DNA from: Ostrea edulis
Lineage: Eukaryota
Reading direction: 5' to 3'
Assembly: GCF_947568905.1 (NCBI RefSeq)
Contig: NC_079164.1
Coordinates: 92,318,001 to 92,382,000, forward strand
DNA: 64,000 nt
Part shown: piece after piece, positions 1 through 64,000 of the stretch
How the letters are laid out: every line of letters begins with the position of its first letter
Numbering within the stretch: position 1 is the stretch's first letter
The notes under the pieces: generated by a model
Told to the model about the DNA's origin: nothing
Seen by the model: only the letters and a program-made list of their open reading frames with translations
The model's database searches: none
Position numbers and translations under genes: made by a program

Positions 1-1658
1 AAACATCTTATGTTTGATTCATCATTTTTTAAGAAACAGAGACTCGGTAACCGCAGTATTCCAATCCTAAATAGGAGAGGACTTCGGGCAGTTCGTTTCT
101 AAACTAAATACTGGTATTTTATCATTTAGATTAATAATGAGATGACTTTTTAATTTTATTCGAACATAAATTCTCTGTTAGCCTTTTATCTATTTCATAT
201 GTTATGAAATAAATATGTTAATTCCTCTTAGCTAGGGTCATAAACTTTGCTAAGTGTCTGACCTTTACCCCGCTGTATCTTTTCGGGTTCAACACTAATC
301 CGCAGGATATCGGTACATGTACGAACTTTCACTTTATGTACATTGATCCCAAAATGAGGGAAATCTAGCTTTTATCACACCGGACTCACACTTAATGTGA
401 TACATAAGTGTATATCATACTAGGTGCATAATAAAATCAAATTCAATTTTATCTTTGTTCAATGTTGTTATCGGGGGGTGGTGGGTGAGTGAAAACCTGT
501 TATACATTGAATAGGTTCACAAGAAAGACGTAATAAAATTTTAAAGGGGTTAAATTATAATACAAGTCCTTTTCTGTATATTCATTTTATTTTCTCTTAT
601 TTGTGAAAGAACATACAATCACAATCGGGGGAGGGGGGAGGGTCAGAAAATGATAACACCGGGGAAAAGGGGTGGTGCCCATAGGCTCTTGCTTAATATT
701 TTTTATACGTTACAATGCATGGTTTTAATATACATATATTATGCATTAGTATGAAGTATATAAAACTCTGGATTCTGAGGATAACTTCCCGTTCTCTCTG
801 TAATTTCTGCTTTCCTTATTCATAATAAGCTTTTTGTTTTTACATGACCCCATATATTTATTTAATTTTGCTATTTACTTACAGATAAGTATAAGATAAT
901 GTTGCGCCTGCGTAAAGGAGGGGGTAACGTATAGTTACCTTCTACCTTCTTAATTCAGAAATGAAAATTATGTAACTTTGTATTATATTTTATTATACTA
1001 CAGCAGTGTGAAGGGGAAATGCTTAGCTCACCTGAACTATAGAATAAAATGAGATTTTTTTTATATTTTGTTATTTGTCTACCCGTTTGTAACTGTTCAT
1101 ATCTTTATCTACTGGGCATATTTTCACCAATGCTTTGACTTTGTAATTGTTCAATAGAATTGTTGTAATTAGAAATTAAAGCATATGTAAGATGTGTTTG
1201 TAAGATGTGTATAACGGGAATTAAGAATGAATTTCAGACATACTGGGAAGTTTGTCACGTGGTCACTCTACCTGTTACTTGGCTATGTGTATTTGAAATA
1301 GAAGTAGAAATGTAAACAAGGGTGACCTAAGGTCATCATACACTGAGATGTCGGTTACATCAGGACATCTTTCTATGATGTGAAATTATATACTATATTT
1401 CCCAGGACATTTTGTTAAAACAAGGGTAACCTCAGGTCATCCACACACTGAAATGTCTGATACTTCAGGACACCTTACTATTATTGGAAATTATACAATT
1501 TACACAATTTCAGAATATTTCCTTTTCTATATATATCCTATTATATTCGGTAAACCAAGGGTGAGCTTTGTTACCAAGAACTGATAAAGGAATGTTGCCG
1601 GTTTCAACCATAACAAAACTGATATTATGTAATTAACCTTTCCCCTGTAGCTGAAATG

Positions 1659-2190
1659 TATGGTGTTTCTGTTTCAGATAGTCAAATAAATATGTCGACT
1701 TGTCAGATGATTATGTCAACTATGTAGTCAGGTGATTTTCTCCATTTTTCAAATGAAAATGAGTTTGAGTTTATAAGTAGGTGTAAAAATGCTTCCACGA
1801 CCACAATGTGCCCTCCACTTGACAACATACTAATTTGACAAGTCGACATAATTATCCGACAAGTCGACATAATTAACTGACAAGTCGACATAATTATCTG
1901 ACAAGTCGACATAATTAACTGACAAGTCAACATAATTATCTGACAAGTCGGCATAATTAACTGACAAGTCGACATAATTATCCGACAAGTCGACATAATT
2001 AACTGACAAGTCGACATAATTATCTGACAAGTCGACATAATTAACTGACAAGTCGACATAATTATCTGACAAGTAGGCATAATTAACTGACAAGTCGACA
2101 TAATTATCTGACAAGTCGGCATAATTAACTGACAAGTTGACATAATTAACTGATAAGTTGACAAAATAATCTGACAAGTGATGGCAGATG
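1659..2190. mobile_element. Foldback-type non-autonomous element with 21-bp subterminal repeat array
   Basis: About 16 copies of TGACAAGTCGACATAATTA(TC/AC) at ~1830-2175 and an inverted copy (TATGTCGACTTGTCAGATGATTATGTCAAC) at ~1691-1720. A possible TATGG terminus is at 1659; the right terminus was not recognised. Confidence 0.55.
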
Positions 2191-2479
2191 GGAAGTGAAT
2201 GAAATTGATAACGGCGCGTGTAGTTAACATGGTAGATACACAAGGTAAGATACTGTTTGCTGAATACTACCAGTAATTGCATGCATTAACCCAAGATATA
2301 TATATATATATATACATATACAATGTATGTTAGTTTCTATACTTCCCTCTCCATGAATAGTAAGTGCAGAATTGGTAACAGGTATTAGTAAATGAAAACA
2401 TCCACATAACTTAGTGTTAACAACAATTTGATTTAGTGTTAATTAAAGTTTGAATAAAAGGTGGTGCTCGGGGCTTCGA

Positions 2480-3130
2480 TGGCGAAAATCAAGTGTCATT
2501 GCCCAATGGGTACCCAGAGGTAATCCTTATATGATCAATGGGTGACCAAAAGTAACCCTCTAATCACCATTACATCATTGGGTGACCAGAAGTAACCCTT
2601 ATATGACCATTGTATCAATGGGTGACCAGAAGTAACCTTTATATGACCATTACATCATTGGGTGACCAGAAGTAACCTTTATATGACCATTACATCATTG
2701 GGTGACCAAAAGGTAACCCTTATATGACCATTGTATCAATGGGTGACTAAAAGTAACCCTTGTATGACCATTACATCTATGGTGATAAGAGGTAATCCTT
2801 ATATAACCATTACATTAATGGATGACCAGAGGAAACCCTTATATGATCATTACATTAATGGATGACCAGAGGTAACCCTTATATGATCATTACATTAATG
2901 GATGACCAGAGGAAACCCTTATATGATCATTACATTAATGGATGACCAGAGGTAACCCTTATATGATCATTACATTAATGGATGACCAGAGGAAACCCTT
3001 ATATGATCATCACACCATTGGGTGACCATAGGTAACCTTTATATGACCATTACATCGTTGAGTGACCATAGGTAGCCTTTATATGACCATTACATCGTTG
3101 AGTGACCAGAGGATCATCACATCATTGGGT
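2480..3130. repeat. ~40-bp minisatellite (GGGTGACCAGAAGTAACCCTTATATGACCATTACATCATT)
   Basis: About 15 tandem units, directly visible. Confidence 0.9.
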
Positions 3131-3463
3131 GATTAGAGGGAACGAAAGTATACGTACCATCTTCCATATTAATTCCGCATGATACTATCTAACTCATACC
3201 AAGTCTTTTCCTTATTTACACACTTGGTCTGTGAACTTGTTACTTATCAACGTGGGTAGATGATTTCCAGCGTTTTAAACTACAATGACAAAACCCAGTA
3301 TCAGTCACTGTAGGTCGTTCACGATCCTCCCCTTCTTTACATTTCACCTATTCTCGATTTGTCTTTATATCATCGGGTAAAATTTAGTATGAATAAGTCG
3401 AAGTGATAAATGCAATGCATCTTTATGAACACAACATCCAAGGACACTTGGGAACGGAATTAA

Positions 3464-4074
3464 AGGGACTGATTCACGATTTACTCTAAATTTAGGGGGG
3501 TAGGGTTACTTTTATTCATCAAAACCTACTGTCTGATGTGTTTAAAGGCCAAAAAACGTACGATTATACATACATTGATATGACAGAAGCGCATTATATG
3601 GAGAGTTTATTGTTGTGTAAAAAAAGATTGAGAAATGTTATTGTTTACAAAGTATGGAAATCTATACGGTTATCGATCTAAGTTCATGCTATACATCCAA
3701 TCTAATTAAAATCAGATCCTAGAATAAGCTCACAATCGCTGCAATACGCAGAGTATACGGCGCGGATCTAAGAAGTCTAATTTTAATTAGGTTGGCTATA
3801 CATCACATTTCAAGCATTCTTTAGGTAATTTTAAATTTGTGTCTATGCAAAATTGGGATATTTTAGATTACAAAATTAACATTTTACTAGTTTGTAAACA
3901 TAAACAATGTTCAAGTCTTGTTTAAATAACACAGAGTTAAGGCTAAAATTTTACTCTTATCCTTGCATTGAAAAATGTCCTTATTTGGTTTTACTTTGAA
4001 ATAGTTATATCTTTAATGTTTAACATCAGAAATGAAAAAAAAAATGAAAAATCAAAAAACGTGAACCAGTCCTT
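3464..4074. mobile_element. TTAA-flanked MITE (Kolobok-like)
   Basis: Imperfect TIRs: TTAA|AGGGACTGATTCACGATTT ... AAACGTGAACCAGTCCTT|TTAG. The superfamily is inferred from the TTAA flank and purine termini. Confidence 0.65.
3697..3795. mobile_element. 99-bp mini-MITE with 8-bp TSD nested in the TTAA MITE
   Basis: TIRs CCAATCTAATTAAAATCAGA / TCTAATTTTAATTAGGTTGG; direct repeat CTATACAT at 3689-3696 and 3796-3803. Confidence 0.8.
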
Positions 4075-4541
4075 TTAGCCTTTTAGCTTGTTTTCCGGAT
4101 CTCCATTACATACAGATCTATGTTGTAAAATGTGATTATTATGAACATTTAAGAAACTTAGAAAACTTTGAAATCCCTGTTTAAGAACATTCATGTCGTA
4201 ACGGTATAACATTTTATATACCACGTACGTATACGTACCTGAATGAAAATATTTTCTCTTTCTTATCTGTCTACTTCAAATTTCAAAACACACATAAATT
4301 GAATTCTTCCGGGTGATGATAATAGATGGTCGACTCGTTCATTACAATGGGAATGAAAATTGACTTGATAAACTGTAGAAACGGGAAATATGGAAAAGGA
4401 AGTTATTTTATGGTAATATTTTCCTGAAACTCGTCCTTCAACACGTGTTGAAATAGCGTCTAAACATGAGTGAGGATTTATGCAACTCCCCACGCATTGG
4501 AATTACGTTGATAATTATTTTCATTCATATGTCGATTCGGT

Positions 4542-4990
4542 ATACAGTAAAACTCGAATACAGCGAACAAGGATATAGCGAATTTACGGTTATAGGGAAG
4601 TGAAACTAATTTTCTCTGCAAATTCCTTATACATTATATATTTTAAAAAATCTGCGTCTATAACGAATACGAATATAGTAAATTTACACATATAACGAAG
4701 TAAATTACTGTTTACACGAATATAGCGAATTTACACATATAGCGAAGTAAATTACTGTTCACACGAATATAGCGAATTTACACATATAACGAAGTAAATT
4801 ACTGTTCACACGAATATAGCGAATTTACACATATAACGAAGTAAATTACTGTTCACATGTATATAACGAAGTAAATTACTGTTCACATGTATATAACGAA
4901 GTAAATTACTGTTCACACGAATATAACGAAGTAAATTACTGTTCACACGAATATAGCAAATTTACACATATAACGAAGAAAATGACTGTT
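4542..4990. mobile_element. Tc1/pogo-like MITE left end with expanded ~47-bp minisatellite
   Basis: TA|CAGTAAAACTCG start, then tandem CGAATATAGCGAATTTACACATATAACGAAGTAAATTACTGTTCACA units at ~4655-4990. No right TIR found. Confidence 0.5.
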
Positions 4991-5734
4991 CCCCTTGAAC
5001 GTAAAAATAAACTTTTATAACGAAGTTTATTTTTTTCATATTGAAACTCGCTGTGGTTTATTTAAAACTTCTTTTCCTTTGTCATAGGATCCACATTATA
5101 CAAAATTTCTGTTTTTATTTTGTTTAAAGGGGTCGTTGATGCAAAACAATACTTAAACATATGTTTAGGAAATATATTGTCGGTATTGATTACTATTCTT
5201 GTTTATTAAATTTGAATATTGATTGCATTTATTTTATCGTAAATTCTTAATTTGTGCTTCTTTAAAATGGTCTCAGATTCTTCACTTCAGATTACTTCAC
5301 TTACCGTGTGGTAAGTTTGTCTGATGTTCGCGTGGGCGATCCCAGATCAAATCTCGGGTGACATGCTTTCTTTTCCTTCGTCCTTTTCTTGAAGAATATT
5401 TCTTATAAGTCAATGGTGAGAGTTAAACATAACATTTATGAAATATGTACAAGTTTACAAAATTTAAGAGGTCGGAATTGAATAAACGCCGAGATTTCCT
5501 GAAGTATTCATCGTATTTTCTTTCGGTAAACAGATAACCATATATGGATCAAGGATTTTCGAGTCAAATATAGATTTTGTAACTCAATCAAAAATATGGA
5601 AGAAAAAAATCTACCGTCAGATCTATCACCGAATTGTATAGTTTATCATAAGCCTCCTCCATCGTGTTGAGGTCGGTTACAGTCCTGGTTTCTGTATTTA
5701 CAATGACTTTGTAGTGTTGTTCCAAGATTTCCTT

Positions 5735-6432
5735 GTTGCTGGATATTCTTGTTGCTGTATATTGTTTTCTTGTTGCTGGATATTCTTGTTGCTGGATATC
5801 GTTTTCTTGTTGCTGGATATTGTTTTCTTGTTGCTGGATATTGTTTTCTTGTTGCTGGATATTGTTTTCTTGTTACTGGATATTGTTTTCGTGTTGCTGG
5901 ATATGGTTTTCTTGTTGCTGGATATTGCTTTCGTGTTACTGGATATTGTTTTCGTGTTGCTGGATATTGTTTTCTTGTTGCTGGATATGGTTTTCTTGTT
6001 GCTGGATATTGTTTTCGTGTTGCTGGATATGGTTTTCTTGTTGCTGGATATTGCTTTCGTGTTACTGGATATTGTTTTCGTGTTGCTGGATATTGTTTTC
6101 TTGTTGCTGGATATGGTTTTCTTGTTGCTGGATATGGTTTTCGTGTTGCTGGATATGGTTTTCGTGTTGCTGGATATTGTTTTCGTGTTGCTGGATATGG
6201 TTTTCGTGTTGCTGGATATGGTTTTCTTATTGCTGGATATGGTTTTCTTGTTACTGGATATTGTTTTCGTGTTGCTGGATATGGTTTTCGTGTTGCTGGA
6301 TATTGTTTTCGTGTTGCTGGATATTGTTTTCGTGTTGCTGGATATGGTTTTCGTGTTGCTGGATTTCGTGTTGCTGGATATTGTTTTCGTGTTGCTGGAT
6401 ATTGTTTTCGTGTTGCTGGATATTGTTTTCTT
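5735..6432. repeat. 21-bp minisatellite (GGATATTGTTTTC(T/G)TGTTGCT)
   Basis: About 33 tandem units; explains the four overlapping repetitive ORFs here. Confidence 0.95.
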
Positions 6433-7139
6433 GTTTGCCTCAAAAGTTTCTCTGACATAATCATAAAAGTTTACCTAAAACACACACATTCGATTCTAAA
6501 TCTCGGAGATAGGTTTTGACACTTTTCACTTCTACATCGAAATTTGTAACATGTGATTCCGGGACACTGATCGAGGGAACCTTGTATAGCATTTAATGTT
6601 GTCATCTGCGAGCCTTATTTATAATGAGACAATTTTAAGATATCTTTAAAAATGTCAGATCCTTCTGAAGATCGAATTACGTGATCACTAAAATACTTTG
6701 GAGTAATGGTTTTTGGAATAATCATCAAGTCTAGTTTTATTTCACATGGAAGGGGGTGGTCTATTTTCAATTCACGTGAGGATTTCACATGGACGGAGGT
6801 AGGTCTATCTTTGATTTACGTAGGGGGGGGGGGATAAGATCTATGGATCTATACCGTATTTTGCTTCATTCTCACTTTATTAAAGTTCAACACATTAACC
6901 AAAATACACATGTTAGACGCTTCTGAAGATCGAAAAGCATGTCTCTTATATAGATACATACTTAAAGTTATGTTAAATTATTTTGAAGATGGGTCTAATT
7001 AATGAAAAATAAGTTTAAAAACATAAAATAGCACAAACACGACTTAAAATAATGAAAGGACGACTGGACAAAAAGTTGATAGGACAACTTGCATTTGTCG
7101 TGTTTTCGCCAAAATAAAAAAGATATAAGGACAAAAAGT

Positions 7140-7482
7140 CTGATTGATTGATTTTATATCTCGTCGAGAATTTTCACTCATATCGAGACGTCACCAGCTG
7201 TAGGTGAAGTACCACAAATTTAGATATATGCTTAGCGCTCAGGGCCGTAGCAGTGAGGGTTCTTTATCGTGCCAAAGCCTGCCACGACACGGGACATCCG
7301 TTTTTAAGGTCATACCCGAAAGACTCGTGATTCTTACTTCTAAATGCCGAGCGTTTGGCGAAGGAGCAATCACTACCTATTATAGCGTCTTAGGTTGGAC
7401 GATGTCATGGCATGAGCGGGACTCAAATTCACGACCTTCTGGTTACGAAGCAAACACTCTACTACTGAGCTACCGCGACCGG
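7140..7482 (-). mobile_element. tRNA-derived SINE with Deu/Nin-like central domain
   Basis: Minus strand begins with a tRNA-like head (CCGGTCGCGGTAGCTCAGTAGTAGAG... A box, degenerate B box), has central GGCACGATAAAGAACCC and an (AATC)n tail. A homologous copy is at 44870-46253. Confidence 0.85.
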
Positions 7483-7868
7483 TTAAAGGACGAAAAGAAG
7501 ACAAAATTCAGGCAAAAAGACGCCAAATTCACCCACAAAATAGTGACCTTCTGTCTTTTTTGTTTTGTTGTTGTTGTTTGTTTTGTTTTTTTTTGGCTTG
7601 GCTTGGCGTTCTGTCGTGTTTTCTTCGCTAATTTGCGTAACTATTCATGAAAGGAGATTTCAGAGACTGCAACAACTGGCGTGGACTCTGTGAAGTAGCC
7701 TTGCTATCTACAAACTGATTTTTCAGTCTTATTATTCTCTATGATGCATTACAGGGTGGATCAACTCTATACATGTATATGTTATTACGGGGTTTTTATC
7801 CATACTGTATAGTTTATACCTGTAGTCACTATAATGTGAGGGATTGGCGGATTCACCACTCGACCCAT

Positions 7869-7871
7869 CTA

Positions 7872-7903
<32 letters not shown>

Positions 7904-7950
7904 CTCTCTCTCATCTCTCTCAAATTCAACATTGTTCAATCTCAGTCGCT

Positions 7951-8030
<80 letters not shown>
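7869..8030. repeat. Compound (CT)n microsatellites
   Basis: Directly visible. Other (CT)n runs at ~15673-15712, ~46833-46877 and ~63755-63780. Confidence 0.95.
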
Positions 8031-8033
<3 letters not shown>

Positions 8034-8561
8034 CATCCTCATGAAGTACAAGCTCAAGTTAATTCATAACATAAACCCTGGTGATGTCATGGGCTTTTTA
8101 AGAGACAGTCTTAAATAGTTTCCTCTTTCATAAACAAATCCTAACTGATGTAAAAGTATTGTATATTTTGCATTATTTACTACCGGTACATCAAATTTAT
8201 TTTACGATTACAATTATAACAATCAAAACGAAAATAAATAAATACTATCAAAATGGCAGTATACATTTATATAACTGTAACCGTAACTGTAACCAGCAGC
8301 GTTACAATATTTTCCACAACTGTCCTGAATTTTTTTTTTACCAACTTTCAAGAAGAAAGAAAGAAAGCATTCCGCCAAAATGTTCCCCACATTTACTACT
8401 TTTCAATATCTTCATGGACCATCGTCGCATAAGCTTTCAGAAGACTTACTGAGCTTGTATGATATAGCGATTTCAAAGTTTTTGTTGAACATTGAGCTGC
8501 CAGAGCAACTGCAGAAGTAATGACATATTTAAACAGTCAAATCAATTAGCATCTAAATCCT

Positions 8562-9034
8562 TTACAGAAGGAATCCCCGTCGAAATCCGCAGTACGAGTT
8601 GGTGGAGGGCGTGGCCTGTGGTTTGACTATTCTGCTGGCATTGAAGGAGGGTGTAACCTGCGGTGTGACCATGCTGCTAGTCTTTGTGGAAGGCGTGGCC
8701 TGCGGTGTGACCATGCTTGCAGCCTTTGTGAAAGGCGTGGTCTGCGTTGTGACCATGCTGCTAGCCTTTGTGGAAGGCATGGTCTGCGGTGTGACCATGC
8801 TGCTAGCCTTTGTGGAAGGCGTGGTCTGCGGTGTGACCATGCTGCTAGCCTTTGTGGAAGGCGTGGTCTGCGGTGTGACCATGCTGCTAGCCTTTGTGGA
8901 AGGCGTGGCCTGCGGTGTGACCATGCTGCTGTGAGTGTTGCAGGTGGTTGACAGTACATCATGTTTGTTGGTTTCAACGTCAATGCTGGTAATTGGTTCT
9001 ATGGAAAATTTTAGATTCATTTCAGTTTCTATAT
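8562..9034 (-). CDS. Possible Ser/Thr/Pro-rich (mucin-like) exon with 14-aa repeats (TKASSMVTPQTTPS)
   Basis: GC-rich 42-bp repeat, open on the minus strand, preceded by a polypyrimidine tract and TAG acceptor (9035-9036). Flanking exons were not resolved. Confidence 0.4.
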
Positions 9035-10122
9035 CTAATATGAGGAAAATGAAGATACACAAAAATGTGAAAGCATATAAAGTTTGTAACCAGGGAAGGG
9101 GCGCAGATGATGGAAAGTTTAAAACAGCATCAAAACAAAACCTTTCAGATTAACAAAAAATCCTAATCTCTTTTTCTAACTTACACGGTCAGAAATTTTC
9201 ACTCCAGTGAAATCCTTGGTATTTGCAACCTACCCCTGAATTTTTTTTGTCTGTGGGCTTGCATTCGTGTGATGATGAAATACATGAAGGTGTATGTCAA
9301 TATGGAACTTTCGGGATGTGCCGGAACGACCGATTATATTTGACGTTTATACATCACGGTCACGTGATAATAACCAATTGTAGGGCAAAGTTGACATTGA
9401 TACAAATGGTGTTTCGCTAGCGGACAGCCCGTAAAGAGCTAAGCGCTGTCCTACGATGACGATCCAAGTCACTATTGGTGCTTAGTACCTTGGAGTAAGT
9501 TAGATGGAAGGAGAACGGCGTATATAGACGCGTATGACTGGATGCAAGGCGTGAAGTTTTACCGACATCCTCAAGATATTCCCTATATTTATTTTCCTCG
9601 CCAACTCACATTATTTAATCAAATGCATTTTCCTATAAAATGGTTGTAGTGATTCCTTACTTTCAAAGATAGCATTTAAGTGCAGGAATTTGATAGTAAA
9701 TGAAGTATCCCATGCTTGTTTACTTAGTTGTTATTGTAATCCGGAAGTGACATGCCCTACAAATTACGTTCAACGCGCGATAAAAGTCAGAGTGGATCCG
9801 TATCTCGAAAGTCCCGTTACGGAATTTAGACTACAACCATGCTCAGAAACATAATAAATCAATTATTACAGTGACACTTTGAAAAAGCAGAGGCTTGACA
9901 ATTATGATATATGCCTCTAATTATTATAAATACCTTGGAATTTTGAGGACACCCATTTGTAAGTCCACTGAACAGACAGGTAAACTAGATGCATCGCAAC
10001 GATCATGATGATTTTAAAGTCGGAACAATCTTATTTCTATACACGTATCCTGTCGATAGGGATAATTTGATTGTGACGTCATAATCAGTGACGAAACAAG
10101 ATATAACATAAATTGTTGCGTC

Positions 10123-10205
10123 AAGTGATAATGACGTCAGATATCTTTCATAGATTTGAATGAGAGAGAAAAATCAATGAAAGATATCTGACGTCATTAT
10201 CACTT
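10123..10205. repeat. Perfect 29-bp inverted repeat (hairpin)
   Basis: AAGTGATAATGACGTCAGATATCTTTCAT (10123-10151) and its exact reverse complement (10177-10205). Confidence 0.9.
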
Positions 10206-10299
10206 TTCAAGATGATTATTGATAAGATCTGAATTTGTTTTTGATACATATTGTATTCTTTATTAGTTTTACATGGTTAAATGTAATTATTGATTTGCT

Positions 10300-13082
10300 T
10301 TGTTTATTCTGGTTTGTGGCGATGCAGTAAATCTGATGGCATGGTATTCTGGTCAAGGTAGTCCGGGGTGGATAGGTAACGGGAGCATACCGGGGGTAAG
10401 GCAGTGGGGCAGAAAAACTTGGCATGTACCCAGGTAGGGGATGTGGGGTCGCCGGGTGGCAGGGGTATTCCGGGGGTGACGTTACACGGGGTGTTACGGG
10501 CACCCAAGGATGGAATGCGGGGCCACAGGAGGGACTTGAAACGGACCAAAATTACCAGCTAAATGGAATTGGTTCTGTTGTAGCTTTAGGCCAGGGACAT
10601 GGGACCGGGACAGTTAACCTGCCATAGACACAAATGATTGAGGCCCGGCTAAAGGCATACACTGCACAATTCATGAACCAGTTTGCTCAGCTCAAGAGCA
10701 TGACCGAACAGCTGTTGCAGAATGGTGGAGATGTGAGGTGCAACAGTGCCATATTAGTGGCTTAGCAGTTAGTGTAGGTAACTCTTCGGAGATTTGGGGG
10801 TTTCACCTTTAAATTCAGGTTGGGATAGCTTGTCCGTAGGTCAAGTAGGGGGTTACCCTGCCAGTTATATTGGACGAGCAGGTTGATTGTCCCAGCGTGA
10901 TGGGTGGGTCATGCCCTAAAGTCCTCAGCAGTAATGGGTTGGTACCTATGGGGAACACCTATTACGTTAGCAATACTAGTAGTGGCATTCATGACCAACC
11001 TCAGTCTCCCCATCATTTGCCTATCTGCACAAATGAGTTCCTCTGGGGCCCCGTGTCACCAGTACATCTTGCAGGGTCGGTCAGGTGTTGGTGCATCACA
11101 GTTGAAGCTGCAGACGAGTGAAGTGCCCGTGGGGCATATGGACAATGCTTACAGGGGGATGCATTTTGGTCGCTCGCCAGTCAGACAGGGGATTAGACAT
11201 CATTGCAGGTCAAGGTCGAGATCTCCACTGGTTAGGTATGTCAATACAGAAGACTGTAGGGCTGCTGGTAGGGATGGCTCCAAGTTGTCTAGTCAATGCG
11301 TGTTTTTTGGTCGGGCTTTAGGGATCGGGACTCGAAATAGGTCGGGGCAAGTGCTCCATCAACCCTTAGGTAGCTTCGAAGCTGCAGGGGCGGCAGTTGT
11401 GAGTATATGTCCTGAAATAAGGGTGCCAATGAGGCAGAGTGGTTGTGTGTCGGGGGTAGACAGTGAAAGGTTTGGGTCGACAAGTATGGGTGTTCAGAGG
11501 ACCTGGAATGATTTAAGGGTCAAGGACACGAGGTCGACACAGATCGAGGTGCTACCAGGCACAGGTGATAAGTTATGATGTTGGTCGGAGGGCACTGAGA
11601 CAGGTGTTAGTCACCAGGGTGGTTGGCTGGAGGACACCGGGGATAGTGTCGGTTGCCATAGTGATATGACTTCTGGACATTCCTTGGTTTTGCTGTCGAT
11701 CTCTCAGGGGCTGGGGCTCAAAATAGGTCGAGGCAAGTGCTCCATAAACCCTAAGGGAGCTCCAGTACATGTGAATGGTCGGACCAGTAGTGCTGGACAA
11801 AGGGGTATGGAGTTCTGGTGTCCAGTGGATGGTCAGTTCTCGGATACAGTGGACGAGGATGCATTCGAATGTAGTGTTGGCGAGTTTGGATTGTTACAGG
11901 CGGAAATACTAGTATATGCATGCACTGGGGTTAGTGGTGAGGTATGTGTGGACATACTACATGAGATTAAAAGTCTGCAGGTTTCAGTGGTAGTGCTAGA
12001 GACTGAAGATGCTACAGCCACGATTGAAGCAGTGGCTTATCAGTTCCCAGAGGAGTGTGTCCCCAAAACACCTGACAAATATTGCATTGTTGGTCTGATG
12101 GAGGTTGTGTTGTGTCTGGGTGCCACGGAGAAGACCCTGCGGATGCGGGGTTTGTGGCTCTGTCCGGTTCAGCCTGGTGGTAGTGTTCCTTCTCTGACTG
12201 AGAGGCTTCCTCCTGATAAACATCTAAGCAATGAACGGGATGGGTTTGTTGCTAGTGTCTTCGCGAGTTCCCATTGGTCGTGGGGTGATAGATATGCATC
12301 CCAGGTTCGACTGACAGTGAACCAGGGACAACCCAGGTTTTGTCATCGCAAGGGGGTACGAAAGAAAGTAAATGAATTATGTGAGGGGTGTAAACTCCTC
12401 CATGCTCACAATGCCCCGAAGTGCGGGAAAGGATAGCCTAGTCTGCAGTAATTCAGCCGTTGTTTTGAGGAGACATTTCCTTGTGGTGTTTCTGGATCTG
12501 CCCGCCTGGATGTTGTGATGTCCTTTGGTGTGGTGTGCTATGTCCAAGATGACTCCTGTCCTGTGACGTGCGTGTGGCGATCATGCGTGACATTCCGTGT
12601 GACTCTATGATGTGTCTTTCCTGTTCGTGAATTTCCTGTGATGTGCTGTGTGGTTGTGACATCCTGTGTGACCTTATGAACTGTGAAAATTTAGTTAATT
12701 TTAGGGCACAATGTCGATTATAGAATTAATTTGATCTGTGTATTGCTTTAATGTGTAATGTGTGGTTTTCAACACTGGCCAGAGAGGGATTGGGGATGGT
12801 CATATTATTTGTTCATCCGGAGATCTAACAGGGTAGGATCTTTCTATTTCGGAATTGGGACATTCCTCCTCAAAATAGGAGGGGGTGTAGTGAAATTGAG
12901 TATCTGAATTGTGTCAGTGGCCCGTTCACTTTTACCGGAAGCGGAAACCTCGAATCTCTCTGAGAACAGTTGAATAGGAGAGGTTGTGTGTTGGCTGCCT
13001 AGAACATTTTTGTCATTATCGTTGTGTTTCTGTCGTGTTTTATAGTATATTCGTTTAAATTCCTTAAGTGATCCGGTTTACA
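10300..13082 (+). mobile_element. Possible decayed LTR retrotransposon 3' portion (Gypsy-like) with PPT and LTR start
   Basis: Sharp GC-rich island with broken plus-strand ORFs. Polypurine AAAATAGGAGGGGG (12872-12885) is followed by TGTAGTG at 12886; a possible ...ACA end is near 13082. No RT or integrase motif recognised. Confidence 0.4.
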
Positions 13083-14504
13083 GTGTTGTTTTTCGGCAAG
13101 AGGATCACTTTATTAAGATGAAATTAATTAATTCCACCTGTTTCATACCAAAGAAACTGACAGCAAAAACTAATATATTTAAAGTTGAGTCGAGTTTAGA
13201 GGATAACAATATCGGCAATACAATGAATGAGCAGCACTTTTATAAAATCAACACGTACTATAATTATGTCAAATAAAAAGGAGGTAGTATTTATCATTTT
13301 GCTCATGATGGCCACCAGCTTGTTCCCAGGTCAAATTGGTCATAACATTTGACCCAGAAAACTGCAAAATACATCCCAAAGGCACACGTGTTCACCAGAC
13401 AATCAGCCGTTGTTAAGTAGCATGATTAAGTGCCGTGTAGTTACGTAAAGCACTATATATAAAAGTCACGAGTGCACCAATAGACACCGTACATTTTGTC
13501 ATAACATATATATATATATATATATCCTTTCATTTTCACGAAATGATTCATTCTTTTGTACAAGACCACCAGGTTTGTTTATTGGTTTTTTTTCCCATGA
13601 AATATTGTATTTGAAAAAAAGAAAGGATTAAGTGTATGTATGTGCATGTATAGCGTTGATAATTACCCCATGTTTCAGTGATGGTGTTGTTCATTTAATA
13701 TTTCCACTCCTTGATATTCTCTAAAAGGTGGGTTACTAGAAAACAGTTCCTAGAAAAGTTAACACCATAACAATAGGTCGTTTTCTGACTGATTTATGAG
13801 TGCTGTCTCTACTATAAAGGGACAATGGAAAACTAATACAATGATCCTACTATGAGTAACAAGTCTGGAAAACAGCTAGAACCAAGTTTTCCTGACAATG
13901 TAGAAATAGCACTTCCAAAAGCTTGATTTAACCCCAGGAATTTTACTCTCTGAAATGGACCTTTAGGTCTCTTTAATTTTGACTGCTTGACCTTGACCTC
14001 TGATGGAGAAATTGCTACTTCTATGATATTTATTTATCAGTGAAATATTGATTCTGATCTTTATATACTTTAAAAAGTTGAACAACTTTCAAACTATTGA
14101 TTAAGAAGTAGTTAAGTTGTTATATTGATCACTGTTCGTTATCTTCACCTTTCATTAATGTAATAGGTTCCAACACAAACCTTCAGTTATGATTTATTAT
14201 GACCCAGACGACTTGTATGTATCTTATTAAAATAATCTCTCAAATCGCCCACATAGAGGATTTTAATCTCGCCATTACGGAGGATCATTAAAAGCCTCGG
14301 CAGACTTGCTTCCTGGTTATCCATAACCTTTTTAATTTATGACCAAAAAAGAAAACGTATCAATAAATTTTCCACATACGACCTCATTGGATGACCATTC
14401 ACCTGTCATATGCCGACATTGGTTTTCATTGATAAGATCTGTGAAGATCTAGAATGTGCTTATTTGACAGTTTTGAGTGAAACATTGAAAGGTACAGGAA
14501 ATGT

Positions 14505-14640
14505 AAGCACTGATAATGGGGTGGTAAATCTGATATTTTTAGATGCCAGGTTGTTATAATTTTATCTACTAAGCACTGATAATGAGGTGGTAAATCTGAT
14601 AGTTTTAAATGCCAGGTTGTTATAATTTTATCTACTGGAT
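14505..14640. repeat. ~66-bp tandem duplication
   Basis: AAGCACTGATAATG(G/A)GGTGGTAAATCTGATA...TTATAATTTTATCTACT present twice. Confidence 0.8.
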
Positions 14641-15668
14641 GATAGTAAATTCTACAAAATGATGACAAATCGTCGTTTTGCAGTAACTACCCCACCTAGA
14701 AAATTCCCGCAACTAATTTTGTCAAACTCAAAATTATTTTTATCAATTATATTGCGTAAAATTTATATTTACCAAAAAAAATGTAGCGTGAAACTTCATT
14801 TCTGCCATCTTGTTTTGTTGGATTTATTTTTCGTTCATGTTTAATTTCTTCATCACTATGTCTGATTTTTTTTTTCTTCGACAGTATTTGTCAAGTTTAA
14901 TTTGAAAGAATCTTTACATACAACTAAGGATCTCACTGAATTCATCTTTTTACGGTATTCCTTAAAATTGTTAGTATTTATTTCAAAATGCAACTCTTCC
15001 TATTTCATCCTATTTTATCTTCATACCTGATTAAACGTTGTACATGTACAATCAAGCAGATGAAAAATATTCAGTTTCTTTGTCAAAAAGATGATGGATT
15101 AATATGTATACTGAAAACGGAATGCCTAAAATGAAGCCAACAATTGGACTGTCAGAGATATGCCAGTATGTCTCTCTGGTTAAGTTCAGACCAGTAAGGC
15201 TACAATCTCGACAGACACTTCATGTCTCTTGTAATACCTTGTGTCCGCCACTGCTTTTTAGTGAATTTTAAAACAGTTATCTAACAGGGGGAAACACAGC
15301 AGTTTTTGACAATGACAAGTTCGGGTTAGTACGGTTTAGATGTATTGCTTGTAGAATGGTTACCTGCCATAGGGGCTCGTTCAAAATGCATTGATTTTAT
15401 ATAGAGCAGACCAAAATTTTGTAATGCCCACTCAATACGTGAAGTATGGCTAACTATGTAATCAACTGATTAATAAAACTATCAATTAGCAAATACTAAT
15501 AAATTAGTCGAATCGATTCTGTCTCCTTGTGGTTTCTGACACACACAGGCCCTCTCACAAAATAGTGTGCAGATACATATAGTATTTTATGCATCTTAAA
15601 ACATGATGTCTTTATTATAGATTTAAATGTATAAAATCACCATGTAATTTTCATGCATCTATAATTAT

Positions 15669-15713
<45 letters not shown>

Positions 15714-16566
15714 ACTAAATTAATATTTATCCATGCAGTTCAAGCAATTGTCGTGAATAATGAAATGACGTATTTGGTGACGGTGAACATCTTTTATGAC
15801 CAATATTCGTCGTTATGATCTTTTTTATAATTCATTTCAGTGCTGTTTGTCAATTAATCATTATGTTCTGTTCATGTAGATATAAATAATACATTTATAA
15901 TTTACAAGACACAGTTTAATGGATTACAAATTTTGATGCAGCATAGTAATTACTGTTTCATGCTTTGTTTGAAGTAAGATATAATGCGTACATTTTGTTA
16001 AACCAATTTAAAACAAACATAAATAATTTATATTCTGTTGAATTTAAAAATACACATAAGCCCAATTCAACAAGACTGTCTGTCAAAATAGGCCATTTTA
16101 TGTCAGTTTGGTTGACACAATCCACCACAAATAACAAAATTAATTCAACACATACAGGTGGAATTGTAATCTTGCGTTCTTCAAGACAGGAAGCACATTT
16201 CTAGTGTTTTCTTGAAGAGAGTAGCTTCTTGGCAGTTGGCTACTGATGTGTCAATAAACTTGTAGCACTATATAGCACATAGTCGAAAATAAGTAAAACT
16301 TATATCATTCAAAATATTGTGAAGGATCCTTTCCCCGTCCTGCTGTAAATGGACAGAAACCAAGTGGAGTAAGTCACCTCGCTGTCAGGAGCCCCCTTAT
16401 TGCTGTGGTGTATCACACTACAGGCCACATATCATGTGATACCACTGTTTAAAACGATTTTGTCCCTCGTTTTAGCGATGTGGGTTTTGTGTGTGTGTGT
16501 ATTGCTCGAGATGCCATTGAATATCTCCAACTCTTGATACATCATCGAATGAATTAAATATTTTCT

Positions 16567-17307
16567 TCAACTGCTGTCTGTAGATCCTCGCATGCACCTC
16601 AGTTCTCTGCAATATGCTCGCCACTCTCCTTGCAAATTGTCACAGATTCGACATAAAGCGTCTGATAAAAACACATGGAATGTGTAGTTTCTATCTTTGG
16701 TAGGGGTCTTCTTCTTTGCACTTTGATCAGCGATCTTAGCGTTTGTGTTCTTTATCAAAGAATCACTTCGGTCATTCGATTTTTCTAATTTTCTCCTGAT
16801 CACAGGTTTTTTTGGGGTCCTTCTCAGGGGAGGTAATCGAGACAGTAACGCCTTGCCGTACCTCGACCTTAGGCTTGCGGATGGTCCCTTAGGATGCCCT
16901 CTCCTAGCATTCCACTGCCTGGAGGCGGGTGGAAGAATCCGCTTGGAATTGTTATATGTCCTACGTGATGATGACTGATTAGGAATCAGTCTTAGCTGTG
17001 AAGAACTTGGGGAAATTTGGCGGCGTTCTGCTGAGAACAAATAAATTTATGTTACATTCTCGTCTTCAGAGGTTATGCAAGGTTGAATTGCATCTTTATA
17101 GTATTTTTATTACTGACATAAACAAGGTATTTTTGTGCCGCTTACAGTATATGAAATAATCTGAAATTCCACACCATTATCAATATTTCTTCAGAATTAA
17201 TTATTCTTACCTCGCTTAGTGTTCCGTGCAATGTGAAATCCAGAGGCGATGTTCCCAATCCAAATAAAGCACAAGAACACAATACTGGAATACTTGTAAA
17301 AATCCAT
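16567..17307 (-). CDS. Secreted basic prepropeptide-like protein, 186 aa, C-terminal C-x2-C-x10-C-x4-C motif
   Basis: Exon 1 17307-17211 (MDFYKYSSIVFLCFIWIGNIASGFHIARNTKR, signal-peptide-like), GTAAGA donor, 180-bp intron, TTGTTCTCAG acceptor, exon 2 17030-16567. The phase-1 junction joins in frame. Confidence 0.7.
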
Positions 17308-18394
17308 GTCGGATAAAACAAATCATGAACTGTTTCAACAGAGGTCCTCACATCGCTCTTTTAAGAAGAAGAAAAAGTCATTTCCCTGCACTTTGATACG
17401 CCGGGGAAAAAAAGGTCGAAGTAGCGACAACTGCACCTAAGTTTTTATGCTCTTTGTCCGTTAAATACTGACACCTTTATCGTGGACAGAGGTTCAAAGA
17501 CAGGTGATTTCTGCGGCCTCTCACAGTTCGACAGCTATACACTAGAGTAGATCATTGGCCAACATGTTCTTCTTAGTCACTGCCTTATTTCGGTTTACCT
17601 ACTTCTATTTATATAAGATGAAAGGTAAATCGTCAAATATAAGCCTAGGCGCTTCTAAACATTTTACAATTTTATTAATGAATTGCACATTAAAATTTGA
17701 GGCACGCTTTCTGTTATCTGAATCGTAGACGTTCATTGGTGGTATTTCCTCAAGGGTTGCGAAATAAGACGTCCGTGAAATTTATTGCGCACAGTGAAAT
17801 ATTACGCAAACAGCTGTGTATTTAACTTGTCCAAAAAAGAAAAAAAAAGTTTGTTGATTTGTTTTGATTTGTTTTACATTTACAATTTAATTAGGGAATT
17901 TATTTTTATTTCTGAGGAACTGATACTGACGTATCGAGACGTACATTAAACTGACTCATGCCAGACACGATTATTTTCTTTATTTTTCTCTGTGTTTTGC
18001 TATATATCGCAGTGTTTTGCTATATATCGCAAATGATATTCGAATGAATTATATGATAGTTGAAATCGATACTTTATTTCATTGATCACGTGTGTGCGTA
18101 TGGAACATCTGCTTTAACATGAATCCGATGTACACGTTACATTTGGGAATTACTCTTTGTTTTCTTTGTACGTAACTTTCAAAGAAATTAAATTTTTCTG
18201 TCGAAAACCTTTTATATTATTCTTGTTATCACTGGGTATTTTCTTCTAATTTTAAAAATTCTTATATGATTTATTTCTGTAAGTTTAAGAACTGTGGAAT
18301 AGATCCCCTTCACTGTTAATGATATACAATATATTATACACAACACGTCTATCTTCAGATAACTCTGCTCATTTCAGCCCCTTGCATCAGGCCT

Positions 18395-18632
18395 GGAGGT
18401 TATAACACTTTTACCGTACTCATACTCAAACTCAGCCATGTTTTGTTTGAGTACAACTCTGAGCAAGCTCCGAAGCATACTTGAAAAATGTTGAGCATAC
18501 ATGTACTCCATTTGAGTATGAGAATAATTTCATAAAAGTTTTATAACGTTTATTTTTGTGTATTATTACGATTTACAACAAGGGGTTTGAATTTGAGTAT
18601 GAAAACGTGCTCAAAAAAGTTTTATAACCTCC
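18395..18632. mobile_element. Small MITE
   Basis: Imperfect TIRs GGAGGTTATAACACTTTT / AAAAGTTTTATAACCTCC; internal CATACTCAAA / TTTGAGTATG inverted motifs. Confidence 0.6.
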
Positions 18633-19025
18633 CCTCCAGAACTAAACAGAAATCGTGACTTTAAAAAAAATTAAATATTCAAAATTCCGAAACTAAGATT
18701 TCTGTTTATTTCAATCTTAATCAGAACGTCATGGAACATAAAGAATTTGGAATTGTCGGATAATGGACACTGAACCAACATGTCAAAAATGATATTACCC
18801 AAGCATCTTCAAGACAAACTATTTACATTTCCAATGGTGGATTTTTTTTTCTTTCTGTTTTTGTTTTTGTTTTGTTTTTGCCTTTGATATCTTCACAGAT
18901 TATTATGATAGCCATTTCCTAATGAATGCGTTGCAGTTGTAAACAATTAACGTATGGATATTTATGGATATGATAGTCTGTTTTATTGACAGTAAAATAC
19001 AAATTTCATTTTTGAAAATACATGA

Positions 19026-19112
19026 GGGTATGAACTGCAGTGCTTCACGCGGGTATGAACTGCAATGCTTCACGCGGGTATGAACTGCAATGCTTCACGC
19101 GGGTATGAACTG
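19026..19112. repeat. 25-bp minisatellite (GGGTATGAACTGCAATGCTTCACGC), ~4 units
   Basis: Directly visible. Confidence 0.9.
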
Positions 19113-19807
19113 CAATGCTTCACGCGGGTATGTACTTTTCATGAAGCGCTAGTCTGCCGGCGTGAAGTGTCGCAGTTCATATCCTCATGTATTTTCAAAA
19201 ATGAAATTTATTTCTTGAATATACCTAGAAAACATAAATGTCTTTTTAATCGCAGATTTTTTCTTTTCTCCGATCAATACATGAGTACGTTCGTCAGAAA
19301 ATTGAGCATATTAATGGTGAAGCCACACAACTAACTTCTGTTTTACTAAAAGACGTCGATCAACGTAACAAAACCATTCAATTCCATAATAAAGTTAGTA
19401 GTGCTATCCTGTGTAGGTTTTCTCTTTCCACAATATGGTTTTTTAAAAAGCTACCGGTCTTTACCAGAGACACGTATAATATATGTCTCTGTTTTACGAA
19501 CATTCGGAAGGCGTCGGGAACCAGGGTATATATGCCTATAATCATGCATGCTTAGAAGAAAAGTACGATTGTCAAATATATAGTCAATATTTATTATTTT
19601 TTGAATTATGAAACAATTGGCATATAGTTTTTTCATATTGCTAATATTTTCACTATGGAAATAGAATGATAAGTTGGTACTGAGATCGCGTTTTCGTGTA
19701 TGTTATAGAATAATCTCCGAGGTCTCGAAATGTTTTGAAATATAAAAGCCGAGACGTTAGCCAAGGAGGTTATCCTGCAACATACACGAAAACAAGAACT
19801 GTTCATT

Positions 19808-19883
19808 CAATCGGAACTCCTCGAATGTCTCGCGCACTCGACATAGATGTCGAGTGCGCGAGACATTCAAGGAGTTCCGATTG
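19808..19883. mobile_element. 76-bp palindromic mini-element with 9-bp TSD (Mutator-like)
   Basis: 37-bp arms with one mismatch around a 2-nt loop (CAATCGGAACTCC...GGAGTTCCGATTG); TSD CTGTTCATT at 19799-19807 and 19884-19892. Confidence 0.85.
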
Positions 19884-21086
19884 CTGTTCATTGCGTCTCA
19901 GAAATATACAGCCAGTCGTTTTCCTGTATAGCTACGAATTAGGTGACTATGACGTCATGACAGTTTTCGAAACGGCCCACATTGTTATTTGCTGCCGAAA
20001 AGAATGAGATAACAGGGGCATTCTAAATCTATTTTGAGAAAATATTTCAAGTATTTAGTTTAATGTCAACAGATTATATCAACTGGTTTGAATACAGTTC
20101 AAGGAAAACTTGTCTGTGCATGCATCGCCATGTTTACATGTGTATCGCTCTCGGAATGCAGACGATTGGTTTATACTGACAAATGTTCTTCGGTCATTTA
20201 TGAATTTGTTTTACTATATATATTGATTTATTTTTATGATGATAGGGCCAGTTTGGGTCCTTATCCTACCTTGCAAAGATAAAATTTTCTTGCCATTTTC
20301 GTAAACAAATTAGCAACGCAAACAATTAATGTCTATTTAATTCGAAGTCTAGAGGTCAGTCTTCACACTGACCATTACAAGGTGGTTAGTCGCTTAGTCA
20401 ATGAATATGAATAGTAAACACTAAATGTCAAAAATCATTCAGGATTTATGTAGCCATGATGAAGTCGTTTTCGGCCTGACAGCATGGAGTCTTAATGTAC
20501 AATGGTACCATGCATGTAGACTCAGATTCATAAATCAGATGTCAGTTAATTATGTCATTTATAGGGACGTAACACATGACTGACACAGAATTCATGGTAA
20601 AATTAGATTTAAATATCATAAAAAAAAACTAAATATACGCTTTATTTCTGTCTGTGCCATTTCTTTTTTTAAAATTCCCAGAGTAGCTAATGTTCCACCT
20701 TCATTACGAATTAAAACTCAAATTGTAAATGCTGTTACGGTTTTGCGAAAATGAACAATTAATGAATTTCTATTTACATATGTTATTAAACGTTTGCTGA
20801 CATTCTAACTGTATTGGTTAAGGAAAATGTGCACAAAATGCTTACAGCATGAAGTCCGTTTTTCTCAGACACTAGTCTTGGATAATTAAAATCGGGAATT
20901 AAAAACTTATCCAATTCAGCTGTTTCAACTCTTGACTTCGTCCTATGCTTGTGTACAGGGAGTTAGGTTTGCGGGTCAGGTAGTTTCCAGTATGTGCCAG
21001 TCCCTACTTAAAATTATAAAGATATGGTTTTATTGAAAGATACATGTACATTATATCTATGTATGTTTAATTAATTTGTTCATGTC

Positions 21087-21362
21087 TATGGCGTGTAAAA
21101 TGTTACAATATTATACAAATCTTGATTTATATGCGAACATCATGTTGATTTTTATTCGATAGTCTTGTTATTTATATGTGAAAAATTTGATTTATATTCG
21201 ATAATCTTTATATATGTATTCGAAAATTTTGTTGTCAATATTGTATAATCTTGTAATCTATATTCGAGAAATCTTAATTCATATTCATAAATAACAAAAT
21301 TATCGAATATAGGTATCAAGATTTTACACACACATATATATTGTATATAAATCAAGATTTAT
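21087..21362. mobile_element. Truncated foldback MITE, same family as 54086-54479
   Basis: Starts TATGGCGTGTAAAATGTTACAATATTATACAAATCTTGATTTATAT, matching the TIR of the 54-kb copy. Confidence 0.6.
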
Positions 21363-21540
21363 GGAATATGAAGGAGTGAAGGAGCTTTATGAACGATAAA
21401 GCTACCCTGCTTGATTTTTTTTTTTATTGTTTGGGAATTTCAAAGCAAAAATTAGGGAAAATACCTGCTTTTTAGCATTGGGGATGGGGCCTTATTTCGG
21501 ACCTCTACAGACCCTAAAAAAAAAATCCCTGGTTGACTTT

Positions 21541-21895
21541 CTCATCAAATCATCTATACCGAGCTCTAAATTATTTTATTGATACGCGCATCAATTTAAA
21601 AAATGAGAGCAATAATTCAATTGATGCGCACAACAATTAATTCAGTTGATGAGAAAGAGAAATATTTTTGATGCGCGCATCAAATGAAATATTGTGTGCA
21701 ATAATTCAATTGATGCATGCAAGAATTCAATTATTACCCACAATAATTCAGTTGATGCGCACACCAAAATCAATTATTGTGCACAATTTAATTCATTTGA
21801 AGCGTGCATCAAATCAGTTGATGAGAACACTAATTCATTTGATGCGCGCATTGAATTAATAATATATTTGAATAAATAACATCTGGTGCTCCATA
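21541..21895. mobile_element. Truncated copy of the TATGG-terminated foldback MITE at 44955-46000
   Basis: Shares ATACCGAGCTCTAAATTA and the GATGCGCGCATCAA/AATTCAATTG repeats in opposite orientation; ends ...GGTGCTCCATA. Confidence 0.7.
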
Positions 21896-21906
21896 CAGTA
21901 TACGTG

Positions 21907-22061
21907 NNNNNNNNNNNNNNNNNNNNNNNNNNNNNNNNNNNNNNNNNNNNNNNNNNNNNNNNNNNNNNNNNNNNNNNNNNNNNNNNNNNNNNNNNNNNNN
22001 NNNNNNNNNNNNNNNNNNNNNNNNNNNNNNNNNNNNNNNNNNNNNNNNNNNNNNNNNNNNN
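21907..22061. other. Assembly gap (155 N)
   Basis: Run of N. Confidence 1.
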
Positions 22062-23003
22062 GTGGTGACAGCACTGATTGTAGTCATACAAGCTCTACTC
22101 TTATACATACTAGTACTCAGTGATCATTTTACTCACAATATTTGTCCATCAAATTCAATACACTGATCACTGTCTTTATGTTTGTAAACAGCTGTTTAAT
22201 GAAAGGACGGCGTCACCTCAGAATATGTCTGGTTATTGATTATGTGTTTAGTTTTAGGGCACCATATGGCCTGCATGAAAATGAAGTTATGAAACTATCT
22301 AATTCTTGAATATTGTCATTATTCTATATACCTGTGCCTTACAACACTTGGTTGATGCTGGTCATACCCTGCAATGTTCCTCAGATGCCTTCAGGTCAGA
22401 TTACAACGTGTAAGTAGCAGGGGTATCAAAAACTATTTTTCAAAAAAAATTATTCAAACTATTTTACAGCGAAAAGATTAACAAAAGTTCTAAATAAGAT
22501 ATTGGATACTAGAATATTGAATATGCAAATTACTTATGGATACTTTGTACACTAATCAATTATGTACGCTGTTATAATTACATACTGTATGCCTATGTAG
22601 AAGATGTTTATTGCATGTTAAAAGTCGACCATACCCAGAATATACCAATCACTGCATATTCGATCACTATATGTACGCTCTCGTCATATGACCAGCATTT
22701 GACATTAATAATGAGCATAATCAATATTGACAATGGTTTATTTAATTCTTAATCATTTGTCGTTTCAATCTGATTTGTGTGGTGTTGCGAGTAGGTGATG
22801 TGTGTGTGTGGGGGGGGGGGGGGGGGACTTTTGTTTATTCTATTTATTTTTTGGGGCCTATTTGATGGTTTTTATTTTGTGTTTATTATCATTATCATTG
22901 GATTTTTTTTTATTTGGTTATATTTTTTGTTTGTTCTATTTCATTCTTTTTGTTTTTCTGATGCTCTTTTCTGTTTGTTTTGTTTGGGGTTTTTTCCTGA
23001 TCT

Positions 23004-23039
<36 letters not shown>

Positions 23040-23476
23040 TCGCTACACCTCGTTTAGCAATAATATACCTCGTGTAGCAACAAGGGGTAGATCAAGGAGC
23101 TGATTTTAATCAGATTATATATCTATCCATTTATTTATTCTTTGTTCATGTATTATTTATCATGGTTATGTCCCTTAGATTAGAAAATACAGTCCATGTG
23201 CAAGATTTGATAGGAAGAAAATACTACTCGTGATAATTCCCCCATGCTTAATTTCAACACGAAGTTACTGGGTTAATCATTATTGGTACATTTCTTGTAA
23301 ATTTGAGTTTTGGGATGTTATTGGGAACAAGTGTGCAAATAGGCGGAACGAAAGAAATCACATGTTTATCATGTGATACATGGTTTAAGTTAACGAACCA
23401 AAATGGTGGACAACAGACGGATGTCCTCAAGTCGGGCTCAACTATTATCGTGATTTCCTAAACCTCTCGCATAAAC

Positions 23477-36079: not shown

Positions 36080-38974
36080 ACTGGACATTTATGATTTGGT
36101 TTACATTGGCTTTTGGGGTTGTTTTTTTTTATACATCAGAACAAATATTGGTAGTTTTATATTATGAGACATTACATTTTGTCTCCCAGCTCCTGCCTAG
36201 TTACATCTATGCTTTTGTTTTTGATCCATCAAGACTGCCATCACATATTGACTTGTCTGTACCGCAGATTATTGGGCACATTCCTGATTGATTTCATTTG
36301 CTGTTTGCAGAATGTATATTCCTTATTCACAATATACATATTATTAGAAACCTTTTTTTATATATAAAAATTCTCATCAAGTTCCTATCACAATTTTGTG
36401 ATATTTGCTATGTTGTATGACACTAACTTATCTTGTTATTGTGTGCCAATACAGAAATGTATTTCATGTACAGTGCAGACAGCTTCTTAGCATCTTTCTC
36501 AGCTACTACAAAAATCTGCTAATATCATATTTAACTGCTACAGATTATACGCTAACCTTTGATGGAGGTATACAACTGCGCATGCCACTATCTGTTACCG
36601 GATTACCTATGAATAGTGTACATGTATAAGCCTTTCTTCTGGTCAATCAGAAGTTGGGCTGTATGAGAGATTAGTAGGTTTTAGTTCTCAGGATTGTGTT
36701 GATGTTTTTCTCAGGTATTTGCACAAAAATTTTGCTTCAGTATTCCCTCACAATTCATTGCGAGAGGGTATATAGGAACGGGAACATTCATGTGTGGGTG
36801 AGTAACACTGAGTTTGTAGACACCCTACATCAGGTCACTTGTTTTGCTTGATTGATTTGGTACTTCATAGGTAGCTTTGTTATCAAGAAGAAAATTGAAT
36901 TTGGGTTCAAAAGGTCAAGGTTCAAGGTCACTACAAGACTTCATAGAAAAAGTTTATAGACACTCTAAAGCCCACATTTATTTGCTCGACTTATTTGATA
37001 CTGCTATTTCTCATGTAGCTTATTATCAAGAGAAGAGCCCTATTGATTTTGGGATCCAAAGTTCAAGGTCACTATGGAATGTTGTAGAAAAAGTTTTGAG
37101 ACACTCATTGCAAGGGGATATTGTCAATAACAAAAGATTATAGATAACAAAAACTTTGTTGAAGAGAAATTTAATTATACATACTCCACAGGAAAAAGAC
37201 CTACAGAGTACAAGAATATCAAACATGTTTCTGGAGTTATTTATTTACAAATGTGGAAAGTAAAATTTTATTTTTCAATACAAATTGTGGACATAAAATA
37301 TTGTTCGTTTTAATAGGATAGTAATTGATAGCAATTCCGACAAACAATTTTGCACTGCATGTAGATTGAAATAAGTTTAACCCTTTTTATATAAATTCTC
37401 AGTACGTTTCATCTAGCTACACCTAATGCATGATGTCTGTATTATATTCAAATAGTATGTGACAAATCTTGTTTATACAATACTCATTGTTGTGGAATTA
37501 TAGTGTATTTAATCTTCATGTAAACAGTGTATACCCAACCATGTAGAATGAACACAGGCCTTAAAGAATTTCTATCTGACAGCAATAATCAAATTCATTG
37601 TGTGTGACATGTTTATTTTCTAAATGCATTTGAAAACTGTTGTGATATTATTATAATATACATGTTTTCTGCATGCTAATGAGTATATAACCGTTTTGCA
37701 CAATTACAATATTCATTTGTGGCATTAGACTTTGAAGAAATAGTTGTGATATCACAAGTATTATTATATTTTGATTTTCTATTTTATAGATACATATCTT
37801 TGTAAATTATATGCATATTACATTTACTCTGTCTTGATATTGAGAGACAGTAGATGATGTGTGGTATATGTATAGTACACTATGTGTGATCATTGTAAAA
37901 GATTGGCAATAGAACTGAACTTTGCCAGTGTAGTAAAAATTTGGCTCTCTATACAAGTAAGGTACATTGTATGTTATATTTTACTTATATAAAAAATTAG
38001 TGAAACATAGTTATGCATTTCAAAATTTAAAATAAATTTCGCATTCATGTTAGAAATATGATTTCAATCATCGTGAAGTTATGCTATCAGATAAACTTTG
38101 AGATTAACGTTACTTCAACGGCAATGTCGTCGGTAAACCCGCCAACACTAAAATCGACAGTCAGCAAGCCTCACGCCATTAACATGATTATTTGCAAAGA
38201 AGATAATAAGGAAAATGATTCAAGATTTGCACATAACTTACAGAAAGCCCTCTAATCAGTTTTAAATTCAGAATATATTGTTGCACAATAATTTTATTTG
38301 AATAAAAGGCAATTTTGAAAGCAATTCGTAACAGCTTTTAATTCATTGTGATGTATCGCCAAAGAAAGGAAAATCCCCCAATCCTGAAGAGAACTAGACT
38401 AAGATAGACAACTCTGTACGGGATACAAGGGGGAACAGAATGGAAAGGGTCGGGTGATTAATATTATCTATACCAACCATGCACCGGTGTACATGTAACT
38501 CTGAATTTGTGAATATCTTCAAACTTTATTTCATTCTATATTTTAAATGCTCGAGACTTGCATACACTTGTACTTATGGTTATTTTAAATAGATAATTTT
38601 CTTGCAAGAAACACATTTTGTTTAGAAGAATGAAGCAATATACTGTATGATTTACAAGACATGGATATAAAATTCATAGTTTTTATAATTCTGTACACAG
38701 CAGATGTGTATCTATATTGTTTAAAGAAAACCCTGGTTTTGAGATTAAATCAACTATGGTAGAAAAATATGAAATGTTCAGATGAAATTTTGAATTTGGC
38801 AAATTATTCTGCACCAAATAATGAAAATGAGAAAAATGTCTTTCAACTAAAAATGTTATAAAGGGTCAACAAAAATGCTTTGAATGTAGATTATCTAATT
38901 GTGTGTAGTGATTTCAACTATCAAACAGGTAGCACCGAAATTGATAGACATGTAAAAAAAAAAATCGTTTCATT

Positions 38975-39146
38975 TGATATAGGGCTCACGGCGGGTATGA
39001 CCGGTCGACAAGGGATGCTTACTCCTCCTAGGCACCTGATCCCACCTCTGGTGTGTCCAGGAGTCCGTGTTTGCCTAACTATCTATTTTGTATTGCTTAT
39101 AAGAGTTATGAGATTGATCACTGTTTGTTATCTTCACCTTTCATTG
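38975..39146 (+). mobile_element. Solo 3' terminal segment of a Penelope-like element
   Basis: GATATAGGGCTCACGGCGGGT...TTATCTTCACCTTTCAT matches the tails at ~41850-42008 and ~44230-44416; a tiny tail remnant is also at ~14125-14156. Confidence 0.8.
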
Positions 39147-39939
39147 AATGCTGGTCACTCAGTGAAAACCCTTATGAGCTGCAGCAGACGTTTACTTGTG
39201 CAATGGGGACAGTTATGGGCGGCGGGAAAAGTAAAAATTAAAGAAATTTGATACAAAACGAAGAAATACATACCGACTCTATTTCAAAATCAGTCAACCA
39301 CTTTGCAAAGCGAACGACCACCAATGCAAAACCAAGTCATTTACAGAATCAGCTCTAGATGACGTAAGATTCAGTTCGTATTTTGATTTTTGTACCTCGT
39401 GTACTACATGAGGTAGTGAATACTGGAAAATGAATACATTATACTGCTGAACAATGAAAAAAATGCAATGAGATAAGAAACTTTTTTTTTTAAAAATATG
39501 TATCTAAAACACAAGATCAAAATGAGAACATCTTAGAATACCCGGTATCAATTAAAAATTCCACGGATCTAAGGAGAATGCAAATTTCATATGGAAGCGA
39601 ATATTGAAAATCAAATCAAACTATTAGAAATTAACGCTACTCTCAAATAGATGAGATACAAATGATTACTTGTAAATAAAATTGATTAATTCTATGGGCA
39701 AAAATGCAGAAGGGCTTATGTAAGATCGATATCCATCTGGATGAGAAAAGATGAAAAAAGTACTTCATATTTTTTAATCAAGAGAGAGAAAAACAAGTTG
39801 CAATATGATTACCAAAGTTGATAATAACAATAATGTTATTTATGAAGAAAATGATGGCATTATGTCAAATGCATTCAAATTATGTAGTTACTTGTATAAA
39901 GTGAAAATTGTATTGAAAAAAGGATTTATTTTATTTTAA

Positions 39940-40695
39940 GGGGGCATGGACACATTTTGAACTAAACGTTTTCATTTACTTTCCCAATTCTAATGTTTAC
40001 AAGGTATTCTAATGGTCAGTAAAATGTGAATGTCAGTTGGTGAGATACAGCACTCTCAATTCTTTGTTATGTAAACAGACTCGTGGAATATTTTTGTGTA
40101 CATGTAAATTGCTTAATAGAAAATATGTTTAAAATAAAATGAGATATTACAAACACTAGAAACTGTTTAACTGATTTCAGAATTAACTTGTAATTTGAAA
40201 AATCTGCTTTAAACAAAAACCTTACTAGTACAATGTGTATATAACCTATGTAAACAAAAACAAAACCTTACTAGTACAATGTGTATATAACTATGTAAAC
40301 AAAAACAAAACCTTACTAGTACAATGTGTATATAACCTATGTAAACAAAAACAAAACCTTACTAGTACAATGTGTATATAACCTATGTAAACAAAAACAA
40401 AACCTTACTAGTACAATGTGTATATAACCTATGTAAACAAAAACAAAACCTTACTAGTACAATGTGTATATAACTATGTAAACAAAAACAAAACCTTACT
40501 AGTACAATGTGTATATAACCTATGTAAACAAAAACAAAACGCAAACCTTGTTTATACATAACAAAGAATTGTGACCTCTGTATCTGTCTTGTAACTCGAC
40601 AATTTTTGCTGTCCATTAGAAATACCTCACTTAAATATTGAAAGTGGAAAAATTAAATTTGAACATTTTCAGTTCAAATCGTGTCTACATGTATA
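39940..40695. mobile_element. Decayed TTAA-flanked MITE containing a 47-48-bp minisatellite (~40220-40540)
   Basis: TTAA|GGGGGCATGGACACATTTTGAACT versus AGTTCAAATCGTGTCTACATG; about 7 units of AAACCTTACTAGTACAATGTGTATATAACCTATGTAAACAAAAACAA. Confidence 0.55.
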
Positions 40696-40865
40696 TTAGA
40701 AATTGTAACAAGTTACTGACCTTGGTACAGTGTATGAAAGCTACAGATCATATGTAAAACAGAAAGACATATAGCGGGAATTGCAAGAATGATATTTAAC
40801 ATATATGAACACTATGAATCATTATCTTGATTTATTGTTAGATTTCAAAAGGATATTCGACTTAT

Positions 40866-42008
40866 AGTGAATTTGAAATCGCAGAACCTTTCTCGGATCA
40901 ACAACATCAAAACGTATGACTTTTCAACACTTTACACCATTCCTCACGGTAAATTAAAGACTAGACTTTTTGACATCATAGACTGTTGCTTCTTCAACAA
41001 AAGTGGAATAAGGAAATTTTGGTATCTAGTGATCAGTCATCCTAAAAATTACTTTGTTAAACGCCACTCTGATTCCACGCACAAGTACTCTGAAGTCGAA
41101 ATAAAAAATATGCTTGAATTCCTCATTGAAAATATCTTCTTAGTCTTTGGTGATCAGGTCTTCCAAAAGTCTGTTGGAATTCCAATGGGCACAAATTGTG
41201 CTCCTTTGTTAGGTGACATTTATGTATGAAGCAGAATTTATTCAAAAGCTTCTACCGGCACATGAGAAGAAAAAAATCTCTTGCTGTGGCTTTCAAATCG
41301 ACATTTGGATATATCGACGACGTTTTAACTACTAACAATAATAATTTTCATTCACATGTCGATTCGATATATCCCAGTGAACTCGAAATAAAAGACACCA
41401 CAAAGTCGTTCACTTCTGCTTCATACTTAGATATTCTATTGAAAATAGATATTAACGGCAAACTAACAACTGAACTTTATTACAAACAGGATGATGCAAA
41501 GTGGAGATATCAGCTTCTCCATCGTCAACTTCCCACATTTATGTAGCAATATTCCAGTATCACCTGCATATGGTATTTATATCCCTCAACTAATTCGATA
41601 CGCAAGATCTTGTTCTGCGTATGATCAGTTTTTAAATCGAGGCAGGCTACTGACAAACAAGTTGATGGTGCAAGGGTTTCAACAGTCTCGATTAAAGTCA
41701 GCATTTCGCAAATTCTATGGTCGTTTAAACGATCTAGTTTGCCAATACAACCAATCATTGGGTCAAATGTTGTCTGACGTGCTTCATACCGATTGTTAGA
41801 CCGTTCTTGGCACACTGATTCTGACTACGGATAACTCTGTTTACCTGATCAAGATATAGGGCTCACGGCGGCTGTGACCGTTCGACAGGGGATGCTTACT
41901 CCTCCTAAGCACCTGATTCTACCTGTGGTATGTCCAGGGGTCCATGTTTGTCCAACTCTTTATTTTGTAATCCTTGTGGGAGTTATGAGATTGATCTTCG
42001 CCTTTCAT
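40866..42008 (+). pseudogene. 5'-truncated, frameshifted Penelope-like reverse transcriptase with 3' tail
   Basis: Motifs TYDFSTLYT, GIPMGTNCAPLL, YIDD, SYLD, FSIVNFP...SNIP.SPAYG.YI.QLIRYAR across three frames; no C-terminal GIY-YIG before the stop. Confidence 0.85.
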
Positions 42009-43199
42009 TGTGCAAAATTTAACGTGGAGAGAATTTCATTAGCATGATAAAAACCCTCTACACCAGTCCTACATTACTTCAAAATAGGGGGGGGGGGGTG
42101 GCATGTATGGATTTCAATATCAAAGAGGAATACGTCAAGCCTGCCCGATGTTTGCACTTTGTTTCATGTATGTATGAGAAATACTGGATATTAGAAGTAG
42201 CATTAATATACCAGTTTTCACGTGTAGTAGTTTGGACTTTGGTATTGTGTGTTGTGTTAGTCCCTATTTGCTACCTGGCTATAATAATTGTATTTACTAC
42301 ATATGATAGGGGTGTTTTTTACTTGTAAATGAATATAATTTCCGAGTGACAACAAAATTCAGTTGATGTGATATATTGTATAGTAGAATTTATGTCAAAA
42401 AGGGAAAGTTTAATTGTGATTTAGTGTATCATGTAAAACTTTCAAAACTCTGAGATGTTTTGTTTTCTTTCATGTTAATAACTTATTTATGTATGATTTT
42501 TATAAAAGAGAAAAAACTCAATAGATTTCGCAATATTAAGGGTATAAATATTAAGAATCGAAAACTAAGCAAATCATACTCCACTTAAATTTTGATATAC
42601 TTATCATTTATCAGACAATGTAATATTACTGATACAAAAAGAGTTGTAAAGTATTTTTTGGACATATTGCAATAAAAATTATCCTTTTATTGAACTTTCG
42701 TAACTGACATTGAAAACAGATGTCATTTGACCAATTGACTTTATTTTCGATGTGGGATACAAAAATAATGCTCAGATTTTAAATTAGGTGCACATTAAAC
42801 TTTCTCACTTTTATTTAGCTAGAAAATGTTAATGGAGCTGTGAAAATATACTTTCCATTGCTTGGTCAATAACATTCAGCATGATTTGCATGAGTTACAC
42901 CCCTTATCAAAAGAAAGTCACTACCCTCCTTTTTAGTCAATTTTGATGGACGTTTTGTTTATCACGAACCTAATTGAAGATTAATTTTATTGCGGCTCGT
43001 TTAAGTATAAGCTGTATATTGACTAGACTACGGTGATTTCCATTTGTTCATACATTAGAAAGATATCTAACTTACTTTCAATTTCACACATAAAAATAGT
43101 GAGCTTGATATTGTTTCAATTTAGTTATGGCTACTAGTATTCAAAAAACGAATTTTTTGGCTATAAAATTTATCTATAGAACCTTGTTACATTTGACTG

Positions 43200-44416
43200 A
43201 AGTGGAACCTTAACGAAGCATGTACGGACCATGGATGATATTCCTTCCAAATCATGCCGTCAGTTCCTTGCTCAAATTTACAAACAAAGGAATAGATGCC
43301 GTCAACATAAGCAACATTCTTCGTCATAAAAGGGTTCAGTCGTGTATTCCAACTTATTTCAAGTTCAAGTCTACACCCTGTATTTCCTACAGCTATACTT
43401 CTACTATTGCATCCAAACTTTTTAATTATAAACAAACTTTGCAGTGCATAGATATAGACCATCTTATACGTAATCCATCAACATGTTCTTGTTCTTCATC
43501 TTCTTTCAACTATAGTCCAGCTGGACATGTCATTACTGGTGATGTTGATATAGTTGAAAATGAGGACCTCAAATCACTTATTCTTAAAGGTCCTAAATAC
43601 AGAGAACCTCGGTCTTTTAATTGGCGATAGAACTTCATCTCTATTATGAGTTCTGTCGAAGATTATGCCAGACGATGGGCTAAATATGAAAAAGAAGAAC
43701 TTGATACATTGTCAGAATGGGTTAAAAGCATAAGAGGAATATTAAAATCCCGCATTAGACACATGAAAACAAAAGTACGTACCATCTATCCTTCTGTGTT
43801 TAGTAAACCAGAAGTGATAAAAGAATTAGATAGGTTACATGAGGAATATGTTTTGATTCCAGCTGACAAAGCTAGTAACAACTCAACTGTATGACAAACG
43901 GGATGATTTCAGCTTCTCCATCGTCAACTTCCCATATTTATGTAGCAATATTCCATTATCACCTGCATATGGTGTTTATATATCTTAACTGATTCGATAT
44001 GCAAGAGCTTGTTCTGGGTATAGTCAGTTTTTAAATCGAGGTAAGCTACTGACAAACAAGTTGATGGTACAGGATTTCAACAGTCTCGATTGAAGTCAGC
44101 ATTTCGCAAATTCTATGGTCGTTATAACGATCTAGTTCGTTAATACAACATCGCATTGAGTCAAATGCTGTCTGACGTGTTTCATACCGATTGTTAAGCC
44201 GTTCTTGGCACACTGATTTTGACTGCGGATAACTCTGTTTACCTGATCAGGATATGGGGCTCACGGCGGGTGTGACCGGTCAACAGGGGATGCTAACTCC
44301 TCCTAGGCACCTGATCCCACCTCTGGTGTGTCCAGGGGTCCGTGTTTGCCCAACTATCTATTTTGTATTGCTTATAGGAGTTATGAGATTGATCACTGTT
44401 CGTTATCTTCACCTTG
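43200..44416 (+). pseudogene. Internally deleted Penelope-like element (pre-RT region fused to RT C-terminus and tail)
   Basis: CSC...GHVITGD...KGPKYREP...PADKASNN is joined at ~43876-43882 to QLYDKRDDFSFSIVNFP; same 3' tail as 41850-42008. Confidence 0.8.
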
Positions 44417-44794
44417 CATGTGTTAAATTTAATTCCGATTTGATTTCTCTTTTCTACAAATGGTTTAATGCAAGGGGAAGCATTGTATCCTTTCCTCTTT
44501 TCTCTTTATGCATGTATCAATGATTTTGAAGGTGAACATCTTTTAAGCATATGTGAACCAACCCAGGTAAGAGATTTAGTATTGTTGATGAGTCAACTAA
44601 TATTAGTATCTCAACAAGTGGTCATCTCTAAAGCTTACAGAAGGTGTAGAAACTGACTATTCAGAACGACTATGAGGGTGATCGGTGGAAAATAACATAT
44701 CTTGGATAAATTATTGGTTCTGTATAACAATAATTTCATTCTAAAAGGGGGATATGTACAATAGATCTCTACAAGCTATCCACACTTCAGGTGC

Positions 44795-44862
44795 CTGTGA
44801 TGGTGACGTCTCCATATGAGTGAAAACTTCTTGTGCGGGACGTTAAACAATATACAATCAAT
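44795..44862 (+). mobile_element. SINE 3' tail fragment
   Basis: GGTGACGTCTCCATATGAGTGAAAA...GACGTTAAACAATATACAATCAAT is the reverse complement of the tails at 7140 and 48012. Another tail fragment (-) is at ~46485-46545. Confidence 0.65.
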
Positions 44863-44869
44863 TTATCAG

Positions 44870-44896
44870 TAGATTGATTGTTTTACGTCATGTCGG

Positions 44897-44935
<39 letters not shown>

Positions 44936-46253
44936 TATATTGAGATTTCACCAGTATGGAGCGCCAAATTAACATAAACTCAAATAATTGAAGATTAATA
45001 CAATTATTTGAAGATATCATCACTTCAATTATTTCTCTCTTTAATTGAATTAATGCACGCATTAAATCAATTATTGCTCTCATCTAATGAATTAATGAGC
45101 GCTTCAATTATTGCTCTCATCAATTGAATTAATGCGCGCATCAATTGAATGAATGAGAGCAATAATTGATTTAATGCGCGCTTTTATTCAATTATTGCTT
45201 TCTTCAATTCAATTTATTCGCGCATCAATTGAATTAATAAGAGCAATAATAGATTTGATGCGCGCATTAATTCAATTATTGTTCTCTTCAACTCAATTGA
45301 TGAGAGCATCAATTTCGTAGACATTTTGCTCGCAATAATTAATTTAGAGCTCGGTATAAATAATTTGATGATCTTTTTAATTCAATTGAAGATATCTTTA
45401 ATCATTTACAATGCGTTTGTATAAGGAATTAATGCAGTCATCAATTCTTTTAGAGAGAGGAACAATTCAATTAAAGAGATCATTAAGTCAATTGTGATTA
45501 TGTTGAACTGAAAATATCTTTAATTATATAGTTGCTCTCTCTAAAAGAATTATTGCTCTCTTCAAATGAATTAAAGATATCATTAATTCAATTGAAGAGA
45601 GCTATAATTGAATTAATGCGCGCATTAAATCAATTACTGCTCTCATCAAATGAATTAATGCGCGCATCAATTCAATTATTGCTCTCATCAATTGATTTAA
45701 TGCGCGCATTATATCAATATTATTGCTCTCTTCAATTGAATTGTAGCGCGCATCAATTCAATTGTTGATATCATTAATTCATTTGAAGAGATCATTAATT
45801 CAATTAAAGCGCGCATCAATTCAGCTGAAGAATTAATGCTATCATCAATTCAATTAATGCGCGCAATAATTCAGAATTGAAGATATCATTTGAAGAGATC
45901 TTTAATAAAAAATTTGCGCGTATCAAATGAATTGATGATATCTTCAAATAATTGAAGATATCTTCAATTATTTGAGTTTATATTAAGTTGGCGCTCCATA
46001 CACCAGCTCTAGGTGACGTACCTTTAGATTTATGCTTAGCGCTCAGGGCCGTAGCAGTGAGGATTCTTTATCGTGCCAACGCCTGCCGCGACACGGTCAG
46101 TGTTCTCACTTCTAAATTCCGATTCTTTGACGAAGGAGCAAGATCACTACCTATTTTAACGTCTTGGGTATGACAAGGCCATAACACGAGCGGGATCGAA
46201 CTCACGACCTCCCGGCTATGGAGCGAACGCTATCACTAATCTACCGCGACCGG
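44870..46253 (-). mobile_element. tRNA-derived SINE (7140 family) interrupted by a MITE
   Basis: Tail at ~44870-44954; body and tRNA-like head (B box GTTCGATCCC on minus) at 46001-46253; collinear with the 7140 copy once the insert is removed. Confidence 0.85.
44955..46000. mobile_element. Foldback MITE with TATGG termini and 6-bp TSD (IS3EU-like)
   Basis: ~40-bp TIRs TATGGAGCGCCAAATTAACATAAACTCAAATAATTGAAGA / TCTTCAATTATTTGAGTTTATATTAAGTTGGCGCTCCATA; TSD CACCAG at 44949-44954 and 46001-46006; internal degenerate ~20-bp repeats. Confidence 0.85.
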
Positions 46254-46831
46254 TATCAGTAGGAAACTCCCGCGGGCATAGTGTATGTATGTAAAACATC
46301 GTCGTCGCTAGCCACGGTTACTGAGTCCTACCATACCTCAAAACGGAGACAATAGGCGTAGCTTGCAACGATGGTAAAACATAAGTTCAATGTTCACTGA
46401 GGTTGATGTCATTTGGCAAATGAGCAATATCTATCTCAAACTGAACACGGTTAGGCCAAATGGTCATCAGAAAATGACATTTGGGTTATGTTGATTGGAT
46501 CTTGTTTAATGTTTCTCTCGTGAATTTTTCACTCATATGGAGACGGAGAATTCTTTGACTCAAGCACAGAAAATCATCGGAGACGGTATTCTTCATAGCT
46601 ATCAATCTTTACTTTTTCGGGTGTAGAATACATTATATATATGCCAAATGCGTAGTTTGACGGGGGAAATTGCTTGAACATAAGCAACACATAATGTCCT
46701 CTGTCATCTTTATACACCTGTAAACATTATACGATTGTGATTTCAGACACGGTACTGCCATCTTTGTAGCAATTTTCAGCTGAAAAGCTTGGAGATTATT
46801 TGTAGTTCATAGAATACAATTCAACAATACT

Positions 46832-46880
<49 letters not shown>

Positions 46881-47828
46881 TATGAGTTGAATGGGTCATC
46901 AACTGTATTCACTATTTTGATTCATAAATTTGAAGTCACCCCCCTCCCCCCTTATATAGATTGTGGTTTGTGAAATCATGAGAGCAGAGACGCACGCTAC
47001 ATAACGGGGTCAGCTTCTTCCTGGGGATTACTGGGGTAGTTACAAGCACTTATATGACTTGTTTACAATTACATTAACCTGAAACTGGGACTGCTGTGAC
47101 ATCAGAGGTGTGGAATTCTATTCATAAATTAAATGTAAACAATTTATGACGAACATCCACCAACCAACCACCTCCGTTGTTTGCACCAGCCCCCCCCCCC
47201 CTTTTTTTTTTTTGTTTAAAAAGTTATTAAGGAATAAATTTGTTTTCATGCCCTGCATTATATGAACAGCCTAGGCACTTATTCATTACATCTATAATTT
47301 TCTATATTTTATATTATAGAGAGGTAATGAGAGCTTCCATGACAAGCTGAAAGGTCATATACGCGTTTTATATTGGTGTAAGTTATAATAACATTGACAA
47401 GGTTTTGAAGAAAAACTAGCTCCCATCCTAAAGTATTGACATGGTTATTTGATTGGTAGAAAAACTTGATGGTGTAATAAAGAAGGATTCAGGATGCTTC
47501 ACACGTTTCTATTTGTAACCGACCTTAAGACCTGTCACGCTGTACAGTGTGTGTCAAAATTAAGACACAACTAAAATCGAATCTAACACTCATACTTTTG
47601 ATGTTTTTCAATAAAAAACAGTTATGAAACACATGGCATGACATCTTTGAATATATTATTCATTAATATGAATATTATTTGTGATCTTGATATAAAATTA
47701 GTCGTGTTCACTCACCCATTTTATATCCCGTGAAAAGGATATACTTTTGATATAAGCTGTAGACATGAATATAAATATCACAAAGATGAGATGATGTGAT
47801 AGTTTCAAATTGTGATCCATTTTTCACC

Positions 47829-48977
47829 ATGGATACTTTTGTCTTATCATTTGGAATCCTTTGTGTGCAGGTAAATTTTCTGTATAAATTATTATATAGC
47901 TGAATGACCTTACCAAGAGAAACCTTTTTTTCAGTTTGCCTGCATCCTTGTTTGTGTCTTAACTATTCCCATCAACAATTGTACATGGTTGATGTAATTC
48001 TAGTATAGAAATGATTGATTGATTGAATATTGTTTTACGTCTCTCTCGAGAATATTTCACTCATGAATATGGAGACGTCACCACTGCCGGTAAAGGGCTG
48101 CAAAATTTAGGCCTATGCTCGGCGCTTATGGCCATTGAACAGGGAGGGATCTTTATCGTACCACACCTGTTGTGACACGGGACCTCGGTTTTTGCGGTCT
48201 CATCCGAAGGACCGCCATATTTAGTCGCCTCTTACGACAAGCAAGGGGGTACTGAGGACCTATTCTAACCCGGATCCCCACGGGATTATAGAATTGGTAA
48301 AGATATTTTGTAGAACTAGATAATTCTTAAATGTTACTATGTTTTTCGTTCTTTGTTAGCCCCCCCCCCCCCCCTCCTCAAATTTCACATTCACGGGTTT
48401 TCACTAAACAAAGATACTTAATTTGAATATAGGACTTTCAGGATATCTTAATTTAGATTAACCCACTTAATATCATTATACTAGTAGATCTAACATAAAT
48501 GCCAGTCTCAATGTCGAATGAAGTATCATTTACTAATCCTTATTGAACTAAATTCATGAATGGCTGTGGCATGCACAGCTTTAACATCAAATCTATATTC
48601 TATCGCAGAAATATGGTATAGATGCTGAAATATTGGGTAATTTACTGCTTTTCGTAGATTTTTGAAAGCACATATATTTCGTTTCCTCGTTGCACGTATT
48701 TATTCAACGATTCCGTAAACAAGATTCAGAGACGGTCTTCATAATCAAGATGCGGTATTTAATTACCATATATGGACAAATTAATGAAAGTATTACGTAA
48801 AAGGAAACATCATCTTTGTTAGCCAAAGGTTTCTGATGATGTTGAAAATTTGTGAATTTATTATATTCAAAACATTTTAGGTTGAGTTCTTGAATATTTT
48901 GGAATTCAATTTTTTAAAGTCAAATAGCTAAACAGAAATAGTCGTCTAGCGATATAGATGGCTCCTCGAAAGGTCAA

Positions 48978-49018
<41 letters not shown>

Positions 49019-49148
49019 TAAAAAATAAAAATGAATCACGAAGACGTTTAGTAAAGCTTTAGCGCTTTCATTTCAAATCTTCATTAACGTCTTCGTGTTT
49101 CATTTTTATTTTTTACCTATACTTTTACCGATCATTGCGAAAAGTAAC

Positions 49149-49201
<53 letters not shown>

Positions 49202-52200
49202 TCAATGATGAAGATATTAAGCGAGTCTTTGAATTTCGCGGGAGAATATCATGAAAATTGATTATTTATATATAATTAGCACCTTACAATTAATGATTTA
49301 TTATAATTCGCTACATGGATACATATTTCTAATGTATGGTAATACGAAATTGTCCAAGAAGAAACGATATGTAGACCTTCAACTGAAGGCTAAGAATACA
49401 GACAAGGGCAGTTCGAAATGGAGGATATATTAAATACCGATAGTTAGTCCGCTACCTCACTGTCCCATATATATACATGTACGTATAACGAGTTACATTA
49501 CACGGTGTTATGTATATACAAACAGGACCGACTACATGTAGACTAGTACTGATGCGTTGTATGTGGTACGATGTGTACGATATGACGACAGTGTTTTGTA
49601 CGTGATTTACACGTTGACGAACTAGGAAACTTGGCAAGGTTTTACTGATGGCAGTGTTTTCAGGTTCTCTAATTCTACAATGATTATATAAAATCACTGT
49701 AAAGATTTTATGTATTCCTTAGTATTGTAGACACCGTGTGATAAGTTACTGCGTGGTGGGGTACAATAATCGCACAAAAGTAGCACCCGAAACATGCATG
49801 TCATTTCATAAAATGTTTTCTTTTGTCCTTTGATAATTTTCAATATCAAAAAGTTAGGTCTAAGGTCTAAACTAAATATTTTTTATAATACTGACTGATG
49901 CTGATTAATGCTAATTAAAAGTTCTTGATATCTATCTGTTTTGTTAGTGTACTAATTACTTTTTATATATATATATTCTTTTGTATTCATATGTAAATTT
50001 CTCTCCTAGATAATCAATCACGTGGTAGCAGCGCCTATCGATAAATTGATCACTAACGCCGCAGTAGAGAGTGAGTAATAATTTTGGACTTATCAATATT
50101 TATGGTTGAAAGTGGAAAAACTGTGTTAATTTCCACTCAATATAGTTAAGGTTAATTAATAACCAAAGAAAATGTGTATGTTGCCACCTTTTTAAAGATG
50201 CCAGATATACAAAAACAGAAGTATATGTTAACATCAGAAAATCACACATTTTCGTTATACGAAAGATTTAAAATAGATAAAAACTTGTTGAAATGACAAA
50301 TTTTAAATGTCAACAGTGTATAAAAACCTACTAATTCATAAATATGTATAAATTAAATTGTGGATATTAGGGAATTCATTATCTCATAGACATGCATTAG
50401 AAGAAATACCAGCATAGGAGTTTTTGCCTTGACAACATTTTTTGAATTATAAATAATTGATTATCTATGGAAAATAGTTAACTTTTTTTATTCAGTAAAT
50501 AAAATTCCTTTCAAAGATATATTTCTATCATGCACAAAGTTTAATTTAATAAAGATTTTTGCAAAAACATATGACATCACAGAAGGATCGATCAACCTTA
50601 AGCCAGTTTCCGTTGATGCATGGGTTTTTTGGTTTTTTTTCAATCATCAATGAACAACAAACGCATATAAATCTCGCAAATTGACATAACTGCTTTTGTT
50701 TCAGCGACTTCATTTGACATCGTTGCAAATGTCAGCACTAAAACCCTCCGTCTGGAGCTGGACATATTGATAAATCTTGACGACTATGTGGAAACACAAA
50801 GAGAACTGTGAGTATAGATAGAGGGGGCGGGGGCGGGGGCATCGATCATATTAATAAAGTAAATCTCAGAAGAATTCGTTCATTCCAGCCATATCAAGAA
50901 TAGTCATTTATATCAATGTAATATGTTAAAGAGAAGGAAAAAAACTTCTAGAAGCAAGGGTCCCTTGGGCCACAGTGCTCACCTGAACCAGTTGTTCAAA
51001 CAGGGATAAAACTAGGATCTTTCATTCTTATTTATATACTTTCTATTAAGATACTTTCATATTAGTTAGACTAACTGTAATCTTGTGGTTTTTTGAAAGA
51101 TAATTCTTTAGTATTGCTAAACAAGATACCATGTCCCTGTTAAATAGTAGTGCTACACAAGATACCATGCCTCTGTTAAATAGTGCTACACAAGATACCA
51201 TGCCCCTGTTAAATAGTGCTGCACAAGATATCATGCCTCTGTTAAATAGTAGTGCTACACAAGATACCATGCCTCTGTTAAATAGTGCTACACAAGATAC
51301 CATGCCCCTGTTAAATAGTGCTGCACAAGATATCATGCCTCTGTTAAATAGTAGTGCTACACAAGATACCATGCCTCTGTTAAATAGTGCTACACAAGAT
51401 ACCATGCCCCTGTTAAATAGTAGTGTTACACAAGATACCATGCCTCTGTTAAATAGTGCTACACAAGATACCATGCCTCTGTTAAATAGTGCTGCACAAG
51501 ATATCATGCCTCTGTTAAATAGTAGTGCTACACAAGATACCATGCCTCTGTTAAATAGTGCTACACAAGATACCATGCCCCTGTTAAATAGTAGTGTTAC
51601 ACAAGATACCATGCCTCTGTTAAATAGTGCTACACAAGATACCATGCCTCTGTTAAATAGTGCTGCACAAGATATCATGCCTCTGTTAAATAGTAGTGCT
51701 ACACAAGATACCATGCCCCTGTTAAATAGTAGTGCTAAACAAGATACCATGCCTCTGTTAAATAGTGCTACACAAGATACCATGCCTCTGTTAAATAGTG
51801 CTACACAAGATACCATGCCCCTGTGAATTAAATAGTAGTGCTACACAAGATACCATGCCTCTGTTAAATAGTAGTGCTACACAAGATACCATGCCTCTGT
51901 TAAATAGTGCTACACAAGATACCATGCCTCTGTTAAATAGTAGTGTTACACAAGATACCATGCCTCTGTTAAATAGTGCTGCACAAGATACCATGCCCCT
52001 GTTAAATAGTAGTGTTACACAAGATATCATGCCTCTGTTAAATAGTGCTACACAAGATATCATGCCTCTGTTAAATAGTAGTGCTACACAAGATACCATG
52101 CCTCTGTTAAATAGTAGTGTTACACAAGATATCATGCCCCTGTTAAATAGTGCTACACAAGATATCATGCCTCTGTTAAATAGTGCTACACACGATACCA

Positions 52201-55200
52201 TGTCTCTGTTAAATAGTGCTACACAAGATATCATGCCTCTGTTAAATAGTGCTGCACAAGATATCATGCCTCTGTTAAATAGTAGTGCTACACAAGATAC
52301 CATGCCTCTGTTAAATAGTGCTACACAAGATACCATGCCCCTGTTAAATAGTAGTGTTACACAAGATACCATGCCTCTGTTAAATAGTGCTACACAAGAT
52401 ACCATGCCTCTGTTAAATAGTGCTGCACAAGATATCATGCCTCTGTTAAATAGTAGTGCTACACAAGATACCATGCCCCTGTTAAATAGTAGTGCTAAAC
52501 AAGATACCATGCCTCTGTTAAATAGTGCTACACAAGATACCATGCCTCTGTTAAATAGTGCTACACAAGATACCATGCCCCTGTGAATTAAATAGTAGTG
52601 CTACACAAGATACCATGCCTCTGTTAAATAGTAGTGCTACACAAGATACCATGCCTCTGTTAAATAGTGCTACACAAGATACCATGCCTCTGTTAAATAG
52701 TAGTGTTACACAAGATACCATGCCTCTGTTAAATAGTGCTGCACAAGATACCATGCCCCTGTTAAATAGTAGTGTTACACAAGATATCATGCCTCTGTTA
52801 AATAGTGCTACACAAGATATCATGCCTCTGTTAAATAGTAGTGCTACACAAGATACCATGCCTCTGTTAAATAGTAGTGTTACACAAGATATCATGCCCC
52901 TGTTAAATAGTGCTACACAAGATATCATGCCTCTGTTAAATAGTGCTACACACGATACCATGTCTCTGTTAAATAGTGCTACACAAGATATCATGCCTCT
53001 GTTAAATAGTGCTACACAAGATATCATGCCTCTGTTAAATAGTAGTGCTACACAAGATACCATGCCTCTGTTAAATAGTAGTGTTACACAAGATATCATG
53101 CCCCTGTTAAATAGTGCTACACAAGATACCATGCCTCTGTTAAATAGTGCTACACACGATACCATGTCTCTGTTAAATAGTGCTACACAAGATATCATGC
53201 CTCTGTTAAATAGTGCTACACAAGATATCATGCCTCTGTTAAATAGTGCTACACAAGATACCATGCCTCTGTTAAATAGTGCTACACAAGATATCATGCC
53301 TCTGTTAAATAGTAGTGTTACACAAGATGCCATGCCCCTGTTAAATAGTGCTACACACGATACCATGTCTCTGTTAAATAGTGCTACACAATATACCATG
53401 CTTCTGTTAAATAGTGCTACACAAGATATCATGCCTCTGTTAAATAGTGCTACACAAGATATCATGCCTCTGTTAAATAGTAGTGCTACACAAGATATCA
53501 TGCCTCTGTTAAATAGTAGTGTTACACAAGATATCATGCCCCTGTTAAATAGTGCTACACAAGATACCATGCCTCTGTTAAATAGTGCTACACACGATAC
53601 CATGCCTCTGTTAAATAGTGTTACACAAGATACCATGCCCCTGTTGTGGCCCCGCTCTATCCACTGAGGGACGTAGTTTACGCAAACCTGACACTACAGT
53701 GCATGACGATGCGAACATGTTACATAATTAATTGTGGGTTTTTTTCAGTACTTTAGAAGGCCGTATAAGGAAGAAAAGGAAGGCGACTAGAAACAAGAGA
53801 AAACGCTGGCCAAACAGAGAGGTCCCATACATCGTTACAAATGATTTCAGTACGTAAAAAATCATAACCCGGATCATTTCGTTTGTCCATAATGTCTTTG
53901 GCTGTTGTTTTTCCATGAATTTTTACAGAGATAAGTTAGTCAAGAAGGTTTCATATTAGAAGTCGTTCATAGTCAGGATGATGATATTTGCTTTGCTTTT
54001 GTTGTTGTAAAAAAGTTGTACCCACCCCCGAAAGAGGTACTCACTTTTACAATTATAAGAAATCGGGGGGGGGGGGGGGGGGTAGTACGCGTAAAACGTT
54101 GCAGTACTATACAAACCTTGATTTATATCCAATTATGCGAAATTCCTTATTTAAATTCGAAAATCTTAATATCAATTTGCAAAAATTTTGATTTATATTC
54201 GTTAATCTTGATATTTATAATTATATGCGAAAATGAATATAAATATAAATCAAAATTTTTGCACATAGATATCAAGATTATCGAATATAAATCAAAATAT
54301 TTGCATATAGATATCAAGATTATTGTATATACATCAAAAATTTTAAAGATTATTGAATATATATATCGAAATTTTCGCATAAAAATATTAAGATTATCGA
54401 ATATTACTCAAGATTTTCGCATATGAATAACTAGATTATCGAATATAAATCAAGATTTGTATAATATTTCAACGTTTTAGCCTTAGCTTTCTAACATAAT
54501 AGGATGTATATTTTTAAAAACTAATGGTTGCATCATCATGAAAATAGGTGTATATTTTCAAAAGGTTTACATCACACGAAAAGCATCAAGTATTTATTTT
54601 CAAAATATTCAGCACACCTTTGTTTCCTAATATACGTCAAGAAAACTGTAAAATCTCAACCCAATTATTAGTATTTTCCCTGAACCAGTAGTACATTTAT
54701 TGATATAAGTAAACATTTCTTTTGACTTGATTTGTTCATTTATTAATTTGATGTACACGTTGATATTGAATGCTACATTCCAGTTTAAACAAATACCGTG
54801 GTAAACAATTAAGAGCGAACAAAAAAATAAATGAATAAAAAAAATCGCTAAAAATTAATGCTGATTTTGTTGCCTTTCTCCAGGTTCTGGGGACAGGGTT
54901 CAGATTAAAGCTGCCGTGAATGAATGGAGTAAGTACACGTGTCTAAACATCAGGGAGGCCACATACAGGGACGCCAACAAAGTTCGATTCCAAAACGGAA
55001 ACGGGTAAGGCGATGTATGGGTGTAGGTTTGACGTGTTCGGTGGAGAATCTTCCTCGGTAATGTGATAGATGGGTGTAGGTATGGCGTGTTCGATGGATA
55101 ATCTTCCTCGGTAATGTGATAGATGGGTGTAGGTATGTCGTGTTCGGTGGAGAATCTTCCTCGGTAATGTGATAGATGGGTGTAGGTATGACGTGTTTTG

Positions 55201-58200
55201 TGGAGAATCTTCCTCGGTAATGTGATAGATAGAGTAGGTATGAAGTGTTCAGTGGAGAATCTTCCTCGGTAATGTGATAGATGGGTGTAAGTATGACGTG
55301 GAGAATCGTCCTCGGTAATGTGATAGATGGGTGTAAGTATGACGTGGAGAATCTTCCTCGGTAATGTGATAGATGGGTGTAGGTATGTCGTGTTCGGTGG
55401 AGAATCTTCCTCGGTAATGTGATAGATGGGTGTAGGTATGTCGTGTTCGGTGGAGAATCTTCCTCGGTAATGTGATAGATGGGTGTAGGTATGTCGTGTT
55501 CGGTGGAGAATCTTCCTCGGTAATGTGATAGATGGGTGTAGGTATGTCGTGTTCGGTGGAGAATCTTCCTCGGTAATGTGATAGATGGGTGTAGGTATGA
55601 CGTGTTTTGTGGAGAATCTTCCCCGGTAATGTGATAGATGGGTGTAGGTATGAAGTGTTCAGTGGAGAATCTTTCTCGGCAATGAGGGATTTGTTCTTCA
55701 CCTGCAGTAAAATGAAGTCGATGTGATGACCGTGAATAGGGTTCAGCACATGACAATTCTGACTTTACATTGTAGGTGCTCATCTTATATCGGTATGGTC
55801 AAAGGAGAACAAGAGTTAAATCTGGGGAAGAACTGTCGAGTGGTAAGTTATCGATTGTTGAGAAAATTACACAGTTTTTAAGATGTAACTTTAATAATGA
55901 AATGATATTTTTATATGTTTTGTAATAGTATTTGATGTACGCAAATACACCTTTCTACACCTTCATCAGTGCAACCATCTGCAGACAACAGCGATAAAAA
56001 CTTAGATAAAAATAAAACAAAATAAATACCACGAACATCAATTTCTTGTAGTTTTGAATTGTTTGGTCCTGTTATTAACCTATTGAAAAACAGAGTTTCT
56101 TTTTTTTTTTTTTAAAGAAAAGAGTTATAGTGCATGAACTCGGGCACGCCATCGGATTCCAACATGAGCAGTCTCGACCGGATAGGGACGCATTTGTAGA
56201 AATCGTCAAGGAAAACGTACCATCAGCACTGGCGTATAACTTTGATAGGCTCCCGGAAAGCAAGATTGAACATTTCAATGTGGATTACGATTATCGGAGC
56301 ATTATGCACTATAGCTCAAAGGTGTGTTGAAATTTAATAGGGGTATGGACTGAAATGAGATGTTTCACATGCATGATTTGAACTACACTGTATTTTTCTC
56401 TTATTTTTCTTTTAAAAACTTAGATATATTATGCCTCATCTCTGATTATGAACGCATTCCTACAAGCAGATCTGTTGTATTTAATTTATCCGTTTGGATT
56501 TCTAATGCCAGGCTTTTTCTACAAGCAGATCTGTTGTATTTAATTTATCCGTTTGGATTTCTAATGCCAGGCTTTTTCTACAAGCAGATCTGTTGTATTT
56601 AATTTATCCGTTTGGATTTCTAATGCTAGGCTTTTTCTACAAGCAGATCTGTTGTATTTAATTTATCCGTTTGGATTTCTAATGCCAAGCTTTTTCTACA
56701 AGCAGATCTGTTGTATTTAATTTATCCGTTTGGATTTCTAATGCCAGGCTTTTTCTACAAGCAGATCTGTTGTATTTAATTTATCCGTTTGGATTTCTAA
56801 TGCTAGGCTTTTTCTACAAGCAGATCTGTTGTATTTAATTTATCCGTTTGGATTTCTAATGCCAGGCTTTTTCTACAAGCAGATCTGTTGTATTTAATTT
56901 ATCCGTTTGGATTTCTAATGCCAAGCTTTTTCTACAAGCAGATCTGTTGTATTTAATTTATCCGTTTGGACTTCTAATGCCAGGCTTTTTCTACAAGCAG
57001 ATCTGTTGTATTTAATTTATCCGTTTGGATTTCTAATGCTAGGCTTTTTCTACAAGCAGATCTGTTGTATTTAATTTATCCGTTTGGATTTCTAATGCCA
57101 GGCTTTTTCTACAAGCAGATCTGTTGTATTTAATTTATCCGTTTGGATTTCTAATGCCAAGCTTTTTCTACAAGCAGATCTGTTGTATTTAATTTATCCG
57201 TTTGGATTTCTAATGCCAGGCTTTTTCTACAAGCAGATCTGTTGTATTTAATTTATCCGTTTGGATTTCTAATGTCAGGCTTTTTCTACAAGCAGATCTG
57301 TTGTGTTTAATTTATCCGTTTGGATTTCTAATGTCAGGCTTTTTCTACAAGCGGATCTGTTGTGTTTAATTTATCCGTTTGGATTTCTAATGCCAGGCTT
57401 TTTCTACAAATGGAATGATAACTGTGAGGACGAAGGATCCACAGTATCAGAACGTCATTGGGAACGCTCTTGGTCTCAGCTTCCGGGATATCAAACTGGC
57501 TAACCGGATGTACAGCTGTAACGGTAAAGCAAACGGAAACAGTTTATAAAATAGATCTAACTAGCCAACATTGCTACATCGCCCTTTTAACGACATTAAC
57601 AAGTTTTTAAATGTTTCAAATATTTTTCATTGTAACGATGTCGATAAGAATGTGAATTTCTGGATTTGGTTATATTTGGAAGCTACAGAACTGTAGTTCT
57701 ATAGGGAAAAACTTATCTGTTCCAAAAAGAAGAGAGAAGCCCATTATTTTCTTTGAAAGCTATGATTCTGCAACTGATTTGTCGACTGTCAATCTTAAGT
57801 ACAGAGGATAAACAGTTCTACACTCTATATTCTACAGAAAACTGTTCAGCGGTCAAGTGTCCTGGGCAAGGTTTCCAAGCTCAGGACTGTCAGTGTTACT
57901 GTCCATCTGATGACACGGCAAACCCACTGAGGGTGTGTGACGAAAGCGATGTCGTCACCGACAAACCAACCGTAACCTCAACACACCGGACCACCCCAGC
58001 AACGGAAACGCCCGTGTCAGGTGAATTTGTCAACGAACCAAACTTTCCTTGATACAACTTTTATCAATTCACGGTTTAAACATCTTATAAATCGTTTATC
58101 AAAACTTCACAGGCAAAATAATGAGAACATGTTGCCAGTGAAAAGATCTCTGTACATAAATGTATGTAATAAAATTACTGAAAAATACAATTGAATTTCT

Positions 58201-58791
58201 TTTACAATACAGAAAGCTGTCAAAACGGACACAACTACTGTGATTTCTGGTCCAAGAGGGGACACTGCGATTCCTCTCCCGGATTCATGAATCTCTATTG
58301 TAAAAAGGCCTGTGGAAGATGCACAGCAGGTAAATGAAGAAAGACATGTGCTCAACATACTTTTTCGATAGGGTATAAAATTTGATGTAGATAGTTCATG
58401 TAAATTTTGACTTTTGTGCTTATGACAGAGACTGATGTTTGTGAGGATGTGGGGCAACACTGCTCTTTCTGGAAGGATCAGGGCTACTGTTCCATGAACA
58501 CGATGCCCTACATGCAGAGGAACTGTCGCAAAACCTGTGAATTCTGTAAATCCGATGAAGGTGTGTATTGCCTTTTTTCATTGAAAAGTAAATTCTAATT
58601 TTTCGAATTTTTTTTTAAATTTTCATTTATTGGGTTTTTCCCCCAGTATCTATGAAAATAACTTTATATTGATTTCAGGTAACGGCGAGGGGATTGCAGA
58701 ACCTTCGAATTCAGCCAGTGATAACACGGCAAAAGCTGTCTTTATTGTAATGTTGAGTGTAGTGAAGTTATTCCTTACTGGGATTTTCTAA
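47829..58791 (+). CDS. Astacin (M12A) zinc metalloprotease with EGF-like/Cys segment, Thr-rich linker, 2 ShKT domains and hydrophobic (GPI-like) tail, ~456 aa
   Basis: Exons 47829-47870, 50010-50070, 50705-50807, 53749-53849, 54884-55004, 55776-55842, 56118-56321, 57397-57523, 57838-58020, 58213-58329, 58429-58560, 58679-58791; all phases fit. Signal [21 protein letters not shown], prodomain ELDIL, furin-type RKKR, W...[20 protein letters not shown] Met-turn, two 6-Cys ShKT exons. Exons 1-3 are less certain than the rest. Confidence 0.9.
48012..48284 (-). mobile_element. 5'-truncated SINE with Meta and Deu-like domains (BivaMD-like)
   Basis: Minus strand CCCCCTTGCTTGTCGTAAGAGGCGACTAAA (Meta, from memory), then AAACCGAGGTCCCGTG...TAAAGATCCC (Deu) and an (AATC)n tail; in astacin intron 1. 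Confidence 0.75.
49017..49117. mobile_element. ~101-bp TA-flanked mini-MITE beside a (TA)n run
   Basis: GGTAAAAAATAAAAATGAATCACGAAGACGTT / AACGTCTTCGTGTTTCATTTTTATTTTTTACC inverted arms. Confidence 0.7.
50952..53740 (-). mobile_element. Reverse-oriented Helentron remnant hosting a 2.5-kb minisatellite
   Basis: 50952-50995 is the reverse complement of a HINE 3' end (GGGCCACAGTGCTCACCTG). 53636-53725 resembles reverse-complement Cg170-like sequence (CCCCTGTTGTGGCCCC versus the unit at ~25850). Confidence 0.5.
51117..53642. repeat. 33/36-bp minisatellite (ACACAAGATACCATGCCTCTGTTAAATAG[TAG]TGCT) in astacin intron 3
   Basis: About 73 units; source of six long repetitive ORFs; contains a 760-bp-offset block duplication. 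Confidence 0.95.
54086..54479. mobile_element. Foldback MITE with ~37-bp TIRs and AT-rich internal repeats
   Basis: TAAAACGTTGCAGTACTATACAAACCTTGATTTATAT / ATATAAATCAAGATTTGTATAATATTTCAACGTTTTA. Confidence 0.75.
55005..55685. repeat. 53-bp minisatellite starting at the astacin exon 5 donor
   Basis: About 13 units of GGTAATGTGATAGATGGGTGTAGGTATGTCGTGTTCGGTGGAGAATCTTCCTC. Confidence 0.95.
56460..57408. repeat. 59-bp minisatellite, 16 units, containing the astacin exon 8 acceptor junction
   Basis: Unit AAGCAGATCTGTTGTATTTAATTTATCCGTTTGGATTTCTAATGCCAG|GCTTTTTCTAC; the last AG (57395-57396) is the real acceptor. Confidence 0.95.
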
Positions 58792-59519
58792 TTGCAAATG
58801 AAGAATTTCAAAGACCTACCATTGAAGTATTTATTCTAAATTCATCTACGCGACAGAGTGCTTCAGTTGGAAGTGATACAACAAATCAGATATGGAATAC
58901 GAAGGTCTTCTATTGCGACATCTGAATAATACTGGCCATGTTTCGCAAGTTGATGCTAGTGCACGTGACCGACCAAGTTGCTGATATGTTGACACAATAT
59001 GATACCTCCTAAAACCTCTTAGCAAATGCGCCTTTGCAGGACGAAAATATGAGAAATTACATGCATTCTTGGAGTCTATCAATGATGATCCCCGGTGAGA
59101 TATTCATGGCATACGAATAGACAAATTGTACATTCTGTTTTAATGGATGGTGCAGCTCATCAGCGCGAAGCTACATATACTTTCAATCCCGCCCAAGGTA
59201 GCATACTGTGATATCACACATTGATTGTTTGAATTTATTTTCCTATCACTAAAATAAATTACAGAATTTACTCTCGGGTTGTTTACTGTTAAATTTGTAT
59301 AGGATCTGCATGTATTTGTAGATTTTTTATTTCCGAAAGCAAATACCATCGAAAAATGTGGTTGGTTTTTTCCCCGCTGTTTTATTAGCTTTCATAAATC
59401 TTTTTTAACAAAAACTTAACAATGAATTCACATAGTTCCGATAATGTCACTATCACAACACATGTGTATTCCTCTCATCGCTCCTCTCATCGCTCCCATC
59501 CTCTTCTGGATTGTCTTTT

Positions 59520-61496
59520 CTACACCTCCCGTGAATCCTCGACTTCCATCGAGTCTTTGTAGATTCCACTGTGCTCCTGGGAGATAGAAAGATCCTCTTC
59601 ATGAACAGATCCATGGTCATGCTCCTGTTCTGTAGAATCGTCGTATTCCTCATATTCATCCCCTTCAGAGTCTTCTGATTCGTATGAATCATCCTCAAAT
59701 TGCTCAGATGCATCGAATGTTTCATCCGAAGTGTGTTCCATTTCATGGGAGTTGGACTCTTCATGTGAGACAGTTTCCACTTCATGCGAATTCTCTTCAA
59801 CTTCACGCGAGTCGTCCATCTCTTCCGAAATATCCACTGAAGGTTTAGGGGGTACTATGTGTGATTTTTGTGACTGAACATTCTCTTCTCGAGAATCATC
59901 TACTTCGTCATGTATTTCGTTGCTATCTTCATATTGATCATCGTCGTAGTTATCAATGAATTCTGTAGACTGGCTGTTTTCGAAAGAGTCCATTTGTTCT
60001 TGGGATATATCATCTTCATCGGAATTAGCATATGCCCCCAGAATGGCGGGGTTTGGATGCACTCTGCTTTGAAATTTAGGGTGGCCAATTTTAACTCCTG
60101 TGCGATTATTGTCTTTTGGGTAGTGGTTGCCTATAGAGTTTATACATTGGTTAAATATTTTTATTATGGATTTGTGAACAAACGATAGTTTGATTGTGTT
60201 TAATTCATAATTACTCACCTCCTATGTGGTTCGTCTCAAATACCCAGGCATCAGTAGTTTTGAATTCGGATAGACTCACAACACCATCACCTGAAGAAAA
60301 TAAGACATCGAAAATAGATTATATAAATGCAAATCATTACAGAATTAGATCTAGAGAACATGAATTACAATACTAGCGATATAAAACTCGAATAAAAAAT
60401 ATTTTTAAAAAAATATTTTGGGTATCAGTAATTTACCATTTTTGTCGGCAGCGCGGAATGCAACTTTGACGTGGAGATCACGTGGTTTGTGTCCTAGAGT
60501 TCTCGCAAATTCATTGAGCGAAATAAGTCCGTCTTCGTTCACGTCATAGAATGATAATCCTCTGGGCAGTGGAGTTATGTGCACATTTCCGTCTGTCTCT
60601 GACTGTAAATAAAATAGAATTACAATTATTCATAAACCTTCTTAGATTGGAATAAAATACTGTTTTTAATTTCTTTTTCCGAAGAGAATTATTTGTAACA
60701 CCAAACCCAGACTAACAGATTGAGAAAAAGATAGAGGTCTAAAAATCTGCAATTCCAACACTTTTCGTTAAAAAGGATGATATAAAAAATGCAATTAATC
60801 TTGATTCCTGGGTTTTTTCCCCAAAAATATTTGCAATGACTAAAACAATACTGACATTTAAAAGGTTTTTTTTTTTTAAATGATAGAGATCCTGAAAATT
60901 TGCAACCAGAAATGTGGTACAAATAAGATGAAATACCAAACATTGCACAAATAAGATGATATACTAAACCGTACAAAAGATGGTAGAATCATAGCCAGTT
61001 CATATCTATTAAGGAATAGATACTCTAGGTTGCCTGTATTGTGGAGTATATATAATTAATGGAACCATGGAGCAATTTGTACAATAGGCAAAGTCATTCA
61101 TTCAAAATTCTCCCTTGTTTCCACTGTTTTCATATTCCTTAGAAAGCACACAACCTAGACATCTATTTCTTATATTCCTATTTTGTTACTATAGATGATC
61201 AGTGCCGTTATTGAGATGTTCTAATAAACAGTTAGGGAATTAAATAGTCAATATATTACCAGCATTTTCAACGACTGCTTTCCCGTGTATTTGTTGGTGC
61301 ATACATGTCTCAGAATGAACCCACAAGTAAAATCAGAACCAAATCCGGTGTATTTACGGCAAACTCTTGGAGTAACCACGTGACAATGTCCTGAAATCAG
61401 GTCCCTTAAAGACATTTTTAAATCCCATTTTGAAGCCGAAGCCACGAGAATTGGAAATAAGAATATGATACACAATTTGCAGACTTCAGAGAGCAT
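59520..61496 (-). CDS. Secreted EF-hand calcium-binding protein with Cys motif and acidic S-x-E-rich tail, ~361 aa
   Basis: Exons 61496-61260 (signal MLSEVCKLCIIFLFPILVASA plus 4-Cys motif), 60602-60437, 60290-60219, 60130-59520; phases fit. EF loops DVNEDGLISLNE and DKNGDGVVSLSE, the second split by an intron. Confidence 0.85.
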
Positions 61497-61536
61497 GGTT
61501 TGTTTTTCATGAGAATGATGGGGAGATTTTGGGGTA

Positions 61537-61544
61537 TATTTATA
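61537..61544 (-). promoter_or_regulatory. Putative TATA box of the EF-hand gene
   Basis: TATAAATA on the minus strand ~40 bp upstream of the ATG at 61496, at the edge of a (TA)n run. Confidence 0.35.
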
Positions 61545-62634
61545 TATATATGCCTCGAGTGACCGTGGGCAATAGACATTATGTAACATTCTTGGTCATG
61601 AAAGTGCTAGGGTTCTTTGACATATCAATTTGCCTTTGTTAAACATGCTTCAGCTGACAGGTTTATGTAACAAGAATGTCTCGTAATTCATCCCTACGTG
61701 TCACATAATCAGGCCCAATTGTCAGAACATTAGAAACCATAACGAGGCTCCTTACTCCTACCATTTCGTCCTTCTTAAATGATAAGCGACAAATCAGTCT
61801 TCAGGAAAGATTTAGAAGGAAACAATTAATGGATGAGGCATATTTATCACTTTGTTCTTAGAATACAATATATGATATTTACATTTGCTGTACAAGTATA
61901 TATTGAGTGAGTAATTCTGCTTGTTGGACTGGCGTGGTGAGTGAGTAATTCTGCTTGTTGGACTGGCGTGGGCTTTGACCATTGTTTGTCATCTGGAAAT
62001 TTTGGTATTTGATAGAACTAACAATGTACGTGACAGTTTATCATAATTGTTAATCATAAACATCGTGTGAATAACAATTCGCTACAGGACATAAACTGGG
62101 TGTTTCCATTGTTCTAAAACGATGCAGTTGTAATCGATGCACAGATATTAACGGCTGGGAATTCCGGCATAGAAATACAAGAAATGTCTTCTTTATTTAT
62201 CTATTTATTAAATATATATAGGTATGAAGCGTTGCAGTTAATATTTCAAAAATGAAGTAAAATTTCTTACTTCTTGTAGTACAGGGAATCTGCAGAATTC
62301 TAAATTAAGGAACAAGTTTTGCACAGTTATTAGGAACATCTAGCTTTTACTGGGAACTTAAAGCAGAGTTCGTATAAAGAACATGCATGTATATATACGA
62401 AGGGCTTATAGGGAGATAAACGATGATATTTTGAGAACTTGTGAGTTCTTATGGAACATATACAAGGAATTTATAAAGTTCTAAACGATAATATTTTGAA
62501 AACTTGCGAGTTCTTTTAAGGAACATATATAAGAATTTATAGAATTCTACACGATGATATCTTGAGAACAGGAAGGTTTCTTCAGAATAGGTATCGAAGT
62601 GAGAGCAGAAAATTACTAAATGAGATCAGAAGCT

Positions 62635-62918
62635 TTTTTTCTTCAGACAAGCTACTTCACATGTAAATATACATCTTTTCTCTTTTTTCTTCAGACAAGC
62701 TACTTCACATGTAAATATACATCTTTTCTCTTTTTTCTTCAGACAAGCTACTTCACATGTAAATATACATCTTTTCTCTTTTTTCTTCAGACAAGCTACT
62801 TCACATGTAAATATACATCTTTTCTCTTTTTTCTTCAGACAAGCTACTTCACATGTAAATATACATCTTTTCTCTTTTTTCTTCAGACAAGCTACTTCAC
62901 ATGTAAATATACATCTTT
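62635..62918. repeat. 48-bp minisatellite, ~6 units (TTCTTCAGACAAGCTACTTCACATGTAAATATACATCTTTTCTCTTTT)
   Basis: Directly visible. Confidence 0.95.
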
Positions 62919-63275
62919 TAATTGAATACAATAGAATGCAGAACATGGCATGTGATTTGTAGACATGTCAATATACATGTATGTAAGGACGTTCTCACAC
63001 CTTTACATGCAGGGAGCAATGATGGAAATGAATGAGAACGTTTCGGTCTCAATCAGACAGGTAGCAGATTTATTTATGACACCGCCGTTCGGAATTCTGA
63101 AGGCATAACACACCTAAAAATTGTAATGGATGAATAATTTTGTGGTGGTTTGAAAAATTGTGAAATCGTTGACACAAAAAACTTTTTTGAAATGTATTTC
63201 CATAGCCATTAATTTATGAACAATGCAATTAAATCACCCGATTACATTTGTTTCCTATTCTTATTGTTGGAAATT

Positions 63276-63316
<41 letters not shown>

Positions 63317-64000
63317 CACAATTCTCCAGTTTTCATACACATGCATTTCATACGTATTTTAAAGAGTAATGAATAATAAACTTACAATATGACATTGAAG
63401 ATAAATTGGTAGCGCTGCATTTGTTTTCTATATATGCAGTTGCTCTCTGGTAGAACAGAGCGTTCTCTCACTAAAGAACGCAGTAGTCTACCCATTGTTC
63501 TCTGGAGACCTACATTTCATATCACATGTCCTGCACTATAGAGAATAAATCAAATGATCTGAAACCTTCAAGATATGATTTCTGTGGCTATTAGACCTAA
63601 ATGTTTAACATTCATTTGATTTTTCCTTATCAACTCTGTTACAGGCTTTTGTGCATGTTCGTAAGTCAATGATGTATATTGAAGTTTGAACCAATCAAGT
63701 TTCTTGTATTTGACAAGGGTGCAATTGAAGTATTTATCGTATCAATAGTGTGTTCTCTCTCTCTCTCTCTCTCTCTCTCTGACCAATCCTACAAAGTGAA
63801 GACGTCCTCACAATGTGTAGAAGAGAATACACTAATATATTATTCTGAAGGCAAAAAGTTCTATGTTAGGTATAGCTATAGGGATACCTATAAAAGTTTA
63901 TCCCATACTCTCTTTCGAATTATGAAAAAAAAAAAGTTTTTAAAAGAGAATATTAGTAAGGACATGTCCTCACCCCACTTGTCCTCACTAAGCTAATATT

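What the first reader, a model, noticed from the sequence alone, without database searches (positions are those of the whole stretch)
16567..17307. Hidden two-exon gene for a secreted basic precursor with a 4-Cys C-terminal peptide
Only splicing reveals it. A signal peptide is followed by KR, then a K/R/P/S-rich region with many dibasic sites, then ...NYTFHVFLSDALCRICDNLQGEWRAYCRELRCMRGSTDSS. The CxxC-x10-C-x4-C spacing loosely recalls the CHH/ITP core but has 4 rather than 6 Cys, and I cannot assign it to a family. It is a candidate novel neuropeptide, hormone or defence peptide precursor (inference).
Basis: partly seen in the sequence, partly recalled or inferred. Interest (0 to 1): 0.7.

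Follow-up and report, generated by a model that had tools for sequence, protein, structure and literature searches.

The report
Oyster-only secreted basic Cys-peptide gene
This is a real two-exon flat-oyster gene, already listed in RefSeq as an uncharacterized protein and found only in true oysters; it probably encodes a secreted, very basic protein ending in a small two-disulfide helical hairpin whose function is untested.

Summary
On the minus strand, exon 1 (17307-17211) and exon 2 (17030-16567) are joined across a 180-nt GT-AG, phase-1 intron. They encode a 186-aa protein with a signal-peptide-like N-terminus, a 123-aa region of pI 12, and a 40-aa C-terminus with C-x2-C-x10-C-x4-C.

The gene is not hidden. 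The model is letter for letter RefSeq XP_056022079.1, Ostrea edulis LOC130054966 isoform X1. Isoform X2 uses the second AG of a cag|cag tandem acceptor.

Uncharacterized orthologues with the same intron are annotated in Crassostrea virginica, Magallana gigas, M. angulata, Saccostrea echinata and S. cucullata. In an unnamed species close to Magallana, transcript contigs laid on a genomic contig prove the splice and both acceptor forms. dN/dS is about 0.15 along the whole length, and the Cys domain is the best conserved part.

An exhaustive profile search of 1.84 billion proteins found only oysters. Pfam is blank. The CHH/ITP and eclosion-hormone models miss the locus. The oyster's own four-Cys CHH-like gene (family published 2023, noted earlier by this scan elsewhere in this genome) shows no homology.

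The neuropeptide, hormone or defence reading remains an inference. No tissue expression, read-level splice evidence in O. edulis or peptide evidence could be obtained.

The parts
17211..17307 (-). Exon 1 coding part: ATG at 17307, 32 codons plus 1 base. It encodes the signal-peptide-like segment and FHIARNTKR.
   Evidence: Identical to the N-terminus of RefSeq protein P0009. The Kozak context is gacATGG.
17239..17307 (-). Predicted signal peptide, residues 1-23 (MDFYKYSSIVFLCFIWIGNIASG), with predicted cleavage after A-S-G and before the invariant FH.
   Evidence: The hydrophobic core is 12-13 residues, and [AC][SA]G|FH is conserved in all orthologues. This is rule-based only; SignalP was not available.
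17031..17210 (-). Intron of 180 nt, GT-AG, phase 1.
   Evidence: The same position and phase occur in C. virginica (143 nt), S. echinata (365 nt) and S. cucullata (321 nt). In an unnamed species close to Magallana, its removal is shown by transcript contigs laid on a genomic contig.
17028..17033 (-). Tandem (NAGNAG) acceptor cag|cag. The proximal AG gives isoform X1 (186 aa, with Ala33). The distal AG gives X2 (185 aa).
   Evidence: P0009 and P0010 differ only by Ala33. C. virginica has cag|tag and its X1/X2 forms differ by Val. Both forms are seen in transcript contigs of the Magallana-like species.
16567..17030 (-). Exon 2 coding part, including the TGA stop at 16567-16569.
16690..17030 (-). 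Basic region, predicted to be mostly disordered. With the end of exon 1 it makes 123 aa with net charge +28 and pI 12. It ends in the invariant K-D-R (16698-16690).
   Evidence: charge, pI. (AlphaFold pLDDT mostly 41-62, one short helix). (invariant SRQWN.R, RR, PV.R.K, KDR).
16570..16689 (-). C-terminal 40-aa Cys domain NYTFH...CRICDNLQGEWRAYCRELRC...DSS. The Cys codons are at 16653-16651, 16644-16642, 16611-16609 and 16596-16594. It is predicted to be a helix-loop-helix.
   Evidence: the four Cys, D, L, Q, G, E, W, R invariant. (helices, pLDDT 72-88). (lowest pN of the protein).
17308..17800 (-). Conserved 5' leader and/or promoter. It contains CACCTG at 17506-17501, GATAAAGG at 17481-17474, the TATA-like CATAAAAAC at 17449-17441, and a minimal ATG-TGA upstream ORF at 17353-17348.
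   Evidence: About 70% identity to Saccostrea, C. virginica and the Magallana-like species although synonymous sites are saturated. Transcript contigs of the Magallana-like species are colinear with its genome for 351-557 nt upstream of the ATG.
15616..16566 (-). Probable 3' UTR. Poly(A) signals lie at 15920 (ATTAAA) and 15616 (AATAAA). Patches are conserved at 16373-16221 and 15840-15748.
   Evidence: The true 3' end was not determined.

Best explanation
LOC130054966 of Ostrea edulis is a single-copy gene restricted to true oysters (Ostreidae), and it encodes a secreted prepro-protein.

Shown:
- The gene structure, its conservation and its purifying selection.
- Splicing and tandem-acceptor use, in a close relative.
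- Absence of relatives outside oysters at HMMER sensitivity.

Inferred:
- The first 23 residues act as a cleavable signal peptide.
- The roughly 120-aa Arg/Lys/Ser-rich middle is a disordered pro-region, though itself under constraint.
- The 39-41-aa C-terminal segment folds into a helix-loop-helix stapled by two disulfides, most simply nested (Cys1-Cys4 and Cys2-Cys3). It is released by a proprotein convertase at the invariant K-D-R, which has Lys at P6-P8, to act outside the cell as a signalling peptide. This follows the usual layout of signal, pro-region and C-terminal disulfide peptide.
For: - Gene model. Searches agree with RefSeq P0009/P0010.
- Orthologues. Six annotated species plus unnamed ones share the phase-1 intron. 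The neighbouring sugar-transporter/astacin genes are also shared with C. virginica.
- Splicing. Transcript versus genome comparison in the Magallana-like species. Spliced contigs come from at least 4 runs in two accession series.
- Selection. dN/dS is 0.11-0.26 overall and 0.15 for the unsaturated Saccostrea pair. In pairs not involving O. edulis, the Cys domain has about half or less of the non-synonymous divergence of the basic region, for example 0.099 against 0.339. This is the pattern expected of a mature peptide against a spacer.
- Cysteines. There are exactly four in the predicted mature protein of the five species analysed.
- Fold. The C-terminal helix-loop-helix has pLDDT 72-88.
- Processing site. 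KDR directly before the invariant YTFH is conserved in eight sequences.
- Copy number. One copy, with at most one remote paralogue in the genome. Low copy number and low dN/dS fit an endogenous signal better than a fast-evolving immune or gamete protein.
Against: - No tissue expression data could be obtained, and no junction reads in O. edulis.
- No spliced O. edulis contig is in the protein cluster. All O. edulis Logan members are unspliced.
- The gene is absent from the M. gigas visceral-ganglia neuropeptide survey and the 2014 oyster neuropeptide survey, in both text and held supplements.
- K-D-R is not a classical dibasic or furin site.
- One divergent orthologue (P0004) lacks KDR and has a fifth Cys.
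- A pro-region with net charge +20 to +28 that is itself conserved is unusual for a mere spacer.
- No Gly for amidation and no repeated peptide copies are present.
- Disulfide pairing and secretion were not tested.
Confidence: 0.4

Rival explanations
1. The protein is secreted but works unprocessed. The polycationic region binds polyanions such as sulphated glycans, microbial surfaces, nucleic acids, or shell or mucus matrix. The protein would then be a defence or matrix protein, with the disulfide hairpin serving as a stabilising or membrane-active module.
For: The basic region carries net charge +20 to +28 at pI 12. It is itself under purifying selection, with invariant motifs rather than conserved cleavage sites. 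The only fold-search rows with any theme are saposins, which are disulfide-stapled, membrane-active helical proteins, at non-significant E-values of 3-10.
Against: The gene is single copy with low dN/dS and conserved neighbours. By my own knowledge, bivalve antimicrobial genes are usually multi-copy and fast evolving. The Cys domain is neutral to acidic, pI 4.9-6.7, which is the reverse of cationic antimicrobial peptides. The saposin matches are not significant.
Confidence: 0.3
2. The protein is not secreted. The N-terminal hydrophobic segment is an uncleaved signal anchor that leaves the basic tail in the cytosol, in keeping with the positive-inside rule. The C-x2-C...C-x4-C motif would then be a Cys4 zinc knuckle of a nucleic-acid-binding protein.
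For: The uncharged N-terminal run is 16-19 residues long and the 19-residue hydropathy maximum is 1.4-2.1, which is borderline for a membrane span. The flank after it is much more positive than the flank before it. The weak sub-threshold Pfam rows are both zinc modules: CEBP_ZZ at E 0.03, and Ribosomal_L40e for the candidate paralogue.
Against: The hydrophobic core is short, contains Asn in Saccostrea, and is followed by a conserved small-x-small [AC][SA]G|FH cleavage-type motif. Apart from O. edulis, the first 7-9 residues after the predicted cut are uncharged. AlphaFold places both Cys pairs in helices, not knuckles. The Pfam scores (about 15 bits) are far below the cut-offs (23 and 29.8 bits).
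Confidence: 0.1
3. The Cys domain is a very divergent, shortened member of the CHH/ITP/eclosion-hormone superfamily, for example an offshoot of the spiralian four-Cys CHH-like peptides.
For: It shares C-x2-C followed by L/G a few residues on and a third Cys 10-11 residues later. Spiralian CHH-like peptides read C-x2-C-x11-C-x11-C. Both genes place an intron just after the signal peptide.
Against: PF01147 and PF04736 do not hit the locus at E<=10 in this genome. hhalign of the domain profile against the oyster's own CHH-like peptide gives probability 0.9% over 13 columns, and BLASTP gives nothing. The intron phase is 1, not 2. The peptide sits after a 120-aa basic region, not directly after the signal peptide. 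It has two helices, not three. The fourth Cys is 4 residues on, not 11. By the textbook CHH pairing (C1-C5, C2-C4, C3-C6; my own knowledge), the spacing here would keep C2, C3, C4 and C5 and so leave two Cys without their partners. No CHH-family structure appears in the fold searches.
Confidence: 0.05
4. It is a chance ORF or an annotation artefact, not a functional gene.
Against: Orthologues occur in four genera with a shared intron, neighbouring genes shared with C. virginica, dN/dS of about 0.15 and spliced transcripts in relatives.
Confidence: 0.01

Closest known systems
Spiralian four-Cys CHH-like peptides ('CHH DREP', Koch et al. 2023, PMC10501145). The O. edulis copy is at G000:C6:46490876-46490959.
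   Same: Both are small two-exon genes with an intron just behind the signal peptide. Both encode a helical peptide with four Cys beginning with C-x2-C. Both were annotated only as 'uncharacterized' in molluscs.
   Different: - The CHH DREP peptide follows the signal peptide directly, is about 50-70 aa with three helices, and is acidic.
- Its spacing is C-x2-C-x11-C-x11-C and its intron is phase 2.
- Here there is a 120-aa basic region first, then 40 aa with two helices, x10 and x4 spacing, and a phase-1 intron.
- No profile similarity was found.
Crustacean hyperglycaemic hormone / ion transport peptide family (Pfam PF01147) and eclosion hormone (PF04736)
   Same: A short local resemblance around C-x2-C-x-N-L / C-x2-C-x4-G-x-W, and helical disulfide-rich secreted peptides.
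   Different: Those families have six Cys and three disulfides; this one has four. Neither HMM hits the locus. Oysters have a separate canonical eclosion-hormone precursor with six Cys per ligand (PMC8398477).
Generic 'signal - pro-region - C-terminal disulfide peptide' precursors (conotoxins, PTTH/Trunk, hepcidin-type), recalled from my own knowledge
   Same: The order of parts, the mature Cys peptide at the extreme C-terminus preceded by a basic residue, and the peptide being better conserved than the pro-region.
   Different: The pro-region here is extremely basic and itself conserved. The putative site is K-D-R rather than KR, RR or RxxR. There is no sequence relation to any of those families.
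Saposin-like proteins
   Same: A helix carrying C-x2-C is stapled to a later helix carrying C-x4/5-C. These are the weak top rows in Foldseek.
   Different: Saposins have 4-5 helices, six Cys and about 80 aa. The matches here have E 3-10 over 33-36 columns and are not significant. This is an analogy of geometry only.

Membership tests
CHH/ITP/MIH superfamily (PF01147) | Match to the family HMM | tested here: not met
   hmmscan of the exon-2 product and of P0009 at E<=10 lists no PF01147 row. A PF01147 search of the whole genome at E<=10 gives 19 places, none at this locus.
CHH/ITP/MIH superfamily (PF01147) | Six conserved Cys forming three disulfides (C1-C5, C2-C4, C3-C6) | tested here: not met
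   The mature protein has four Cys in the five species analysed. The spacing x2/x10/x4 would correspond to C2-C5 and leave two Cys without partners. The connectivity is from my own knowledge of the family.
Spiralian CHH DREP (Koch et al. 2023) | Peptide directly after the signal peptide, spacing C-x2-C-x11-C-x11-C, three helices | tested here: not met
   Published sequences and the O. edulis copy were compared with this protein. Position, spacing and helix number all differ.
Spiralian CHH DREP (Koch et al. 2023) | [quoted passage not shown] | tested here: not met
   The intron here is phase 1 in four genomes. The published structures are phase 2.
Spiralian CHH DREP (Koch et al. 2023) | Detectable sequence or profile similarity to a family member | tested here: not met
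   hhalign gives probability 0.9% over 13 columns. BLASTP finds no alignment at E<=100. Only one family member, reachable by reference, was used; a full family profile was not built.
Eclosion hormone (PF04736) | Match to the family HMM; six Cys | tested here: not met
   No row. The genome search gives 7 weak places, none at this locus. The protein has four Cys.
Neuropeptide / peptide-hormone precursor (functional class) | Cleavable signal peptide | tested here: inconclusive
   Rule-based only: a short hydrophobic core and a conserved A/C-S/A-G|FH motif. No SignalP was available.
Neuropeptide / peptide-hormone precursor (functional class) | Conserved convertase sites flanking the conserved peptide | tested here: inconclusive
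   KDR and [LM]RR are invariant in eight sequences. KDR is non-canonical, P0004 lacks both sites, and most other dibasic sites shift between species.
Neuropeptide / peptide-hormone precursor (functional class) | Expression in neural or endocrine tissue; the peptide detected | not testable with these tools
The gene is not listed in the oyster neuropeptide surveys searched.
Cys4 zinc knuckle / ZZ-type modules | Match to a zinc-module HMM above its cut-off | tested here: not met
   CEBP_ZZ scores 14.6-15 bits against a cut-off of 29.8.

The most novel reading that the evidence does not exclude
The C-terminal 39-41-aa two-disulfide helix-loop-helix is a previously undescribed peptide hormone or pheromone. 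It would have arisen in the oyster lineage, or diverged there beyond recognition, and be released from an unusually polycationic pro-protein that may tether or chaperone it. One remote paralogue in the same chromosome-scale sequence (a 133-aa ORF at G000:C1:79.2 Mb with a signal peptide and VYLADMICGSCDRLVGPVRRQNCRKKLC) would make it a small new peptide family.
Probability: 0.25. Interest if true: 0.6.

Novelty: new variant of a known kind. Interest (0 to 1): 0.35.

Why it matters
Oysters are ecologically and commercially important, and their peptide signalling is only partly catalogued. A conserved, single-copy, oyster-restricted secreted protein with a compact disulfide-stapled C-terminal peptide is a concrete, cheaply testable candidate for a lineage-specific hormone, pheromone or defence factor. 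The peptide is small enough to synthesise. If it proves to be only a matrix-binding or structural protein, the value is modest: one more annotated orphan gene given a domain description. It is also a clean example of a tandem (NAGNAG) acceptor kept across oyster genera.

Tried and rejected
There is therefore no read-level evidence in O. edulis. Two runs held shares of 0.82-0.83 of the query words, which equals 1 minus the intron fraction.
- Family scans. Pfam on exon 2, on the full protein and on the candidate paralogue gave only sub-threshold zinc-module rows.
- ESM Atlas by features. The best score was 0.78, which is noise.
- PDB by sequence. Only compositional stathmin rows, E >= 0.01.
- Fold searches. 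Foldseek and VIA-align on both models returned generic helical hairpins with Z <= 5.7 and E >= 2. The tool returns no model coordinates, so disulfide geometry could not be inspected.
- PF01147 hit. A 28.6-bit hit on C3:55408185 looked like an oyster CHH gene but is a tandem-repeat artefact with stops.
- Paper searches. Searches for all LOC and XP identifiers and for six peptide motifs returned no papers. The supplements of three relevant papers hold no matching sequence.
- Paralogue search. A profile of the Cys domain found only the one weak candidate already seen. Its only database twin is O. edulis itself, so its reality is open.
- CHH-like family profile. I located the O. edulis copy by a degenerate DNA pattern and used it by reference.
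- Joined model. I did not submit a hand-joined spliced model. Searches were done exon by exon or with database proteins.

Full report
**1. What is in the sequence**

On the minus strand an ATG at 17307 opens 32 codons, MDFYKYSSIVFLCFIWIGNIASGFHIARNTKR. These are followed by one further base and a GTAAGA donor at 17210. After 180 nt comes the acceptor ttgttctcag| (AG at 17032-17031). A 153-codon frame then runs from 17028 to the TGA at 16569-16567. The split codon g|ca gives Ala, so the intron is phase 1.

Exon 2 alone is a 157-codon ORF from an in-intron TTG, the longest ORF for kilobases around. Splicing adds the signal peptide rather than revealing the gene. The joined product was returned by the database.

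**2. Identity**

A word search with exon 2 and the cluster look-up show that the window is Ostrea edulis. Isoform X2 (P0010, 185 aa) lacks Ala33. That corresponds to use of the second AG in the cag|cag tandem acceptor at 17033-17028.

The gene is therefore annotated, not hidden, but it has no name or function. No paper in the library mentions any of its identifiers or motifs.

**3. Relatives**

Orthologues annotated as uncharacterized proteins exist in six species:
- Ostrea edulis (LOC130054966)
- Crassostrea virginica (LOC111137081, X1/X2)
- Magallana gigas (LOC105334484)
- M. angulata (LOC128189142)
- Saccostrea echinata (LOC133206022)
- S. cucullata (LOC134252012)

There are also unnamed species in Logan and JGI contigs (P0005, P0049, P0004).

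An exhaustive HMMER profile search of 1.84 billion representative proteins found 8 proteins at E<=0.001. Seven are these oyster proteins. The eighth is a 691-aa DDE transposase-like protein at E 1.8e-4 with a low-complexity match. A search restricted to the Cys domain again returned only oysters. Within the O. edulis genome the gene is single copy.

In C. virginica the neighbouring gene model carries sugar-transporter and astacin domains. Earlier notes of this scan place a GLUT gene and a protease gene in this window, so the same neighbours appear to be shared.

**4. Proof that it is a spliced, constrained gene**

The genomes of O. edulis, C. virginica, S. echinata and S. cucullata all have a GT-AG phase-1 intron at the homologous codon. 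A further divergent species also has an intact exon 1 with donor and acceptor.

For the P0005 species, which is close to Magallana, a genomic contig (L019) and four transcript contigs could be compared. The transcripts come from at least four runs in two accession series. They lack a 162-165-nt intron. One joins GACGAG|CAGTTATACGA and three join GACGAG|TTATACGA, so both AGs of the ttag|cag acceptor are used. C. virginica has cag|tag and annotated X1/X2 forms differing by one Val. Saccostrea has a single AG.

Nei-Gojobori estimates give dN/dS of 0.15 for the unsaturated S. echinata / S. cucullata pair:

| Region | dN/dS (Saccostrea pair) |
|---|---|
| Whole protein | 0.15 |
| Basic region | 0.16 |
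| Cys domain | 0.12 |

In the saturated pairs the value is 0.11-0.26. In pairs not involving O. edulis, non-synonymous divergence in the Cys domain is about half or less of that in the basic region, for example 0.099 against 0.339 and 0.135 against 0.341. For O. edulis pairs the gap is smaller, 0.139-0.213 against 0.231-0.340.

What I could not get is read-level evidence in O. edulis itself. I kept those places out of every later search. All O. edulis Logan ORFs in the cluster are unspliced.

**5. Anatomy of the protein**

- **Residues 1-23.** A short hydrophobic core is followed by [AC][SA]G and the invariant FH. This reads as a cleavable signal peptide by the (-3,-1) rule, but it was not run through SignalP.
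- **Residues 24-146.** This region has pI 12 and net charge +28, or +22 to +26 in the other species. It contains 13-16% Arg and 11-14% Ser. AlphaFold predicts it as unstructured apart from one short helix. It is nevertheless constrained: SRQWN.R, Y..AL, RR, PV.R.K and KDR are invariant in eight sequences. Most dibasic sites, including the KR after the signal peptide, are not positionally conserved.
- **Residues 147-186.** This segment runs [DN]YTFH.V.L.D..C..CD.LQGEWR..CRE.RC.R..D.S. It is 39-41 aa with pI 4.9-6.7 and holds the only four Cys of the mature protein. It is predicted as helix-loop-helix with pLDDT 72-88, both in the full model and in the domain-only model.

**6. Comparison with known families**

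Pfam gives only sub-threshold zinc-module rows.

- PF01147 and PF04736 (eclosion hormone) do not hit the locus at E<=10 in a search of the whole genome.
I traced this to Koch et al. 2023 (PMC10501145). Its published sequences and gene structures show a peptide lying directly behind the signal peptide, spacing C-x2-C-x11-C-x11-C, three helices and a phase-2 intron.
- I located the O. edulis copy with a degenerate pattern at G000:C6:46490876-46490959 and compared it by reference. hhalign gave probability 0.9% over 13 columns, and BLASTP gave nothing.
- The spacing here (x2, x10, x4) would correspond to CHH Cys 2-5. By the textbook pairing, which is my own knowledge, that would leave two Cys without partners.

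So the resemblance is superficial. Fold searches returned only generic helical hairpins, with non-significant saposin rows on top.

**7. Reading**

The safest statement is that this is a conserved orphan gene of true oysters for a secreted protein whose functional core is a two-disulfide helical hairpin.

I favour, at about 0.4, the classical prepro-peptide mechanism with release at K-D-R. Four points support it:
- The order of parts.
- The better conservation of the C-terminal peptide.
- The single copy number.
- The low dN/dS, which fits an endogenous signal better than an immune or gamete-recognition protein.

Four points count against it:
- The non-canonical cleavage site.
- The divergent orthologue that lacks KDR.
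- The conserved polycationic 'pro-region'.
- Absence from the two oyster neuropeptide surveys I could search.

The rivals are an unprocessed polyanion-binding defence or matrix protein (0.3), a signal-anchored cytosolic zinc-knuckle protein (0.1), and a divergent CHH relative (0.05).

**8. Verdict**

Novelty is moderate. The family is undescribed in the literature I could search, though annotated as uncharacterized in RefSeq. It is of a familiar architectural kind, and its function remains open.

Noticed in passing
window 17028-17033 (-); L004, L019: The cag|cag tandem (NAGNAG) acceptor, which adds or drops one residue right after the signal-peptide exon, is kept in Ostrea, C. virginica (cag|tag) and the Magallana-like species (tag|cag, both forms seen in transcripts). 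It is absent in Saccostrea.
   Followed up: yes
window 17308-17800 (-): The 500 nt upstream of the ATG are about 70% identical across oyster genera although synonymous sites are saturated. There is a near-invariant block, AAATCACCTGTCTTTGAACCTCTGTCCACGATAAAGGTGTCAG (17510-17468), then CATAAAAAC and TGCAGTTGTCGC. Transcripts of the Magallana-like species include this stretch, so it is at least partly a long 5' leader with several upstream ATGs, including an ATG-TGA start-stop at 17353-17348 that is kept in three of five species.
   Followed up: partly
G000:C1:79215227-79215328 (-), L003 1465-1866: A 133-codon single-exon ORF has a signal-peptide-like start and the C-terminal motif VYLADMICGSCDRLVGPVRRQNCRKKLC (C-x2-C-x11-C-x4-C). 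It is a possible remote paralogue: genome-wide E 0.08, pairwise E 0.001. Its only database twin is a Logan ORF 98% identical to it, presumably also O. edulis.
   Followed up: partly
G000:C6:46490876-46490959 (+), L024 1459-1608: Exon 2 of the O. edulis four-Cys CHH-like peptide gene (NLPEGQSLRMFLEVCEACGELYGSAFTHFCLIERKHETYFNCLLAMGFKR).
   Followed up: partly
G000:C3:55408185-55408373 (+), L022 1650-1910: The only PF01147 (CHH) hit above the cut-off in this genome is a tandem repeat (LNFIHHQKLYTVC...) with stops. It is a false positive.
   Followed up: yes
P0001, P0006-P0008, P0050, P0052, P0053: Many database ORF calls for this gene run through the TGA stop as W, or start inside the intron or in the 5' leader. 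This gives 'proteins' of 233-331 aa. They are gene-caller artefacts, not isoforms.
   Followed up: yes
P0068 versus P0069 (M. gigas): Two M. gigas versions differ by a six-residue indel (IDKLSS) in the basic region, giving 175 against 181 aa. This is a length difference inside the putative pro-region; I did not establish whether they are alleles or successive annotation versions.
   Followed up: no
L014 / L015 (P0004; JGI metagenome 3300045951 and SRR35385998): A divergent orthologue from an unnamed oyster has both exons intact. Its DNA is about 70% identical to the window, and the match runs through the intron. It lacks the KDR and RR sites, has a fifth Cys, and has a longer tail.
   Followed up: partly
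window 8562-9062 (-) and 10904-12436 (+): One ORF consists of Ser/Thr/Pro-rich tandem repeats (SSMVTPQTTPSTKA). Two long ORFs lie in a GC-rich island (0.48 against 0.33). None has a Pfam match.
   Followed up: partly
   Followed up: no

What the first reader, a model, noticed from the sequence alone, without database searches (positions are those of the whole stretch)
56460..57408. Sixteen tandem copies of a functional 3' splice junction
The 59-bp unit is 47 nt of intron end plus the first 12 coding nt of exon 8 (GCTTTTTCTACA = AFST). There are 16 junction positions at 59-bp spacing from 56510 to 57395: 12 decoys keep AG (CCAG/CTAG/TCAG), 3 have AG mutated to AA (units 4, 8 and 12, a 4-unit period) and the last is real. 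Any decoy shifts the frame or reaches a stop, truncating the protease domain, so splicing must skip 12 near-identical upstream sites. With the cases at 32372, 35722 and 55005, this suggests a recurrent process that amplifies splice junctions into minisatellites. Possible consequences are array-length-dependent mis-splicing/NMD or intron gain by junction duplication (inference). I do not know of a description of this in bivalves.
Basis: partly seen in the sequence, partly recalled or inferred. Interest (0 to 1): 0.82.

Follow-up and report, generated by a model that had tools for sequence, protein, structure and literature searches.

The report
Oyster intron repeat copying a splice acceptor
A 59-base repeat inside an intron of an oyster protease gene has copied the gene's own intron-exon boundary 16 times; this type of repeat is already known (human F7), other genes of the same family in this genome have it too, and whether the 15 spare copies disturb splicing could not be tested.

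Summary
Observation confirmed, with corrections. Window 56460-57409 holds a 59-bp x 16.1 tandem array, about 99% identical to its consensus. Its last unit spans the true acceptor (AG 57395-96) of an astacin-metalloprotease exon (57397-57523).

All 15 upstream copies give a premature stop if used. Six are identical to the real site from -32 to +13. The three "AA" units still carry an AG shifted by one base. Every unit also holds two more AGs behind the exon-derived pyrimidine run.

The array is real. DNA contigs from four studies hold both flanks, and repeat depths match the reference copy number. The unit occurs nowhere else in the 895-Mb genome.

It is bounded by a CTACAA microhomology. The intron was about 185 nt before expansion, which fits slippage duplication followed by unequal exchange.

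No RNA data could be reached, so use of the last acceptor rests on protein-profile continuity and conserved intron position. Decoy silence is inferred.

Recurrence is real. Among 19 paralogous astacin loci I found five more independent junction-spanning arrays. That is 2.4-3 times a uniform-seed expectation (P about 0.02-0.08), so suggestive only. The scan has noted such arrays elsewhere in this genome.

Closest known: the human F7 IVS7 minisatellite, which is on the donor side. Verdict: new member of a known kind, moderate interest.

The parts
56118..56321 (+). Upstream astacin exon carrying the zinc motif [12 protein letters not shown] and the Met-turn SIMHY. It ends in phase 0 before the GT at 56322-56323.
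   Evidence: Pfam PF01400 positions 81-145, E 1.9e-24. Sequence read.
56322..56459 (+). Unique 5' part of the intron (138 nt). With one 47-nt unit tail it gives an ancestral intron of about 185 nt.
   Evidence: Paralogue introns at this position are often about 100-400 nt, with some near 700-3,260 nt.
56460..57409 (+). 59-bp x 16.1 minisatellite. Each unit holds branch-point candidates, a weak pyrimidine tract, the acceptor-type AG and 13 exon-type bases.
   Evidence: The unit is unique to this locus in the genome. It is present at similar copy number in four DNA runs.
56460..56465 (+). Left boundary microhomology CTACAA.
   Evidence: The same hexamer lies at the right boundary, 59 bp x 16 away.
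57404..57409 (+). Right boundary microhomology CTACAA, inside the exon.
56510..57337 (+). Span of the 15 decoy acceptor positions, one every 59 bp. Twelve have AG in register and three (units 4, 8, 12) have AG shifted +1. Decoys 1, 2, 5, 7, 11 and 13 are identical to the true site over -32..+13.
57395..57396 (+). Authentic acceptor AG. This is inferred from protein-profile continuity and a conserved intron position, not from RNA.
57397..57523 (+). Downstream astacin exon (AFSTNG...MYSCN), the last part of the protease domain. A donor GT follows at 57524-57525.
   Evidence: Pfam PF01400 positions 147-189, E 1.1e-7, starting at residue 1 of the exon.
54865..55005 (+). Earlier astacin exon of the same gene. 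Its donor (GT from 55006) is followed by a 53-bp x 12.9 array (55017-55684). The units carry donor-like CG|GTAATG and resemble the true junction.
58182..58595 (+). Two ShK-domain exons of the same gene (58182-58334 and 58404-58595). They lie downstream of any decoy-induced stop, so decoy transcripts would be NMD candidates.
   Evidence: Pfam PF01549, E 6e-10 and 1.5e-9.

Best explanation
This is an ordinary intronic minisatellite that happened to be seeded across an intron-exon boundary. A slippage-type tandem duplication between two CTACAA hexamers 59 bp apart copied the last 46-47 intron bases plus the first 13 exon bases. One hexamer lay in a then roughly 185-nt intron and the other at the start of the exon. 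Unequal exchange then expanded the duplicate to 16 near-identical copies, partly in blocks of four units. That lengthened the intron to 1,075 nt.

Only the last, exon-proximal copy is followed by a real exon, with a donor 127 nt downstream. I infer that exon definition selects that copy. This mirrors the human F7 intron-7 minisatellite, where only the exon-proximal donor is used. Decoy use, if any, gives premature stops upstream of later exon junctions and would be cleared by NMD.

The array is probably neutral or slightly harmful, not a device.

Shown: the anatomy, the gene identity, the uniqueness of the unit, its presence in several individuals, and recurrence in paralogues. Inferred: the birth mechanism, which acceptor is used, and the silence of the decoys.
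For: - Array anatomy and boundaries.
- Astacin profile runs 81-145 in the upstream exon and 147-189 from the first residue of the downstream exon.
- Paralogues and other molluscan homologues break at the same place: HY...|GT then AG|AF(S/T).
- Paralogue introns here are often about 100-400 nt.
- The unit is found only at this locus in 895 Mb.
- Both flanks and multi-copy unitigs appear in four independent DNA runs at depth ratios matching the reference.
- The one exon-8 SNP seen (57438 T>C) falls at a codon third position and is synonymous by my own reading of the exon-8 frame (GAT to GAC).
- The same type of microhomology-bounded junction array occurs on the donor side in paralogues L023, L025 and L026, and on the acceptor side in L018, L019 and L021.
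- In the F7 precedent, identical pseudo-sites are functional but only the exon-proximal one is used (PMC1557585).
Against: - There is no RNA evidence at all. No RNA run held the stretch.
- Six decoys share every intronic signal with the true site, because the nearest upstream AG forces the branch point into the repeated part.
- Classical duplicated-site experiments gave conflicting answers on which acceptor wins (discussion in PMC1557585).
- 'First come, first served' co-transcriptional splicing would favour upstream decoys.
- Predicted RNA structure gives the true site no advantage.
- Three of six inferred mutation events among the units fall in the CCAG tetranucleotide, and a fourth removes the AG nearest upstream of the true site. 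That could mean selection against decoy use, so decoys may not be silent.
Confidence: 0.62

Rival explanations
1. The decoys are used at an appreciable rate. The array then acts as a copy-number-dependent attenuator of this protease gene through frameshifted transcripts and NMD.
For: - Six decoys are identical to the true site over -32..+13, and all 15 keep an AG within one base.
- Every decoy gives a premature stop upstream of later exons.
- Variation among units clusters on acceptor positions, as expected if weakening decoys is favoured.
Against: - No RNA data.
- In the F7 analogue, identical pseudo-sites are not used even at low efficiency (PMC1557585).
- Copy number looks similar in four samples, so a variable dial is not evident.
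- The clustering rests on six events and a post hoc window (about P 0.05 with sites defined beforehand).
Confidence: 0.2
2. A junction-biased mutational process in this genome preferentially seeds minisatellites on splice junctions. On this view the array is one product of that process and not a chance placement.
For: - In 13 unbiased, non-redundant paralogue loci (48 arrays, 52 known junctions), 5 arrays span a junction against 1.68 expected from uniformly placed seeds, P = 0.023.
- Four arrays abut or span junctions in this window.
- Many first-reader notes of the same kind exist across this genome. These are unchecked.
Against: - The excess is 2.4-3 fold on tiny counts. P is 0.08 if the degenerate L022 case is dropped.
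- Array density near exons may simply exceed the 10-kb average.
- Arrays cover 16% of these loci, so junctions are not over-covered relative to random points.
- The boundaries here are ordinary microhomologies, not splice consensus.
- An earlier follow-up of the scan (s1-301758) also judged geometry sufficient.
Confidence: 0.15
3. The allele is functionally dead or dying. Upstream decoys capture most splicing, and the gene is tolerated as a null because the genome has dozens of astacin paralogues.
For: - The genome-wide Astacin search returned 80 exon-level matches, so redundancy is plausible.
- Upstream sites are transcribed first.
- The intron grew about six-fold.
Against: - All identified exons are open and keep the catalytic motifs.
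- The only exon-8 SNP seen is synonymous by my own reading of the frame.
- Older junction arrays persist in paralogues whose exons are also intact.
Confidence: 0.08
4. The array is an assembly artefact.
For: Short-read contigs cannot cross it.
Against: - Both flanks enter the repeat in four independent runs.
- Repeat unitig depth is 5-12x flank depth, matching reference multiplicities of 6-9.
- Unit variants 14-16 are recovered as separate unitigs.
Confidence: 0.02

Closest known systems
Human F7 intron-7 37-bp VNTR minisatellite (Borensztajn et al. 2006, PMC1557585)
   Same: An intronic minisatellite whose terminal unit spans the exon-intron boundary. The authentic splice site therefore sits beside a row of pseudo-sites identical in sequence. 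It is the model for how position decides site choice, since only the exon-proximal site is used.
   Different: F7 repeats the donor (5 to 9 copies) and the authentic site is the first unit. Here the acceptor is repeated 16 times and the authentic site is the last unit. F7 usage is shown by 50 minigene constructs, whereas nothing is shown at RNA level here. F7 is a mammalian gene and this one is from an oyster.
Internal tandem repeats at exon-intron boundaries of human genes in segmental duplications (De Grassi and Ciccarelli 2009, PMC2812944)
   Same: Tandem repeats that straddle exon-intron boundaries and can alter splicing. They occur in recently expanded gene families.
   Different: Those cases were found through paralogue differences and often create new introns or alternative transcripts. 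Here an existing, conserved intron is only lengthened, and no alternative transcript is documented.
Intron gain by tandem duplication of an AGGT site (Rogers model; Hellsten et al. 2011, PMC3265369; potato RdRp, PMC4974935)
   Same: A short intragenic tandem duplication multiplies splice signals. The excess copy can be spliced out without changing the protein.
   Different: No new intron arises here. The duplicated segment holds an acceptor only, and the intron position predates the array because paralogues share it.
AG-scanning and AG-exclusion-zone rule for 3' splice-site choice, and NAGNAG tandem acceptors (from my own knowledge of the splicing literature; not looked up here)
   Same: Several AGs compete downstream of a branch point. 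The first suitable AG after the branch point is normally taken.
   Different: Here each AG comes with its own copy of the branch-point region at 59-bp spacing. Scanning from one branch point therefore cannot explain the choice among units.

Membership tests
Junction-spanning intronic minisatellite (F7 IVS7 type) | Head-to-tail array of 10-100-bp units lying in an intron | tested here: met
   59 bp x 16.1 copies, 97% matches, within the intron 56322-57396.
Junction-spanning intronic minisatellite (F7 IVS7 type) | The terminal unit spans the exon-intron boundary, so exon bases are part of every unit | tested here: met
   13 exon bases are present in all 16 units. The exon start is fixed by Pfam continuity 145 to 147.
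Junction-spanning intronic minisatellite (F7 IVS7 type) | [quoted passage not shown] | tested here: met
   Six of 15 are identical over -32..+13. The rest differ at one to three positions.
Junction-spanning intronic minisatellite (F7 IVS7 type) | Only the exon-proximal site is used in vivo | not testable with these tools
   No RNA run held the stretch. The word search returned only genomic ORF fragments.
Junction-spanning intronic minisatellite (F7 IVS7 type) | Copy number varies between individuals (VNTR) | tested here: inconclusive
   Depth ratios in four runs (5-12) are close to the reference multiplicities (6-9). Contigs cannot size the array.
Astacin metallopeptidase (M12A), the host gene | Zinc motif HExxHxxGxxHE and Met-turn SxMHY; Pfam PF01400 above cut-off | tested here: met
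   [12 protein letters not shown] and SIMHY lie in exon 56118-56321. Scores are 86.8 and 32.1 bits against a cut-off of 22.5. Two ShK exons lie downstream.
Intron gain by tandem duplication (Rogers model) | The intron is absent from relatives and is bounded by the two copies of a duplicated AGGT | tested here: not met
   The same phase-0 intron position occurs in paralogues and other homologues. The unit contains no donor.

The most novel reading that the evidence does not exclude
In this oyster genome, minisatellites that copy a gene's own splice junction are a regular feature and not rarities. Roughly one in ten sampled astacin junctions has one, several times the uniform expectation. That would imply one of two things. 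Either a junction-biased duplication process exists, or the splicing machinery picks the exon-proximal site among up to 16 identical candidates so reliably that such arrays are effectively neutral. Residual decoy use would make array length a heritable dial on expression.
Probability: 0.15. Interest if true: 0.65.

Novelty: new member of a known kind. Interest (0 to 1): 0.38.

Why it matters
The array is a natural acceptor-side mirror of the F7 donor array. Sixteen acceptors share branch-point region, pyrimidine tract, AG and the first 13 exon bases. Any discrimination must therefore come from position and downstream exon context.

That makes it a clean test substrate for how 3' splice sites are chosen (exon definition, first-come-first-served, or scanning). 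It also bears on how much mis-splicing a gene tolerates.

The paralogue survey shows that such arrays are common in this genome. This matters practically for gene prediction and RNA-seq junction calling in bivalves, because repeated junctions invite wrong exon boundaries. It also matters for understanding how short introns grow.

Tried and rejected
1. RNA evidence. The single run search (kind any) listed only DNA holders. The one read-laying run therefore went to four DNA runs.

2. Looking for transcript-derived protein fragments that cross the junction. A word search with the upstream exon returned 63 hits. The seven whose sequences I read were all genomic ORFs that run into the intron.

3. 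Joining the exons into a spliced model to search for the annotated full-length protein.

4. The big representative search was not used. The protein family was already clear.

5. RNA secondary structure as the discriminator. The true acceptor is predicted no more accessible than the decoys (unpaired 0.41 against 0.52-0.61). Rejected.

6. A dispersed repeat or transposon origin of the unit. Rejected, since the unit occurs only at this locus.

7. A larger unbiased sample.

8. Recursive splicing. Rejected, because a decoy join does not regenerate a donor.

9. Intron gain. Rejected, because the intron position is conserved.

The N run at 21907-22061 was left untouched.

Full report
**The observation**

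Tandem Repeats Finder reports one array at 56460-57409: period 59, 16.1 copies, 97% matches and no indels. A motif scan finds the exon-start motif 16 times at exact 59-bp spacing. The first exon-type base lies at 56512, 56571 and so on up to 57397.

At the position homologous to the true AG:
- seven decoys read CCAG;
- three read CTAG (units 3, 6, 10);
- two read TCAG (units 14, 15);
- three read CCAA (units 4, 8, 12).

In those last three the next base is G, so the string is CCAAG|C. An AG survives one base downstream.

The exonic stretch shared by all units is 13 nt. Each unit also carries two more AGs (CAAG and GCAG) directly after the pyrimidine run that derives from the exon start. The array holds 47 AG dinucleotides in total.

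Only 11 letters in 944 differ from the consensus. The 4-unit period is visible but weak.

**The host gene**

- The upstream exon (56118-56321) carries [12 protein letters not shown] and SIMHY. It matches Pfam Astacin positions 81-145 (E 1.9e-24).
- The downstream exon (57397-57523) matches positions 147-189, starting at its very first residue.
- Earlier exons at 54865-55005 and about 55776-55845 match positions 19-56 and 46-79.
- Two ShK-domain exons follow at 58182-58334 and 58404-58595.

The gene encodes a secreted-type astacin-ShK protease. The profile continuity fixes the acceptor at AG 57395-96.

The intron position is old:
- Genomic ORF fragments of homologues from many sources stop at HY...|V(gt).
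- 42 of the 80 exon-level Astacin matches in this genome end at the same profile position.
- Paralogue exons restart with AG|AF(T/S) or AG|SFG.

The number "exon 8" is unverified.

**Is the array real?**

No RNA holder was on offer. I laid contigs of four DNA runs from four different studies on 56000-57700.
- All four runs hold the right flank entering the repeat, and two of them (X5 and X9) also hold the left flank.
- Unitigs inside the array have 5-12 times the depth of the flanks. The same words occur 6-9 times in the reference.
- The variant units 14-16 are recovered as single-copy unitigs.

The array therefore exists, at about the reference size, in independent animals. No contig joined the flanks with fewer units, though contigs drop rare alleles. 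The unit is found nowhere else in the 895-Mb assembly, so it is not a dispersed element.

**Origin**

The array begins with CTACAA (56460-65), directly after unique intron sequence. It ends with the CTACAA that lies in the exon (57404-09). Two hexamers 59 bp apart are the classic substrate for a slippage duplication.

Collapsing the array leaves an intron of 138 + 47 = 185 nt. That is within the range of many paralogue introns at this position, often about 100-400 nt. It is now 1,075 nt.

This step is inferred, but the same anatomy recurs. In paralogue L025 the 66-bp donor array is bounded by AGTCA, which is shared between the exon and positions +4 to +8 of the donor.

**Consequences for splicing**

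Use of any decoy adds 59 x m bases. The result is a stop 26 codons (decoy 15), 74 codons (decoy 14) or 49 codons (all others) past the junction. These stops lie upstream of later exon junctions, so such transcripts would be NMD substrates.

Six decoys are identical to the true site from -32 to +13. The nearest upstream AG lies about 45 nt before the true acceptor. By the AG-exclusion logic of 3' site choice (established knowledge, not tested here), the branch point serving the true site must lie inside the repeated part. Candidates are TTAAT with the A at -28, TTTAT with the A at -24, and CTAAT with the A at -7.

Each decoy is therefore a complete module. Only position and sequence beyond +13 can distinguish the true site. 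Predicted RNA structure does not help, since the true site is if anything less accessible.

My best inference is exon definition: the true site is the only one with a donor 127 nt downstream and a real exon between. The human F7 intron-7 minisatellite is the precedent. There the identical donor pseudo-sites are functional but only the exon-proximal one is used (PMC1557585). The same paper notes that early experiments with duplicated acceptors disagreed, so this inference is not safe.

One hint against full silence comes from the six inferred mutation events among the units. Three fall in the CCAG tetranucleotide, and one turns GCAG into GCGG in the last unit, removing the AG nearest upstream of the true site. 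With splice-critical positions defined beforehand this is about P 0.05. All three CCAG changes are also C-to-T transitions within CCAGG, so a mutational hotspot is an alternative.

**Recurrence**

- 32370-33317 (48 bp x 20) ends in a diverged copy that supplies the acceptor of a GLUT-type exon.
- 35724-35853 (43 bp x 3) repeats the pyrimidine tract up to the AG.
- 55017-55684 (53 bp x 12.9) follows the donor at 55005/6, with units that resemble the junction.

This window was chosen because of them, so I took a sample not selected for arrays. Junction-spanning arrays appear in:
- L018, L019 and L021: 83-bp units, acceptor of the zinc-motif exon, about 80% identity, shared by duplicated genes;
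- L022: 20-bp units starting on a donor, degenerate;
- L023: 39 bp x 2.2, donor;
- L025 and L026: 66 bp x 4-4.5, donor, in frame;
- L025 again: 39 bp x 3.8, donor of the last protease exon.

I removed near-duplicate loci, the window itself and L026. That leaves 13 loci with 48 arrays and 52 known junctions. A model that drops one seed unit per array uniformly on the array-collapsed locus expects 1.68 spanning arrays. I observe 5 (P = 0.023), or 4 without L022 (P = 0.08).

Arrays cover 16% of these loci, so junctions are not covered more often than random points. For the array in question, a random 59-bp duplication touching a 185-nt intron spans the acceptor with probability 0.24, and either junction with probability 0.48.

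I conclude that recurrence is a fact and that selection does not purge such arrays quickly. A junction-seeking process is possible but not demonstrated. Other notes of this scan describe the same pattern elsewhere in this genome. One follow-up (s1-301758) reached the geometric explanation. These are leads, not evidence.

**Comparison and verdict**

The feature meets the structural criteria of a junction-spanning intronic minisatellite of the F7 type, on the acceptor side. The in-vivo criterion could not be tested.

It is not intron gain by duplication (Hellsten et al., PMC3265369), because the intron predates the array. Repeats at exon-intron boundaries that alter splicing are also described for human genes in segmental duplications (PMC2812944).

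I class it as a new member of a known kind. It is well documented structurally, untested functionally, and of moderate interest as a natural substrate for 3' splice-site choice.

Noticed in passing
L025:6127-6392 and L026:6127-6420 (G000:C8 near 13,306,900 and 52,688,600): A 66-bp array (x4 in L025, x4.5 in L026) repeats the last 63 exon bases (PYDYRSILQYHLT) plus the donor. The donor GTAAGT is re-formed at each unit boundary. The period is a multiple of three and the frame stays open through all copies, so use of a later donor would insert 22-residue repeats into the protease Met-turn region.
   Followed up: partly
L025:9594-9741: A second junction array in the same paralogue, 39 bp x 3.8. 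It repeats the last 18 bases of the final protease exon plus the donor GTGAGT.
   Followed up: partly
L023:6176-6260: A 39-bp x 2.2 array repeats an exon end (SLLQYELS) plus the donor GTGAGT. A third, decayed copy follows.
   Followed up: partly
L018:5584-6017, and the same in L019 and L021: An older 83-bp array (about 80% identity, roughly five copies) whose unit spans the acceptor of the zinc-motif exon and includes about 11 exon bases. Three duplicated genes share it, so such arrays can persist through gene duplication.
   Followed up: partly
window 56460-57409, unit positions 49-52: Eight of the 11 variant letters in the array lie in the CCAG of the acceptor copies. All are C-to-T transitions (on one strand or the other) within the pentamer CCAGG. 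This points either to selection against decoys or to a deamination hotspot.
   Followed up: partly
window 51109-53645: A 33-bp x 74 array lies upstream of the astacin-domain exons of the same gene, apparently in an intron. It has no stop codons in long stretches of all three frames (ORFs of 240-370 codons reading ...[11 protein letters not shown]...). The frame hops between stretches, so it is probably non-coding, but gene callers may take it for an exon.
   Followed up: no
window 32370-33317 and 35724-35853: Two acceptor-side arrays in a sugar-transporter (GLUT-like) gene. Their last unit ends within a few bases of the true acceptor, and the decoys carry a pyrimidine tract plus CAG or AAG.
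   Followed up: partly
L027 (G000:C4:26441203-26441790, minus strand): An intronless astacin paralogue in a 763-codon open frame with C-terminal Cys-rich extensions. All other family members sampled here have the split protease domain.
   Followed up: no

What the first reader, a model, noticed from the sequence alone, without database searches (positions are those of the whole stretch)
59520..61496. Secreted Cys-motif/double EF-hand protein with a SIBLING-like phosphorylatable acidic tail
The ORF track shows only fragments. Spliced, it has a signal peptide, C-x7-C-x11-C-x7-C, two canonical EF loops and a ~170-aa D/E/S/H-rich tail with 17 S-x-E motifs (the FAM20C consensus), including three DSRE repeats. 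Secreted EF-hand proteins and acidic proteins are each known in mollusc shell matrices; this combination may be undescribed. It is a candidate biomineralisation or Ca-storage phosphoprotein (inference).
Basis: partly seen in the sequence, partly recalled or inferred. Interest (0 to 1): 0.75.

Follow-up and report, generated by a model that had tools for sequence, protein, structure and literature searches.

The report
Oyster secreted EF-hand protein, acidic tail
This is a real four-exon oyster gene for a secreted calcium-binding protein related to a limpet shell-matrix protein (EFCB1), with an added acidic tail whose probable phosphorylation sites are strictly conserved, so it is a good but unproven shell-mineralisation candidate.

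Summary
On the minus strand, four GT-AG exons (61496-61260, 60602-60437, 60290-60219, 60130-59520) encode 361 aa: a signal peptide, C-x7-C-x11-C-x7-C, two canonical EF loops, and a 168-aa D/E/S/H tail. The tail has 17 S-x-E (5.3 expected, p<5e-5) and three DSRE.

The splice model is confirmed in two ways. A paralogue in the same genome has identical exon lengths and phases. Annotated orthologues also align exon by exon: Saccostrea echinata XP_061163063 "starmaker-like" and Magallana gigas XP_011436261 "protein starmaker".

The architecture is therefore not unseen, but I found no paper that characterises it. The N-terminal Cys/EF module is shared with short proteins of Haliotis, Gigantopelta and Patella. 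Two mass-spectrometry peptides of the Lottia shell-matrix protein EFCB1 (B3A0Q5) carry the family signature H-x-T-P-x-P...YD-x-NEDG-x-IS.

Against a 57%-identical orthologue tail, all 17 S-x-E serines are conserved, versus 6 of 12 other serines. E-x-S and S-x-x-D/E are not enriched, which points to Fam20C-type phosphorylation. The genome has two Fam20-domain genes.

Expression, shell presence and phosphorylation in oyster remain untested. "SIBLING-like" is analogy, not homology. I never built or searched the joined protein.

The parts
61537..61544 (-). TATA-like element (TATAAATA on the minus strand), 41-48 nt upstream of the ATG
   Evidence: Read from the sequence. That it is a promoter element is inference.
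61260..61496 (-). Exon 1, 79 codons, phase 0: start codon, signal peptide, Cys motif
   Evidence: It is 73/79 identical to residues 1-79 of annotated Saccostrea XP_061163063. The paralogue has the same 237-nt exon.
61434..61496 (-). Predicted signal peptide, residues 1-21, cleavage after VASA
   Evidence: Hydrophobic core LCIIFLFPILV with A at -3 and -1. No predictor was run, so this is read from the sequence.
61299..61385 (-). Cys motif C38-x7-C46-x11-C58-x7-C66
   Evidence: It aligns to cysteines 1, 3, 4 and 6 of the six-Cys motif in gastropod relatives.
60437..60602 (-). Exon 2, 166 nt: H-x-T-P-x-P motif, EF-hand 1, linker, first three residues of EF loop 2
   Evidence: Pfam EF-hand_1 E=3.9e-5. 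It is 51/55 identical to P0004 residues 80-134.
60510..60545 (-). EF loop 1, DVNEDGLISLNE
   Evidence: Canonical 12-residue loop.
60219..60290 (-). Exon 3, 72 nt, phase 1: rest of EF loop 2 (G-DGVVSLSE) and the exiting helix
   Evidence: The paralogue and the orthologue contig L010 have the same 72-nt exon.
59520..60130 (-). Exon 4, 611 nt with stop: short basic/His linker, then the acidic tail
   Evidence: The orthologue tail in L010 ends with the same EVEDSREV.
59523..60026 (-). Acidic D/E/S/H-rich tail (168 aa) with 17 S-x-E and 3 DSRE
   Evidence: The single-sequence AlphaFold2 model has no secondary structure, mean pLDDT 54.
59381..59386 (-). First AATAAA on the minus strand, about 135 nt after the stop
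   Evidence: Read from the sequence. That it is a poly(A) signal is inference.

Best explanation
The locus is an intact, single-copy oyster gene, probably from Ostrea edulis, for a secreted protein built of three parts. Part 1 is a small disulfide-stapled Cys module. Part 2 is a calmodulin-lobe-like pair of canonical EF-hands. These two parts together form the conserved core of a molluscan family that includes the Lottia shell-matrix protein EFCB1 and short proteins of abalone, Patella and Gigantopelta. Part 3 is a fast-evolving, probably disordered acidic tail found in oysters and scallops but not in the gastropod members.

Proposed mechanism (inferred). The signal peptide takes the protein into the secretory pathway. 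In the Golgi, a Fam20C-type kinase phosphorylates the S-x-E serines. The secreted product pairs a specific Ca2+ site (the EF pair) with a polyanionic phospho-Ser/Asp/Glu/His tail that binds Ca2+, amorphous carbonate or crystal faces, and so modulates CaCO3 nucleation or growth in the shell matrix.

Shown here: the gene structure, family membership, canonical EF loops, and the enrichment and conservation of S-x-E. Inferred: secretion, phosphorylation, shell localisation and the effect on mineral.
For: Gene model: all introns are GT-AG and the frame is consistent. A paralogue on G000:C2 has identical exon sizes 237/166/72 nt and phases. Exon-by-exon alignment falls at residues 1-79, 80-134 and 136-157 of the annotated orthologues P0004 and P0156. 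Against orthologue contig L010, exons are 74-86% identical and introns 62-70%.

Family: an exon-2 profile searched against 1.84 billion proteins returns Saccostrea, Pecten and Haliotis full-length proteins with the match at the same position. Magallana, Gigantopelta and Patella members come from the word searches. Lottia shell-matrix EFCB1 (B3A0Q5) yielded the MS peptides ...GHVTPIPNSFAAYDMNEDGIISR and AYSIADVDGDGELSPK, which carry the family signature.

EF pair: orthologues score above the Pfam cut-offs (EF-hand_1 40 bits vs 25.4; EF-hand_7 36.1 vs 30). The AlphaFold2 EF region has pLDDT about 90 and superposes on calmodulin lobes at 2.3-2.5 A.

Phosphosites: 17 S-x-E against 5.3 expected, with E-x-S and S-x-x-D/E not enriched. 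Against a tail only 57% identical, 17/17 S-x-E serines are conserved versus 6/12 other serines (Fisher p=0.002), and 15/17 sites share alignment columns. Saccostrea and Magallana orthologues have 36-37 S-x-E among 65 Ser.

Kinase and precedent: two Fam20-domain genes lie in this genome. FAM20C protein and phosphorylated S-x-E sites occur in the Lottia shell matrix. fam20C knock-down disturbs nacre in Pinctada.
Against: There are no expression, proteomic or phosphoproteomic data for the oyster gene. EFCB1 is a minor Lottia shell component and was not among the reported phosphoproteins. It also lacks the long tail, so shell presence of the tailed bivalve form is extrapolated. EFCB1 membership rests on two peptides and on RefSeq naming of the gastropod relatives, not on a full alignment. 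Shuffle tests assume independent positions, and old degenerate [DN]S[HR]E repeats could inflate the count. Which of the two Fam20 genes is the Fam20C orthologue was not determined. S-x-E-rich secreted acidic proteins also serve outside mineral (caseins, phosvitin, adhesives).
Confidence: 0.6

Rival explanations
1. A secreted or luminal calcium-binding phosphoprotein with a role outside the shell. Examples would be a Ca2+ store or carrier in the secretory pathway or haemolymph, a component of larval or adult cement or mucus, or an egg or nutrient phosphoprotein like casein or phosvitin.
For: The same features fit this reading: signal peptide, EF pair, and an acidic S-x-E tail. No tissue data are available. 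The neighbouring genes give no mineralisation context.
Against: The core module is shared with a protein recovered from Lottia shell. There is no KDEL/HDEL-type C-terminus (the protein ends SREV). There is no match to SPARC, CREC or nucleobindin-type Pfam families.
Confidence: 0.25
2. The tail works as an unphosphorylated polyanion or His-rich metal binder. Under this reading the S-x-E excess is a by-product of descent from a short [DN]-S-[HR]-E-x-E repeat unit, not selection for kinase sites.
For: Orthologue tails contain clear NSHE/DSHE/STEHEYED repeats. His is the commonest middle residue of S-x-E in both orthologue tails examined, 11 of 36 in Saccostrea and 11 of 37 in Magallana.
Against: The window tail has no detectable tandem array. 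All 17 motif serines are nevertheless kept across 43% divergence, while half of the other serines changed. The middle residue varies freely, as expected for S-x-E recognition.
Confidence: 0.1
3. The spliced model is wrong, or the locus is a pseudogene.
For: The joined protein was not searched, and no O. edulis transcript was seen. The Logan contigs that carry the tail ORF are genomic.
Against: Splice sites are canonical and there are no in-frame stops. The paralogue has identical exon architecture. Residue-exact agreement with annotated orthologues holds across all three junctions.
Confidence: 0.02

Closest known systems
[quoted passage not shown]
   Same: Its shell-derived peptides carry H-V-T-P-I-P...A-Y-D-M-N-E-D-G-I-I-S and A-D-V-D-G-D-G-E-L-S-P-K. 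These match the window's HITPLP...FYDVNEDGLIS and ADKNGDGVVSLSE, and the Patella, Haliotis and Gigantopelta relatives. RefSeq names those gastropod relatives 'EFCB1-like'.
   Different: EFCB1 is 224 aa, so it has no room for a long acidic tail. The gastropod relatives have pI 7.5-8.7 and 0-1 S-x-E. The full EFCB1 sequence was not on hand, so its Cys motif was not checked.
RefSeq predicted orthologues: XP_011436261 'protein starmaker' (Magallana gigas), XP_061163063 'starmaker-like' (Saccostrea echinata), XP_052717758 (M. angulata)
   Same: Same architecture. Exon 1 is 64-73 of 79 identical and exon 2 is 48-51 of 55 identical. The tails are E/S/H-rich with 36-37 S-x-E.
   Different: Their tails are about 345 aa with explicit NSHE and YEDSTEH repeats and a different C-terminus. 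The window tail is 202 aa and ends EVEDSREV. These are automatic predictions, and I found no paper on them.
Vertebrate SIBLING/SCPP phosphoproteins (DMP1, DSPP, osteopontin) and zebrafish Starmaker
   Same: Secreted, acidic and disordered, with dense S-x-E or D-S-S sites used by Fam20C to control mineral (established knowledge; review PMC7948968 listed). The C2 paralogue and the Pecten member have phosphophoryn-like D/S runs.
   Different: There is no sequence homology: the tail hits no Pfam family. There is no RGD. The mineral would be CaCO3 rather than apatite. SIBLINGs have no folded Cys/EF-hand module. The resemblance is convergent.
Acidic EF-hand larval shell proteins of Zhao et al. 2018 (C. 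gigas CGI_10012241; P. fucata pfu_aug2.0_3796.1_22455)
   Same: Described as secreted, acidic (pI 4.3-4.4), D/E-rich, carrying EF-hand domains, and without similarity to known proteins. The M. gigas orthologue here has 16% E, 10% D and pI 4.6.
   Different: Identity could not be tested because their sequences and supplements were not available. The computed pI does not match exactly.
Other secreted EF-hand proteins (SPARC/osteonectin, CREC family, nucleobindin, MCFD2)
   Same: Signal peptide plus an EF-hand pair in the secretory pathway.
   Different: No SPARC_Ca_bdg or other family-specific Pfam hit. No HDEL. The Cys pattern is different. PDB profile and fold searches find only generic calmodulin lobes.

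Membership tests
EF-hand pair (Pfam PF13499 / PF00036) | Two 12-residue loops with D1, D/N3, D/N/S5, G6, hydrophobic 8 and E12, about 36 residues apart | tested here: met
   DVNEDGLISLNE and DKNGDGVVSLSE; the first loop residues are 36 apart.
EF-hand pair (Pfam PF13499 / PF00036) | Score above Pfam gathering cut-off | tested here: inconclusive
   Exon 2 alone scores 23.3 bits against a cut-off of 25.4, because the domain is split by an intron and the joined protein was not searched. Orthologues 87-93% identical in exon 2 score 37.5-40 bits for EF-hand_1 (cut-off 25.4) and 34.3-36.1 bits for EF-hand_7 (cut-off 30).
EF-hand pair (Pfam PF13499 / PF00036) | Four-helix EF lobe fold | tested here: met
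   AlphaFold2 model of orthologue P0004:22-165: the EF region has pLDDT 87-94 and matches calmodulin lobes at rmsd 2.3-2.5 A over 54 residues.
EFCB1-like molluscan secreted Cys/EF-hand proteins (shell matrix) | N-terminal signal peptide | tested here: met
   Hydrophobic leader with A-x-A cleavage context in the window gene and all full-length relatives. No predictor was run.
EFCB1-like molluscan secreted Cys/EF-hand proteins (shell matrix) | Cys ladder (up to C-x3-C-x3-C ... C-x3-C-x3-C) just before the EF pair | tested here: met
   Alignment A4: oysters keep Cys 1, 3, 4 and 6; the scallop keeps 2, 3, 4 and 5; gastropods keep all six. Not checked in Lottia EFCB1 itself.
EFCB1-like molluscan secreted Cys/EF-hand proteins (shell matrix) | H-x-T-P-x-P motif followed by [FA]-Y-D-x-N-x-D-G EF loop 1 | tested here: met
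   Window HITPLPRGLSFYDVNEDG; Lottia EFCB1 peptide GHVTPIPNSFAAYDMNEDG; Patella HHVTPLANQLSAYDLNDDG.
EFCB1-like molluscan secreted Cys/EF-hand proteins (shell matrix) | Protein recovered from shell matrix | not testable with these tools
   Shown for Lottia EFCB1 only: 10 peptides, 66.5% coverage. No oyster shell proteome could be matched to this gene.
SIBLING / SCPP acidic phosphoproteins | Sequence homology to DMP1, DSPP, OPN, BSP or MEPE families | tested here: not met
   The tail gives 0 Pfam families at E<=1. Orthologue full lengths hit only EF-hand models.
SIBLING / SCPP acidic phosphoproteins | RGD integrin-binding motif | tested here: not met
   No RGD in any exon translation.
SIBLING / SCPP acidic phosphoproteins | Dense Fam20C-consensus S-x-E sites in an acidic disordered region | tested here: met
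   17 S-x-E in 168 aa, p<5e-5. Conserved in orthologues. No predicted structure.
Fam20C substrate | Serines actually phosphorylated by the Golgi kinase | not testable with these tools
   Only the consensus, its conservation and the presence of two Fam20-domain genes in the genome could be shown.
Starmaker (zebrafish otolith matrix protein) | Homology to zebrafish Stm | not tested
   The name comes from RefSeq's automatic naming of the orthologues. No Stm sequence was on hand. I expect compositional similarity only.

The most novel reading that the evidence does not exclude
Pteriomorph bivalves fused an ancient molluscan shell-matrix Cys/EF-hand module to rapidly evolving Fam20C-substrate tails. 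They then split it into two paralogues: one with an E/H-rich S-x-E tail (this gene) and one with a D/S phosphophoryn-like tail (C2 paralogue, Pecten). This would be a convergent, experimentally tractable invertebrate counterpart of the vertebrate SIBLING/Starmaker system. The two tail chemistries might serve different minerals or life stages, for example larval aragonite versus adult calcite.
Probability: 0.3. Interest if true: 0.65.

Novelty: new variant of a known kind. Interest (0 to 1): 0.45.

Why it matters
Whether molluscs use Fam20C-type extracellular phosphorylation to control shell mineral is still largely open. Current evidence is one knock-down study in Pinctada and a small Lottia phosphoproteome.

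This gene offers a concrete, conserved candidate substrate with three useful properties:
- a folded Ca-binding head shared with a verified shell protein;
- a tail whose 17 consensus serines are all kept across 43% sequence divergence;
- a sister paralogue with a different, D/S-type tail.

That makes a clean experimental pair for testing how phosphorylated disordered tails tune CaCO3 formation. It also corrects misleading database names such as 'starmaker' and 'germ cell nuclear acidic protein-like'.

Tried and rejected
- **Joined protein.** Everything was done exon by exon or on annotated orthologues.
- **Pfam on exons 1, 3 and 4.** Nothing found.
- **Word search with the tail ORF.** It returned only genomic ORF fragments. 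The Logan contigs were genomic, not transcripts, so no direct RNA evidence was obtained.
- **Link to the C. gigas larval shell protein CGI_10012241.** The paper's supplements are not held. The identifier appears in no other paper. The XP accession and the names 'starmaker' and 'aspartic and glutamic acid-rich' gave no oyster expression study. The link is left open.
- **Pinctada EFCBP, PFMG1 and abalone SMP5.** I looked at these as possible relatives. No sequences were available and SMP5 shows no Cys motif, so I made no claim.
- **EFCB1 phosphorylation.** It is not among the accepted Lottia phosphoproteins.
- **Helical CHCH-like hairpin for the Cys motif.** AlphaFold2 instead drew two beta hairpins, but at pLDDT 57-69, so the fold is unresolved. 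Foldseek and the PDB profile search found only calmodulin lobes.
- **SPARC, CREC or nucleobindin membership.** Rejected: no family hits and no retention signal.
- **Earlier notes of this scan.** A word search found nothing relevant.

Full report
**Source.** The window is G000:C1:92318001-92382000 of an 894,786,893-base assembly. That size equals the published 894.8 Mb Ostrea edulis assembly (PMC10979132). I treat O. edulis as very likely but not proven.

**Observation.** Reading the minus strand and translating the pieces gives four exons: 61496-61260, 60602-60437, 60290-60219 and 60130-59520.
- Every intron starts GT and ends AG behind a pyrimidine-rich tract.
- The phases are 0/1/1 and the sum is 1086 nt, that is 361 residues plus stop.
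- Exon 1 encodes a hydrophobic leader (cleavage context VASA|S) and C38-x7-C46-x11-C58-x7-C66.
- EF loop 1 (DVNEDGLISLNE) lies in exon 2.
- EF loop 2 (DKN-G-DGVVSLSE) bridges exons 2 and 3 through a split Gly codon.
- Both loops are canonical.
- Exon 4 holds a short basic/His linker and a 168-aa acidic stretch with 64 D+E, 28 S, 10 H and 6 K+R.
- Composition-preserving shuffles give 5.3-6.1 S-x-E, and none of 20,000 reached 17.
- The excess is directional and specific. E-x-S is 7 against 5.3 expected, and the CK2-type S-x-x-[DE] is depleted at 5 against 9.2.
- TRF sees no real tandem array in the tail DNA.
- A TATAAATA lies 41-48 nt upstream of the ATG, and an AATAAA lies about 135 nt after the stop. 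Their roles are inferred.

Exons were searched by reference, and full-length questions were answered with annotated orthologues returned by the searches.

**The splice model is right.**
- A six-frame search of the same genome with exons 1 and 2 finds a paralogue on G000:C2.
- Its exons are 237, 166 and 72 nt with the same phases. They are followed by a 995-nt last exon that encodes a D/S-rich tail.
- A JGI contig from a related oyster (L010) carries exons 2-4 with the same junctions. Nucleotide identity there is 74-86% in exons against 62-70% in introns and 60% in the 3' flank.
- A profile of exon 2 was run against 1.84 billion representative proteins. It returned full-length annotated proteins in which the match sits at residues 80-134, exactly where exon 1 (79 codons) would put it.
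- These proteins are XP_061163063 'starmaker-like' of Saccostrea echinata, XP_062584903 of S. cucullata, XP_033728346 of Pecten maximus and XP_046355718 of Haliotis rufescens.
- A word search added XP_011436261 'protein starmaker' of Magallana gigas and its M. angulata counterpart.
- The window's four exon peptides align to residues 1-79 (73/79 identical), 80-134 (51/55), 136-157 and 160 onward of the Saccostrea protein.
- Only one other exon-1 match exists in the genome, so this is the single orthologue of the 'starmaker' type.

**Family.**
- A profile of the N-terminal regions found further short members in Gigantopelta aegis and Patella caerulea.
- All members share a signal peptide, a Cys motif, usually a dibasic site, then H-x-T-P-x-P and the EF pair.
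- Gastropod members are 198-234 aa, have pI 7.5-8.7 and carry no acidic tail. Oyster and scallop members carry tails of 200-360 aa.
- EFCB1 (B3A0Q5, Lotgi1|230492, 224 aa) is a Lottia gigantea shell-matrix protein identified by mass spectrometry (PMC4094399).
- The peptide tables of that paper list DVTQQLNQQGHVTPIPNSFAAYDMNEDGIISR and AYSIADVDGDGELSPK for it.
- The first peptide carries the family-specific H-x-T-P-x-P motif directly before EF loop 1. In the 21-residue span from that His to the loop Ser (window HITPLPRGLSFYDVNEDGLIS) it shares 12 of 21 positions with the window.
- I therefore file the gene in an EFCB1-like family.

**Cys motif.** In alignment A4 gastropods have six cysteines arranged C-x3-C-x3-C ... 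C-x3-C-x3-C. Oysters lack the second and fifth, and the scallop lacks the first and sixth. These paired losses suggest a C1-C6, C2-C5, C3-C4 ladder between two antiparallel segments. This is inference. AlphaFold2 on the Saccostrea orthologue draws two beta hairpins there, but only at pLDDT 57-69. The EF pair reaches about 90 and superposes on calmodulin lobes. No known fold or Pfam family covers the Cys part.

**Tail.**
- The single-sequence model has no secondary structure and mean pLDDT 54, which is consistent with disorder.
- Against the L010 orthologue, the tail is 57% identical (117 of 206 columns).
- All 17 S-x-E serines are conserved and 15 of 17 motifs occupy the same columns. Only 6 of 12 other serines are kept (Fisher p=0.002).
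- Saccostrea and Magallana tails have 36-37 S-x-E among 65 serines (about 11 expected), again without E-x-S or S-x-x-[DE] excess.
- The middle residue varies, with His commonest.
- This is the pattern expected if S-x-E itself, the Fam20C consensus, is under selection.
- The genome encodes two Fam20-domain genes.
- In Lottia shell, FAM20C protein and many pS-x-E sites were found.
- fam20C knock-down disturbs nacre in Pinctada.
- The C2 paralogue and the Pecten member instead have D/S runs resembling phosphophoryn, with D-x-S and S-x-D enriched.

**Interpretation.** The most likely reading is a secreted shell-matrix or extrapallial Ca-binding phosphoprotein: a folded EFCB1-type head plus a phosphorylated polyanionic tail that modulates CaCO3 formation.
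- Secretion, phosphorylation and localisation are inferred.
- Non-shell secretory roles cannot be excluded without expression data.
- Zhao et al. 2018 report acidic EF-hand proteins in the larval shells of C. gigas (CGI_10012241) and P. fucata. These may be this family, but I could not obtain their sequences.

**Novelty.** The architecture already exists as automatic RefSeq predictions under misleading names. The head belongs to a proteomically known but uncharacterised shell-protein family.

Three points appear to be undescribed in the literature I could search:
- the family definition;
- the bivalve-specific tails in two chemistries;
- the site-level conservation of S-x-E.

'SIBLING-like' is functional analogy only.

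Noticed in passing
G000:C2:9909246-9911552 (L006:5246-7552, + strand): Paralogue with identical 237/166/72-nt exons but a 331-aa last exon rich in Asp and Ser, with phosphophoryn-like DSS/SSD runs followed by a non-acidic C-terminal part. Its Saccostrea orthologue is misnamed 'germ cell nuclear acidic protein-like'.
   Followed up: partly
G000:C1:101029300-101029764 (L005:1177-1641; L011): Third, divergent family member. One exon encodes a Cys-rich motif (C-x3-C-x3-C...C-x3-C-C-x2-C-x3-C) plus DRKRD, followed by an EF-hand exon (43% identical to window exon 2). No acidic-tail ORF lies within 8 kb downstream, so it may be a short gastropod-type form.
   Followed up: partly
Alignment A3/A4, between the Cys motif and the EF pair: Furin-type dibasic sites (RVRR, RSKR, RGKR, VKR) occur in the C2 paralogue, Pecten and the Haliotis, Gigantopelta and Patella members, but not in the window gene or its 'starmaker' orthologues (KQSLKML). 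The Lottia EFCB1 peptide DVTQQ... follows an Arg. In those proteins the Cys module may be cleaved off.
   Followed up: no
window 59470-59496: A 12-nt unit TCCTCTCATCGC repeated 2.2 times, perfectly, just downstream of the stop codon in the presumed 3' UTR.
   Followed up: no
window 51046-53667, 54950-55783 and 62620-62946: Long minisatellite-like arrays that give open frames on both strands (for example [11 protein letters not shown] units and FLQTSYFTCKYTSFLF units). They look like non-coding tandem repeats flanking the gene.
   Followed up: no
G000:C4:21752197-21754180 and G000:C2:34393200-34396227: Two Fam20-domain (PF06702) genes in the same genome, both above the Pfam cut-off. Which one is the Fam20C orthologue and which is Fam20B-like was not determined.
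   Followed up: no
window 57753-58052 (+): Cys-containing ORF at the 3' end of the neighbouring plus-strand gene (the protease gene noted by an earlier finding). It lies convergent to the EF-hand gene, with about 1.5 kb between them.
   Followed up: no
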